A stretch of DNA of 63,691 nucleotides, counting the filler, from Rhabdomonas costata (Eukaryota): assembly GCA_019059605.1 (NCBI GenBank). It is 57 parts of 57 records of this genome, joined end to end, with 100 filler letters (N's around TTAATTAATTAA, not from the genome) between each part and the next. Parts side by side here need not be neighbours in the genome. Positions count along the whole stretch, not along the records: positions 52,617 to 53,635 come from JAHMHO010033190.1; 56 more parts are not named here. The stretch is one strand, 5' to 3'. The notes beneath the pieces were generated by a model, which did no database searches, had not been told where the DNA came from, and saw only the letters and a program-made list of their open reading frames with translations. The position numbers and the translations under genes were made by a program. Position 1 is the stretch's first letter, and each line of letters starts with the position of its first letter. Below are positions 1 through 63,691 of this stretch, piece after piece.

Positions 1-1020
1 TTGTTGGGTTGAATGTTGACTGGGATTGCTCACCGTTTGTGTGATAGTCCCAGCGCTTCTACCTTCACGGAGCTGTTTGATTGCAAAAGAGAATAGAAGT
101 CCGTGACTCTCGGAGAATGCAATGGCAGTACACCAGAATTTGCTCAGCTGATTGCACCCCAATTGCCTTCCCCCTTCTCATCAGGTAACGTACAAGCTGG
201 GATTGGTGGGGTGCGCGTCAAGAATTCCGCCTCAAAGTGAGGCCTCGCCTCCCACGTCTACTGCCGCGAGGGGAGGGGGTTCAGCATGGAGGCCCAGTGA
301 TTTTGTTGTTCTTTGTCGGTCTCAGTCCTCTAATTCTTCTCAACATTGGGGTATGAAGGCAAAACTCTCCCCCTTCAGTGCACATACTCTCACGGGCCAC
401 CAGATAAAATAGCTGGCCTGGTAATGGTAGCCGTATGGAACCCATTTGTGTTCCTTGTGGAAACCTTACTCCCAGTCTGCGCCGATGCCGTGACCGCAAG
501 ATATTTCTTCAACTGTCCCCCTCTGTAACCCAATGTTAAGCACATATTTGACAATAATTTCGCAGTAATTATGTGCAGGACCTCTGTGTGGGATTCGGTT
601 CGCTTCTTATGGCCCAAGGACACACTCGTGTCTGGTGGAGCAGGGTTGCCTTGATCCGAATATGCGTCTTGCGTACAATGATACAAATAATTTTGGCACA
701 TTAATGTTATGGCACATTAAGCTTAGATGTTAGGGGCTCGTAAGATTATTTGCATGCCTTCGCAGCAGAAGCTTCCAACGGCCCCGCCCTCCCGGCGTTT
801 CAGAATTTAAGCGTCCCATTTGCGCTCACAGATAGCCCCTTCTCTGAGTTAAGTACTTGGCCAACACTCCTGGAACTCATGTGAAGCGATGGCAAACAAA
901 CATCCGAGAAAACGGTAGCAGCACGGGCATATTCTGGTGTGTCAAGCTCCTAAGTAGCTCTTCGCCCTCTGTGCCGACGCCCCCTCCCTTCTCCACCCCT
1001 GCCACCACCCACACAAAACC

Positions 1021-1120
1021 NNNNNNNNNNNNNNNNNNNNNNNNNNNNNNNNNNNNNNNNNNNNTTAATTAATTAANNNNNNNNNNNNNNNNNNNNNNNN
1101 NNNNNNNNNNNNNNNNNNNN
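1021..1120. other. Artificial spacer N44-TTAATTAATTAA-N44 (first of 56, recurring about every 1.12 kb to 62672)
   Basis: The identical six-frame-stop palindrome between N runs occurs at 1065, 2185, 3305 ... 62617. The fragments between them are nearly uniform in length (about 1007-1020 nt). Confidence 0.99.
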
Positions 1121-1522
1121 GTGTTGGGTGTGTGTGGTGGGTGTTGTCGCCGCTTTCCTTTCCGCCCCTTGTTTTCCTTGCTGTTTTTTTTTCCTGGTAG
1201 CTCACATCTGGTAGCCCTTCATTCACCCCTGGCTCCTTTTGGTGGGGCCTGCCGCCGTTGTGCAATTGGGCATTTTGTACTGTGCGGTGCGTGATTTGCA
1301 ATGTGCAGCTCCTGCCTGGAGAGTAACCTCGTCCATCCAGGGTGCGGGTGCCGGTCATCTCCAGCCACCTCTTCTCCTTGTTCTCTCTCTCTCTCGCTCT
1401 CGCTCTGGATTTTCTCGTTGTCGGTCGGACCTCTCCCCCGCGCTGACACCTGCAGGTGTTCTGCTCTTAAAGCCCTGTCCATGCGTCCCAATCAGTCGAA
1501 GCTGTGCCGAATGAAATCGTAG

Positions 1523-1646
1523 GTACGCCGTTAACAAGCTGCGCAGCCAGACCCCCACCGTGGCCAGCTCGCAGCTAAGCAACATCATGACCAATGTGAA
1601 CAACATGGGGAGCTTCCCAGACTTCCCGGAGCTCATCCTGTCTGAG
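1523..1646 (+). CDS. Internal exon, unknown protein (YAVNKLRSQTPTVASSQLSNIMTNVNNMGSFPDFPELILSE)
   Basis: ag| at 1521-1522 and |gt at 1647; open frame with C/G-rich third positions. Confidence 0.4.
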
Positions 1647-1874
1647 GTTTTGCCCACCTCCCACACACATGGCTTCTGATTGCGCAACCCGTTAACATGA
1701 TGTCAATGCTTGGACATGCGTGTCCCCGTACTTTCCATCACAACAAATACAAATAAGGACGAGGGTCGTGGGCAGCCCGCTTTGGCGTTTTGCTCGACAC
1801 CTCCCCACACATACATACGCACACGCTCATTGGTACCTTCACTTCTGATTGCTTTCTCGTTAGTCTGTGATGGT

Positions 1875-2140
1875 ATGACGAGGATATTCTGCTCTGGATG
1901 TCTAAGAAAGCCATCAAATCTCTCCAGAACAACGACATGAAGATCGGATTTCTGTCACTCACTATACTTCTCGGCAACCCATAATGTCTGACCACTTCCC
2001 ACAAAAACAACTCCGCACTCATCTCATTTTGGCATGGTATCAGAACCACAATCTTGGTTGCCCGATCCGTGACTGTCAAGACCTCGTTCACCTTTCCGTT
2101 TCAAGCCTTTACCACAAAACTTCCACGGACCTGTCGGCAT
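1875..2140 (-). mobile_element. Ty3/gypsy integrase core (rve) fragment, decayed
   Basis: VLTVTDRATKIVVLIPC...LFLWEVVRHYGLPRSIVSDRNPIFMSLFW...SSSYH matches the gypsy integrase pattern VVVDRxTK...HGLPxSIVSDRDPxFxSxFW...SSxYHP. Similarity breaks off after YH. Confidence 0.9.
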
Positions 2141-3360
2141 NNNNNNNNNNNNNNNNNNNNNNNNNNNNNNNNNNNNNNNNNNNNTTAATTAATTAANNNN
2201 NNNNNNNNNNNNNNNNNNNNNNNNNNNNNNNNNNNNNNNNGTGGTTGTTTTTTGCAGGCTGCGTTGCATTTTTGATTCGAACTCGGAGAGCACCACAAAG
2301 AGAAGAAAAAATGCAACGCAGCCTGCAAAAAAAAAGCACCAAAAAGGGACAGTTGTACATCGCCATTTGACACCTTTGCACTTTTCGGCCTGACTTTAAA
2401 AGTCAGAACCGTTTCACAGAAGAGACCATTTCGGATTTATCCAAAAAAAAAAAAGGCTTAGCTAAGCAAACAGAAATGATTGGTTATTTCTGCAGTTCGG
2501 TTTCTTGCCTCGTTTCCTTGTCACGTGCTATTAAGGTCGGCTGTCAATGATACTCTCTTTCGATGTGAAGCGGGCGACCAATTCACCTCTAGCGAGCTGT
2601 TATCAAAGTTGAGGCCGAGAAAGGTGAGACCATAAACAGTGACGCACTGCGCTTCTGTCTCCCCAGTGATTGCCGTGGGGCTGGGATGGCACCGGGGCGA
2701 CCGCATGCCATCTCTTGATCATACCCGCGCGGGCCCAGCCCACTGCAAGGTCATGGTTTCGACAGCCACGAAAAAAAAAAGAAGTAACGCTGACGTACAG
2801 TCCCTCCCAACAATCATTCCAAATTTTGCGGTGCCTGGCGGCAGGAAACATCCCTTGATTCAAAGGCTTCACGCAAAGAAAGAGCTTTTATCATCACCAC
2901 CAATGACTAATTTCCTCCCGCACATCAACGGTTACTCACCACGGTGCAAGAATGCCAGCACTCCACACAACTTTTTGTGTGTGCGAAAAACGCACACACA
3001 ATTCCGCGCAAAAGGGAAAAAATCTCGCCCGCCAAACAGCAGCGGCGGTCCCTCCCAGCACACTCCGCACGCTCCCCCGCCCCTTATCTTCTCGAATGAA
3101 CAGAAAAAGTACAAGGATGCACCGGAGAAAGACGGCTTTCAGCAGCCCAGGGGTGCTAAATGCTTTTTTTTGGGAAATAGGGAAAAGGGCAAGCCCGTTT
3201 TAAGGTGTTAAACGATAACGTAAAATTAGGTCAAGCCCTTTTCCCTATTTCCCAAAACCCNNNNNNNNNNNNNNNNNNNNNNNNNNNNNNNNNNNNNNNN
3301 NNNNTTAATTAATTAANNNNNNNNNNNNNNNNNNNNNNNNNNNNNNNNNNNNNNNNNNNN

Positions 3361-3865
3361 CTGGGAAAGGAAGGTGGTGGTGTCCGCCCGATTGCTGTGG
3401 CCGAAACTCGCAGAGGGTGGTGGGGAAAGCCTTGCTTGTGGACCAGTCACAGTTCCTCACTTCCGTCCTGGTCCCCGGTCAGGTAGGTGTTGGTATACCC
3501 AACGCATGTGAGCCAGGTGTTCGTGCACGCGGTGCGTGAGTGGAGTTTGATCAGCTGAGGAAGTCTTTGCTTGTCTGCGGAAGCAGGGTGTGGACTGTTC
3601 CCGACAACGGACCGGGGACTTTGTCATCATTGGATTTGACCACAGGGGTCGACATGGCAGTTGACCCTTCGGTGGCGCTTCCTCTACAGCTAGAGGCAGA
3701 CTTCACCAAGGAATGCGGCGAGGTCGCTGCCCTCCGTGAGCGGCAGAAGGACGACCAATACCTCGCCCACAATGCCGGCGTGCGTTGCGGCGGTTGTCGG
3801 AGAGACCACTGAAGGTTGGGTTGAGTTTCTCCGCAAGCTGTTCCGGGCGTTTCGCTCACGCCACC
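3361..3865 (+). mobile_element. CRE/SLACS-clade non-LTR retrotransposon relic: RT N-terminal part followed directly by restriction-like endonuclease
   Basis: Across frameshifts it reads KEGGGVRPIAVAET-RR-VVGKALL...LVPGQVGVGIPNACE-VHAVREW (CRE-type RT motifs), then GVDMAVDPSVALPL...AALRERQKDDQY...VGETTEGW-EFLRKL (PD-D/ExK RLE pattern). Confidence 0.8.
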
Positions 3866-5837
3866 CCGGCTCTGTGGTGCCGGGTCTCGGCAAGCGTGGC
3901 GAAGGCGGTGGGGCGCCAGCTGGGGTGCGTGGTGATTCCCGATAGTCTTGAGCTATGACGCGCCTCCCCTCCCTGAGGGCTGAGACCGTAAGTGGAACTT
4001 GGAAATTCCACAGAGCCACTTGAATGTTACGCGCCCCACAGGCCAGAGACTACACCAGCCACACAATCGTCGGGACCTGGAGCTCGTGTCTCATCACTAT
4101 TTTAAGAGTGGTTCTTTGTACCGACCCCAACACTTGGAACATAACAAAATGGACTGATCAGGATGAAATCTGGTCCAAATGGTCCAAATGGTCCAAACGT
4201 TTCATTCAGGGCTACTCACTAAATCCCAGGGGAGAATGATCCTGCTTCGGCAGGTTTGCATTTGTTCTTTTTTTTTTGCCCTGCAGGGACGTTGGTTCCA
4301 GCTGCGCCCCCCCTCCAATTCACTTCACAATGGCAAAAGGAAGGTTTCCGAAAACTGAACAACAGAAATCCGTAGAAAATNNNNNNNNNNNNNNNNNNNN
4401 NNNNNNNNNNNNNNNNNNNNNNNNTTAATTAATTAANNNNNNNNNNNNNNNNNNNNNNNNNNNNNNNNNNNNNNNNNNNNCGCGCCAGTACGGCAGTGTC
4501 CGGAGTTGGGGGCGCGGGGCCGGGGTGCCTCGGTGGCGGTGCCGCAAAGTGCTCACGAGGGGTGGTGGAGGTGGTGCTGGGACGGCCGAAGTCCTCCGCG
4601 GCGGACAGCCCAAACTTGGGGGTGACTGTGGGTTCTGTGCGGGCATGGGACAAAGGTGACAAGGTGCGACGCGATCCTGATCGCTACCTGGTAGCACGCG
4701 AACTTATGGGATGGCTGTCTTGCGTCCCCAGAGCACGGCGTTGCACCAGAAGCAGCCTCCAGTCTATGCCTTTTCAAAAGTTAAGAATGCGATGAGAATC
4801 AACATTTTAAAAGGGACCAGCAAATGCCTCCGCCCCACATCCAACAAACCATACGATCAGAGATGCAAAAGTCGAGGCATGGCAGGTCCAGGACTTGACA
4901 CTTTAAAATGCATTAACTAACCTTTGAAGGCAAGTAAAACAATTCACGTACAACTGCAATCTCCCCTTTCCCCTTCCAACAGTGCGCACATCTACCCTCT
5001 TCGTGTGAAAGTGGCTCTGCTCGAATACGGACCCCCACTTCTACAAATTCTTTCACCGTTATGGCCAAGTCTGTTTTTATGACCAAAGTTTCAAGCACGG
5101 CAAGTTCTCCGGCGCTCATGAGGTGACATGTCACTGACCTGTGTTGTCCAGAAACGACCCCTGGTTTCCGCCGGAGATGTCCAGCGAGGCAGCACGAGGA
5201 GCCGAAGACCTCACCCGGGCGCCGCTGGGAGGGCGCGAGCCCAGCGGTGGGGCGGCCACAGGGGGGGCTTGCTCCCCGTAGAAGAAGTCCACCCCCACGG
5301 CCCCAGATAGGGATTCGGTTCGCGACACTGCTGCAGGAGTCAGATCCGTCGAGCCCTCCTGCGAAATCAGCGGCAGGGGCGGAGTAAGACGGGGTCTAAG
5401 CAGTCGCATTTTAGATCGAACATTTGATCGAACGCAAGACCTTGTCATTTATGGGGGGAAGCACGTATTCTCAAATAGCTCGCAGACCACAAAAAACAAA
5501 NNNNNNNNNNNNNNNNNNNNNNNNNNNNNNNNNNNNNNNNNNNNTTAATTAATTAANNNNNNNNNNNNNNNNNNNNNNNNNNNNNNNNNNNNNNNNNNNN
5601 TTTGTGTGTTCTTTAGTGTGGGAGATGGAATCTGCCTGTTTCGGATGCACTGCAGAAGAAGAGCACAAGAGCGCTTAAGGAGGCGTTCTGGGGGACTGAT
5701 TCCCTATTAATTTGTTGGGGTTTTCTATTATCACTGAAATGTGTGAGTAGACTATGTAAATGTTCGTGTGCAAAGCTGTAGCTGTGTCGGCAGACATCGA
5801 AAAGTGAGACTCCCGCATCGTGTTTCCGTCTTCTCAG

Positions 5838-6578
5838 AGGAAGCAGGCCATTAAGAAGATGTTTGACGAGAGGCTGGCGTTCACGGAGGCTGCATTTATC
5901 GAGCACCGCCACAAGGTCTCCGAGGAGGCCCACGCTCGGGTTGTGATGCAGCGGGAGGCCTTCTGCGACCAGGAGGCAATCGTCCGCGGGACTGTGCTGG
6001 AGAACGAGAGGGTTTGTCCGGCCTCGACCGTGCTGCTCACATTTTGTAAAGTGGCCGCTAACTCGCCAGTCTCCACTCAAACGCGCACATCACAGCGGAA
6101 GTGACGAAGTGATATTCAACTTGCTTCCGCCGTCTCAGGGTAACAAGGTCTTCACTCTCATGCCATCTTGCCTTCTTGACGTGCATCTCTACATGTGCAC
6201 ATGTGATTCGCCTACTGCCTTCGGCTCGTTCGAGGAGTTATACCAACGGCTGCTTCAACTTTCCAGAAGCGGTAAAGTGTTTGTCTGAGCCTTACACCAT
6301 ACACCTTACACCTTACACCTTCGAGTGATTCTGCGTGGAATGTGGGGTAGGTCCTGCGGGCCATTCTCTGGGAGCTCTTCCAGATCGACTTTGTGGAGCG
6401 GAAGGCCCGTGTGGGTGAGTACTCGATGGAGGCCAAGCTGTGGACGGTGCAGGTGGAGCGGTTCCAGTTCCTGGCGAAGCAGATCAATGAGAACGACAAC
6501 ATGCGGCGGCGGATGGGCGCAGCTGAAGCGGCCGCCCGCGACCGCTTCCTTGCAGAGGTGGACCGCTGGACACGGGAG
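5838..6578 (+). CDS. Multi-exon coiled-coil protein (exons about 5838-6011 and 6351-6578)
   Basis: AG/GT-bounded open frames encoding E/R/A-rich helical sequence (EEAHARVVMQREAFCDQEAIVR; EAAARDRFLAE). Confidence 0.55.
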
Positions 6579-7199
6579 GTGTGTGGGTTTGTCTGTTGGG
6601 GTGGACGCTTCCCCCAACCCNNNNNNNNNNNNNNNNNNNNNNNNNNNNNNNNNNNNNNNNNNNNTTAATTAATTAANNNNNNNNNNNNNNNNNNNNNNNN
6701 NNNNNNNNNNNNNNNNNNNNGGGTTTGCTGTGGCAATTGTGACAATTGAGAATGCAGACCGTAATCGCACTCTCAAAGTTGACTCTGAGCCAGAAGAAGG
6801 AGTGAATGGCATACTACGCATACTACTACGTATCGTATATACTCTTCGCAGGAAGCGGGAACTGTTGTTTGCAGGACCCTTGTTGCCCGCGATGATCGCC
6901 CGCCTTTCCAGGAAGGCTGTCTGCGTGTGCAGCAGTGAGATGTCTAAAGCCAGTATTTCACAGCCTCCAGCACTGCTTCCCGAGGCGTGTTCAGGAAGCA
7001 GTCCGCAACATCGTACTCCTCGCAGCCCAACCATCAATTTGTAGGGCTGACTCGCTTCAGCCATTCATGTGTGTCAATTGGGGAATTGCAACTGTCATCT
7101 CTGTTCTGCATGCTCCAGCCGTGCATCTTTTCTTTTTTTTTTCTTTTTTGCTTTCGCTCGTTCTCGCTCGTCGTGCTTCCGTGCTGAAAGAGTAGAGAG

Positions 7200-7319
7200 A
7201 TGAAAAGGAGTTCTTCGAGTCCCCCAGTCCCGCAATCTGGGGGACAGTTCGGTGGGGAGCAGGATGTGATCCGACTAAAGCCTTACGAGTACATGCACGT
7301 CCTGGACAACAACAAAAAT
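7200..7319 (+). CDS. MVP: Major vault protein, first coding exon
   Basis: DVIRLKPYEYMHVLDNNKN matches the conserved MVP N-terminus IIRIPPYHYIHVLDQNSN. ATG at 7200 follows a polypyrimidine tract; GT at 7320. Confidence 0.85.
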
Positions 7320-9469
7320 GTGATTGCGGACCCAAATACCCACACACCCACAAGAACCTTGCGCGTGCGCATGCCCACGGAAATCACAAATTAGGGCCTA
7401 ATGTGGACTGGGTCCAGGATTTTTCCATGCCATCTGACAAGCGCTGGCCTAACAACCAATCGCAAGTGTCCCACCGTTCCTTCAGTTTACCCTTTCCATT
7501 TTGGACAACAATGAATGCCATCCAGTGCCGATGGCAGCAACACCATCAACATCCGCATTCCATCACGGCAATGCTACAGTCTTCGGACCCACAACATTAG
7601 GGGGAAGCCTTGCAAGAGTCTGGACAGAACCGAGACAGCCAACATCACACTCCATCCGGCGACTGGATGTGAATCAAAAAAGAGTGACTGATTGATCGAA
7701 TCCACAAACCTGCGCCCCCCACCCCCCCCACACCCAACACNNNNNNNNNNNNNNNNNNNNNNNNNNNNNNNNNNNNNNNNNNNNTTAATTAATTAANNNN
7801 NNNNNNNNNNNNNNNNNNNNNNNNNNNNNNNNNNNNNNNNGTTTTTTGGGGCCTTAGGAGCGTTCTGGTTCTTGGTGGCATGGTAAAATGGAATTCATGT
7901 TCGTGGATACGTTGGCAACGCCAAAAATATGCCAACAGCTGATTTGCGTGCGCGCTTCCCGGCACACTGATGCAAGCCCTGTTAATAATTGCACTAAAAC
8001 TGAGTGCGGCCGAGAGGCGACATGGTGCGGAAAGATATTTGTGGGCGATTGAATTTACCTCCCCCCACTCAAAAAATGGCCATCATGCCCCCCGCCCCTC
8101 TGGCGAAAAAAGCACGGTGGGCATGATGGTGCAGGATGGGGTGAGGGAGGAGGAGGGGAACCAATGGCAACCTCAGGCAGGCGCAATCCCGTGACGAGAC
8201 GCTGGAGAGAGGCCCGGCTCAGCGCGGAGAAGTTGGCGCCAACACCAACGGGGGACCCCGTGATGTTGAGGACATGTTGTAGGATCCACGGCAAGGGGTT
8301 GGCCTCCAGCGAGGGACATTCCAGTCTCCACTCTGACGCGCAGAAAGAGGGGCCACCGTCCAACGAAAGGATCCCATACCAAAGACGGACTCTCACAACT
8401 CACCAGCTCTACCCACAGCATATCCAGGTCAATCTCCTGCTGTGGAAGCTGGAACCCACGAACCCTCCAACTCCACCTCAAGAGCGCTCACTAGCCCCTG
8501 GAATCACCGATGGTAACGCGCCTGTAAACCTGTACCTGTAGAAGGACGAGAGCCCAAACCCACAAAACTCTCCGCAGAACACCGTCCCTTTCTCCGCATT
8601 TCCGTCTCTGGCTCCTCGACCCATTCCAGCCATTCCCTCTTTTCCTCACTACTTTGCTATCCACCACCACACACTCTGTTCTAGTCCTTTCCGCGGGGAA
8701 AAGACCACGGAACACACGATCCATCCATCCATCCATCAATCAATCACCAAACAAACACGCAGCACCACGGGTCCAGTACTCCGCCCTTTCACCGACTTCG
8801 AGGAACCCAGCCAGCGCTGCCGTGACCGAGAACTGGCTGGGGAACATCACACACCCCCCCNNNNNNNNNNNNNNNNNNNNNNNNNNNNNNNNNNNNNNNN
8901 NNNNTTAATTAATTAANNNNNNNNNNNNNNNNNNNNNNNNNNNNNNNNNNNNNNNNNNNNAAACACGCATATCAGACGTGGTCGACTCTGATGTGGTGGG
9001 AAGGTTGGTTCAATCCCAAAGCATCCTCCCACCAAAGCGGAGTGCACAGATAGACTCTCGTGCCAATGAAACGCACGAAAAAAAAAAGAAGAGAGAAACA
9101 AAATATAGTTCCAAAGTTGCCTCAGCAAGGCCCCGATGACAACAATCACGGAAACATTTCCTACCCCACTCCGGATTTTGGAGTATTCCGGGTTCCACTC
9201 AGCACTCTTGTCTTCCGTGCAACATGGATCAGCGTAACGCGTTAAACCCTTACTATGCCCATACATTCGGCATGGTCACACAAACACCGCTTTGGGAATT
9301 CCTGACTCCACGCGACCATAGACGCTGACTTAAGCTGACGACCAACGTGAGAACCACCAGCACACAGAGCTTGCAGCTTGACGACATCTGGAGTCCAAAT
9401 CGGCCAGTTCACGTGCAAGCCATCCCAGTGAAGCATCAAAAGGTCCAAGGTACAAACAGACGCACACAC

Positions 9470-9679
9470 CGCATGCGATTGTGCTTTCCGCGAGAGGTAG
9501 CCTCGTGCGGAGGCCTGGATCCGCGATGCTTCCCCGTCCAGCTCCTCCCTCTCAATCTGCTGCACTCGCGCCTTCCGGCGCTGATCGGCCTGCTGCCGGG
9601 CCCAGTGGCACCGCAGGCCATGCTGAATGCGCAGCGCTGCTTCCCGTTCCGCAGCCAGCGCCTGACCATTCTTCACTCC
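9470..9679 (-). CDS. Exon with two IQ calmodulin-binding motifs
   Basis: AALRIQHGLRCHWARQ and ASRIQASARGYLSRK, bounded by ttcttag| and |gtgtgt. Confidence 0.75.
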
Positions 9680-10389
9680 CTAAGAAAGCGAAAAAAAATA
9701 GAGAGGCGGGGGTCAACTTCCGCGGGATCATCCTTGCACGTGTGGTGATCGTCAAAATAGCATCAAGCACAGAAAGGCCTGTTGAAAGGGGCCGCTCAAC
9801 AATCGTTCACAGTGGTTCGGCGACCATACCTCTCTGAAGGTGATAGATGCAACGGTGCATTGGTTGACTTCAAATCGCTACAGAACAAAAAGCAACCCTA
9901 AAAACACTGATCAAAAATCAAAGGAACGCACCCAGTGAGAGCCAGGAAAAAAAAGAAAGGAAAGAGAAAAAAGAAAGAAANNNNNNNNNNNNNNNNNNNN
10001 NNNNNNNNNNNNNNNNNNNNNNNNTTAATTAATTAANNNNNNNNNNNNNNNNNNNNNNNNNNNNNNNNNNNNNNNNNNNNGGTTGTGGGTGACAGAAAAG
10101 GCCCCTTGTGTCGCGCACCAATTGCGCGCCCAATGCATCCCGTGGTGCTGTGGTGTGGTGCTTTGGATTGATGTTAGAACGGAGGTTTCCGAGGAAACCG
10201 GAGCAGAACGACGGCGGACGAGAAAACAGCGCCAAGCGGGTTCACAGAGAGTTTCCATACGAAGGGGATGAGGGTGCTGGTAATTGGAAGCGCGAAGAAA
10301 GTGTGTGCCGGTTGGGGGCACCCCCGGCAACGGAACCAAAAAGTACGGTATGGAGGGGAGGGTGTGAAGGTGGAGCGGGGTGAGCATGC

Positions 10390-10736
10390 CACAATGCGCT
10401 TGGGCTGTAGCCCGGAGAGCTTGCTGATAATGCTCTTCTTCAGCGTATTGCCTCGAACTGTGGGCAAAGCAGGGGAGACCCTTCCCGCCTGCAACTGCTT
10501 TGGCCGAAGGAAAAACCAGCCACCCCTCAACCGCACACAAGAGAAAAGTCTCCGCAAGGGGTTCATCTCCTGGCACGGTAGGAAGCGTGCACACCAATGC
10601 TGTCATCCAGCACGACCAGGGTGTCGACATGCTCCCGAACCACGCCGTAGGTGACGTCGTAGACGTGGCCCACCAGCTCGTCCCTCGACGAGTCCTCGTT
10701 AATGAATGTACGGAGCTTGGTGTCTTTCACGGCAAC
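10390..10736 (-). CDS. purF: Amidophosphoribosyltransferase, long Bacteroidetes-type, two exons (10736-10595, 10457-about 10390)
   Basis: VAVKDTKLRTFINEDSSRDELVGHVYDVTYG...LVVLDDSI|VRGNTLKKSIISKLSGLQPKRIV. Removing the phase-1 GT-AG intron 10594-10458 restores the PRPP-binding motif DDSIVRGxT. Confidence 0.9.
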
Positions 10737-12822
10737 CTGAGGAAACCGAAAAAAAATAGAACCAAGCACTCAGAGTGAAAACTTAAAACGAACAAGTAAC
10801 AGCGAAAAAGATAAGCAGTGCTTCAAGTGCTCACGACACTGTGTGCATCCTTGGTGTTATTCCTGTTGGACTGAAATAAATGGAAGGCTGTGGAGATAGT
10901 ACGCGACGATGCCTGGCTGAAAAAGGGGACAAGCTTGTATTAAGTGCTTGCTATCGGTAACGGAGACCGGCCATATGAAACTGAAAAATCCACGTTGTGC
11001 AGGTGGGCGTGCCAGGAGTCGCAGGCCAGCGCCGCGGCCGCCGGGGTGGGCCGAGGAGGCGAGCCCGCGGGTTGGAAACTCTCTCGCCCTGCCCCGCTNN
11101 NNNNNNNNNNNNNNNNNNNNNNNNNNNNNNNNNNNNNNNNNNTTAATTAATTAANNNNNNNNNNNNNNNNNNNNNNNNNNNNNNNNNNNNNNNNNNNNGT
11201 GGGTGTGTTTGGGGGTTGGTTGGCTCTGGTTTGGGTTCCGGCTCACTGGGCTCAGCCCGATCCTCTAAGGAAAGAGCAGAAAGGTGTTGCCAAATTCCCA
11301 GCCATCCCATTCACGACGGAAGTATCACCTGTATCACCTGGCCAGCCCTGTGCCAGAACATCTCTGTGTTTGCTATCAACAGTTTTGGGAAGAAACCTGT
11401 GGGCACCTGTTCAGTTTCACGCCAACAGCAAAATCTAAAAAGCCAACCAACTCGACCAAAGCGGACGGTTGAATATAGGTGTCATGGAAGCAAGTTGGAT
11501 CTCCCTGCTGTCACGAAGGTGGTGGGGTCTCAGCCGGAGTAGGTCGGAATGCGCCAAGAAGACAACAACGAACAAAACCTGGGTGTTCAGCGATACTAAA
11601 AGGTGACTTCAACAAGCCTCTTCCCGTTTCGATTCTCACTCTCACTCAGGCAGCACCTGCTCGCAGAATCTGCCGCAGCCGGCTCCTAAGGTCGGGCTTG
11701 GGGTACTTCGCGGCCCGAGTGTCATCGTCTTCGACCACCACAACCTCAACCTTGTTTTTCAGTTGAGCACCAGAACAGAAGAAGGAAGAGCAACCTCCCT
11801 ATCGGCATTGCAATATGGAGAAGCCAGCATTAAACCACCATATATCCTCTTCAAAATGTCAATCTTTCTGGAGAGCTGCGCTTAACTGCTGAATGCAATG
11901 TGCCCCGAGATGCCATTCCACGGCAGATGAAAATAACGCCGATCAGTGAATCAGTGTATATCCGTCATTTAATGTAGTCTCATATCTTGATGGAGGGAGG
12001 GAGGGAGAGAGCGGGGGGGGGCATCCAGCGACTATTTGCCAAAAAAAAATCCATGATCTCAACCCGATAACCCGATGAGAGAGGATCTTGATAACCCCCT
12101 CCCCTCCCCCCTCCTCCGACGCCAACGAATCCAATCAAAACAGGAGCAGGCGTGAAACAGCGGGGAGGAAACATCCTCCCATCCACTCTGACAAAGTTAT
12201 TGATGGAGAGGTGCCTCANNNNNNNNNNNNNNNNNNNNNNNNNNNNNNNNNNNNNNNNNNNNTTAATTAATTAANNNNNNNNNNNNNNNNNNNNNNNNNN
12301 NNNNNNNNNNNNNNNNNNTTGTGGTTGGGCCTGGGTCCTCGCTGGTGAGGACGGGGACGGGCGCAGGGGAGGAGTCCCCCGCGACCCCCGGGTGGGTTGC
12401 TCGCTCTTCTCGCTCTCGTTCTCGCTGCTCTCGCTCTCGTTGTCCCCCTGAGCGGTTGCTGTCCTCCACACCGCAGTACATCTCTCGTGTCCAGCACGTG
12501 CATCAGCTGCGCCCTCTTCTCGACTGCCCGCCTTACCGCCTTGCTGACCGTGCTGAGGAGGAGCCTCCGGGAGGGACGGATCTTCTTGATCTTCCTCATC
12601 GTCACTGTCCGCTTCCCGGGCGCGCCGCGTCGCGTGCTTGATCTGCCCCTTCCAGCGCAGCTGCAGTTGGCGAGACCGCAGCCCGCTGGCGAGGTAGACC
12701 AAGCGGCGCTCCTAGCCCGACCAGATCTCGAGCCGGCGGTTACCCCGAGCGGCCTTGAAGGCCTCGTACTCCTGCCGGAACCGTGGGTCCCAGGCTTCCT
12801 TCGGGGTGTATGGCCGCCGACA

Positions 12823-12862
<40 letters not shown>

Positions 12863-13499
12863 CCTTGCGCGTTCTTGGGGACCGGATGGCACCCCGAGAA
12901 CGCACCCGAGAACCCACAGGGCGCAAGGAGCTGTCCACGCTTACTTGAACTGATCCAACCTCATGCTCCGTCGGCACAGCGTCTCCGAGACCTCCACCTG
13001 AGAAGGCCCTTGCGGCACCTAAGGAACAAGCACGGCCTCGATGGGGCGTTGTCGGGCCTCTGCTCTCACATGCGCGCTTCCCACATAGGAGGGGACTTTC
13101 CGTGCCACCTCTGGAAGAGGAAGCGCCGCCATACTTTCTCGACCATTTGCTTCGGATACCCCCGCCAGAGGGTATTCCGGAAGACCATAGCCACGGACTC
13201 CTTGATACACACACGCACACACTTACAGGTGAAAGAAAGAAAAGAAAAGCTGCCCGTAACCTAATACGCGCGCAGTAAGTTCTCGCAGGGTCCTGTAGCT
13301 GTGTTGTCAGACGTGGGTGCCGGCTCACCACAACCCNNNNNNNNNNNNNNNNNNNNNNNNNNNNNNNNNNNNNNNNNNNNTTAATTAATTAANNNNNNNN
13401 NNNNNNNNNNNNNNNNNNNNNNNNNNNNNNNNNNNNGTTTTTGTGCGATTCTGCCGCAGAATCACAGAAAAACAGGAACGCAAAGAAAAAAAGCGCGCC

Positions 13500-14280
13500 T
13501 GGTGCCAATCGTTGCTCAGCTCCGACAGGTCAGAAGGTTCCTGCATGTATGCATTCGAAAGAAAATACCGCCCCAAAAGGGCCTTGCACGCGCCATAGTC
13601 TTCATAAACCTCACGAATGCGCTCATCCGCAAAGTAAGGTCGGAGCTCCAGCAGTGTACCCTTGTCTTCAGAGTTGTCGATGACCATCACGGAGCAACCG
13701 TTGCCGAGGTCAATCTCGGCGCCACAGGAGATGGCTACAGGTTGGATTTCCCCGCCTAGCCACGGGCTTGTGGCCTTGGAAACAGGTGCTTCCACAATAA
13801 TTGCATGCACATGTGAGGTTAGATCCATTAACTTTGTCAAGGCAACCTTGGCATCCGATGATCTCAGAATTCGCCAAACGCCCGCGGTTGCGGTGAAAGG
13901 TCTGGAGTTAGAGCTTTCCTTCTGTGACGCCTCATTCCTGACGTTGCCTTGCACAACTGGAGGTCCAATATTCGCATACCTGATCAGCTCGGACAGTCCA
14001 GGACAGGCAGACCGAGGCACGTTGCCAGGAGACTTCTTTTGCTTCCGGGATAGAAGACCTGGGCATGAAAGCTTCGGCAAGATATCCGTTGATGCATCGT
14101 CCACGGGTACAAACACGGGAGGCGGCGTCAGCGGAAGGGAAGAAACAGATGACACCTTTACAATTCCGCATTCCAAAGGGATAGGAACCGCCACCCCTTT
14201 TTGTACGTCCCTCAAAACTACCAAATCCAAAGTCGATTTTTGGTTCCGCTTGGGATGTAGGGGAAGACCGATGTTTTGGA
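13500..14280 (-). CDS. Long exon of unknown protein
   Basis: Part of a 319-codon open frame with globular-looking composition; it may end at CAG|gcgcgc before a T-rich tract. Confidence 0.4.
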
Positions 14281-14282
<2 letters not shown>

Positions 14283-14328
<46 letters not shown>

Positions 14329-14336
14329 AAGGCACG
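14283..14336. repeat. (GGCACA)n hexamer microsatellite
   Basis: Seven perfect units plus two variant units. Confidence 0.95.
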
Positions 14337-15039
14337 AGACGCAAGGGATTGTGGTCTAGTTCTCAGCTCCAGTGGTGGGGCACCACTCTGGGAAGCGAGT
14401 GGCCCTCCCCGTGGCGGCGCTCCACACCGCGGAGCTCGTGGAGCACACCCAACACCNNNNNNNNNNNNNNNNNNNNNNNNNNNNNNNNNNNNNNNNNNNN
14501 TTAATTAATTAANNNNNNNNNNNNNNNNNNNNNNNNNNNNNNNNNNNNNNNNNNNNGTTGGTTGGTTGAATATGCCAGGTTCCCCCTGGGTTACTTTAGC
14601 AGGGAGACTGTTCACCGCCGCGGAACGGCCTAGGATTACAGGTGCTAAAACAGGAACCTACATATGAAAGTCATGCGTTTCACTGAAAAGGGCCTCCTGA
14701 GGCAGCGTTGGAGGTGCCCAGATAAGGCCAGGTGGGGGATTATTACGAACCGGGGTGCTTCTGGCCACTAACTAGCTTCGTCGGGACCTGAACACGCAAC
14801 CCGCAGCGAATGTATTAATTGGGTCGACCAAACCACAGGAAGGGATACGTCTGAGGGCGCGGCCCCAGGAAGCGACAGATTTTAATGACTTGTTCATCCC
14901 ACAGTTGGTTTATTTTTCTTCTCGCTTCTGCACTTCTACACTCCTCCAATCCAATGGCCACTGCTTACCTTTCTCCCTTTCAGGTTTGTGGGCGCCGTCG
15001 TGTGTGTGTGCCCCCCCCATCACTAGCCTCACCATTTGC

Positions 15040-15320
15040 TGTCCGCCGTTGGTGGAATGTCAGCTGGTTTGGGGCTCGGTAGGGGCCAAAAAGCCGACCC
15101 TGGGGATAGGGTTCCCCACGATGATCTCGACGACATTTTTGCAGGTTTCCCGGACCTTTTATACTTTCAATGGTGTCTGTGAGTACTTTGAAATGGTCTT
15201 GCTTATAGAGGGGAGGGGATGCAGGCAAAAGGTGCACATAATAGGGAGAGGTTACCTTCTGGTGCCTACGCTTCCCCATATATTTTTCACAGCCGTTCCA
15301 GAAGACTCGGATGCTGCGCT
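15040..15320 (-). mobile_element. Decayed DIRS-like RNase H fragment
   Basis: Motifs in the expected order across frameshifts: AASESSG...FKVLTD...PTE-(N)PADIP, resembling DAS.G / v.tDn / NPADxxSR. Confidence 0.4.
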
Positions 15321-16249
15321 GGTTTGTGTGTGCGCGTGTTTGGAGGCTGGGTCCCGGCCTCTCCCATCCCCTTTCGCGTGACCACGTTTCCCTTTCCTCC
15401 ACATTTCCATGAGATAATGGTTTTCAGCTCCTCGCCGCTGGTTTCCACCTTTAAGCGGCTTTCGTTTTCCTTCCCTTCCACTCGTGAAGAACAAACATAG
15501 CAAGACAATACTGGTCAGAGGCCTTATCTGCGCACCAGCAGTAAAGCAGTTGCACCACCCCCCAAACACACACCCCNNNNNNNNNNNNNNNNNNNNNNNN
15601 NNNNNNNNNNNNNNNNNNNNTTAATTAATTAANNNNNNNNNNNNNNNNNNNNNNNNNNNNNNNNNNNNNNNNNNNNGGTTTTTTGGAAGTGCATAATAAT
15701 GGATCAACGAATAGTAACAAACGGCCACAGCTTGAGAATTCATCACTTCCTTGCCTAGAATAATATTGCAGCATCGTGCCGAAGCACTTTTGAATGTCAA
15801 GGTATAAGGAAGGTCTGTTCGCCCTTACGTTTGCATTGTCGTCCTTTCGGGCGTGTCGTCCTCGTCGACCTTGAGCATCTCCTACAGGCGGGGACCCGAC
15901 GAAGATGTGTTTGACGAAGCCTGCTTGCAGTTTGAATCCTATACATGAAGAAAAATTACTAATTAAGGAAAAATGGTATAAAAAAAGGTAAAGGCATTAA
16001 TAATGGCTCGGATCAAGTCCGGGTCAAGTCCATTCATCTTTGAGAGGGGAATTATGCCTCATCAAATAATGGATCGCCTTTGACGCTGATCCGTTGTTCC
16101 ATTAGTTGTGGTGGTCCATCGTGATTCATTTGAGGTATATGCATGGCACTCTTCGGCAGTGCCTATTATATTGTTGGATAATTTTCTTTTTGTGACATCC
16201 TCCTTCAGTATCTTTTTGGGGGTTGTTTGCTTCTTTTCTTTGCGAAAAA

Positions 16250-16515
16250 ATGCGGAGGGCGTGCCAGAAATCTGTGCAACCCCTGCTCTCTCGGGGCATC
16301 TCTGGCGTTTCTCCGACTATCTTCCTCCGCCCTCTTCGTCCTGCGGCGAAGAAGGACGTCACGGACCCCACTCTGCTCCGCACCAAAATGAGCGCCCTGT
16401 CCCGGTTCGCCAAGGCGCAGCTCGCCAACGCCGATCATGACGCCAAGGCGGCAATCCAGGCCGACATTGCCCGGTACGAGAAGTACTTTGACAACACCGA
16501 AGCCTTCGTTTCGGT
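16250..16515 (+). CDS. First exon of unknown protein with an Arg/Ser/Leu-rich N-terminus lacking acidic residues (possible mitochondrial presequence)
   Basis: ATG after a pyrimidine tract; MRRACQKSVQPLLSRGISGVSPTIFLRPLRPAAKK; strong donor gtgagt at 16516. Confidence 0.55.
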
Positions 16516-16595
16516 GTGAGTGCGTGTGGTGCAAGCCTGCCATTGTGTTGTTTTAATCGGCATTACTTTGGAATTGTACCCACGGCAAGGAACCA

Positions 16596-16654
16596 TAACT
16601 CTAACCCAAACCGCATCACTAACCCTAACTCTAACCCTAACTCTAACCCTAATC
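16596..16654. repeat. Degenerate interstitial telomere-like (CCCTAA/CTCTAA)n tract
   Basis: ctaaccctaactctaaccctaactctaaccctaa. Confidence 0.75.
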
Positions 16655-16929
16655 TCCAAAGGTAACGTCAAAGAAGCCAATAAACACAACACAACNNNNN
16701 NNNNNNNNNNNNNNNNNNNNNNNNNNNNNNNNNNNNNNNTTAATTAATTAANNNNNNNNNNNNNNNNNNNNNNNNNNNNNNNNNNNNNNNNNNNNTGTTG
16801 GTTGGAAGTGAATCTCGAGTCCGAGATACCCGGACCCAGGCCGTCCACACGGTTGGTGAACTTGGCAAGTCCAGCTCGGTGATCATCAACACACTCACAC
16901 GCTCAATCTTTTGCCTTCTGGGTGGACAG

Positions 16930-17765
16930 GCTCACTCGAACTTACGCCCCCGAAGGGATCTTTACCAGCTCTGGAGACCAGCATAGCTCGTCTGCCGTGA
17001 CGAGGTTGCCTGCGTCTATCCCCACGCTTCGCCGCACGCTGGACAACACGCTGGAGACGATGGGAGTGACAAGTATATCGGCCCAAGGCAAGTCGCACCT
17101 TGCTCCCTTATTATTGCTTTGTGACGCTGCTTTGGTTCTGCGCTGGGACCTTCCGCGGCACACGCACACACACACACACACACACACACTTTTGGGGGTT
17201 GTGGGTGGGAAGAATCACCAAAAGACAAGGACGCACAACCTCAGGAGTACAGAAGTTCGGTTTCTGTTGAAAAAAACAATATAACGCGATAGGGAGAAGA
17301 GGAGGAGACAGCAAGGGTACAACAACACACACAGACTCGCTCGCATACCAACACGACTCATCCATTTTGGATGAGTCATAGGACACAGGGACTTTATGCT
17401 TGTCTGGGGCACTGAGATTTGGCTGTGTGCTGTGTGGCATTTTGCCTTATTGCAGGCCGTGGGCAGCAGTCGCTCAAGCCGCCCGCCCCTGCTGGGCAAG
17501 TCTCTTTCGAGACGATGAAGGCATTTCTGGGGAGCCTGCATCAGCTGGACCACTTCCCCACGGACATTCCGGAGGTGACGGAGATGCTTAGCGGGGAGCA
17601 CAGCGAAGGGGTGTCTCAGGTAGGAATACGGCCCCCGCCTTTTTCATTTTGGTTGATCATCTGGAACAGCTCAGCTCTGGGCTGCCCCCCAAATTGTTTC
17701 GAATCCGCAGCATACGCTTCAGCCTACTCTTTCTCCACTCTCTTCTCCAGCGCGACCTCATCCAG
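16930..17765 (+). CDS. Three exons of unknown protein (16930-17087, 17456-17619, 17670-17765)
   Basis: Phase-compatible junctions: AAG|gcaagt...tgcag (GC-AG, phase 1) and CAG|gtagga...aacag (50-nt GT-AG intron). Confidence 0.6.
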
Positions 17766-18561
17766 GTAGACCAGGAACTCCATTCCCATTTGGGTCCTGT
17801 CTGGTCACACATTTTNNNNNNNNNNNNNNNNNNNNNNNNNNNNNNNNNNNNNNNNNNNNTTAATTAATTAANNNNNNNNNNNNNNNNNNNNNNNNNNNNN
17901 NNNNNNNNNNNNNNNGTGTGGGTGTGTTTGGGTGGTGTTGTAACGTGATATTTTATTAGTTGGTGCCTGTTTCTCTGCATTTCTTTTTTTCGAATCTGCT
18001 GGACACTTTGAAGGACTTCTGGGTGAATCCCTTGATGACGCTCGCCTGGTTCTTTGAGGTGGAGGGAGTCCTGGCGAACAACTGCTTTTTAAACGAGGAG
18101 GCCGCGGATGCTAGCAGCCTGTGGGAAATCAGCACCAAGGTGGAGGTGGCTCGTTTGAGCCGCGGCATCACCCGTGTGGACGGAAGCTATAGGGGCATGC
18201 GAAAGTTCCGGCTTGTGTTCTGAAGACTTCCGGGCACAACTCGTCCTTGGTCTTTGGGAGTTTCTTGCTTTACATCGGCTGTGCTGTGAATTTAGAGCGA
18301 CTGGGCTTTGCTTTACTTGCGTGTCCTGTGGTGCCTTTGGGACCTGGCTTCAGTGTTGTGACGAGTTTGAATGGTTCTCCGTCGAGTTATTTGCCTGAAT
18401 TTATGGTCCTTTTGCATCGTAAGCAAGCTCTAAAAAAATACGAGAATACATTATGTGCCAGTTTTACAAACCTTATTGCATTTCTTGCGCAGAGGTGATT
18501 TGCTTGCTTTTTCTTCTACATCTTTACATTTTTTTTCATTTCTTTCTTTTTTCCTGGAGCC

Positions 18562-18837
18562 ATGGCCACGTTTGGATGGACTATTTTCCATGGGCGGGAG
18601 CTGCTCGTCCACGTCCTTGGACCCACCGTCACAGTGTACACGTCCACCGCGGAGGTAGTTCAGCGGCTGTGCTTTCGGGAGGACATCCGGGTGGTTGATT
18701 TCTGCCAGAAGGACGGCCGGCTGGCCGTTGGGCTTAAGTCCTCCGTTGTTCTGCTGAAACCCTGTGTGGGAAGTGCACCCCGTGTCCTGGAGGAGCTGTC
18801 GTGGAGTGTCGCAGAGACGTTGGAATGCGGCGCGGAG
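18562..18837 (+). CDS. N-terminal WD40 exon resembling Rav1/DmX-like (RAVE) proteins
   Basis: GRELLVHVLGPTVTVY...VVQ...VVDFCQKDGRLAVGLKSSVVLLKP...W parallels the DMXL/Rav1 N-terminus. ATG follows polypyrimidine-AG; donor at 18838. Confidence 0.5.
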
Positions 18838-19035
18838 GTCTTTATATCTCACCCTCTATGTGTTCTGCTTTTGGCGCCTTTTGGTTTGCGCAGATGTTTT
18901 GATGCAAAAATACGAGGAATTTTTGCACCAAAACANNNNNNNNNNNNNNNNNNNNNNNNNNNNNNNNNNNNNNNNNNNNTTAATTAATTAANNNNNNNNN
19001 NNNNNNNNNNNNNNNNNNNNNNNNNNNNNNNNNNN

Positions 19036-20055
19036 TTCTTCTTCTTTCCTACATCATCCTCTCTTGGTTGGGTTTGTCAGTTAACTTTGATTAATTATTC
19101 TTATTAGGTCGCTGATTTAGTATAGTTTTTGGCTTTTTATTTTATTTTCAATCGTCATAAAATTTTCGTGTTTAAATGACTTCGATTTCAGATTTTGGTG
19201 CAGTAACAATTCTAATTTTTTCGATTAAAAAAAGTGTAATGATTTTTGTTTTTAAATTTTTAGAAATAATTAATTGTGTGTATTTTATGGAAGTTGTTAC
19301 TTAATTTGTGAGATTTTAATTACTTTCTTTTTTAATTTATGAAAATAAATAATAAAGGGCATTTAAGTAAGGGAGAGTGAGCATAGCTCAATCAACCCAC
19401 CAATATTAGGAGAATAGCCTAAGTTTGAATAAATTAAGTGAATAGCCCAATTAATATTTCAATACCTAAATTACCCTCATATATAAGAGCAAAACTCAAT
19501 TTTCCCAAAACTTAAACCTAAACTCGTTCTCATCTTCGTCCATTTCACGCCACCGATCCACTTCACGCCGCCGATCCATTTCACGCCACCGATCCACTTC
19601 ACGCCGCCGATCCATTTCACGCCGCCGCATCGTCGCCAATCGTCGTCCATCCTCGTTGCTGATCCCTAACGTCGCCGGCGAGATCCGTCATAGACGCCGT
19701 CAAGATCCGCCATAGATGGCGTCGATTCCGTCGAGCTCCGGCGGCGACGATGCTCGGAGAATTGACGGCTCAGATTGACTCAAAAATCGGCGGGGGAGAG
19801 GAATCGGCGGCTGAGAGGAAATCGGCGGCGATGGATGGGATTGAGGAGAGGCACTTTGTAAATTCACGAATCGGTTAATTTAATTAACATACTGGAATGA
19901 GTTAGGTTAATTAATTAACTGATTCGTGAAGGATTTGAAATTCACAAAAAATTTACAAAAATCATAACTTAAGTCAATTGATATTCAAAGCATTCAATTA
20001 ATTAACCTAATTCCGAATTCAATCATTTAGTAAATTAACTTTAGTCACAAAACAC
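19036..20055. other. AT-rich non-coding fragment with GC-rich core; probably foreign (plant-like) DNA or a MITE-type element
   Basis: Composition unlike neighbouring fragments; no ORF in the track; internal inverted repeat near 19863-19930. Confidence 0.5.
19540..19626. repeat. 18-bp tandem repeat (CAYTTCACGCCRCCGATC), about 4.8 copies
   Basis: Directly visible, with alternating variants that give a 36-bp higher-order period. Confidence 0.95.
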
Positions 20056-21966
20056 NNNNNNNNNNNNNNNNNNNNNNNNNNNNNNNNNNNNNNNNNNNNT
20101 TAATTAATTAANNNNNNNNNNNNNNNNNNNNNNNNNNNNNNNNNNNNNNNNNNNNTGTTTTGTGTCATTGCTACATTCGTATCCACACTGGTTTTCCTTG
20201 CCTTTCTTCTTCCTGTTTTTGTTTGTGCTGATTCCTGCTACTGCAAGAATTCCACGAGAACTCATCTATGATGTTTTAACGCCTTCAAAAAAAAAGAAAA
20301 TTGTAATGAGTCATCGGAACTGGGTTGTAGGGGTACGCTTGAGGTAGAGGTAGTTTAGAAGTAGAAGTGCACTGCTGAGTATATTGTCTGTTTCGGCCTG
20401 CGCAGTTGCTCTCTTGGTTTCGATGTCAATTCACAGCATTCTTCACCAGCCTTCCAATTCACACGAATGTGCAAACCTCCAGCAATTCCGGCATCCGATT
20501 GTTTAGCTCTGGGATTGATGGGTGGGTTCGCCCTGTACCTTTTCGGTCCTTCAGAATCGCTTCGGAGGACGGCGTGGAGGCCGGGGTGGACGTGTTTGAG
20601 CGTAGGCTGCCTGTTTACAACGGCAGGTTCAAATGCGAGGTGAGCGCCCATGCTACGCTTATTGCTGAACTTGCCCGTCTCCGTTCTTGTAAGTCGATAA
20701 GCGGTTGGCTACCTGGGCCAGGATTTGATGGATCTTTTCTTCTTCCTGAATCCCTGTGTTCCAATGATCCCAACATTTGGATAGTCAGAGTTCGGAGTTC
20801 GGGAGCGCGGGAGGGGGAGGGGGGGGCTACAGGTCTACGAGAATCAGAAGCGTCACTATTCTGGTAATTGGAGCGCTGAGGCTCTAAGGAGTCGCCGCAG
20901 CTATAAATTCTCGGACGCCACGGGGCGCCTGCAAGTCAGCATGGGGGGCTTCCAGCTTCCCCCGGGCTGGCAGTGGGATGGGCCTTGGTATTCCCTCACG
21001 CCTTCACCACTTTGCTTGTATTCCTCCGAGGAAGTGGAGGGTGATTTCTTCATAGTTTTTGTGATAAGTGAAATTTCTGCAGGGGGTTAGCAGGCGATGC
21101 GCGTGTCCCCTGAGCCCTGGGATTCTAATGTCGAAATTTGCAGGGGGTTGGTGGCGATGCCCGTTCTCCCTGGGNNNNNNNNNNNNNNNNNNNNNNNNNN
21201 NNNNNNNNNNNNNNNNNNTTAATTAATTAANNNNNNNNNNNNNNNNNNNNNNNNNNNNNNNNNNNNNNNNNNNNTGTGTGCGAGGCATTGTACACTAAGG
21301 CTTTTTGGCCCAGCTCTCGGGGGGCGTTGAGGTACAATTGAACCGGGTTTACATCATCCTGGGTTTATTTTTTTCTCTTTTGCCATGTTGAGCTGCACGG
21401 TTGGAAAAGGAATGGAACTGCTAGGGGACTGCTGTAGGCACGTGTTCTGCAAAGAAAGGACGTTTCATGACGTGCGCCGATGCGCGTCGTGTGATTTAGG
21501 CTGCTGTACTGCCGTTTCCCCTTGCATGGCCATAAACGACCTCTGCGACTGCATTCTTTTGTCTCTCCGCGAGGAGATATTTAGCAGTAGAAGGACGAAA
21601 ACCGCAACTAAATCTCCATCAAGAGGTGCTTTGGATTTTTGGTGACTGGGCTTCAGCGAGCCGCTGGAATTGTGCTGGCTGCTGCTTGGTTAGCCGTATT
21701 CGAATTGGGAGAAATGCAGGATTGTCAACGAGGCCAGTACCTTTATCACCTGGATTGGAAAATGCCTGGTAGCGATTTCGACGAAGTATTAAACGCATTT
21801 TTCTGCGTGGCCGCTTCTTCGACCTGCGCCGAGCTGTTCAAGCTAACGCCCCTTGGAGTACGATGCAAGCTTTTGTCGGAAATTTTTCTTGCAACATCAC
21901 CACTTACGTATAACGATTTTGATCAGAGCTGCTGTTCTCGGTTTTCCGTGCGCTTCTCCGCCATCA

Positions 21967-22293
21967 ATGGAAACCCTGTCCAACTTTGGGCAAAAGGCGA
22001 AGGAAGTGGCCTCCAACGTGAAAGAAGGAGTTTCGGAAAGAGTTCAAGGTCTGGCCGGATGGGTCTCTGAAACGACCCAGGACATCGGCCAGAAAACCTC
22101 AGAGCAAGCCAGCAAGGCGAAGGAGACGGTCTACAATGCTGGGCAGACGGTGCAAGAAAAGTCTCACGAGTTGGTTCAAAGAGCTTCTGAGCTCACGGAG
22201 AAGGCAAAGGAAACGACGTATGAAGCGGGCCAGATTATCTCCGAGCAGGCGGGCAAGGCGAAGGAGATGGTGTGCGGTGCTGGACACACACAA
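21967..22293 (+). CDS. Group 3 LEA-like hydrophilic repeat protein, 5' part
   Basis: METLSNFGQKAKEVA...SEQASKAKETVYNAGQ...TEKAKETTYEAGQIISEQAGKAKEMV; recurring KAKE amphipathic repeats. Confidence 0.7.
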
Positions 22294-23511
22294 NNNNNNN
22301 NNNNNNNNNNNNNNNNNNNNNNNNNNNNNNNNNNNNNTTAATTAATTAANNNNNNNNNNNNNNNNNNNNNNNNNNNNNNNNNNNNNNNNNNNNGTGTTGG
22401 GGGGCCATCTCCAGGCTCTCTCCAGAGATGGCCCAGCCCACCCTCCCGGACTACACTCAGGTGCGTGCTGGGGACGGGGGTGGAAGGGTGTGGAATGCTG
22501 GGTGGCTCTCTTCCCGCGGATCCCCACGTTTCTCGCGCATGCCCCCATCCACCACGCTGTGCCCTGTCTCTTGGGTTGAAAATGAATGGTTGTCAAGGCT
22601 AGTTTTTGCCTGAGTAAGAATTGATAGCTTGGGCTCTGGGCATTTTTGTTTGACTGTTGATCAAATCAATTTTTGTTTTTTTGCTCTCGAACATGACAAC
22701 ACACTGGTGGAGACGCACTGATCAACGCACGTGCACACATTTTGAGAGTCAGAAACACCCGCACACACATATCTACGCACCAGTGTGACATAGGGACGCC
22801 GAAGTCTTCGGTCTACTGTGAGAAAACCTTCATATGCATCACCACTTTTTCGCTTCGCAACACCACAACACACACCTGGGCGCATCTGCCTGACTAGAAC
22901 AGAAGGTGAAAGTGAGTTCACATGCGTGCTTGCCCCACACGTCCTCAGGCCCAGGCTCCGGTCCGGCTCCGGTCCCAGGGGGCCCATGTCGGAAGTCACC
23001 AGTAAGTAGGATAAATATTTGAGCCGAAACAAGTGGTCCTACCCCCAAAACCTACCCTATTTCTGGGGTGACTACTGCACCACGCGCACACTTACGCACT
23101 TTTCGGTTGTGAGCGGCTCAAAGTTCACCACAAAAGACAGGGAAAGCACAACAGGTTGCGACAACCTGTTCAAGAAGGAGAAACAAATGTCCGTTTTGTG
23201 TTCTAACCCAACCGCCACGAAGACCAGTAGACAGCAAGCAAAGAGGAGAGGACACGATGACACAGGCAGCACGGTGTGTCACACTGTGTCACCGTGCATC
23301 ACGCACGGTGCAGGCAAAGTCACACTCACATACATACACATACACACACACACGCACACACGCACAGACTCTCACACACGTTCTCAAGAGGACAGCTTGA
23401 GGACCCCCCACNNNNNNNNNNNNNNNNNNNNNNNNNNNNNNNNNNNNNNNNNNNNTTAATTAATTAANNNNNNNNNNNNNNNNNNNNNNNNNNNNNNNNN
23501 NNNNNNNNNNN

Positions 23512-23900
23512 GGGTTTGGTGATGCTTGCGGACACCGACGCGGGGTGCAATAGATAGTGGTGGGGCAAAGTCTTCGCCATTGTGAACGGTTGAAATCCAC
23601 CTTTTCAGGGAGTTTCCACTGGTGTGGTTCCTGTAGGCCGTCGATTATGGTGCCGTTATGAGAATGGTCCATGGTCCAGTGGTTACGGGTGATGCTCTGC
23701 CAGTGGACCCTCTTAAATGGTAGCAGGAGCAGCTGGTGAGGACGTTGATCGTAGATAAGCTAAGCATGCGGAGGTGGGTCTGCCCCAGCACATTTGGCAA
23801 AGCGGGCCATTTGGGATACGTACTGCCTTTGAGTGGATGGAGCGGCTGATAGGAGAACGAGCCACTGAACTGTGGGGAGATTGGTTTGGGAGGCGGACAC
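23512..23900 (-). mobile_element. Decayed tyrosine-recombinase-like fragment (DIRS/VIPER-type)
   Basis: LSAAPSTQRQYVSQMARFAK resembles the YR N-terminal a.sT...Y...w..F motif, and a frameshifted RVG-SASI near the fragment end resembles box I LR..E. Confidence 0.35.
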
Positions 23901-24763
23901 AACCTGGATGTACGGACGCGGATGACTGATGAGTGTGTGTTGTTGAGGGTCAGTGGACGAGGAAGGTGGAGGGGAGGGGACCTAGAGCAAGACAGAGGGG
24001 AGACTGGGAGCAAGTAGTTCGTTGTCATAAACGGAAGTGAGGCACGAGAGCGCACACTCCACCTGAGGATTTTTTCTGGGCTGGGGCGGAATAGTGGCAC
24101 GGGGCATTATTAGCGGCAATGAAACACCAATGTGGCGTGGTGGGGGCTTCGAGATGTCATGCTGTTTGCCCATTGTAACGGTCCTCATAATGTAAGAAAC
24201 CGATTCTTTCTCCACGGCCAAGGATCACTCCTTGCCCGGAAACACATACTCCCACAACACATACTTTCGCCCACGTTTTCCCCCTAACGAAATTCCCTTT
24301 TGGCCAAATTACCTTTCTGGTCATTCCCCTCACTGCCCAATACCGTTGTCTTTTTCGTGCTTTTCTTCCTGCTTTTGGTTTCCATTGGTACCGCTTTTCC
24401 CCCGCGGACCTTTTGGTCACTTGACCCTACCGACTTGTTTTGAAATTTACCGCATTAGACCAAAACAAAAGGAATCTAATTGGAAACCCCCTTTTGCTAG
24501 ACCAAAACTCCCATCCACACAAAACCCCCCCNNNNNNNNNNNNNNNNNNNNNNNNNNNNNNNNNNNNNNNNNNNNTTAATTAATTAANNNNNNNNNNNNN
24601 NNNNNNNNNNNNNNNNNNNNNNNNNNNNNNNGGGTGTTTGTTATGACAGTTCGCTCGAAAGCCAACCTGAAAGAAACTATGGAAGAACTGCAGTTGTGCC
24701 CAGAACTTTCTAGGCACAACCGCCTTTGAAAGGGAACGGGGAGGTGGGCGAACCCGTTTACAG

Positions 24764-24970
24764 GAGTTGTACCTTCCCGACGAGCAGGGCTCGCAGCTGC
24801 TGTCCAGGATTCGTGGTGAGCTTGGGTTGGCCCTTCCCGTGGTTGCGGCCTCGGCCCAGGTTCTTCCCTGCGAGGCAGGAGGCCTCGTGGAGCAGGGCTT
24901 CTCAGGGTTTCTTCGAAAACCCTACGGGCTGCCCGCCTTGCGACAGGCACTGCTGGACTTGCTGCAGTAG
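24764..24970 (+). CDS. Terminal exon encoding the C-terminal half of a CheY-like receiver domain
   Basis: ELYLPDEQGSQLLSRIR...LPVVAASA...GFSGFLRKPY...LRQAL* fits D..mP..dG...ir...lPiialTa...G...yl.KP. Confidence 0.85.
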   Translation, partial: ELYLPDEQGSQLLSRIRGELGLALPVVAASAQVLPCEAGGLVEQGFSGFLRKPYGLPALRQALLDLLQ

Positions 24971-25435
24971 CCAACCTGACTGTAAAGTTCTCTGGTCACA
25001 TTTCTTATTATGCTGTTGTATTCCGCTGTTTTCCTACCTTGGGCTTCCAGGCTCTTTCCTGGGATTCGTGTCGAGCGTGCAGGAAACGAATGGGGGAAGG
25101 GGGGATCCTTTGGGATTCAGAGGATCGTGTCACTTTCCGGGTGAGATGTGCACTCGGTTTGTTTTGTGCATAACTTGTTTCGGTTTTTGTGCGTAGAGTT
25201 GGTTGCCGTTCGTTGTAACTTGTAACAGGTGTGCCTGAATGCGAGGCATTGTACACTTTATATGATTCTCACAGTGACTAGGATCCTAAGGGAAAGCTTT
25301 TGGTTCATGCAGCTCAACTTAGGTTTTGCGGTTTTGGAAGCTGCCCACGATTCTTTCAGGTGTAGTGTTGCTATATGTCAACGAGCTGTCACGTAGGTAA
25401 GAAATCACACTGAGAGCCGTCTGAGAGCAAGAAAA

Positions 25436-25647
25436 AACCGGCAGTTCGAGCCTCGTCATTTCTTCTTTCTTTTGTTCCAGAAATTTGGATGTGCGCTTGA
25501 CCACATCGACCGGGGCGTTCCAACCCACTACAATCTATCAAACTGCACCGATCGAACCGGCAGTTCGAGCCTCGTCATTTCTTCTTTCTTTTGTTCCAGA
25601 AATTTGGATGTGCGCTTGACCACATCGACCGGGGCGTTCCAACCCAC
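25436..25647. repeat. 93-bp exact direct repeat (25436-25528, 25555-25647) at fragment end
   Basis: Two identical copies with period 119. Confidence 0.95.
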
Positions 25648-25751
25648 AAACNNNNNNNNNNNNNNNNNNNNNNNNNNNNNNNNNNNNNNNNNNNNTTAAT
25701 TAATTAANNNNNNNNNNNNNNNNNNNNNNNNNNNNNNNNNNNNNNNNNNNN

Positions 25752-26624
25752 TTGTGGGTGTCCGCTTTCCGTTGCTTTGCGAGGAGCTGCGGAGGTTTGG
25801 TGGCGATGTGGTCGGGATGCAGGAGATGGACCGGCACTTTGACTTCATGCAGCCGTTCATGGAGGGGCTTGGGTACGCTTCTCTGTACGAAAAGCGGCCC
25901 AGTAAGGTGGACGGACTCGGGCTGTACTACAAGAAGGAGAGGCTCACTCTGAAGCGCAGGTAATTAAGCCTTCCAACGAAAGCACACACCTTACAGCTCC
26001 TTTGTCATTGAGCAATGACAGATAGTATATAGCGCTGCGGTTCTTCTAAGCCGCCAGACGGGGTTTTAGTACAGTCTGGCGTAAATTTGCAGATCACGGC
26101 CCATCCTTCAGGGGTCGCACCAGTGACAAGTGTCATTTCCATCTTGCACCCTCTCTGCCCTCCGTTTTATTTGTTGAAGATCCGCTTCGGTTTGTCTCTA
26201 TCACACCTCTTCATACTTGTGTCGTTGCCTTATGCAACGACGCGCAACAGGCCAGTTGGGCGCTGCCTCCGTTAGCTTGCCCTCTTTTCTCTATCCATAC
26301 GTCTGTCTTTCATTTTCCTGTCGTAATGCAGCAAGAGCATTTGCTACGACGAAGCCGACGAGCGCAGCCAGACTCATAACATTGCCATTCTGGCGGAGTT
26401 CGAGCCCAGAGCCGAGGGCTCCTGCCCAGTGAAGGGCGTGGACACTCAGAGAACGTCCCCCTTTGTCTTTGTCACGACGCACATTTTCTGGGACCCCGCA
26501 AAGGAGGACATTAAAGTCCGGCAAGCCGCCCGGCTGCTGCGGGAGGTCGCCGAGTTTCGGAGGGTGGGAGACGGGTCTCTACCCGTGGTGATCTGCGGAG
26601 ATTTCAACTCGCTGCCCACGTCAG
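25752..26624 (+). CDS. CCR4/nocturnin/angel-family EEP phosphodiesterase, two exons (25752-25959, 26332-about 26624)
   Basis: DVVGMQEMD...DGLGLYYK, HNIAI, TTHIFWDP...KVRQ and VICGDFNSLP motifs; the phase-2 GT-AG intron keeps the frame. Confidence 0.93.
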
Positions 26625-26871
26625 GTGTATCGGCGGCGGTTTTTGGCTCGGGGGTTTACGCGAGGGGGTTCGTCCGAATTCTGGGATTCTGGGATTTGAG
26701 ACTTGTCCTTTTATCTGGCCTTCCGGTAAGACATGGATTCCAGTTGGGCATAGTTCGGACGAACCCCCAACNNNNNNNNNNNNNNNNNNNNNNNNNNNNN
26801 NNNNNNNNNNNNNNNTTAATTAATTAANNNNNNNNNNNNNNNNNNNNNNNNNNNNNNNNNNNNNNNNNNNN

Positions 26872-27117
26872 TGTTTTGGGGGGCATGTTGCTGCGGAACC
26901 TGTGCGGCCGGACTCGGAAGAGACGGGCGCTCCTACACCCGTGAATGACACCGAACGTCAGGGAAAGATGGGCACAAAGGATAAGAAAGAGAAGAAAGAG
27001 AAGAAAGAAAAGAAGGAGAAGAAGGAGAAGAAGGAGAAGAAAGAGAAAGACCCTTCAAAAAGAAAGAAGAAGGAGCATTTGCCGGTGACCGTAACTGAGC
27101 CTGCAGAGCCCGCTTAG
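26872..27117 (+). CDS. 3' end of a protein with a KKE-repeat tail
   Basis: The (KKE)n run is encoded with synonymous variation and is followed by a stop codon. Confidence 0.55.
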   Translation, partial: CFGGHVAAEPVRPDSEETGAPTPVNDTERQGKMGTKDKKEKKEKKEKKEKKEKKEKKEKDPSKRKKKEHLPVTVTEPAEPA

Positions 27118-27634
27118 CCGTCTCCGACCTCTCGAGAACTCCTCACGTGCTGCTCTTGCTCGTACCCGTGAATCTTTCTTGTGAATGAGATTCTTGTGAT
27201 TGGGATTATTGTGACTTCTGAAGTTGTGAACTGCTTTGTGTGATTCAGCGACTGTGCTGAACAATGGTGTGCATGTCACCCAGTGAACTTGTTTGCCTTG
27301 TTTTTTTTTGCGTATCCTTCTTTCCGTCTCAGTAGAGAAAAGGAGAAAACTCCCTAGGTGTGTTGTAATAATTCCGCTCACTGGCCTCGATTAGTAGGTT
27401 AGCCAGCTTCACGGAAACCTCGTTAACGGTTTTTCTGGGATGATGCTTGTAGCCTTGTAGCCTTTGGTCCTATGTGCGTCCCAACGCACTTTGAGCTTCC
27501 GTTCGTTGTGTTGCCTTGCCTTGCTTTACTTGGTTGTTTCAGAAGCGTCTCCGCATTTGTCTTTGTAAACTGCTGATCCGTGGCCTCTTCGTTGTGCTTT
27601 CAACGTGAGTTTTTTCATTTGTTGCTGAAGAACT

Positions 27635-27856
27635 ATGGAGTCCGCGCGGGTCGTTCTTAAGCTTTTGGATGTCACAGGGCTGGAGATCCGTGATGGACCC
27701 TGCGCCAGCCGTCTTTTCGTGAGGTTACAGCTGGGGCAGTACACCTTATGCAGCAAGGCCCTTCCCTTTTCTGCCCACCCCACCTGGAACGAGGAGTTTG
27801 ACCTGGAGACCAGCGGCGCGGCATCGGACCAGAAGCTCGTTCTCAGCCTGCTGGAG
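27635..27856 (+). CDS. C2-domain protein, first exon
   Basis: LFVRLQLGQYTLCSKALPFSAHPTWNEEFDL is a C2 signature; donor at 27857. Confidence 0.8.
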
Positions 27857-30569
27857 GTCCGGTCGGATTGCTATGAGGAAAGAGCCCTGGCNNNNNNNNN
27901 NNNNNNNNNNNNNNNNNNNNNNNNNNNNNNNNNNNTTAATTAATTAANNNNNNNNNNNNNNNNNNNNNNNNNNNNNNNNNNNNNNNNNNNNTGTTTTTGG
28001 GGTCACGCACACACACACACGTGTGTGTGTGTGTGTACAAGCTTGTACACTGTCCCATTTAATCAAACCAAAGTGTCCCCGCTCTCGCAATGGACCTGTG
28101 TCCACAGCAGCCAATGCAACAGCCGAGTCTCGCTCCTCTGTACGGTTCCTGAGGAAACGGAAAACAACTTTTCACGAGAGCAATCATGGAGAAACGTTGC
28201 AACCCACAGGGCCTTTCCCGAATTCCACTTTTTGTCGTTCCTATGACCGAATAATCCCACAGGAATGAATGTCAATTGGCACGCCCGCAGCACCCCAATG
28301 TGCCAAAAGCTGATTTGTACGTGCGTCTCTCTGTCCATGTCTGTGTAAGCGGAGAATCGAGAGTCTTCCTTAAAAAAATTTGGTCTCGGCAAGTGCACAC
28401 TGAGAGAGAGGGGGGGAGATACACCTAGGGAAGTACAGCTTCATTTGTTGATAGTACACCTCGTATTCTGCAGGACCAGGAAGAGCAAACCCAACCTGTG
28501 AGGGGAGCACACAGATATCAGATAAAAACTCCACCCGACTGCCCCGAGGAACAGCATGAGCAATACAGAAACGAAGGAAAGCAATTGGTATCTGCCGAAA
28601 CGCCGTCTTGCGCCGTCTGGCGTCACTTAGACTGATGTTTTCGAAAATATCGCAGCCCATTGTTTATTTTATCTTTTTATTTTCTGCTTATACTCACACG
28701 GGCAGCTGCCGAAACGTGATCCAGCACCAACTGCAAAATTGGGACAGCATTTTGGCAGATGGGATATGGAATTCTACACACCAAGGGCTCCGGGGTGCCT
28801 GTGCTGTCGACTGTCTCTGCAACCTTGCTGTTGCTGCTGTTGCTGCTGCCCAATGCAATTGGTAGCCTGGAGGTGGGGTTGAACGATCGACATTCAAACT
28901 CTCAGTAAAGAACTTTAAAACACGAACCTTGGACAACTTCCCAGGGTAACGCTCCAGGAATCGTCGAACAGTGCCTGCGGGCAGTCAGTAATTTAGCAAT
29001 TAACAACCACANNNNNNNNNNNNNNNNNNNNNNNNNNNNNNNNNNNNNNNNNNNNTTAATTAATTAANNNNNNNNNNNNNNNNNNNNNNNNNNNNNNNNN
29101 NNNNNNNNNNNTGGTGGATCGTCAGAAATTGTAAATGGAAGCGCGTAAACAAGGACAGGATCCATGTTTGCTTTTATTTGTTGCGTTTTTATTACTTTCA
29201 TTCGTTGAGATTTTGAGTTGTTTCTCGCTCATGTTCTGAAATTTCCACACTTTGCTATTTCGGGCTATTTCCGTTTTGAATTGTCACATTAGGTGGAGTT
29301 TTACGCCGAGGTGGCTGCTGGTATTGCTGCAGGTCGTGATCTTCTTCTTCAACGATATCGCACCGCAACAAAACAAAACATACCCGCTAGAAGCTGTTCT
29401 TCTTTGAGCGCTTTCATTAGCAGTTTTCCTGGAACTTGTTGAAATCACCGTGCCTTTGCGTTTTCATCCCAACGTCCAGCAGCCACTGGTCATGCGGCAT
29501 CCCTCACCCTTACGTAACGGGTGACCATCACCAGTGCACGTTTAGGGTGTATACCGCTAACCCTCTGTTGCCACTGTCATGCATGCCTATAGTAGTGGTG
29601 GTTCATCTGCGCGTGTGTCTTACCTGCACTGTACTATGGTGTAGTTCTATGGTGGTAGTACTATGGTGTAGTGTTGGTGCACAGAATGACTAGCAACGGT
29701 GTTGACATCACTACTGCGGAGTAACACATGGATGCACCACGAACCATGCGAGCGCTAGACAATGAGAGGCTGACATCCACTCAACTCACCTCCCACGCCA
29801 TGTTCGGGTGCAGCTGCTGGGTTTGAGTGACGCTACTTTCACCGTTCACCCTAGGTTACACTATAGCCTGGTATCCATCACTAGGTCTTTGACTTTCTTC
29901 TGACGCCCAAGTACACCAGGTATCTTGTTGTTACTCCATACGCATATGATTAACCTGCAACACCAGTCTCATCACCGTATCCCTGCACATGGAGCTCACA
30001 CAAAGACAGTCCAAACACACCACCAAAGTCACTCTAACCACAACAACAGATCCAAAACCACAAAGCTGACAGAAGTCAAACACACCAGATAACGTACCGG
30101 TACACAGGCAGCAGAACTCACACCTGACACCNNNNNNNNNNNNNNNNNNNNNNNNNNNNNNNNNNNNNNNNNNNNTTAATTAATTAANNNNNNNNNNNNN
30201 NNNNNNNNNNNNNNNNNNNNNNNNNNNNNNNCCTCGGGTCGCCGCTGCCGTATGGTTGGTTAGGAGCTTGCAGTCAGCGCTGCACATGGTGCGGTGGCTA
30301 GCAGGCAGTTTTACGGTAGTAAAACGAAAAACGAAACGCAAACAAAAGGGCAAGTGGTCGTGCGCGCAAGTACAACGAAGAGGGCAAAGCGTGGGGGTGT
30401 CACTGAAGGTCTCCCAAAACACTGCATGGACGGCATTTACAACGTAAAGGTGCTTCGGACTGGGTTTTCACCCCAATTGCACCTTACAAGAAGTCTTTTA
30501 CCAGTAGGGGGCTTCTTTCTTCTTTTCTTTCTTTTTGAAAGCTCGCTTTCGGTCGTCGCACCCCAGCCC

Positions 30570-31251
30570 TTATTCACTGCGAGCTTGGTCAAAGCCAACG
30601 TCCCGAAACCACGGGCACGGTGAGGAACCCGCCAAGGCGGTCTCTATTTCTACTCGCAAATAGCAGACTCACTCAATAACACAAAATAAGCGGTGGCTGC
30701 GGAAAAGGGAAGGGACCGTGATGGGACTCGAAGAAGATCCGAACACAAGGAACAAACAAATGAACAGCCAAACAACCAAACAAACCAAAAACTCATCAAC
30801 CAAACAACGAACGCACTAGCAGGCTGTCGTTCACCATGAAGAGAGATGGGGGAGGGGGAGGGGGCTTTACTGGTGAAGGGTCCACTGGTGAAGAGTCGGC
30901 TCGTCGCCGGGAAGTGCTGACAGCTTATAAGACGACAAATTTACGCAAAGCAGGATTCTGTTGGAAATGAAAAATAATCTCCCGGTTATGGGGTATAACT
31001 TGGCTTTTGAAAGCCCAGTCAGGGGCGGGGGTCCTGGGGCTCATGTTGGTGACAGCTTGTATGAAAATCGGGGTTTCTCAGCTTCTCTCTTTTAAGTTAG
31101 CTTGTTCTCTTCGTCCTTTCGCATCCACCGCTTATTTTGTGTTATTGAGTGAGTCTGCTATTTGCGAGTAGAAATAGAGACCGCCTTGGCGGGTTCCTCA
31201 CCGTGCCCGTGGTTTCGGGACGTTGGCTTTGACCAAGCTCGCAGTGAATAA
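30570..31251. repeat. 127-bp perfect inverted repeat (30570-30696 / 31125-31251) reaching the fragment end
   Basis: Exact reverse-complement match; probably a fold-back chimera. Confidence 0.9.
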
Positions 31252-31972
31252 NNNNNNNNNNNNNNNNNNNNNNNNNNNNNNNNNNNNNNNNNNNNTTAAT
31301 TAATTAANNNNNNNNNNNNNNNNNNNNNNNNNNNNNNNNNNNNNNNNNNNNAGATTGCGCAAGGAAGAAGTGAGCGGATCCTTATTACCACCTCAAAAAG
31401 CCATAGGGCCCAGAGCGGCATCGCACGCACTAAAAGAATCGCGGTGAGGAAAAGGGTGATATACCATTTCTCTCGAAAACGTTCCTTCCAAACCCAACGT
31501 TTTAATGGGAGAGGCGAGAAAAGAATAGGGTGCCAGTGGGAGGAGTTCCATCTTGCACGGGTTTGAATGGGCATCGTGCAGCGGGAAAGCAGCGGAATAG
31601 AGGGTCAAATTCCACATATTTTCATCAGAAATGACGCACACAGCGTCATCTGACGGTTCGATTGATGTATTTTATGGATTTCCTTCAGAGTTGGGCTCAC
31701 GGACTCATCTACCCCCCAACCCCCTTTCCTGTTCTCCTACCCTTGCCTTTACAATTCTTTGTAGCGCTTTGCCTAACAAGCAGGATGAGAAGCATTGATC
31801 TCTCTGGACGACAGATGAACATTATGGCTATCTCCTGAGGTGAGCAAAGCGCATCCAAGCGCTCTCCAAGGGCAACAAGAGCCAAAGGCGGAAAAAAGAC
31901 TAATTATTCTACGATCAACCCGGACGCAGGCACACACGCCCATCCCAAACGCACGTCCCGCGAAGTGCAGAC

Positions 31973-32345
31973 CTCGTCCAGCGGGTCGCACTGATTAATC
32001 CTCTGGCAGGCAGGATCGGTCAAGATGCCGTGCGTTGCGCAGGCAATCACTTTTTCAGCTCCTGCGAAAGCGCCCCAACAGTAGGGATTTGCAACCAAAT
32101 AGAAACCAGACTAAAAAGAGCATCAGAGATTCACAGTGGCAGGCGAAAGGACAAAGCGCACTCGAAAAATCGCTGGGCAGAATTTCCGAGAGAACTCGCG
32201 GAATCCGAACGTCCAAAATTCCACCCTCACCCTTCCGGTTTTCAAAGAAGAGAGTTCCGCGAGCATGCCATGTTCTTTGAGGAGATTGGCGGCCTTCACC
32301 AGGGTTCCAGCTGTGTCAATCATGTCGTCAATGATGATGCAGCTG
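31973..32345 (-). CDS. PRS: Ribose-phosphate pyrophosphokinase (PRPP synthetase), two exons (about 32345-32269, 32061-31973)
   Basis: CIIIDDMIDTAGTLVKAANLLKEHG|AEKVIACATHGILTDPACQRINQC; the frame is restored by a GC-AG intron at 32268-32062. Confidence 0.95.
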
Positions 32346-32789
32346 GAACCCTGGTGAAGGCCCCCAACCCCNNNNNNNNNNNNNNNNNNNNNNNNNNNNN
32401 NNNNNNNNNNNNNNNTTAATTAATTAANNNNNNNNNNNNNNNNNNNNNNNNNNNNNNNNNNNNNNNNNNNNGCGACTGCCTGGACTTCCGTAAGCCAAGC
32501 ACACCATTGTAAAATGGTCATACGACATGGATGGTAAGAGCAGAGTGTCAATAAGCATCTCTCTCTGACTTTGTGTCTGGCCCCCCTTCTCTCTTCCATA
32601 ACCCCTCGCCCCCGCACCCACGCGAAAGGTACGGCAACCGCAAGAGTCGCATCGACGATCGCAATTTGTGTGTGTATGTGATGTTCCGCGTAGGGATTAG
32701 TACGCTGCAGTTGCCATTACGTTTTCCGTTCGCGAATGCTTTCGCGCCACTTCATGTTCCTTGCCATGCCGTTTCCCCAGGGTGACTGA

Positions 32790-32930
32790 CCGTTTCGTGG
32801 AATGCTCGTGTGGGAGAAAAAGTCGCTGCGTGCCAAAATCCTCAAGTTACAAAAAAATCATCTCAACAAGGCTTCCAATGATTCGAAGGAACTCCGGCTT
32901 CCTTGTCCCAATTGTGCGCCTTCTGATCAT
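32790..32930 (+). pseudogene. Possible decayed HNH endonuclease fragment
   Basis: ECSC-WEKKSL...LKLQKNHLNKASNDSKELRLPCPNC resembles C..C...W.gk.l.LqidHing...Dnr.eNLr.LCPNCH; key residues are missing. Confidence 0.4.
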
Positions 32931-33610
32931 GAACCCCCGCACGGATTTGTGGACACATCGACCTACGGGGGAGGGGGGGGGGTCGGAATTGGATAGATCT
33001 GCGACCCACGACCCGCGCACCACGCTATCTACAACGCCATGCTGCCTCGTTTCGCCGCGCTGGAGGACCGCATCCCGTTCGAGTCCAAGCTTTAGGGCCT
33101 TATGCGGAACGAGCCAATGACTTTTCCGCTCTGAGTCAGAGGATGCATCTCTTTTACGTTTCTGACATATTTGTACTGCGATGATGGGTTCCCCTTCCCA
33201 AGAAGGGGTGTGATGGCCCCTACTGATGATGATCCCCTCTCAACCACTGTGATGGCCCCTACTTCCCACCTGCCGCCTCCCGCCGCACACCCTTTGTACT
33301 TTTCAGCCTCTCAAACCAACTCGCCTGCCAACCTGACCAGTGTCTCGTTCGACGCTTTCTATTGGGGGCTGTGGTTTTTTTGGTCGCCGAAAGTGATGCC
33401 CTGCATTGTTGCCGAGGTTTCCCCAGTCGCCCGAAAAAGGAGTAAGTAAGGTATTGAACATACGGTGGAGGAACGTGAAGATGAGGTCCACNNNNNNNNN
33501 NNNNNNNNNNNNNNNNNNNNNNNNNNNNNNNNNNNTTAATTAATTAANNNNNNNNNNNNNNNNNNNNNNNNNNNNNNNNNNNNNNNNNNNNGGGTGTGGG
33601 TGGAGGCGAC

Positions 33611-34551
33611 CTAAGGGGCGCATGTCCCCGAAGATGTCGAAGCAGCAGCACACAAGGGCGTGGGTCCCGGCGGAGTTCTGCTGCAGGCGGACCCGGAAGA
33701 AGCGGTAGAAGTCCCGGATGTCGGGCACCGGGAACACTGCGCGGAGCTGCCGCTCGTTCAGCGTGGCGTCGTTGAAGTGCCGCGACAGGAACGTCCATCC
33801 CTGCCGCCCCCAAAGACTTCTAACCCATCATTTACAATGACTGCAACGTCTTTTGTCCCCTTACAAGCAACTGCAGAGGCCGCTAGAAAGCTGACGTGAT
33901 CAAATTATATATAGGATATTTCTGTGCAAGAGAGCGTCGTATGCGTCGCTCCTCTGCTCGCCACGCCTTCTAACCTCCTGCAAACTCTGTGATGGAATCT
34001 ATGTGGCGCGTGGGAATAGATGATGGCAAGGACAGCGCCGACATACGCCCACAATCGAAAGTAAGTCAAACACTTCCCGAGCAGTCTAAAAATGCTGAGA
34101 TGAGGTCGTTCCGGGTTCACGGTCGTCAAAGAAGCGCGCTGTTATGTTCGTTGTTGACTTTAGCATTCACACCATACGTGTGCGGATAGGTATTGAAAAT
34201 CGCGTGGACACATTTACGCAGTTCAAGTCGAGTGATGATTTGATGTGCGTCAGATAAAGGCAGTAAAAACCAAAACCAAAACTCGCGGTGCGAAGGTGGC
34301 ATCAATTCAAATATGGGAAGTCTACTTCCTGCGGGTCAAACAAGATGGGGTAGGTATCACCTGGGAGACACAGCGAAAGAAATCACAATGAGTGTTGAGA
34401 AAGCCTCCGGGAGAAGCGAGCTGTGCAGGAGTGCGAAGGAGTCGAAGTGAGGAGTGCGTGGGCAGGAGGGCGAGGAAATGTACCACGCCATCGTTGGAGC
34501 CCTCGAAGACCCAGGTGCGGATGAAATACTTTGGCAAGCCCACTCGGTGGG
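33611..34551 (-). CDS. Galactose-binding/F5-8 type C-like domain of the HECTD1/BTB-associated kind, two exons (34551-34484, 33800-33611)
   Basis: YFIRTWVFEGSNDGV|GWTFLSRHFNDATL...YRFFRVRLQQNSAGTHAL...DIFG, joined by a phase-0 GT-AG intron. Confidence 0.8.
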
Positions 34552-37500
34552 CTGTGAGAAATCAGCGCAATCGCACTGGCAATTGTTGCACACGTGTGTG
34601 GCTAAAAACCCNNNNNNNNNNNNNNNNNNNNNNNNNNNNNNNNNNNNNNNNNNNNTTAATTAATTAANNNNNNNNNNNNNNNNNNNNNNNNNNNNNNNNN
34701 NNNNNNNNNNNGTGGGGCTGTGCGGGAAGCAATTCTGGGTTCGAACTACGATTCTGGAAGGTATTCTGTTCTGGTAGGTATTCCTCCTGAGTAGTATGGG
34801 CTGCCTGGTCACCGCTGTCGCGGTCCCGGACGAGGATGTGGCCTCCTGCCTGGAACCTCCCCCGCCCGCACTGGCTACGTCAGGTTCACGCCCATCCTTC
34901 CAACTCGTCCCTGCTTCACTCTCCTGGTGGAAAGCGCTGCCTCCCCTTTTCGCATACCCTGAGGAGAGGAAAGTCTATGAAGTCAAGTATCACCCAAGTG
35001 CGGCCACAGGTAATCGTCAGGAAATCGGTGGATGGTACCACTCTTCTGGCGGGTACCCTAAGAAATGAAACAAGCAAACCTTCTCTGGAAGAGGATTGAC
35101 CTTGGGGAAAGGTCAAGGAGCGACCTCATAGCTGTGCTGTTGCGCCAGCGCCCGGGCCAGGACAAATGTGGTATACTCTGCAGCTTACGTTTGGCAAAAG
35201 CTTTCCAAACCCCTTTCTGTGGATTTCTTTGTGTCAATTAAATAGCTTTCACCGTAATTTCACGATTCACATGACTTTCTTTGGTGCAGCCGTGTGACCA
35301 TCTACCCACCCAGCTACAAGCCCATGGCCGGTAATAGGACTGTGGTCTGTGCGCATACGTCTCTCTAACCCTTTGCTCTCTGCGCACCCTTCGCAGGGGT
35401 GATGTGTTTGGCGGGCACGGACCACGGTCTGGTGTACAAGATAAGCTCGGGAGAGGACCCCGCCTTGGCGTTTCAACTGCTGGCGGACGTCCAGTGCCCC
35501 GTGGTCTGCATGGCCGCTGCGTATGTCCTCTTTCATCACTCCAGCAGCGTGCCCTGGAACCTGACTTGATTTCTCGCCGTCAACCTTTGGGATGTGGCAA
35601 GAGATCTACTTTCGAGCAGATACACGTTTGAGAGGCAATGGTTCCTTATTCTTAATTACCCTCAGCCACTGCCAAGCTCACGTGTAGCCCGACCGATATC
35701 TGATGTTCAATCCCCAACTCAATTTGAATTNNNNNNNNNNNNNNNNNNNNNNNNNNNNNNNNNNNNNNNNNNNNTTAATTAATTAANNNNNNNNNNNNNN
35801 NNNNNNNNNNNNNNNNNNNNNNNNNNNNNNGGGTTTTTTTTTCACTGTTTTCACTGTTCACACATGCTCCAATGCCGGGGAGGGATTGCCTTCCGCGCCG
35901 CTTTGCATCGTGTGTTACCCTCACAGAGACCCCCTGCAGAGGCGGAGTTCCGACCGGTGCCTGCGCTTTTCTCATCACCTTTCCCGCAAAGAGGCACCTT
36001 GTGGTTTGGTGTCATTGGTGATTGTCGTGAGTGGAGTACGCTGGACGCTCTGCCTCGGCTTTGGTTAACGAACGGGAACTTCATTGACGGTTGGCGGTTT
36101 CCCAGTGGTTAACGGCGATGGCCGGTTTTGCACCAGCGATAAAACAGAAACGGCCAGATTTCACGACGGCAGCGTGCAGCACACGGTTTTTCCAAACCGT
36201 TTTTGGTTCAACTGTGATTGTGCCCACCCTTCTCTCATATTGCCGTTCGCGGAATCCGCAGCTCGCTTCAGAACTCAGTGTGACAAACAGAAGCACTTGA
36301 AAAACGACGTCTTAGGTGCAGAAAGCGTCATTTCATTGAAAAACAGATGTACAATGCGTTTTTGCAGTTGTTTTTTTAGGTTGGTACGTTACGAGTTGCT
36401 TCGGGTAATGCTCATCAGGTGGAACCTCGACCTTATGGGAAAGTCGGGGAGATACCCGCCCACCGCAAGCTCCCTCGGAGTGTCGTCCGGCTGAACTCCC
36501 TGAGCCCTTACATGGGCTCCTTCGTATATGGCGTGTTTTGTGTAGAGCAGTCTTCTAGAGTTGCAAGGGTGTCGAGCTCCTTAAGTCAGCAAGAATTTTT
36601 ATACTTGCTGGAAACATGCATATGGTGGTACGGAAGTCGCAGTTGCTTTTCATCAAACCAACCAAACCAAGACGCTGTGGTGAGCATGGGAGAGTTGCGT
36701 TCGGCTGCTGACGCGAGGGTTAGGGGTCCACTTCTGCTTTTGGTAATTTGCTCTTTCCACAGTTCTCTTTCACAGCGGTTTCTGCCCCCGATTTGAAAGA
36801 GAACTGTGGAAAGAGCAAATTACCAAAAGCAGAAGTGGACCCCCAACCCNNNNNNNNNNNNNNNNNNNNNNNNNNNNNNNNNNNNNNNNNNNNTTAATTA
36901 ATTAANNNNNNNNNNNNNNNNNNNNNNNNNNNNNNNNNNNNNNNNNNNNGGGTGGTGGTTTGCTTTCACACGGCCATCGTTCGTTTGTTTTCCCTGCTAT
37001 AGCAGCTGTGAAAGACCCCCCCCCCCAATTCCCATTTGGAGGGTCACCAAACCTGTATTCTTCCCAATTCAGCGAGTGGAAGTTTTAGCTGGATTCGGAA
37101 GGAAGAAGCGTATAAAAGCGATGGTCCCCAAAGCAACGCAAACGCAAGCACAGCGCTGAGTACCATCAGCATGAGGACGCACAGCACAGAGTACGACCCA
37201 CTCGCAAAGTTGTTGCAAGCACAAAGGCAGAAAAAAAAGGGGGGGAAAAACAGGGAAAAGGAGCAAAGATGAATTTCCAAAGCTGGAAAGTCGCACGCCC
37301 AGGGACACAGCATTCAGAAGGCAAACCGAACTGAACTGAACTGAACTGTCGATGGGGTGTGAGTGCATGGGCGGCCGGGTCGGATGCACATTTGTGTATG
37401 ACGTGTCTGTGTGTGTGTGCATAGCGGTGCACCCACATGGAGGTGCTTCCACTCCCAATGATCCATGAAGAAAACATCCCAATTCTATTGGGAGAAGAGG

Positions 37501-38069
37501 GAGGGAAGGAAACGGATTCTGCAGCGGTATACTAAAAAGCCAATTCCCCACCACATTCGAGTGGAGAAAGAGGGCACCATGAAACGGCGCAGCCATCTGC
37601 AAACAGCAAGCAGGCGAGCGGCTGCTGAGAGATCGGAGATGGGGGGGGGGAGATGGAACGAGAGCAAAGAACGAGGGAAATACCATTCCAGATCACTGAT
37701 GGACCATCCGCCAGCACACCAACAAAAGCTACACACACAATTACACGCGCCGCCGCAGGTATGCTGACACATACGCACAGGCCCAGACACACGCACGCAG
37801 GCAATGCGAAAAAAAAAGGAAGAGGCTTGAGGGGCAGGAGGCAAAGGATGCGAACCTACTTCTGTGACGGAGCTCCAGTTCCCTTGCACGCCTCTTCCTC
37901 TTTTTAACCGTACACACAGAGCCCCTACCCAGCACACACGGTGCGCTATTCCTGACCTCCCCAAAAACCNNNNNNNNNNNNNNNNNNNNNNNNNNNNNNN
38001 NNNNNNNNNNNNNTTAATTAATTAANNNNNNNNNNNNNNNNNNNNNNNNNNNNNNNNNNNNNNNNNNNN

Positions 38070-38806
38070 GTTTGTTGTGCCGTTACTATTTATAAAATAA
38101 CTTGTTACAGTATATGTTCTAGATGTTCCATTAAATGAACCATCAGCCGAAGTTGGGGTTTTCAATGATTTATCTTCGAAAATGATATTTCCTTTGACAT
38201 CATCAACAAAATTAGTTACAACTGATGAATTTTGTGCATGTGTACCAACTTGTAAAGATGTTGATGACTTCAGTTTTTGATTCATATACACTTGAAAATC
38301 TAATTGAACATGTGAATTTTTACCAACATTTAATAAATTTAAATGATCTACTTTTGAATTAGTCCATAATGAACCATTATATACTAATGATTGACCTGAT
38401 GTTGCTGATGATATTGTACAATCAGATAAATCACTACCAAGTTGAAATATGCATTTTTCCATGTTGAAGAAGCATAATCATATTTTAACATTTGTTTATC
38501 GTGTACCGAAGACATACTAACATCTGTTAAAGCTGACAATGTCATTGTAGCGTTCGAATTTACCCATTTAGTACCATTGTAACGTAATACTTGACTTGGT
38601 GTAAGACCTGCCAAAGATACATCTGTAAGACCAGATAATGTAGATGATCCAGTACCTCCACCACAACCTGTTCCATTAGTCCATTTACCAGCACTGAAAA
38701 CAAGAGATTGGCCATCTGTTGGAGCAACTATTTGACAATCTTTTAGTTTTTGTAAATAAGTAATTGATTCCTCGCCACTAGAAACATTATCAGTAATAAA
38801 CCCCAT
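38070..38806 (-). CDS. Virion fibre-like repeat protein, frameshifted near 38445, 3' incomplete
   Basis: Four L..L.D(V/C).....gq.L.y....W.N repeats, then DHLNLLNVGKNSHVQLD. The two track ORFs join with a one-base indel. AT-rich and intronless. Confidence 0.75.
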
Positions 38807-38850
38807 TTATATAATACAGACATAAAAAAATATCTGATTATAATATATAC
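38807..38850. promoter_or_regulatory. Candidate bidirectional viral promoter
   Basis: 44-bp AT-rich spacer; the + strand reads tatctgattataatatatacATG and the - strand reads tgtctgtattatataaATG. Confidence 0.45.
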
Positions 38851-39088
38851 ATGATCTCTTTATTCGTTTCAAATAGCGATTCAAGAAATGTTAGTAAAAA
38901 TGGTTCACAGGTACAGTTAAGCTTAAATCCACCTGTCGTATTAGATCCAGAGAAAAAATATTACTGTAGTTGTGTAGAGTGTGACATTGTGTACTGTTTC
39001 GCTAACATTTTTACTGGTGTAAATGATAGATTTGTTTACACAGTTGGATCAACAACATATACACATTATTTTTCTCAAGGTATTTACA
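38851..39088 (+). CDS. Minor capsid (penton)-like protein of Polinton-like virus/virophage type, 5' part
   Basis: VQLSLNPPVVLDPEKKYYCSCVECDIVYCFANIFTGVNDRFVY...YFSQGIY fits the penton N-terminal pattern f...l..pi.L....y..al....i.ys.pNI....N..f.y...i..G.Y. Confidence 0.75.
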
Positions 39089-41705
39089 NNNNNNNNNNNN
39101 NNNNNNNNNNNNNNNNNNNNNNNNNNNNNNNNTTAATTAATTAANNNNNNNNNNNNNNNNNNNNNNNNNNNNNNNNNNNNNNNNNNNNGGGGTGTTTGAA
39201 CTGTTTTACAATGTAGTCAAAAATGGCAATGAGAATCCTGGTGATATGTACTGCGGCAAAGGCTTCGGCGGACAGCGATCTTGCAAGCAATTCCCTCAGT
39301 ACATATCACCAGGATTCTCATTGCCATTTTTGACTACATTGTAAAACAGTTCAACACCTCCTAATACTGATCATTGCGGTTCAAGACATGGATTTCTGCG
39401 ACTGGAACGCCATTATGGGATACACCACAGAGGTTGAAGCATCTTACAACCACGCAGCAGCCGTTCAAGTAACTGCCTCAAGCGTTGTCCAACTCGATTC
39501 CAGCCTTAGCACATTGGACGCTGCCTTTCAGGACCTTCAGCTCACAATGGCATTACATGTAACTGCCGCTGTCTCTCAGGAGCCGATGGGTCACTCTCAA
39601 CCTCTTGCAGTAATCAGCAACATGCACCGGGCGCCACTAGCTTACCCACTGAGGCAACTTTGTGAAGGCTGATACCACTTATCCACTTCAATGACGATCC
39701 ACAAGCCAAAGTTGTGGGTTGGTGTACCACCGCCGAGACCTTCGTGGTGTGACCAGAGGTGAAGGTGTAGGATCAAAAGGTCGTTTTAATTTTTGGTGGT
39801 TATCATAAAACTCCAAATCGGAAAATGAAGAGAAATAAAAGAGCAAGAGAGAGAGAAATGATTGAAAAATCACAAACCTCAGTTTACATCTATATCACAT
39901 TCAATTTGACACCAAATATTCTCACACAAGCGACGGTCTGGCGATATTTCTTTTCTTATATGTTGCCTTACAAAAACATCACAACCCTCACGTTTGTTTG
40001 GGCATGATGACAGAAAACACTGTACAATTACACTCCTGGATGCGCAACCGCGCTCACATTATCCTCGCCGTGAATGAAATGTGCACAATGGCGTAAATCT
40101 CTTGCATGGCACCGCAGTATTTCCACGTGGTAAGCACTAAGTGAGACATTGTATCCAGTATGATGTCACGATTTCGTGAAACTCTGACATTCCTACAAAT
40201 GGCAGCCCNNNNNNNNNNNNNNNNNNNNNNNNNNNNNNNNNNNNNNNNNNNNTTAATTAATTAANNNNNNNNNNNNNNNNNNNNNNNNNNNNNNNNNNNN
40301 NNNNNNNNAGTAGGCAAGATGGGCGCCGGCGCAGGCGGAGGGGAGTTTGTCCCCGAGGCACGGGGTGAGGTCCGAGACGCGCTGCTGGGCCGGCGCGCAC
40401 TGCTGGGGTGGGCTCCCGCCGCGCTGGCAGGGCGGCGGACGGAAAGGTCCACCGCAGGGACGTCGCCGGCCGGTGGTGTGGAAGGTTTGCCTCCCGCGGT
40501 CTAGGAGGCAAACAGAAAGGCACGATGTGGGGCGAAGCGAATAGAACTTCCCCCTTCCTTTCCTAGCACAATGTGAATTTCCCCAAAATAAAAAAAGACA
40601 GCACAACGTCAACAGGTCGACATGTAAACATCAACCCGCGACCCGCCGACATTCCTCCACCCCTACCTCCACTGCATTTCAAACTGATAATTGGTCATCA
40701 TAAAGTAGCAATCCATTCCCTGCTGTGCTTGCTTGTGTGCTTGCATTTGCTATTCCTTTGTGTTGATCAACTGCGCATCTACTTGCCTCGCTTTTGAGAT
40801 GCAACACTCGCCCTTGCTTCTGGGCAGCCGGCGCCCACGGGACGTGGCCTCGGCAGGGATGTATTGTGTCTGTTGTTTTGTAACCGGATACTATGCTGGA
40901 GCATTGGGCGACCCCCCCATTGCTAATCCAGCATTTCCCGTGGCTCACGTGGCAAGCGCGGATTTTGCCACGTGAGACGGTCTTGCATGATATTAGTAGG
41001 GTGCTGCTGCTTGTCAAATTGGTATGCCGCCGTAAGTCAGTTTTTCCACACTCCGCCCCCCAACCCGTTTTCTGCTGCTGCACCGTGCTGCGCAGCAGCT
41101 CTATTCCAACGGCTACCCGCACTGCTCCATTGCTGCTCGGGTCTCTGAGGCTCCGCGCTCCTTTTGGGGGCCTGGGGCATTCTCTCGCGGAAACGACCCT
41201 TTTGAGCTTTCCCCCCATCCAAAGCATACCAGCACAGGGGCAATGGCTTTTGAAACAATGTGGTGCATGTGATCAAGCAACCAAACGGGCCGTGTCCGCA
41301 AAACAGGAATAGTAAGGAAACCCACAANNNNNNNNNNNNNNNNNNNNNNNNNNNNNNNNNNNNNNNNNNNNTTAATTAATTAANNNNNNNNNNNNNNNNN
41401 NNNNNNNNNNNNNNNNNNNNNNNNNNNGTGTTGTGGTGTGGATGAACTTCATGACAGCAATGCTAAAGAGTTAGGATTTGAGAAGAGTTAGCCCAGCGTA
41501 TCTGAGCATATTTCATTTGGTCAAGTGACCTTGTTTCATTCAATCTTTCGATGAGGGTGGCAGAATAGTAGTGAGCCAATTCAAAGTCAAGAGAAAGTGG
41601 AAGTGGAATGGAAAAGACTAAATGGGTTACAGAGAGTTCGAAAGAAGGGGCCGATGGCCCTAAGCTGGTTCTGCGCGTCGCAAAAAGAAAAGTAGAAGCA
41701 ACAAC

Positions 41706-41920
41706 CTGTAGGGGCAAATCAGGGGAGCTCCGGAGGTGAGCGGCAACCGCCGCGGCGCCGTCGCTGCCCAGGGTGTTGTTGCTGAGGTTCAGGCTGCGCA
41801 GCGGCTGAGCGCGCAGTGCGCGTAGCAGCCGGACCACGGCATCGCACTCCAGATGGTTGCTGCTGAGGTCCAGTCCGGTGAGCCCCCCGACCCCAGAGGG
41901 AGGACCTGCCCCATCGGCAG
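41706..41920 (-). CDS. RNI-like leucine-rich repeat exon
   Basis: LTGLDLSSNHLECDAV...LRSLNLSNNTLGSDGAAAVA; AG/GT bounded. Confidence 0.85.
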
Positions 41921-42749
41921 CTGCAAAAGAGGCGGACCCAGCTGGAGATAAGCGCACATAGCAAGCCTGTGTGCTCCAGCGGGGTCAAGCGGCCAACCGC
42001 ACACACATCACTGCATATCTGACACAAACACCTGCAAGTTTTCGGGTATGCAGCATACGATTGTGGGAAAGTGAGACCCCAAAGGAGACTGCAGCATATA
42101 GGACACACGACGAGACGGGGCGGGGGCTGAGGACGCGCAGGTATTCAGCCCCTGTTGCTGTGTGCCTCAGCGTGGGTCAACCGTCACACGCCAGGCACAT
42201 CCCGCCTTGCTGACACCCGCTCCTTTTCGAGCATGCAGTAGAAGACTGCAGGTAGGGCGCTGCTGTCGAAGCACTACTGCCGAGGCGGACACGATTCCAG
42301 CTGTTGCTGGGAAGATAAGGATTGTCGTGACCTGTTGACATTGATTCTTTGCTGCGTGACAGGCGAGCAATGAGCTGAGCAGTATTCCGATTGAGGCTGA
42401 AGTGCGTGAAAAATATATCAAACCGAAAAACAAATTCAAAACAACCNNNNNNNNNNNNNNNNNNNNNNNNNNNNNNNNNNNNNNNNNNNNTTAATTAATT
42501 AANNNNNNNNNNNNNNNNNNNNNNNNNNNNNNNNNNNNNNNNNNNNTCACTCTTACCGGTGTGTCAGTCCTTGTGCAGTCCAACACCCCGACAACACCGC
42601 ATCAGCATCAAGGGTTAGCATCACGTCCACACTATGATGGTAAAGAGTATAGTGGTAGGAGTGTAAGGGTAAGGGCCCCGCAGGGACAGAAGGCCGCGAT
42701 GCCAAGCTGAGTCGTCACACCCGACACTCGCAACGCTCCTGTCTCCTGT

Positions 42750-43565
42750 TCCTCGGTTGGTTCGACTCTCACACTCGGCTCTCACAGTGTTCGTGCCTCC
42801 TGTTCGTGTCTCTCATGGTAATGGGGTATTCTTGGTCTCTCGGTCGTCGCTACGCTCCTTCCTCGTTCCTTGGTCGTCACAATCGCTCCGCTCATGTTCC
42901 TCCGACTGTTGGGTTTCTGTCTCTCGTCACTCACTGCGTTCGTTCCTCGTTCCTTGGTCGTCACTTCGCTCGAGTCCCTCGCTACGTTCCTCCTGACGTC
43001 ACTCCCTTCACTGCGTTCCGGTCGTTCCTCTGCATACGTTCTGTTGATCACGGTTCACACTCGACATTCACTGCGTTCATGTCTCCTGTTCACAAGCAAA
43101 GTATTCTGTATGTATTCGTGTCACTCACTCGCATCAGCTCGTTCGTTCCTTGGTCGCTCATTCGCATCAGCTCATTCGCTCCAGACGTCAGGATTCTCGG
43201 TTCCTCGAATCCTTCCTCTAGAGGCTGTTCGCTTCACCGCTTCACGGTTACGCTCACCCTACCTGCGGTGCTAGAGAAGAAGAGAGTGGGAGGAATGGAC
43301 CGCCTAATGGCGGGGAATGACGACCAGGGTAATGCCTTGATGTTAGAAATGCCCGCAAGGGGTATTTGCTGGTCGTCATGATGCTCAGTGCCTTCGCATC
43401 ATTCCTCCCTAGATGTGATGGTTCACTCGCTCCCCGCTACGCGGTACGCTCGTTCACATCTATTCCTACTCGCTACGCTCGTGGGGTTCTTGTTGTCGTC
43501 AGGATACTCCCTACGGTCGTATCCTTCCTCCTAAATGCGAAGGTTCACTTCGCTCCCCACAACAC
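42750..43565. repeat. Pyrimidine-skewed mosaic of short repeats (TTCCTCGTTCCTTGGTCGTCAC, TCACTGCGTTC, CGCTACG)
   Basis: The motifs recur at about 42860, 42943, 43143, 42932, 43008, 43068 and 43470. Confidence 0.75.
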
Positions 43566-43908
43566 NNNNNNNNNNNNNNNNNNNNNNNNNNNNNNNNNNN
43601 NNNNNNNNNTTAATTAATTAANNNNNNNNNNNNNNNNNNNNNNNNNNNNNNNNNNNNNNNNNNNNAAAGGGCCAGGCAATACATGTCAGCACCCTTGAGA
43701 TTATCACGGGTTAGGGACGGGGGGTAAGGGGAAATCCAGTGCTCCAGGGATGAGATTGCTTAGTAGCTCAGAATTGCTGCTGGTTGGGTACAAGTTTAAG
43801 AGCAAAGGCGAGCGAAGCAAGGGCAAGACACCGCTGGGGGGACTTTAAAAGACGTTTTTTAAATACTCCACAAGGATTGTAATTTCCGTTACTCCCTCCC
43901 CACTGAAC

Positions 43909-44121
43909 TTCATGAGCACCCCGCGCCGCACCTCGAAGTCCGTACACCAGGCAGGGCCGGGTGTCACCCAGCCAGTACGTGTTGATGATCAGGATGGTGG
44001 CCCGGGAGCGGTCGACCTCGCTGAACCACCCCTGCACCCCCTCGCAGGCTTCAGTGAAGCCCCCGCTGTCCGTCTCTTGTGCTCCCTCGAAGGCCAGCAG
44101 GAGGTTCACCGGAAAATTGGC
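43909..44121 (-). CDS. M20 family dipeptidase exon (CNDP/Dug1/Dug2-like)
   Basis: FPVNLLLAFEGAQETDSGGF...WF...INTYWLGDTRPCLVYGLRG. Confidence 0.85.
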
Positions 44122-45382
44122 CTGAGAGCGGAAGGGAATGGGCGCTAGGAAGAGCAATCAGGAATGACCCAAAAAAATCATCCAGCGGGGCTGTCATATG
44201 CAATGGAAGAAACGATTATTAAATGTGGAAGATTGTTGCTTTGGCATACGCAATGGTAATCAGATGACCATTGTTTTAACTATTTCCATTTATGAATGGC
44301 TTGCATGGTGAGTTTGAAGAACGTTCGTTTTAGCTTCTGAGCGACGGGCAAGTGCCTTACCCGCCCCCTCACCTTGGACTGCACTTGCATCAGTCTGATT
44401 GAGTGGGGGAATGCGAATCGCGCTCACACGGGGCATAAACACACACTCACACACAACTTGACGCAGGTCCCAAAAATAGCAGCGGGCATTGGTAAGAGGA
44501 ACGTACCATCGTCCCGTCGGCGGCCTGACTCCCAGCCTTGAGTTCCTGAGGGTAAGTTGCAAGGAAAGTCAAGGGGCGTACATAGTCAGAACGGACATGA
44601 AGTCAAAGAAGTCAAGAAACCAAGGAAGGCAGCGGAGTGGTAGGGGAGCAGGTAGGGGAGGTATACAAGAACATACACACACACNNNNNNNNNNNNNNNN
44701 NNNNNNNNNNNNNNNNNNNNNNNNNNNNTTAATTAATTAANNNNNNNNNNNNNNNNNNNNNNNNNNNNNNNNNNNNNNNNNNNNGACCGTCTCGACACCT
44801 ATTGCATTTATTCGGGTTGTTGTGAAAGCTGTGCCAAATTTTGAAGAGCCTGTGAAACAGTGCCTGGTGTGCGGAGCTCGTGGTCGAGGTCTTATTTATG
44901 AATCACACTTCAATAATCCCTAACCCTAATCCCGTGTACAGCCGGACACAGGAGCACTGCACATTTCCTCCTTATGACACTGAGAGGCACCTCAGAAACC
45001 GGGCTGCCACGTGCCGTGGGCTTGCTTTGCGGAGGTGAGAGGGGAGCCTTGTCGCCGGTCTCCTGTGTGCGAAAATAGGACTTGTCGAAAAAGGCGACCC
45101 CACCTCCCTGGGCCTCTTTCTATCGGCCACCAAGGACACGAGAAAATCATGTAAAGAGTGAACAATTATTGCCCTGCCATCGGCGGAAAGGGAGAGGAAG
45201 GGGGTAGAGCCACCAGTCCAGGCAAGTGTGAGCCTGAAAAAGAGACAGCTATCGTTCAGTCGAAGAAGGCTCAGCAATGTGTTGGGACCACTCAAGCTTG
45301 TAAATCACGACGGAGAGCATTTCCTGCAAATGGGGGTTGTTGGATGGAGCACATTTTTTTCTGGAAAGAAGGGAGGGAGGAC

Positions 45383-45586
45383 CTTGTCCATCTCGTCCGC
45401 AATCCCTGAGACCAACCGGTTGACGAAGCCCCCTCCCGGAAGAAGGGGTCCTCGGCACACGGGACAACTCTGCAGACCGCCGCGGCAGCCCTGGCACACA
45501 CAGTGCCCTTGGGAGCACACCAGGAAGCACTGCCGATTCCCAGTGTTGTACCTTTCCATACAAATGGGGCACTCCAAAGAGCTCAT
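45383..45586 (-). CDS. N-terminal RING-HC finger, first exon
   Basis: MSSLECPIC...CSQGHCVCQGC...CPVCR...NR; donor at 45382. Confidence 0.88.
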
Positions 45587-46406
45587 TATCCCGACGAAGA
45601 ACGGGCAGAGGGCGGAGAATGGAGAGCTTATCTTCCAAACCGTTCCATTAGCGTACAGAACAAAGATAACAGAAAGCAAGCAAGCAAGAAAATACAATCA
45701 ACAACCTGCGGTCAAGAAGGTTCAAACCAGAAAGGTGTTTCACCGTTTTCAGCAGGTGATGCTGACCGATCCGTCGTGCAAAAATACGAAAAGAAAAAAC
45801 ACANNNNNNNNNNNNNNNNNNNNNNNNNNNNNNNNNNNNNNNNNNNNTTAATTAATTAANNNNNNNNNNNNNNNNNNNNNNNNNNNNNNNNNNNNNNNNN
45901 NNNGTGGGGGTGTCTTTGCATTGGGGTTCAGTTTTGGAGGGGAAAAATGGGAAGTTAGCGGAGGTGAGGAGGCCTTAAAACGCCAAAAGGACCAGTTTTT
46001 AAAACACTGTATGTGTGTTCATTGTTTGGTTTCATTGTCGGGCCAATAGAGCTTGGTTTTTTGAAAGGTAAGGGGTTGTCCGTTCGTCTAATAAGTATGT
46101 TTTGCATAACGAATCCAATGCGCCAGTGAGGTTTCCAAAGGACCCCCGCCCTGTGTGGGTGTGCGTGCCGGTGTCCTCGGCGGATGTTTTCTTCTTTGTG
46201 TGTGTGTGTGTGCCTTATATCTTTGCATTAGTTTAGGACGGACAGAAACCAAGCCTGCCTTGTCTTCACACACTGGTTTTGCACCGGACGAGTCCGTCTT
46301 TTTTGTTTTTCCCCCCTTGTTTTGTTCTCGGGAAGACTAGAGCAGTGCGTGCGTGGGTGGGTGCGTGCGTGCGAGTGTTGTCGTGTGCCGGTGGGGACCA
46401 TTACAG

Positions 46407-46558
46407 GGGGGAAACCGAAGGAGCGTAGGGAGAGCCGCTACTACTGCCCCAACTACTGCGCCAACTGCGGCGCCGCGGGGCACTACTCCCGAGAGTGCCC
46501 CCTCCCCCGCAGAGACTTTCTGAAGGCCTGCGTCGTGTGCGGGCGCTCTGACCACCTG
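46407..46558 (+). CDS. CCHC zinc-knuckle exon resembling ZCCHC7/Air1-2
   Basis: RYY...CANCGAAGHYSRECPLPRR...CVVCGRSDHL; AG/GT bounded, so a host gene rather than gag. Confidence 0.75.
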
Positions 46559-49500
46559 GTGCGCGAGCGCCCCTCCCTTGCTCCCCTCCTTTTGGAGGCA
46601 TTCGCGCGGGTAGCTCGCCTGGACCTTCGATTGGTCCTTCGATGGTACTTAGCGAAAAGTTGATCGCCTCAGCTTCCCACCAGCTTCCCACCAGCTTCCC
46701 ACCGCCCCAAATTAGTAGACGCACCGTATCTTCTTAGCCAGGGGACAATCGTATTGGGGCGTTAAACGTTCTGGACTTTGAGGATCGATTGTGACAACAT
46801 TAGTTTAGCGGCGGAAGCCAGTCCGCCATGGCGGGGGGCGGTGTTAAAGGTTTATCACCATGCTGGGAGCTACATGACCTTCCCAGGCCGTCACAGCCCA
46901 CGCCTCCCCAAAACCCAAACANNNNNNNNNNNNNNNNNNNNNNNNNNNNNNNNNNNNNNNNNNNNTTAATTAATTAANNNNNNNNNNNNNNNNNNNNNNN
47001 NNNNNNNNNNNNNNNNNNNNNGTGTTGTGTGTTGGGGGGTTTTCATCGGTGAGGCGCGGGCTTTCCGGGTTCGGATACTAACAAGGGAGAACCCGGAGGA
47101 CGACCGGATCTCTGGTCGGCACTCCCGAGTTCTGCTGCAGCGGGCTCTCAGGTTGGTGCACTGAGGCTTTGCGGCTTTGCGTCACCTGCAGTGTGCGTGC
47201 CGTAAATATGTGTCCGAGAAAGGTCTATGAGATGTTGTTCAGATGGTTTTTGCGCTCGGCATGAGCGTGCGGGCCAGACCCATGAAGAAGCCGCACATAT
47301 ACACTTGCTCAGAAGTAGGCAGGGGTCAGTCCGTGCTTCTGGTGAGTTGGAAAGGTGGTGACAGGATGTCCAGTTTTATGGACTCGTGAGGGGTCACTGA
47401 GACCCTCGAAAGTATGGGGGATGCCCCCTCCCTCGCCTCCTTTTTCCACTTTTCAATACTCCTCCGTGATTTTTGGTCCATAGGTGTGAATGTCCCATTC
47501 AGTCCGTAAGTCAGTCTGTCTGCTGGTAAGCCTCTGGAGATTCCCCCCGGTTTTTGGTTTTCACTGCAGAGCAGCCTCTGCGTGGGCCCCTGCTGGCGGC
47601 TTCGTTCGACTACTGCTGCCGCGCCTGCCCTGCTCCGCGCTTTCGGTGGAGATCCGCGTAGACGGTGCTGGCTTCCACCCTCTGAACCACAATGCTACGA
47701 CAAGCCCAGGCAGCTGGGGCTCCATCTCTCGAACGGTGCTCCTGTACTGCTCCTCTCTATGGGAGCGGTGGCTTCGGCAATGGCCGGTGCGCCCGCGAAG
47801 GGCTCGTCTACAGGCTCAGATCCGCCGGATGGCCGCGCAGCGTGCGCGAACTTACGCTGAGATGCTGCGGGAGCTGCCGTGAGAGTCGGTGGCGGGGCTG
47901 GTTCATTGTGCCTGCCCCCGGCGGCCCCTGCCAGAGGATCCGAGGGTCGGCGAATGTCCTCTATTGGGTCATGAGAACTGGGCAGACGGCCCACCGGAGG
48001 GCACCGAACGGGAATCGGCGGGTTCTTATTCCCCAAAACANNNNNNNNNNNNNNNNNNNNNNNNNNNNNNNNNNNNNNNNNNNNTTAATTAATTAANNNN
48101 NNNNNNNNNNNNNNNNNNNNNNNNNNNNNNNNNNNNNNNNGTGTTGGTGTGTTTGGGTTGTTGTGTGGTGGAGACAATGGAAAAGTGACGGGTACGGAGG
48201 GAAACAATAACGGGGGTGGAAGAAAAAGTGAAAGGAAGAGAAGTGCCTGTGCACGGCGAGACGTGTGTTGAAGCTTATATAAGCTGTGTGACTTGCATCC
48301 TTTCTCTTGGCATATGGCGTGAAAACAACGCATGAGCTCCCATTGCCTCAGAAAAACCTGATACCTTTCAGCCTTCCAGTGGGTAGCCCGCTTTGCGGTA
48401 TTCCTGTCATATCAGCGCTAGTATCTTTTTCGGGTCAATTCTTCTGACACTGAAGATCTTCGGTGGGCGCAAACGTTCTCTCGTGCTCGCACACACGCAA
48501 ACTCTTGTTCTGCTTCTTCATTCAGTCTCCCTACGAGCTTCAACAATTATCTGTTTGCCCTTCTTCGCTAAGCGTGTTCGCCCCCCTCCCGTTATTGTTT
48601 CCCTCCGTACCCCTCACCTTTCCATTGTCTCCATCAAAAAACAGCTTCTGGTTCGCTTCATGCTTAGATGTACACCACCCTCCGGGCGGTTTGGTACACC
48701 CTCATATTCTTCCTGAACCTCTTAGGCTTTTTTCTTAATTGCCAATTATTGCTTACCCGATTAATTGTGATTCTGCACGACAAACCATGGCTTCTGTTAT
48801 ACCCTGTGTCATGGCAATAAGCGCACTGCAAATAGTGAAGGGCAAAAGCCCGCCGCTGAATCACACTGGTAATGAAGCGAACTTCCCTCCATCAAAAGTC
48901 ACGGGGTAGAACTCGTGCGCTCACAAAAAGGAACTCCAAGCTGTACAGAGGACAGCAGATCACACCCACGAAGTTCTACAAAAAGCGCGTCAAATTTTGC
49001 ATTACTTCCAACGTGAAAGATTTGGACAACGGAAGAAAAACTCAACATGACAAAAGACATGCACAGCAAGAAGAAACAAAAGCACCTGAGACACGAAAAA
49101 AGAGCACACGTCCCAATGCCCATTCCTATCACACATCTCTCAGACAAGCACCCACAACCNNNNNNNNNNNNNNNNNNNNNNNNNNNNNNNNNNNNNNNNN
49201 NNNTTAATTAATTAANNNNNNNNNNNNNNNNNNNNNNNNNNNNNNNNNNNNNNNNNNNNTGTTTTTGTTGTGCGGCTTGTGGTGTCGCGTGCGACGGTGT
49301 GGATGGGTGGCCTGTAATTGACTGGGAGTGAGGTCGATGAGGGTGGTCCTCCGCAGCACTCTTGCTGCTGTGGTGGTGATGGTGCTGTTCTCTTTGGGTC
49401 TGTCTGGAGGCCGTCTGGGGCTGCTTCCGCCACACTGGGGCGGCACCCCGGAGCACACCTGTTCCTGCCCTTCCTCGCCCATGCCTTCACCGAAGACGCC

Positions 49501-50079
49501 CCCTCACCCCTCAGGTGCACTGCCGCTGCCACTGCTGCGGCGCAGGCCCGCGTCTACATATATTCCCCCCCCTCCCGAAACAGAACGAACGCTTCCTTTT
49601 CCTCAGAGCGTCATAGAGTTAAGCCCGCGTCGCGCTTGGCGACCCCTTCCTCGGATATGGAGCATAGTATCTATGGATACCGTGTTCTCTGTGGTTTGCT
49701 CCCCTCTGTATTCTGCATCTGTATCTGCATCCTTTCAACGTCCTGTCGTTTTTCCTGCCCTCAACATCACCAACTGCGGAAAGAAACTAAACGTCGCCAC
49801 CACAGACCAATTATAGATTCCAAGAGCCGTGGGACGGTGCAGGCCCGCCACATCCCACAACACTTTACTTCTCAACCATTCTTCCCCGTCTCAACCCTTC
49901 CTCGTCCCCTTTTCGGATGTCGGATGTGTCCTGTACCTCTCCCCCGCTTTCTTCTCGTTTTTCTTGCATCGGTCCTTTTCTTTAGGGTTGGGTGGGGGGC
50001 GTTAAACGGTATAACGGCGTTATACGTTGTAACGGGGTCATACGATCATGGGGCGTTGTATGAAAAAAAAACGGTTTCT

Positions 50080-50155
50080 GGCCATTCTGTTGTCTTTCAA
50101 GTTGGTCAGTGTTGGTGGTAGGAATTTATTCGTTGCTGGGCTTTACCCAACAAAA
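50080..50155 (+). repeat. Dispersed repeat family, second copy at about 60478-60557
   Basis: ccattctgttgtctttcaagttggtcagtgttggtggtaggaatttattcgttgctggg closely matches 60481-60539. Flanking motifs (ggggcgttaaacg, ttagtttag.ggcgga) recur at about 46756-46816. Confidence 0.75.
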
Positions 50156-50623
50156 GGGATTCGATTAGTTTAGAGGCGGAGTTTCGTTCTTCGTCGTATA
50201 ATGGCGTTGTATCCAACAGCTCCTGCTCTGGCAGTTCCGCCCATTTCAGAAAAAGACTTGTATGACGTTCAAAACAAANNNNNNNNNNNNNNNNNNNNNN
50301 NNNNNNNNNNNNNNNNNNNNNNTTAATTAATTAANNNNNNNNNNNNNNNNNNNNNNNNNNNNNNNNNNNNNNNNNNNNGGGGGTTTGGTGGATGGAGGAG
50401 TTTTGTGCCGGTTGTTCTTTTTCCTCACTGGCAGCTCCCATATGTCTGTCGAGCTAACTAGCATTTCCCTCGTATTCCACAGTTCTCATCACATTCGGCA
50501 TTCTCTTTTCTTTTCCCGGCTTCTCTTTTTTTCTGAACTGCCACAGCGCCAGTGCTGTACACGACGCACTTTGGTTGTGAAAATGCAAAGGGAGGGTTTT
50601 GCGTATACGGTGCAGGGGCCCAG

Positions 50624-50917
50624 GTGCGGATCCAAGGAGTGTGCCCTGCCTTGGGCGAGCTCTCACTGTACCACCTGCTGGCCCCCTTTGGGGCGATCCT
50701 GGGGGTCACCCTCCCGCGGCACCCCGCAACCGGTGCCCCCAGAGGAGTGGCCTCCGTGCAATTCCTCCGGGCCTCTGACGCCCGCGCCGCGGTGCAGGCC
50801 GTGGCAGCCGTGCAGCAGCTGCAGCTCAGCCTGGGCTTGTTGGGACAGCAACCGAGGCCCCAGCAGAAGCCCGAGGGCACCTTCGGGGCCCCCGATGCAC
50901 GGCACCAGTCATCATGA
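50624..50917 (+). CDS. RRM-domain terminal exon
   Basis: VRIQGV...LYHLLAPFGAILGVTLPRHPATGAPRGVASVQF...ARAAV. Confidence 0.8.
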   Translation: MRIQGVCPALGELSLYHLLAPFGAILGVTLPRHPATGAPRGVASVQFLRASDARAAVQAVAAVQQLQLSLGLLGQQPRPQQKPEGTFGAPDARHQSS

Positions 50918-52617
50918 ATGGGCTGCGGCGACGTTCTGCGGAAAGGCAAACTCACTCAATCATTCACTTACTCACACTTCGCTCAGTTTCTCCGCTTGGT
51001 GCAGCCAAATACCGCTCCCTTTTGTCACAGACACTCCTGTCTGTCAGAGTCAGTGGTCTTCCTTTCCCCCATTCAGCCACCCGGTTTTCCACGTACCACC
51101 TCCACACACATACCACTCACCCTCACATTGCAGCCAGATGATCTTATATTCACATTCTCAGCCAGTATGCTGCCTCTGTCTCCCATCCTCCATAGTATCC
51201 ATAGCAGTACTTTATCACACCTCGGTGTACACCGCAGCCCGATCTGCCATTCCCTTCCGTGGTGCTTCCTTGGTAATTGGTTATGTGTGTTTGCGGAGGG
51301 GCGTTCACACAGATTTTTTCTTTTCGTTTGGGCTGAACGTGGCGATCCGGATTTTCCTCGGCTGTACTTGTACTATTGGGAGTATTGCCCAAACACCNNN
51401 NNNNNNNNNNNNNNNNNNNNNNNNNNNNNNNNNNNNNNNNNTTAATTAATTAANNNNNNNNNNNNNNNNNNNNNNNNNNNNNNNNNNNNNNNNNNNNGCC
51501 TCTGCTCGGTCGTTCGGGCCTTCTCATTTTGCCGAGGCGTTCGCGCGGGTCTTCTCCGGAGGCCGTAATCCTCTCCCTGAGAGCTTGTCTGAAACTTTGG
51601 AGGAGGTAGAGTCTCGCGTTGTAGTATTTTTCTGCGTGGTAGGCATTTATTTTTTGCGTTTGCCGCTTTTTTTCAAGCCCCAGGCGTTGAACCTCGGGTA
51701 ATGCCCCCACAAACGGGGGTCCCACAGTGCACAACAATAGACTACTGCGCCAGGCCATCGACCTGTGTTACTATTTGGCTTTGATTTATTGCTGTGAATA
51801 TGCTCAGTGTGTTGATGCTTAAAAAAGTAGTCACTATTAAGGGAGTCACTATTTGCTCTTTCCTATGCCTATCCTTTCTTTGTGCTGCAGAAATTTCACG
51901 TCAGTGAGAACGGGCTAATTATATTTTAAGGCTGCTTTTTTGTTTGCAGGCTGCTCGTACAAAGGTTGTACAATGCATGCTCTCGTGGAAGAACTTCATG
52001 AAGGCAGTGGTCGACGAGTATGCAGCGGAGAAGGTCCGTGTGGAGGCCGAAAATGTGGCCCTAGTGGAGAAAAAACGTGAAGGTGCTCATGTCTATTGGA
52101 TGGTTTTTTGTGTTTTAGGAGAGGTATACCACCTGGGAGGCCTGCTGTACACACAAAAGACCCCAGGCCTGCGTTGTCTTGGCCCTGTAGACCTCCACCA
52201 CCCTTTTCTTTTCTTTTGCTCTCTCCCGCCCCTGCGTCGGTGGCCTTCCCGTGGTCCTCTTGCGTTGCTTCGTCGTGCTTCATGTTCGCCGTGTCACTCT
52301 GATGGGCCCCCACTTCGTTGCTGCCCAGTCCCTTTGCTCTCGGTCCCAGTGTTGTTTTTAGTTTTTGTCACTCCCCTTCCCATCTTTTGTGCACTGTACT
52401 GTGCACGGTGTCTTTTTGTTCTGTGCACTTGTGGGTCTTGTGTTCAGCGGACAGTGGACATTGTGATCAGTTTAGGAGAGTTGCATTTTGCTAGCCACGT
52501 GCACTGCCATCCTCATNNNNNNNNNNNNNNNNNNNNNNNNNNNNNNNNNNNNNNNNNNNNTTAATTAATTAANNNNNNNNNNNNNNNNNNNNNNNNNNNN
52601 NNNNNNNNNNNNNNNNT

Positions 52618-52773
52618 GTTGTCCTTTTTAACCACTCAGACGAAGACCTTAACGTTACTATAGGAGACAACGTGGCGCAGCTCCTCCTTGAGAAGATTGC
52701 AACACCAGAAGTAATTGAGCACACCGAGCTGACAAGGACCGGCCGAGGAGGCCAAGGCTTTGGCTCCACAGAT
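52618..52773 (+). CDS. dut: Trimeric dUTPase C-terminal part, within a retroelement pol frame
   Basis: VVLFNHS...[12 protein letters not shown]...[12 protein letters not shown] corresponds to dUTPase motifs 4 and 5. Confidence 0.95.
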
Positions 52774-53635
52774 GCGCCGGGCCCATCCCCTGTATTTCCA
52801 GCGCATATGTCCTTGCCCTCGCAGCAGACAGCTCTCAGGAGCAAACTGGTGCCCTCCCCGCCGAGAAACGAACCGCACTTTCAGCTTTTTGCAATCTCCT
52901 CCGAAGTAGAACCAGAAGAAGTCTCAGAAGCTGAAAGGCAGCGCATCAGTCGCTTGGCAGAAAGTAAACTTAAGTCCAAGAGACGCAGAAAATTGTCCCC
53001 ACGCCGTTTGGTCGAAATGCAGTTGGACCTCAAAAACATCGATCACGAGGTCTGTGGACCACCCCGTCGCCAAGCACCGATCCCTGAGGAGGTTCTACAG
53101 GTGAACGGAGAGTTTGCTCACCTCTTTCCCGATAAACTACCGCCTGGTCTCACACCATCTTGACAGACAGACCATCGCATTGATCTAAGGGCAGATGCCA
53201 AGGTACCGGCACAGCGTCTCTACCGTCTGTCACCCCTCGAGGACAAAGAGTTGCAGCGTCAACTGAAGGAACTCCTCGACCTTGGTTTTATTGAACCGAC
53301 CGTTTCACCCTATGGGGCAGGTATTCTCTTTGCCCCAAAAGCCAACGGGAAACTGCGTCTTTGCGTCGACTACCGGCCACTCAATGCCATCACAAAGGTG
53401 GATGCCTACCCCCTACCTCGAATAGATGAAATGATCGATCAGGTAGGGAAGGCGCGTTACTTTACTAAGCTCGATCTCCACTCCGGATTCCATCAAATCC
53501 GAGTCCACCCTGACCACATCGAGCGCACTGCGTTTAAAACCAAATACGGCACCTATCACTACCGAGTTATGCCGTTTGGCCTCTGTAACGCTCCCTCCAC
53601 ATTCCAGCGTACCATGGACCTCCTTTTCTCCGACC
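52618..53635 (+). mobile_element. Ty3/gypsy LTR retrotransposon pol: dUTPase-linker-RT, with one in-frame TGA at 53161
   Basis: FPDKLPPGL...DHRIDL...YRLSP...SPYGA...LRLCVDYRPLN...YPLPRID...KLDLHSGFHQIR...TAF...MPFGLCNAPSTFQR, all in the same frame as the dUTPase. Confidence 0.97.
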
Positions 53636-56299
53636 NNNNNNNNNNNNNNNNNNNNNNNNNNNNNNNNNNNNNNNNNNNNTTAATTAATTAANNNNNNNNN
53701 NNNNNNNNNNNNNNNNNNNNNNNNNNNNNNNNNNNGGTGGGGTTTTCCGCAAGGTTGCAACGGTGGTACACTAAAGCCGGGTGTAAATGTTGGACCGACA
53801 AATTGGATCGGGTTTGCTTAGCATACTGAATGAAAAAAGCCCAGGAGCCCGGTGGCCGGAACTTCGGTTTGAAGCTGCTATAAAAAGGCCCAGAAACGTC
53901 TCGTCACCTTTGACTTGTCTGGAGCTGCGCTGTCCTTCCACCGAGGGTATAGCCGCATCACAAGCGCTTCCGTCTGCTCCGCTCTGCGGACAAAGTATGT
54001 GCGTGTGTGTCGATGGCGCGCTAACAGATACTGATTGATGCATATGATGATTCGGCGCGGTTTTGTCCCACCAAGCTCTGTTCGGGTAGCGCTTCTGTTT
54101 TCAATTCATCAGTCCCGGTGGCGGTAGTGTTTTATTGTATGATTGGTGCAGTACCATGGCAAACCATGCCTGTCGTCGCCCTTCCCACACGAAAACACTG
54201 AGTTCGGTGTTAATATAAACACTGGTGCGACTGCTGTCGGGCAGCGAAAGTCGATTGGAAGCCACAAAACCCGTGAAAGATCCTGCCACGCCGATCTCGT
54301 TTCTCGTTCAGGCGTTCAGGCGCAGCTTTGGCACCACCCCAACTTCCCTGTTCTGGGTAGCAACGCCTATTTGGGGACATATATTGCCTCGGCGCGCATG
54401 ATTAACCAGAACTTGTTCAGTGGCAAAACTTGATGACACCAGATTCACATGTGTTTTCCGGAGACATACGTGAGCTTTGCTGGAGGCTCTGTCCAAGCGT
54501 CCACCAATCTTTTAGCTGGAGGCTCAGTCAGCCTGGCCACACTCGACTTCTGCTCCTCGACCTAAAACCGCAACAATGAGCCAACCCCGGAATACAAGAA
54601 CGAAGGGGGTCCCCACATCCTGTTCTCATCCAAACACCCAGCTCGCTTCAAAAATTAAAAAAAGAAAAAGGAATCACCCGAAAGTTCGGAGAAAAATATC
54701 CCGAAAACTTATGGATTCAGTACTAAAAACGTGCCCAAACAANNNNNNNNNNNNNNNNNNNNNNNNNNNNNNNNNNNNNNNNNNNNTTAATTAATTAANN
54801 NNNNNNNNNNNNNNNNNNNNNNNNNNNNNNNNNNNNNNNNNNGGGGTTTGGGGCTTCCCGTGCTGTTCGGTCCCGCGCTGAAGCAGCGGGTTGAGTTCGA
54901 GTACTACATCAAGCCTGTTCTTGTGGGTGGTTCGCAGCTGGTCTTTCGCCTTGGGGGTCGCCAGGAGCAGGTTAGGAGCGTTTTGACTAGATGTTTGTGT
55001 TTGAGCAGCCTTTGGGCAGTAGCCGCTTTGCGAGCTCGGCGTGCCCGCGCTGCTGCGCGAGGTCCGCGGGTCGGTAAGTTTTTTATTCCTCTGCTTCTTT
55101 TTGTCCTGTTCTGTTTCTATCGGTTTTTTTACCCACACATCGCTTGCAAGGACAGCAGACCGATGGGAAGTGTTTTTTTTTGGCTTCACTGATTCGGTTT
55201 AGGACTATTGCAGTGCGTAAATGCAGCTATCTTTTGTGGGATGTTGTGTTCGCTGGACAATTCGGACGGAAGCCCTTTTCTGCTTCTTTTGGAATTGTTT
55301 CTTTGTCCTCTCCAGCGGAATCCAAGGAATCCAAGCAACCCAAGGCGCGTCCTTAAACCCTTAACTCCGCATCCGCAAGTGTCGCTTTCTCTGGACGCCA
55401 CGTGTCGCCAGCAGCTTCAAGATGTCACTGGAAAACATCTCTGGGATTCTTGGTTCGAAAATGAGTAAGGGGAGGAAATTGGGCCAGCAGCACCTCGGTC
55501 TGCTGTGTTCGATCGGAACAATGATTTTTCAACGTAATGGCTACTCGTGAGCTCCACCGCGGACACTTGACACGGCAACACTGGTTTTGTGAATGAGCCT
55601 GCAACTGCACACCGACCCGCAGCACCGATGATGTTGAGGGGGCGGTGGCTTGCCGACAATGTTCGTTGCACAGGGTTGTTCACCAGTTAGTCCCAGTTCC
55701 CGTTTGCCCCGCGAAAGGCGTGAGGTTGCAAGAGGGCCGAAGCCGAAGCATGCCCCGCGCTTTTTGTATTTTCCGGTTCACTCTAAGGCGCTGGGTGGGG
55801 GGTGGGGTGCAGTGATGCCACTGGGACCCCCCCCCCCATTTACGGTGCATTTTACGGACGCNNNNNNNNNNNNNNNNNNNNNNNNNNNNNNNNNNNNNNN
55901 NNNNNTTAATTAATTAANNNNNNNNNNNNNNNNNNNNNNNNNNNNNNNNNNNNNNNNNNNNGGTTGTGTGGGCGGGGACGTAACCTGGGGAGGCGTTGCT
56001 CGATATCAGGACGTGGGGTTACAGGTTGCTTGCTGACGTTCTCTTAGCAACAGGGTGAGGAGACCTTTGCTGGTCCAGGATGTCTTGGGCAAAGCGCGAC
56101 CGAGCGGCCCGAGATCCTAGGTGCTAAGTATGTTTAAAAGAGGGAGCGTCCATTTTGGGATGCCAGAAAGAAGACGATAGTGAACAGCATCAGAAAAGAT
56201 GACAGTAAACAATATCAACATTTTTGTGTTGCTACAGTGTTTACTAACGCCCTTTAAAAGGTGAGAGTAAACACTCTCATCTTTTTGACCTCACTGTCA

Positions 56300-56800
56300 A
56301 TAAATCCAGAAGCCATGGGCCGAGTCGCAGAACATTAGGGGCATGCAGGCTGGCGGGGGAAGACGGCGACATGTGAGGGGAGATAGACACAACAAATGAG
56401 AAGAGAGAACCAGGGGCGGCGGGGGAGGATGCGCGGTAGGTTTGGTTGCAGGAGAAGTTGTAGTAGACGTTGGTGACTGGAAGCCAGGAATGGTGTGGAC
56501 AAGGAGGAGGGGGGCAACCAACCACTGGAGGAATCCAAGGAGACGCTTTAGAGATCGGAAGGTCAGCGCGCAGGTGCTGAGAGACCACAGGTGTTGGAGT
56601 GCATACCCGAGGTGTTGGATACGAGAGGGCGTCTTGGATAGAGTAGGGATTTGGTGGGGATGCGGATTCGGGGCTCAGACAGAGCCCCGCAGAGGAGATC
56701 GAGATGAACGCAGCAATGGGAGGCAGCGGAGTCCAAACGTTCTTTCCCGGGTGGACAGAGCAAAGCAGGCGCCGAAAGTGTCGAAGCCCCAGGCGTTCAG
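56300..56800 (-). mobile_element. Decayed DIRS-like RT C-terminus and start of RNase H
   Basis: Motifs in order across frameshifts: IPTKSLLYP, LTFRSLKRLLGFLQWLVAP, PLMFCDSA. Confidence 0.55.
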
Positions 56801-57249
56801 CCCAACCCTGCAATCTGGAGCAGCTCCTTGCACCCCGCGACTTTGGCCGCGTATAACCCCGTAACCCCCCTCGCTGACCTCTGACAGTGTTGGAGTTGTA
56901 ATTACCCCCGACTGGCCGAATCAAAATCGAAACCTCCGAATGGTTCACAGACCCTTTCTCCCGCCATTTCCACCCCCCCNNNNNNNNNNNNNNNNNNNNN
57001 NNNNNNNNNNNNNNNNNNNNNNNTTAATTAATTAANNNNNNNNNNNNNNNNNNNNNNNNNNNNNNNNNNNNNNNNNNNNATGCGTGTTGTACTCTATGCT
57101 ATGGTGTCACGTCGTGGTGGGAATGCCTCTGGGTTGATTTGCCGTAGTGGATGTCGCCGAGACCGACATGCCCGGTACGTTGCTTCCGCGTCACTCCTTC
57201 AACCCTACGTGATGTCATGGTGTAGCGTCAACCAGATGCCTCGATGCCA

Positions 57250-57890
57250 ACATTCATATGGCGATGCATCCCAGTCCCCATTGTAGTGGAAGGTGGGATG
57301 GTCCAGCGGATCCCAGTATGCAACGTGGGAGGGTGAATGCTACCTACAATAACCATACAATGTGACACAGATTGCGCATGTTGGCACTACAACCACAGCA
57401 CTATGGCAGGATGCGTGGTGGTGACGTAATCCCAACCTCTGCTGCAAGGTGACACAAGTGTGTTACAGGTATCTGATGCCTGGTGATGCAATGCTACCAC
57501 TTTACGACCCACCGTACAATATAACGTCAGAAGCGTGACTCTGAGTGGTGATGTTGACATGGATAGGCTGATGCTGAGGCCACACTGATAAGATGCGTTC
57601 TTGAGGCACAGTTTTGTCACCATACACTCCGCTCACGTAAACCATCTACAGAGCTAATGGTGATGAGTGACAGAGTGAAGAATCTTGATTCTGATGTGCG
57701 GTAAGATTGAGTGGAGTAGCGTGCTGATGTTGATGCTTGCTACTGAGTTGAAGGGATGAAGTGTAAATGGCGCAGGATGATTTCTGCGTTTCAGTTGTCA
57801 TCGTTCCTGTTGAAAGAACATTAAGGCATTACTGGACTTAAGGACAAATGTGAGCCTTGATGGTGAAGTTGATGTCTTAGGGGCACGTTA
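57250..57890 (-). mobile_element. Decayed DIRS-like RT N-terminal half
   Basis: Motifs in order: APKTSTSPSRLTF, NHPAPFTL, MVTKLCLKNASYQ (compare KlDLknAyyq). Confidence 0.45.
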
Positions 57891-58398
57891 GTGATGATTC
57901 TCTGCGCTTGTGCTCATGGGGTCCTCTAACTCTCCGGTTTTTTGTCTCTTTATGTCGTCACTTTTTCCTCCTACCAGGCCCTTCACCTTTACTTTTACAC
58001 TAGTTGGAACGAGCGTGAGCACCTTAGTGTGGTGGAGCGAGTGAAAAAGACATTTAGGAAACTATTTATTCTCGGCCACCTGGCAGCCACCACCAACCNN
58101 NNNNNNNNNNNNNNNNNNNNNNNNNNNNNNNNNNNNNNNNNNTTAATTAATTAANNNNNNNNNNNNNNNNNNNNNNNNNNNNNNNNNNNNNNNNNNNNGG
58201 GGGTGGTGAAACAACCGTGTTGCGGCGACCTTTGTGGCGATCTGCTCGGTGACCTTCCTAGTGGTGCAGCTTTTCTTTTACCGGTTCATCCTGGTGTTCC
58301 ACCTGCGGACTTTGCTTCGTGGGCTTGTGGAGCTGCGGTCTGCGGTGGAGCACCCCCGGGAAGGGCCCGGCGGTGGCGATTCCGGAAGTGGGCTGCAG

Positions 58399-58652
58399 CC
58401 GCATGCATCTGTGTTTCTGGAAATCCGAGCCTTGCATCAGGTGATGTGTTGTGGTTTGCACGGGGGTTTGAAGGGCGTCAAGTTGTTTTAAACATTTCTA
58501 CAGTTTTGATGTTTCGAACATAGATCAAACTGCCGCCAAAAAGATGTCGGCTTTTTTTTCATAAAACGATGCGTCGGCGCGCACTCTTCCTGTCCAGTCC
58601 TGCGCTGCAGCCCCATACATCCGTGTTGCTGGAAATCCCAGCCTTACATCAG
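58399..58652 (+). repeat. Tandemly duplicated 42-nt exon-like units (58399-58440, 58611-58652)
   Basis: Both read ctgcag|14 codons|gt and encode PHASVFLEIRALHQ and PHTSVLLEIPALHQ. Confidence 0.65.
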
Positions 58653-59479
58653 GTTGTGTGTTGTGTCCTGCAGAAGGGGGTTGGCGGTGTGGAGTGATTT
58701 TGCACAGATCAGTCGCTTCGACCTTTCGAAGCTTGACGGAGCATTATCTTAGAACACGTCAGCGATGTTCCTATCATCCCCTCATCCTTTTCCTTTTGAT
58801 ACGCCCGCGAATGGCCTCATGATAACCATTCAGATCGTGTTTCGTGCATGGCCTGCAGTGCAGGGTAAAAACGGTACGATCCCCAAACAAAAATGGGGTT
58901 CCAGGTGAAGCGAAGGAGACGATGCCTGCGTCTTCCAGGGGAGGTTCAGCCTCTTGCTCCGGTGGGTAAGGCACGGGATTTTGAAGAATTGTGGTCTACC
59001 CAAGGGCGTAAGGTGCCTTTTCCCGTTCCTTGCTGTACAGCAAGAAGATTGTTCATTCCTTCTTCAGTCCACAATGTTACATGGACCTCAACGCTGCCAG
59101 GCTGCAGACTGTCCCTGATCCATTCCCGTGCCGCCTAAATACAGCATCCAGAGCATATATCAATTTTTCCAGTCAACTTTTCGATCGCTCACCCCCCCCC
59201 CAAAAAAAAAACACAACNNNNNNNNNNNNNNNNNNNNNNNNNNNNNNNNNNNNNNNNNNNNTTAATTAATTAANNNNNNNNNNNNNNNNNNNNNNNNNNN
59301 NNNNNNNNNNNNNNNNNTGTTGGTGGGGCCACCCGCTGTGATGGGTGAACCGTTGTTCTCCGGAGTCTCCGGGGCATGTCTGATTGGGACGAAGCCCCGA
59401 AAGTAATGAACGGGTTGTGCTCTGGCGGCTGCTCGTCTCTTGTGTCCTCTCCCTTAGCGGTGCCTGCCTTTGCTCACAG

Positions 59480-59552
59480 GTTTCGGGTCGGGATCAACAC
59501 CGACTCAGTGTTTGTCGGGAACTTCGGGTGCGATCACCGCATCAATTACACG
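59480..59552 (+). CDS. Class III adenylate/guanylate cyclase catalytic-domain exon
   Basis: FRVGINTDSVFVGNFGCDHRINYT fits RIGINTG.V.VGNiG...R.nYT; bounded by cacag| and |gtatgc. Confidence 0.85.
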
Positions 59553-62500
59553 GTATGCATGGAGGGGGGTCTTTTCTCCCCTTGACTGACATAACTGAAA
59601 AAGAATTCGATTTAAAAGGGGAAAAAGAGCAAGATTCGGAGTTCGCTGTAGTCTACACTCGCGCAGTCAAAATGTACAGACTTGAGTTGACAGGTATTTG
59701 ATTCTGGAAAGCTACGCAACAAAGATATTCACAGTATGGCTGGAAGGAGATGCAAAGAGCTTTTTGCTCTTGTATATTCCTGCCCTTTTGTTGTGAGTTT
59801 TCTCAAATCCCTTACACACTTGGAGTTTTTTGTCTGTTTTTCTGTGCTCGATGTGCATATTTCTTTCCTGTAAAACATCCTTTTTCGGCCTGGAATGTTA
59901 GAACCCGCGCGCAGCCGTTTCCTTGCTCGATACACGTTTTTGATTAGCGTTTGAAACCGGGTGTGTCCAGGTGCTAGGTGATGGGGTGAATCTGGCCAGT
60001 CGTCTGGAGGCCGCGAACAAGGTGACCGCCGCGAACCCCTCACCCTTGCTCACACCCTCGATGCCACAAAGCTAAATTGCTGCACTGCCCAGTAAGTAAA
60101 AGCGCGAGACTCTGAAAAACGGGATCTGATACTGTCTCCATGCAAACCCCAAGTCGTTTGTCAAGCCCAAGCCCGACAAGATGAGATTCTGAAAAGTGTA
60201 TCTCCTAATCCCAGAAGAAAGCTCCCAGCGGGGTGGTCTGGAGGATTTTGGGGTCATGCACACTTATGAGGGGGCGTTAGACGTCGAACGCCTCGTAACC
60301 CCAGGCATGTTGCTGGGTCCGCCCCCCCCCCCAACCNNNNNNNNNNNNNNNNNNNNNNNNNNNNNNNNNNNNNNNNNNNNTTAATTAATTAANNNNNNNN
60401 NNNNNNNNNNNNNNNNNNNNNNNNNNNNNNNNNNNNGGTTGTTTGCGGCATGGGGCGGTTAATGAAATACGAATTTTGGCCCATTCTGTTGTCCTTCACG
60501 TTGGTCAGTAGTGGTGGTGGGAACTTATTCCTTGCTGGGTTGTAGACAACAAAAAGCCGCCGGAACGGGCGGCTGAGGTGTGAAGGACATCGGGGAGTGT
60601 GTTGGGAGACAGGCTTTGGAAATTTGTTGGGGAGGCGCGTACCCCTCGCAACTGTAATCTTTCTGGGAATAAGGGGGGTGGTTAGGCGGGCAGCTGGGAG
60701 AAACGGGGTAGCGAAACACTACAGGCTTTGTGACCACCGCAGTACGCAGTACGGGCTAAGACAGACAAACAAAAATGAGCGGTTTGGGGAAGGGGCGTTT
60801 ACGCTTTCAAGTTTCATCTTATTTTGCTGAAAATCTGCACACACACATGCATACACATACAGATATCGGTGATGCCCGTTCACCCATCTGAAGGCTCAAA
60901 GGGTCGTTTCTGCGACAAAAAGGCCCCAGCCCCCCAAGGAAGGAGTGTGTAGTCTAAGAAACCCGAGCAGCAATGGAGCAATGCTGGTATCCGTTGGAAA
61001 AGAGCAGCTGCGTGACAATGGCCCGGGACCCGTGGGGCAGAAGGAAGGTTACCATTTGTGGAACGTTCAGCGGTGAGCTGGTACCCCACAGCGTCATTCG
61101 CTGCAACGTTTCCTCTCGCGAGCAACTTTGGCCAACAGCACGTCACAGTCAATCAGGCAACAGCCAGCGCGCAATGCGCCCCAACACGCACGCACACAAG
61201 CACACCCACCATATTTTACTTTGAACCAGGTGGCTTTCCCGTGTACACCTGGAGGGGATGGTATGGTGGAGACCCTTGGGAACAATGCTCGAGGAAATGC
61301 TGATCCGACAGGATCTCGGGATTTATGAAAACCCTTCACTGTTGGGACGGTGCTGGATAATTAAACCAGGGAGAGGTAGCCCGAGCGAATTCCGCTGAAT
61401 CTCTGTCGCGTTCCTTCAGTAAATTGTTTGTTTTTGTTGTTGCACCCCGACCTNNNNNNNNNNNNNNNNNNNNNNNNNNNNNNNNNNNNNNNNNNNNTTA
61501 ATTAATTAANNNNNNNNNNNNNNNNNNNNNNNNNNNNNNNNNNNNNNNNNNNNGTTGTTGTTGTGTACTTGTACTAGCAGGTCGCTGAAATCTGGACTGA
61601 GAGTGGGAGGAGCTGTTTTCAGCTTGGGTTTTAGTTGTGTTACTTGAGTCGTATCCATGTATCGAACGTCCCAGCTTGTTCTTGGTTGGATTCGAAGAAT
61701 GGTGTTGCCAGCGGATGTGCAGTGTGTGGTTCGGTATGCTTTGTTGGTCTGCTGCTCCTCATGAATGCACTTCGTTCAATCATTGGCTTATCTTGTTCTT
61801 GCCGAGCCAAGGTCTATTCGGTGGTCGCAAAGATGGTCGCAAAGAGGTTCGCCGGTCTGTTATTAAGAAGCAAAGGAGCTCACAGCCCGAGTACAAGTAG
61901 CTCCAAGTAGCTCTTTCCAGGAAAGATCACCTTGGGATATCATTTTCCTGAAAGCGGCACTCATTGACAACCGACAGACCCAAGGTGAGATGTCCGCTGC
62001 GCTTGTAGCTCTCTAGAAGAGCGCCCTCTGTTCGCTACTTGAAGACCTGCGAGACTGGTTGCTCGACCCGACAGCAGACCTCTGCAGACTCTGCGGTGCG
62101 AACTACCGCATCCCTGAGTGCCTGACGTACCGCCCGAGGTTGAGGCAGCTACAGAGGTGGTCTCTGTCGGCATCCCCTGTGGGAGGCCGCACCCACAGCA
62201 AGCGGCAGCTTCAGGAGAGGGAGGAACACACGGGAGAGGAGCTTTCGGCGACACAGCAGCTGGAAGAGATTCACGGCAGAAAATGAAGTCCCAGAGGCTG
62301 AGAGTGGAAACGGTCGAGTCTCCTGGCCCACCCGCGACACTTGTGAGCACTTGGCCACCTGTTGACTAGGCAGAAAAGGGCCACAGCTTCGGCTGCAAAG
62401 AACGAACCGACAGAGCCTGAACGGGGAAGCTCTTTTGGGAACCTTACAAAAGCTGTGTCAAAAAAACGATGGCCTGAGGAGGGCCCGAGCTTTACAGAGA

Positions 62501-62697
62501 TTTGGCAGCACGAGGCAACAGAACGAGATGCTACGGGAGCCATGCCAACATCCAGCCTATTGCAAACCAAAANNNNNNNNNNNNNNNNNNNNNNNNNNNN
62601 NNNNNNNNNNNNNNNNTTAATTAATTAANNNNNNNNNNNNNNNNNNNNNNNNNNNNNNNNNNNNNNNNNNNNGGGTGTTGTGAATTAGGTATGTCCC

Positions 62698-63276
62698 ATG
62701 ACCTCGGACCCAAAGTGCACGGCGAAGATAGCTCCCCAGACGTACCTCACCCGGCTTCGAGTCCGAGGTCATGGGACATACCTAATTCTCAACGCCGCGC
62801 ACCCGTACCAGCTCCTCCCCTATGCCTCGCCCAGCCGAGTGGTGATTGCGATGGAGGGGCGGAGCGCAAGGCCGTGGGCTGAGCTGCGCCAGGACGTCTG
62901 CGGGCTGACGGACCCCGCCAAAGCCCGGCCTGGCTCGATGCGGGCGGAGTTCCACAGAGTGAAAGAAAAGCTCAGGCTGGCCACCGTGGATTCATGCTCA
63001 AACTGCGTTCACATCTCCGCAGGGCCTCTGGAAGCTATGGTGGAGCTTCAGCGGTTTTTTAACTGCGAAGACAGCCCCGTGGGTGTGCGCGACACCTGGT
63101 TTGGGCGGCTTCTCATCGACACTCACGGAGCCCATGAGCATCGAGTACTGCAGATCTCGAAGAACCCCCACGTCGAGACTCCCGATAGCCGGACCCTGTC
63201 TCTGTTTGAGTTGACCGAGGAGATGGACGCGGAGCAGGCAGTGGGTGTGATTCAGCATTTGGCGCTGGAGAAGTAG
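62698..63276 (+). CDS. Atypical nucleoside diphosphate kinase-like domain, 3' end of gene
   Basis: WAELRQDVCGLTDPAKARPGSMR...NCVHISAGPLEAMVE contains the NDK G.T.P..A.pgSiR and N..H.S motifs, in a protist-type extended form. Confidence 0.85.
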   Translation: MTSDPKCTAKIAPQTYLTRLRVRGHGTYLILNAAHPYQLLPYASPSRVVIAMEGRSARPWAELRQDVCGLTDPAKARPGSMRAEFHRVKEKLRLATVDSCSNCVHISAGPLEAMVELQRFFNCEDSPVGVRDTWFGRLLIDTHGAHEHRVLQISKNPHVETPDSRTLSLFELTEEMDAEQAVGVIQHLALEK

Positions 63277-63691
63277 GGAAAGCTTCTGTGTATGAGATTC
63301 ACTGTGTTTCTGTTTGTTTCCTTCCTATAAGGTCTCAAATGTGTGTGCTTCTTGGGCCTTCTTTTTGGCATCACCCTGCATCACCCTTGGTTGCTGTGTT
63401 GCATCTGCCGTTGTAGTTATGTTCCTGATTTCACCACCTTTCCAGCAAGAATTGTGTCATCAAAACTAGCTCACTAACGAATTCTACTCCCTGTCTTGTA
63501 CTCATATTCCATGTTGGTTGCGTTTTGTTATATTTTATGGTTGCGACCAAAAGTTCTTCAATGAGAACAGTTTGATGTATGAGCACTGCTATCCCCGCGG
63601 CATTCTCCCGAAACAAAAAAGGTCCAAGAAGCACACACATTTGAGACCTTATAGGAAGGAAACAAACAGAAACACAGTGAATCTCACACAC

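Follow-up and report, generated by a model that had tools for sequence, protein, structure and literature searches.

A dUTPase tail, a linker and a Ty3/gypsy-type reverse transcriptase half in one reading frame of a 1,019-bp contig

Layout and state of the contig

The stretch of DNA analysed here (the window, 63,691 nucleotides with filler) is composed of 57 contigs of 1,007–1,020 bp each, and the spacers between them consist of 44 N, the 12-mer TTAATTAATTAA and 44 N. Because separate contigs were joined by these artificial spacers, the DNA lying beside positions 52617..53635 is unrelated to the contig under study; an all-against-all blastn comparison of the 57 contigs found no overlap between this contig and any other. 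The following features are recognized on it (relatives from the protein database are cited by P numbers):

52617..53635, plus strand: the whole contig, a pol fragment of a Ty3/gypsy-type LTR retrotransposon, 1,019 bp, with an artificial N/TTAATTAATTAA spacer on each side
52618..52773, plus strand: C-terminal 52 residues of a dUTPase of the homotrimer type (PF00692 and PDB matches), motifs 1–3 lying beyond the 5′ end of the contig
52663..52683, plus strand: dUTPase motif 4, G-D-N-V-A-Q-L, with Asn as the third residue
52744..52770, plus strand: dUTPase motif 5, R-G-G-Q-G-F-G-S-T, with the conserved residues intact
52774..53109, plus strand: linker, its first ~50 residues unconserved and the remainder common to P0004, P0005, P0006 and P0125
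53110..53634, plus strand: pre-RT conserved segment and N-terminal half of a reverse transcriptase (RT), with Pfam RVT_1 over 53335..53631
53161..53163, plus strand: in-frame TGA stop at residue 182, in a column conserved as sense in the relatives

Frame +1 from position 52618 comprises 339 codons with one stop, and neither a frameshift nor an intron is present in its 1017 nt. An earlier note on this DNA had placed dUTPase motifs 4 and 5, a linker and a gypsy RT in one frame: the dUTPase tail is indeed followed, in a single frame free of introns and frameshifts, first by the lineage-specific linker and then by the N-terminal half of a Ty3-like RT, but the frame is broken by the TGA at 53161..53163 and motif 4 carries the Asn. 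The contig covers motifs 4–5, the linker and approximately the first half of RT, and has no LTR, gag, protease, dUTPase motifs 1–3, RNase H or integrase. Because it is 1,019 bp of pol alone, the label “LTR retrotransposon” depends on its relatives.

Residues 1–51 match the Pfam dUTPase profile PF00692 at profile positions 78–128 of 129 (E 1.5e-8; 34.9 bits, cut-off 22). Among solved structures, 25 distinct dUTP nucleotidohydrolase sequences match the tail, the best being 5f9k, 4oop and 2pc5 (E ~1e-12). Motif 4 retains G, D, A, Q and L, and its third residue is not basic: when the tail is aligned with the dUTPase domains of 57 retroelement relatives, Arg stands at the position of the Asn in 55 of them and Lys in two, and the solved dUTPases aligned with the tail have Arg there. 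This Arg contacts the phosphate chain. The residues of motif 5 (R43, G44, G47, F48, G49, S50, and T51) all agree with the majority of the 57 relatives and with the solved enzymes, the respective conservation among the relatives being 56/57, 56/57, 55/57, 48/57, 56/57, 57/57, and 51/57. Motifs 1–3, the third of which contains the catalytic Asp and none of which the contig reaches, are complete in the dUTPase domains of the database relatives (Pfam E ~1e-45). As motifs 4 and 5 of the trimeric type are present, the contig dUTPase is not of the dimeric all-alpha type known from trypanosomatids. The earlier statement that trypanosomatid dUTPases are dimeric agrees with PMC5803862 and with section 7 of PMC4531489, where they are described as dimeric and as lacking the five trimeric motifs.

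The dUTPase ends at residue 52 and RT-type homology begins at residue ~165–185; the ~115–130 aa between them are close to the “roughly 110 aa” first estimated for the linker. The motifs shared there with P0004, P0005, P0006, and P0125 are a basic K/R run, C-G-P-P, and P-x-P-x-E-x-L. Further downstream, residues 240–338 match Pfam RVT_1 (PF00078) at profile positions 2–139 of 205 (E 9.7e-21), and residues 185–337 align with the solved Ty3 RT 4ol8 (E 4.2e-41), followed by the Ty3 Gag-Pol structure 7q5b (E 2.3e-40). Other solved RTs match more weakly: a caulimovirus-type “Enzymatic polyprotein” at 5.6e-25, and retroviral and foamy-virus RTs at 1e-10 or weaker. Judged by these alignments, the RT on the contig is of the Ty3/gypsy (Metaviridae) type. 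Together, the Pfam and structure matches bear out the previous assignment to a Ty3/gypsy element in which RT is preceded by a dUTPase of the trimeric type.

The copy is slightly damaged. In 112 of 119 relatives, the column in which the TGA falls is occupied by one and the same sense residue, and TGA is not known to be assigned to that residue in any standard genetic code table; readings of the TGA as sense or as a boundary of programmed type are therefore rejected. Of the 51 RT-region columns with a conservation of 90% or more among 120 relatives, the contig departs from the majority at 7, one of the seven being the stop itself, and the nearest intact relatives depart at 8 (P0004), 8 (P0005), and 9 (P0006). 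Save for the nonsense codon and the suspicious motif-4 residue, either of which is possibly a sequencing error, the copy is preserved like its living relatives. This state of preservation lends weak support to the earlier description of the element as fairly recent. With its in-frame stop where RT begins, and with a residue that is not basic at a near-invariant position of motif 4, the copy is probably inactive or newly inactivated.

Relatives and the patchy occurrence of the dUTPase

A collection of 5.8 billion proteins was searched for homologues among longer proteins, with the stop of the contig read as X. Of 7271 candidates, 2668 matched at E ≤ 1e-3; the best matches are gypsy-type polyproteins, and the analyses below were made on the best 120 of the 2668. 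The close relatives among these 120 are all environmental proteins and give no indication of a host lineage. The nearest named relatives of the RT among the matches listed come from green algae and charophytes (50–53% identity) and have no dUTPase.

Pfam domain coordinates were taken on seven relatives. Protease, dUTPase, RVT_1, RNase H, and integrase follow one another in P0015, P0017, P0019, and P0025, so that the order PR-DUT-RT-RH-INT, raised as a question in the earlier note, is found in full-length relatives. An SH3 domain and a chromodomain, the latter being the mark of the chromovirus branch of Ty3/gypsy, are added in P0015, P0019, and P0025 and not in P0017, and P0025 also includes gag; no chromodomain was detected at E ≤ 1e-3 in P0005, the nearest full-length relative of the contig. 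Integrase lies after RT in all five of these full-length proteins, and on the contig itself the dUTPase is followed by RT. The partial protein P0006 has the protease at 7–112, the dUTPase at 175–301 and RT at 578–726.

The presence of dUTPase in the best 120 of 2668 matches was scored with local HMMs built from the domains of the relatives. A dUTPase lies upstream of RT in 59, protease and RT have none between them in 42, and 19 are too short N-terminally. A layout seen in 59 of these 120 does not fit the view that dUTPase is rare in LTR retrotransposons. More than 50 database polyproteins align over residues 1–337 of the 339 at 35–39% identity. The sequences closest to the contig are P0005 (72% over 206 aa of linker and RT) and P0004 (70% over 234 aa; a partial protein with an uninformative N-terminus), and the next is P0006 (58% over 252 aa, residues 88–339).

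A quick maximum-likelihood tree of RT was made from 121 rows, none excluded, with SH-aLRT as its only support and with long-branch warnings. The contig, P0004, P0005, and P0006 form one clade (SH-aLRT 99) within a mostly dUTPase-less group of 13. Separate from this group, 61 rows make up a large clade (support 97), and 58 of them have a dUTPase. Within the sub-lineage of the contig, the occurrence of the enzyme is patchy, the linker being common to members with and without it. In P0005, the protease (209–316) and RT (from 540) have no dUTPase between them, and the linker motifs of the contig are present; in P0142, only 58 residues without a dUTPase separate the protease from the linker. P0006 and P0125, like the contig, have the dUTPase plus the lineage-specific linker. 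This tight RT clade with and without dUTPase (the contig, P0006, and P0125 versus P0005 and P0142) offers a natural contrast for the role of the enzyme in a retrotransposon.

The origin of the dUTPase was approached with a second tree of 57 rows, comprising 16 hand-picked domains out of the 58 from the large clade, P0006, 29 single-domain matches, 10 prokaryotic loci hand-picked from 80, and the contig tail. The 29 single-domain rows were drawn from the 150 representatives listed, 14 tandem-domain proteins and all partial domains being excluded. Of the 54 inner branches, 6 are starred, and the contig tail falls in a polytomy. Its identity to every comparator is 25–35 of 51 residues, for stand-alone and retroelement dUTPases alike, and that to the P0006 tail is 25 of 51. 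The patchiness may reflect loss of the dUTPase, its separate capture, or its exchange among elements. It is conceivable, though on the doubtful side, that the contig, P0006, and P0125 represent a second gypsy sub-lineage, which gained a dUTPase separately from the large clade or in which the dUTPase is being lost (P0005, P0142). A contig scan with dUTPase-motif patterns returned 80 prokaryotic dut loci matching residues 1–51 (at most 91), none of which reaches RT.

Two further observations concern database records. Fourteen of the 150 representatives listed contain two or three tandem dUTPase domains per chain, of the pseudo-trimer type (P0124, P0127–P0130, P0133, P0135, P0137, and others); these proteins topped the match list because the contig tail matched them several times. 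P0006 and P0027 are filed as bacterial MAG records (Azonexus sp. and Cohaesibacter sp.) with the layout PR-dUTPase-RT or dUTPase-RT-RNaseH and are annotated “dUTP diphosphatase, partial”. Their source contigs look like eukaryotic ones mis-binned into bacterial genomes, and the annotation “dUTP diphosphatase” in bacterial MAGs thereby flags such mis-binning. An Atlas search with P0006 gave the clusters RVT_1+dUTPase and PR+dUTPase, with 62 members each, the taxa of which are automatic “Viruses” labels.

The neighbouring contigs

Contig 52617..53635 has a GC content of 0.530, as compared with 0.520 ± 0.046 for the set, and its trinucleotide distance ranks 31 of 57, which is typical. The test is a weak one because ~52% GC is common among eukaryotes, and the contig is only weakly placed in the same genome as its neighbours. 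A tblastn search with the 120 relatives found gypsy pol sequence in two of the 57 contigs, namely 52617..53635 and 1121..2140; the latter carries one feature of interest:

1870..2088 (contig 1121..2140), minus strand: integrase-core fragment of Ty3/gypsy type (Pfam rve E 4.3e-5, below cut-off)

The closest relative of this fragment is P0005 (53% over 77 aa, E 5e-19, tblastn), and the ORF that contains it ends in a (GT)n-like run. From this similarity, it may belong to the same family as contig 52617..53635. Another ORF, at 46232..46660, encodes a CCHC zinc knuckle (E 1.8e-7) and was matched in tblastn by none of the 120 relatives, including the gag-bearing P0025; it may be a host gene or the gag of an unrelated element.

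On contig 25752..26771, a CCR4-like gene (endonuclease/exonuclease/phosphatase) is interrupted at 25960..26331 by an intron of 372 nt with canonical GT-AG ends. Its first piece, 25754..25959, matches the Exo_endo_phos profile at positions 22–84 (E 0.003), and the second, starting at 26332, matches positions 92–163 (E 1.7e-4). As both scores are under the curated cut-off, the argument for the intron is made from the consecutive parts of one domain together with the canonical borders: the borders read AG|GTAATT and pyrimidine tract plus CAG|, the intervening sequence has stops in all frames, and the pieces join in frame. The exon gave a single match among 376 candidates, a basidiomycete Ccr4 with 45% identity. 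An NDK-like exon beginning near 62839 likewise lies directly 3′ of a pyrimidine tract plus CAG, and an LRR ORF has a similar, unconfirmed boundary. No homologue of the NDK-like ORF was found among 47 candidates of near length. Just upstream of this exon is a perfect 26-nt inverted repeat (62683..62708 and 62762..62787, arms 53 nt apart), which may be a small intronic insertion able to form a hairpin.

Hallmarks of kinetoplastids were also looked for in the window. For the conserved motif in the 3′ part of the spliced leader, no match was found at up to 3 mismatches. The universal minicircle 12-mer had one match with 1 mismatch, a chance result equalled in 30 of 100 shuffles. In the remaining 105 ORFs (110 aa or longer), no kinetoplastid-specific Pfam family was found, and the domains detected are generic ones (RRM, LRR, IQ, and zinc knuckle, with weak NDK, RING, rve, and Exo_endo_phos). 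Rfam models at gathering thresholds gave no match in the window, and an exact look-up of 10 ORFs in the protein collection found none of the 10. Inside a contig, at 16591..16652, TAACCC units alternate with TAACTC units in a telomere-like array of interstitial position; the telomere repeat of kinetoplastids is compatible with the TAACCC type.

Two contigs are compositional outliers. The one at 38070..39088 has a GC content of 0.31, contains a 140-aa ORF of repetitive Ser/Thr/Gly-rich pattern, and had no match in the phage search. The other, at 19036..20055, has a GC content of 0.37 and a CpG o/e of 1.56, and bears an 18/36-bp tandem repeat at 19539..19627. Both may be organellar or contaminant DNA. 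In the Atlas search, the ORF at 13439..14362 matched phage-labelled clusters at 0.90–0.91, which is within the stated noise.

Interpretation and comparison with known elements

The reading preferred here, with a probability of roughly 0.8, is that the contig preserves part of pol from a Ty3/gypsy LTR retrotransposon with a homotrimer-type dUTPase between protease and RT, that the copy is slightly damaged, and that it resides in an intron-bearing host which is not demonstrably a trypanosomatid. That the junction arose during assembly or amplification, by fusion of a cellular dUTPase gene with a gypsy RT foreign to it, is hardly credible. Such an artefact could be suspected from the shortness of the contig in a highly fragmented assembly and from the tail being equally similar to stand-alone and retroelement dUTPases (25–35 of 51), but the same dUTPase-linker-RT collinearity recurs in 59 of the best 120 of 2668 relatives, and the reading frame stays in phase over the whole contig. 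The junction is regarded as natural because more than 50 relatives are collinear across it and because P0006 and P0125 combine a dUTPase with the linker motifs specific to the lineage of the contig.

The ownership of the contig is the more delicate matter. It is unlikely that it comes from some other organism co-sequenced with the host, such as a fungus, an alga or a small animal. The assembly is not clean, as the two strong outliers at 38070..39088 and 19036..20055 attest, the close relatives among the matches listed are all environmental, and gypsy sequence occurs in only 2 of 57 contigs; nevertheless, the contig conforms to the set in GC and trinucleotide content (rank 31 of 57), only one contig is more typical than the second gypsy contig, 1121..2140 (rank 56 of 57), and the neighbours look like the DNA of a eukaryote with introns, where gypsy elements would be no surprise. 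Very improbable is residence in the genome of a trypanosomatid or a near relative, with the intron-bearing neighbours as the contaminants. The contig itself bears no host marker, and the TAACCC-type repeats at 16591..16652 are compatible with such a host without being specific to it. The neighbouring CCR4-like gene with its GT-AG intron speaks against it, protein genes of trypanosomatids being virtually free of introns, as do, on the neighbouring contigs, the missing spliced leader, the chance-level minicircle 12-mer and the lack of a kinetoplastid family in the 105 ORFs; on these grounds, the trypanosomatid setting in which the earlier note had viewed the element finds no support. Furthermore, the curation of 57 trypanosomatid genomes described in PMC12278014 confirmed only INGI, CRE, VIPER, and TATE, and the Gypsy and Copia calls in them turned out to be false positives. 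If the host were truly a kinetoplastid, the element would be important, as the first confirmed Ty3/gypsy element there and as a trimeric dUTPase in cells relying on a dimeric one.

For the preferred reading, a dUTPase-gypsy element of an intron-bearing host, a function can be proposed. In an intact copy, the polyprotein would be cut by the protease, as inferred from retroviral dUTPases, and three Pol-derived dUTPase domains would assemble into a trimer, which would hydrolyse dUTP to dUMP and pyrophosphate beside the working RT. The resulting lower dUTP:dTTP ratio would leave less uracil in new cDNA, with less uracil excision, fewer strand breaks and less G-to-A change, and the benefit would be expected in cells poor in host dUTPase, such as non-dividing ones. 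The domain may be released by the protease or may act while fused to its neighbour. Retroviral dUTPases are described in PMC4531489 as homotrimers with five motifs; according to the same source, the viral dUTPase is required in non-dividing cells, and without it G-to-A change goes up and replication there goes down. By analogy with these enzymes, dUTPase activity is predicted for the retrotransposon lineage of the contig.

The element is of a known kind, with its layout in print for fungi, rotifers, and planarians, and novelty on account of the host is unsupported. As one more damaged copy in a known dUTPase-gypsy class that is abundant among environmental eukaryotic sequences, it matters little in itself. 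Its closest relatives, P0005 and P0006, differ in the very feature at issue: the former has no dUTPase, and the latter has the order PR-dUTPase-linker-RT. Yeast Ty3, the best solved match for the RT half (4ol8, 7q5b), is not known to carry a dUTPase. Among the papers listed in literature searches on dUTPase or LTR retrotransposons, none describes a dUTPase-bearing gypsy element from a protist or an alga.

Among fungi, gypsy elements of Postia placenta carry a dUTPase in a position that varies, being N-terminal, C-terminal, or between protease and RT (PMC2864245); by its description, the basidiomycete element PosPlaTy3-5, with the dUTPase between protease and RT, resembles the relatives of the contig. 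Earlier reports of dUTPase in elements of Phanerochaete chrysosporium and in Tmt1 of Tuber are cited in the same paper, and dUTPase is listed among the enriched TE-linked domains of Entomophthora (bioRxiv 10.1101/2023.09.13.557621). The statement that reports of such elements come mainly from fungi no longer holds, as the dUTPase also lies between protease and RT in all of Juno, Vesta, and TelKA of bdelloid rotifers (PMC5408684) and in giant Gypsy-like elements of planarians (PMC6431247). The rotifer elements are described in PMC5408684 without a chromodomain and often with env-like or enzymatic ORF3s, whereas a C-terminal chromodomain is present in P0015, P0019, and P0025 of the large dUTPase clade. 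The dUTPases of betaretroviruses and non-primate lentiviruses are of the homotrimer type with five motifs and part of a replicative polyprotein (PMC4531489). They differ in the position of the gene and belong to another family of retroelements, and the likeness implies neither an envelope nor an infectious cycle for the element described here, which shares with them a homotrimer-type dUTPase within the polyprotein.
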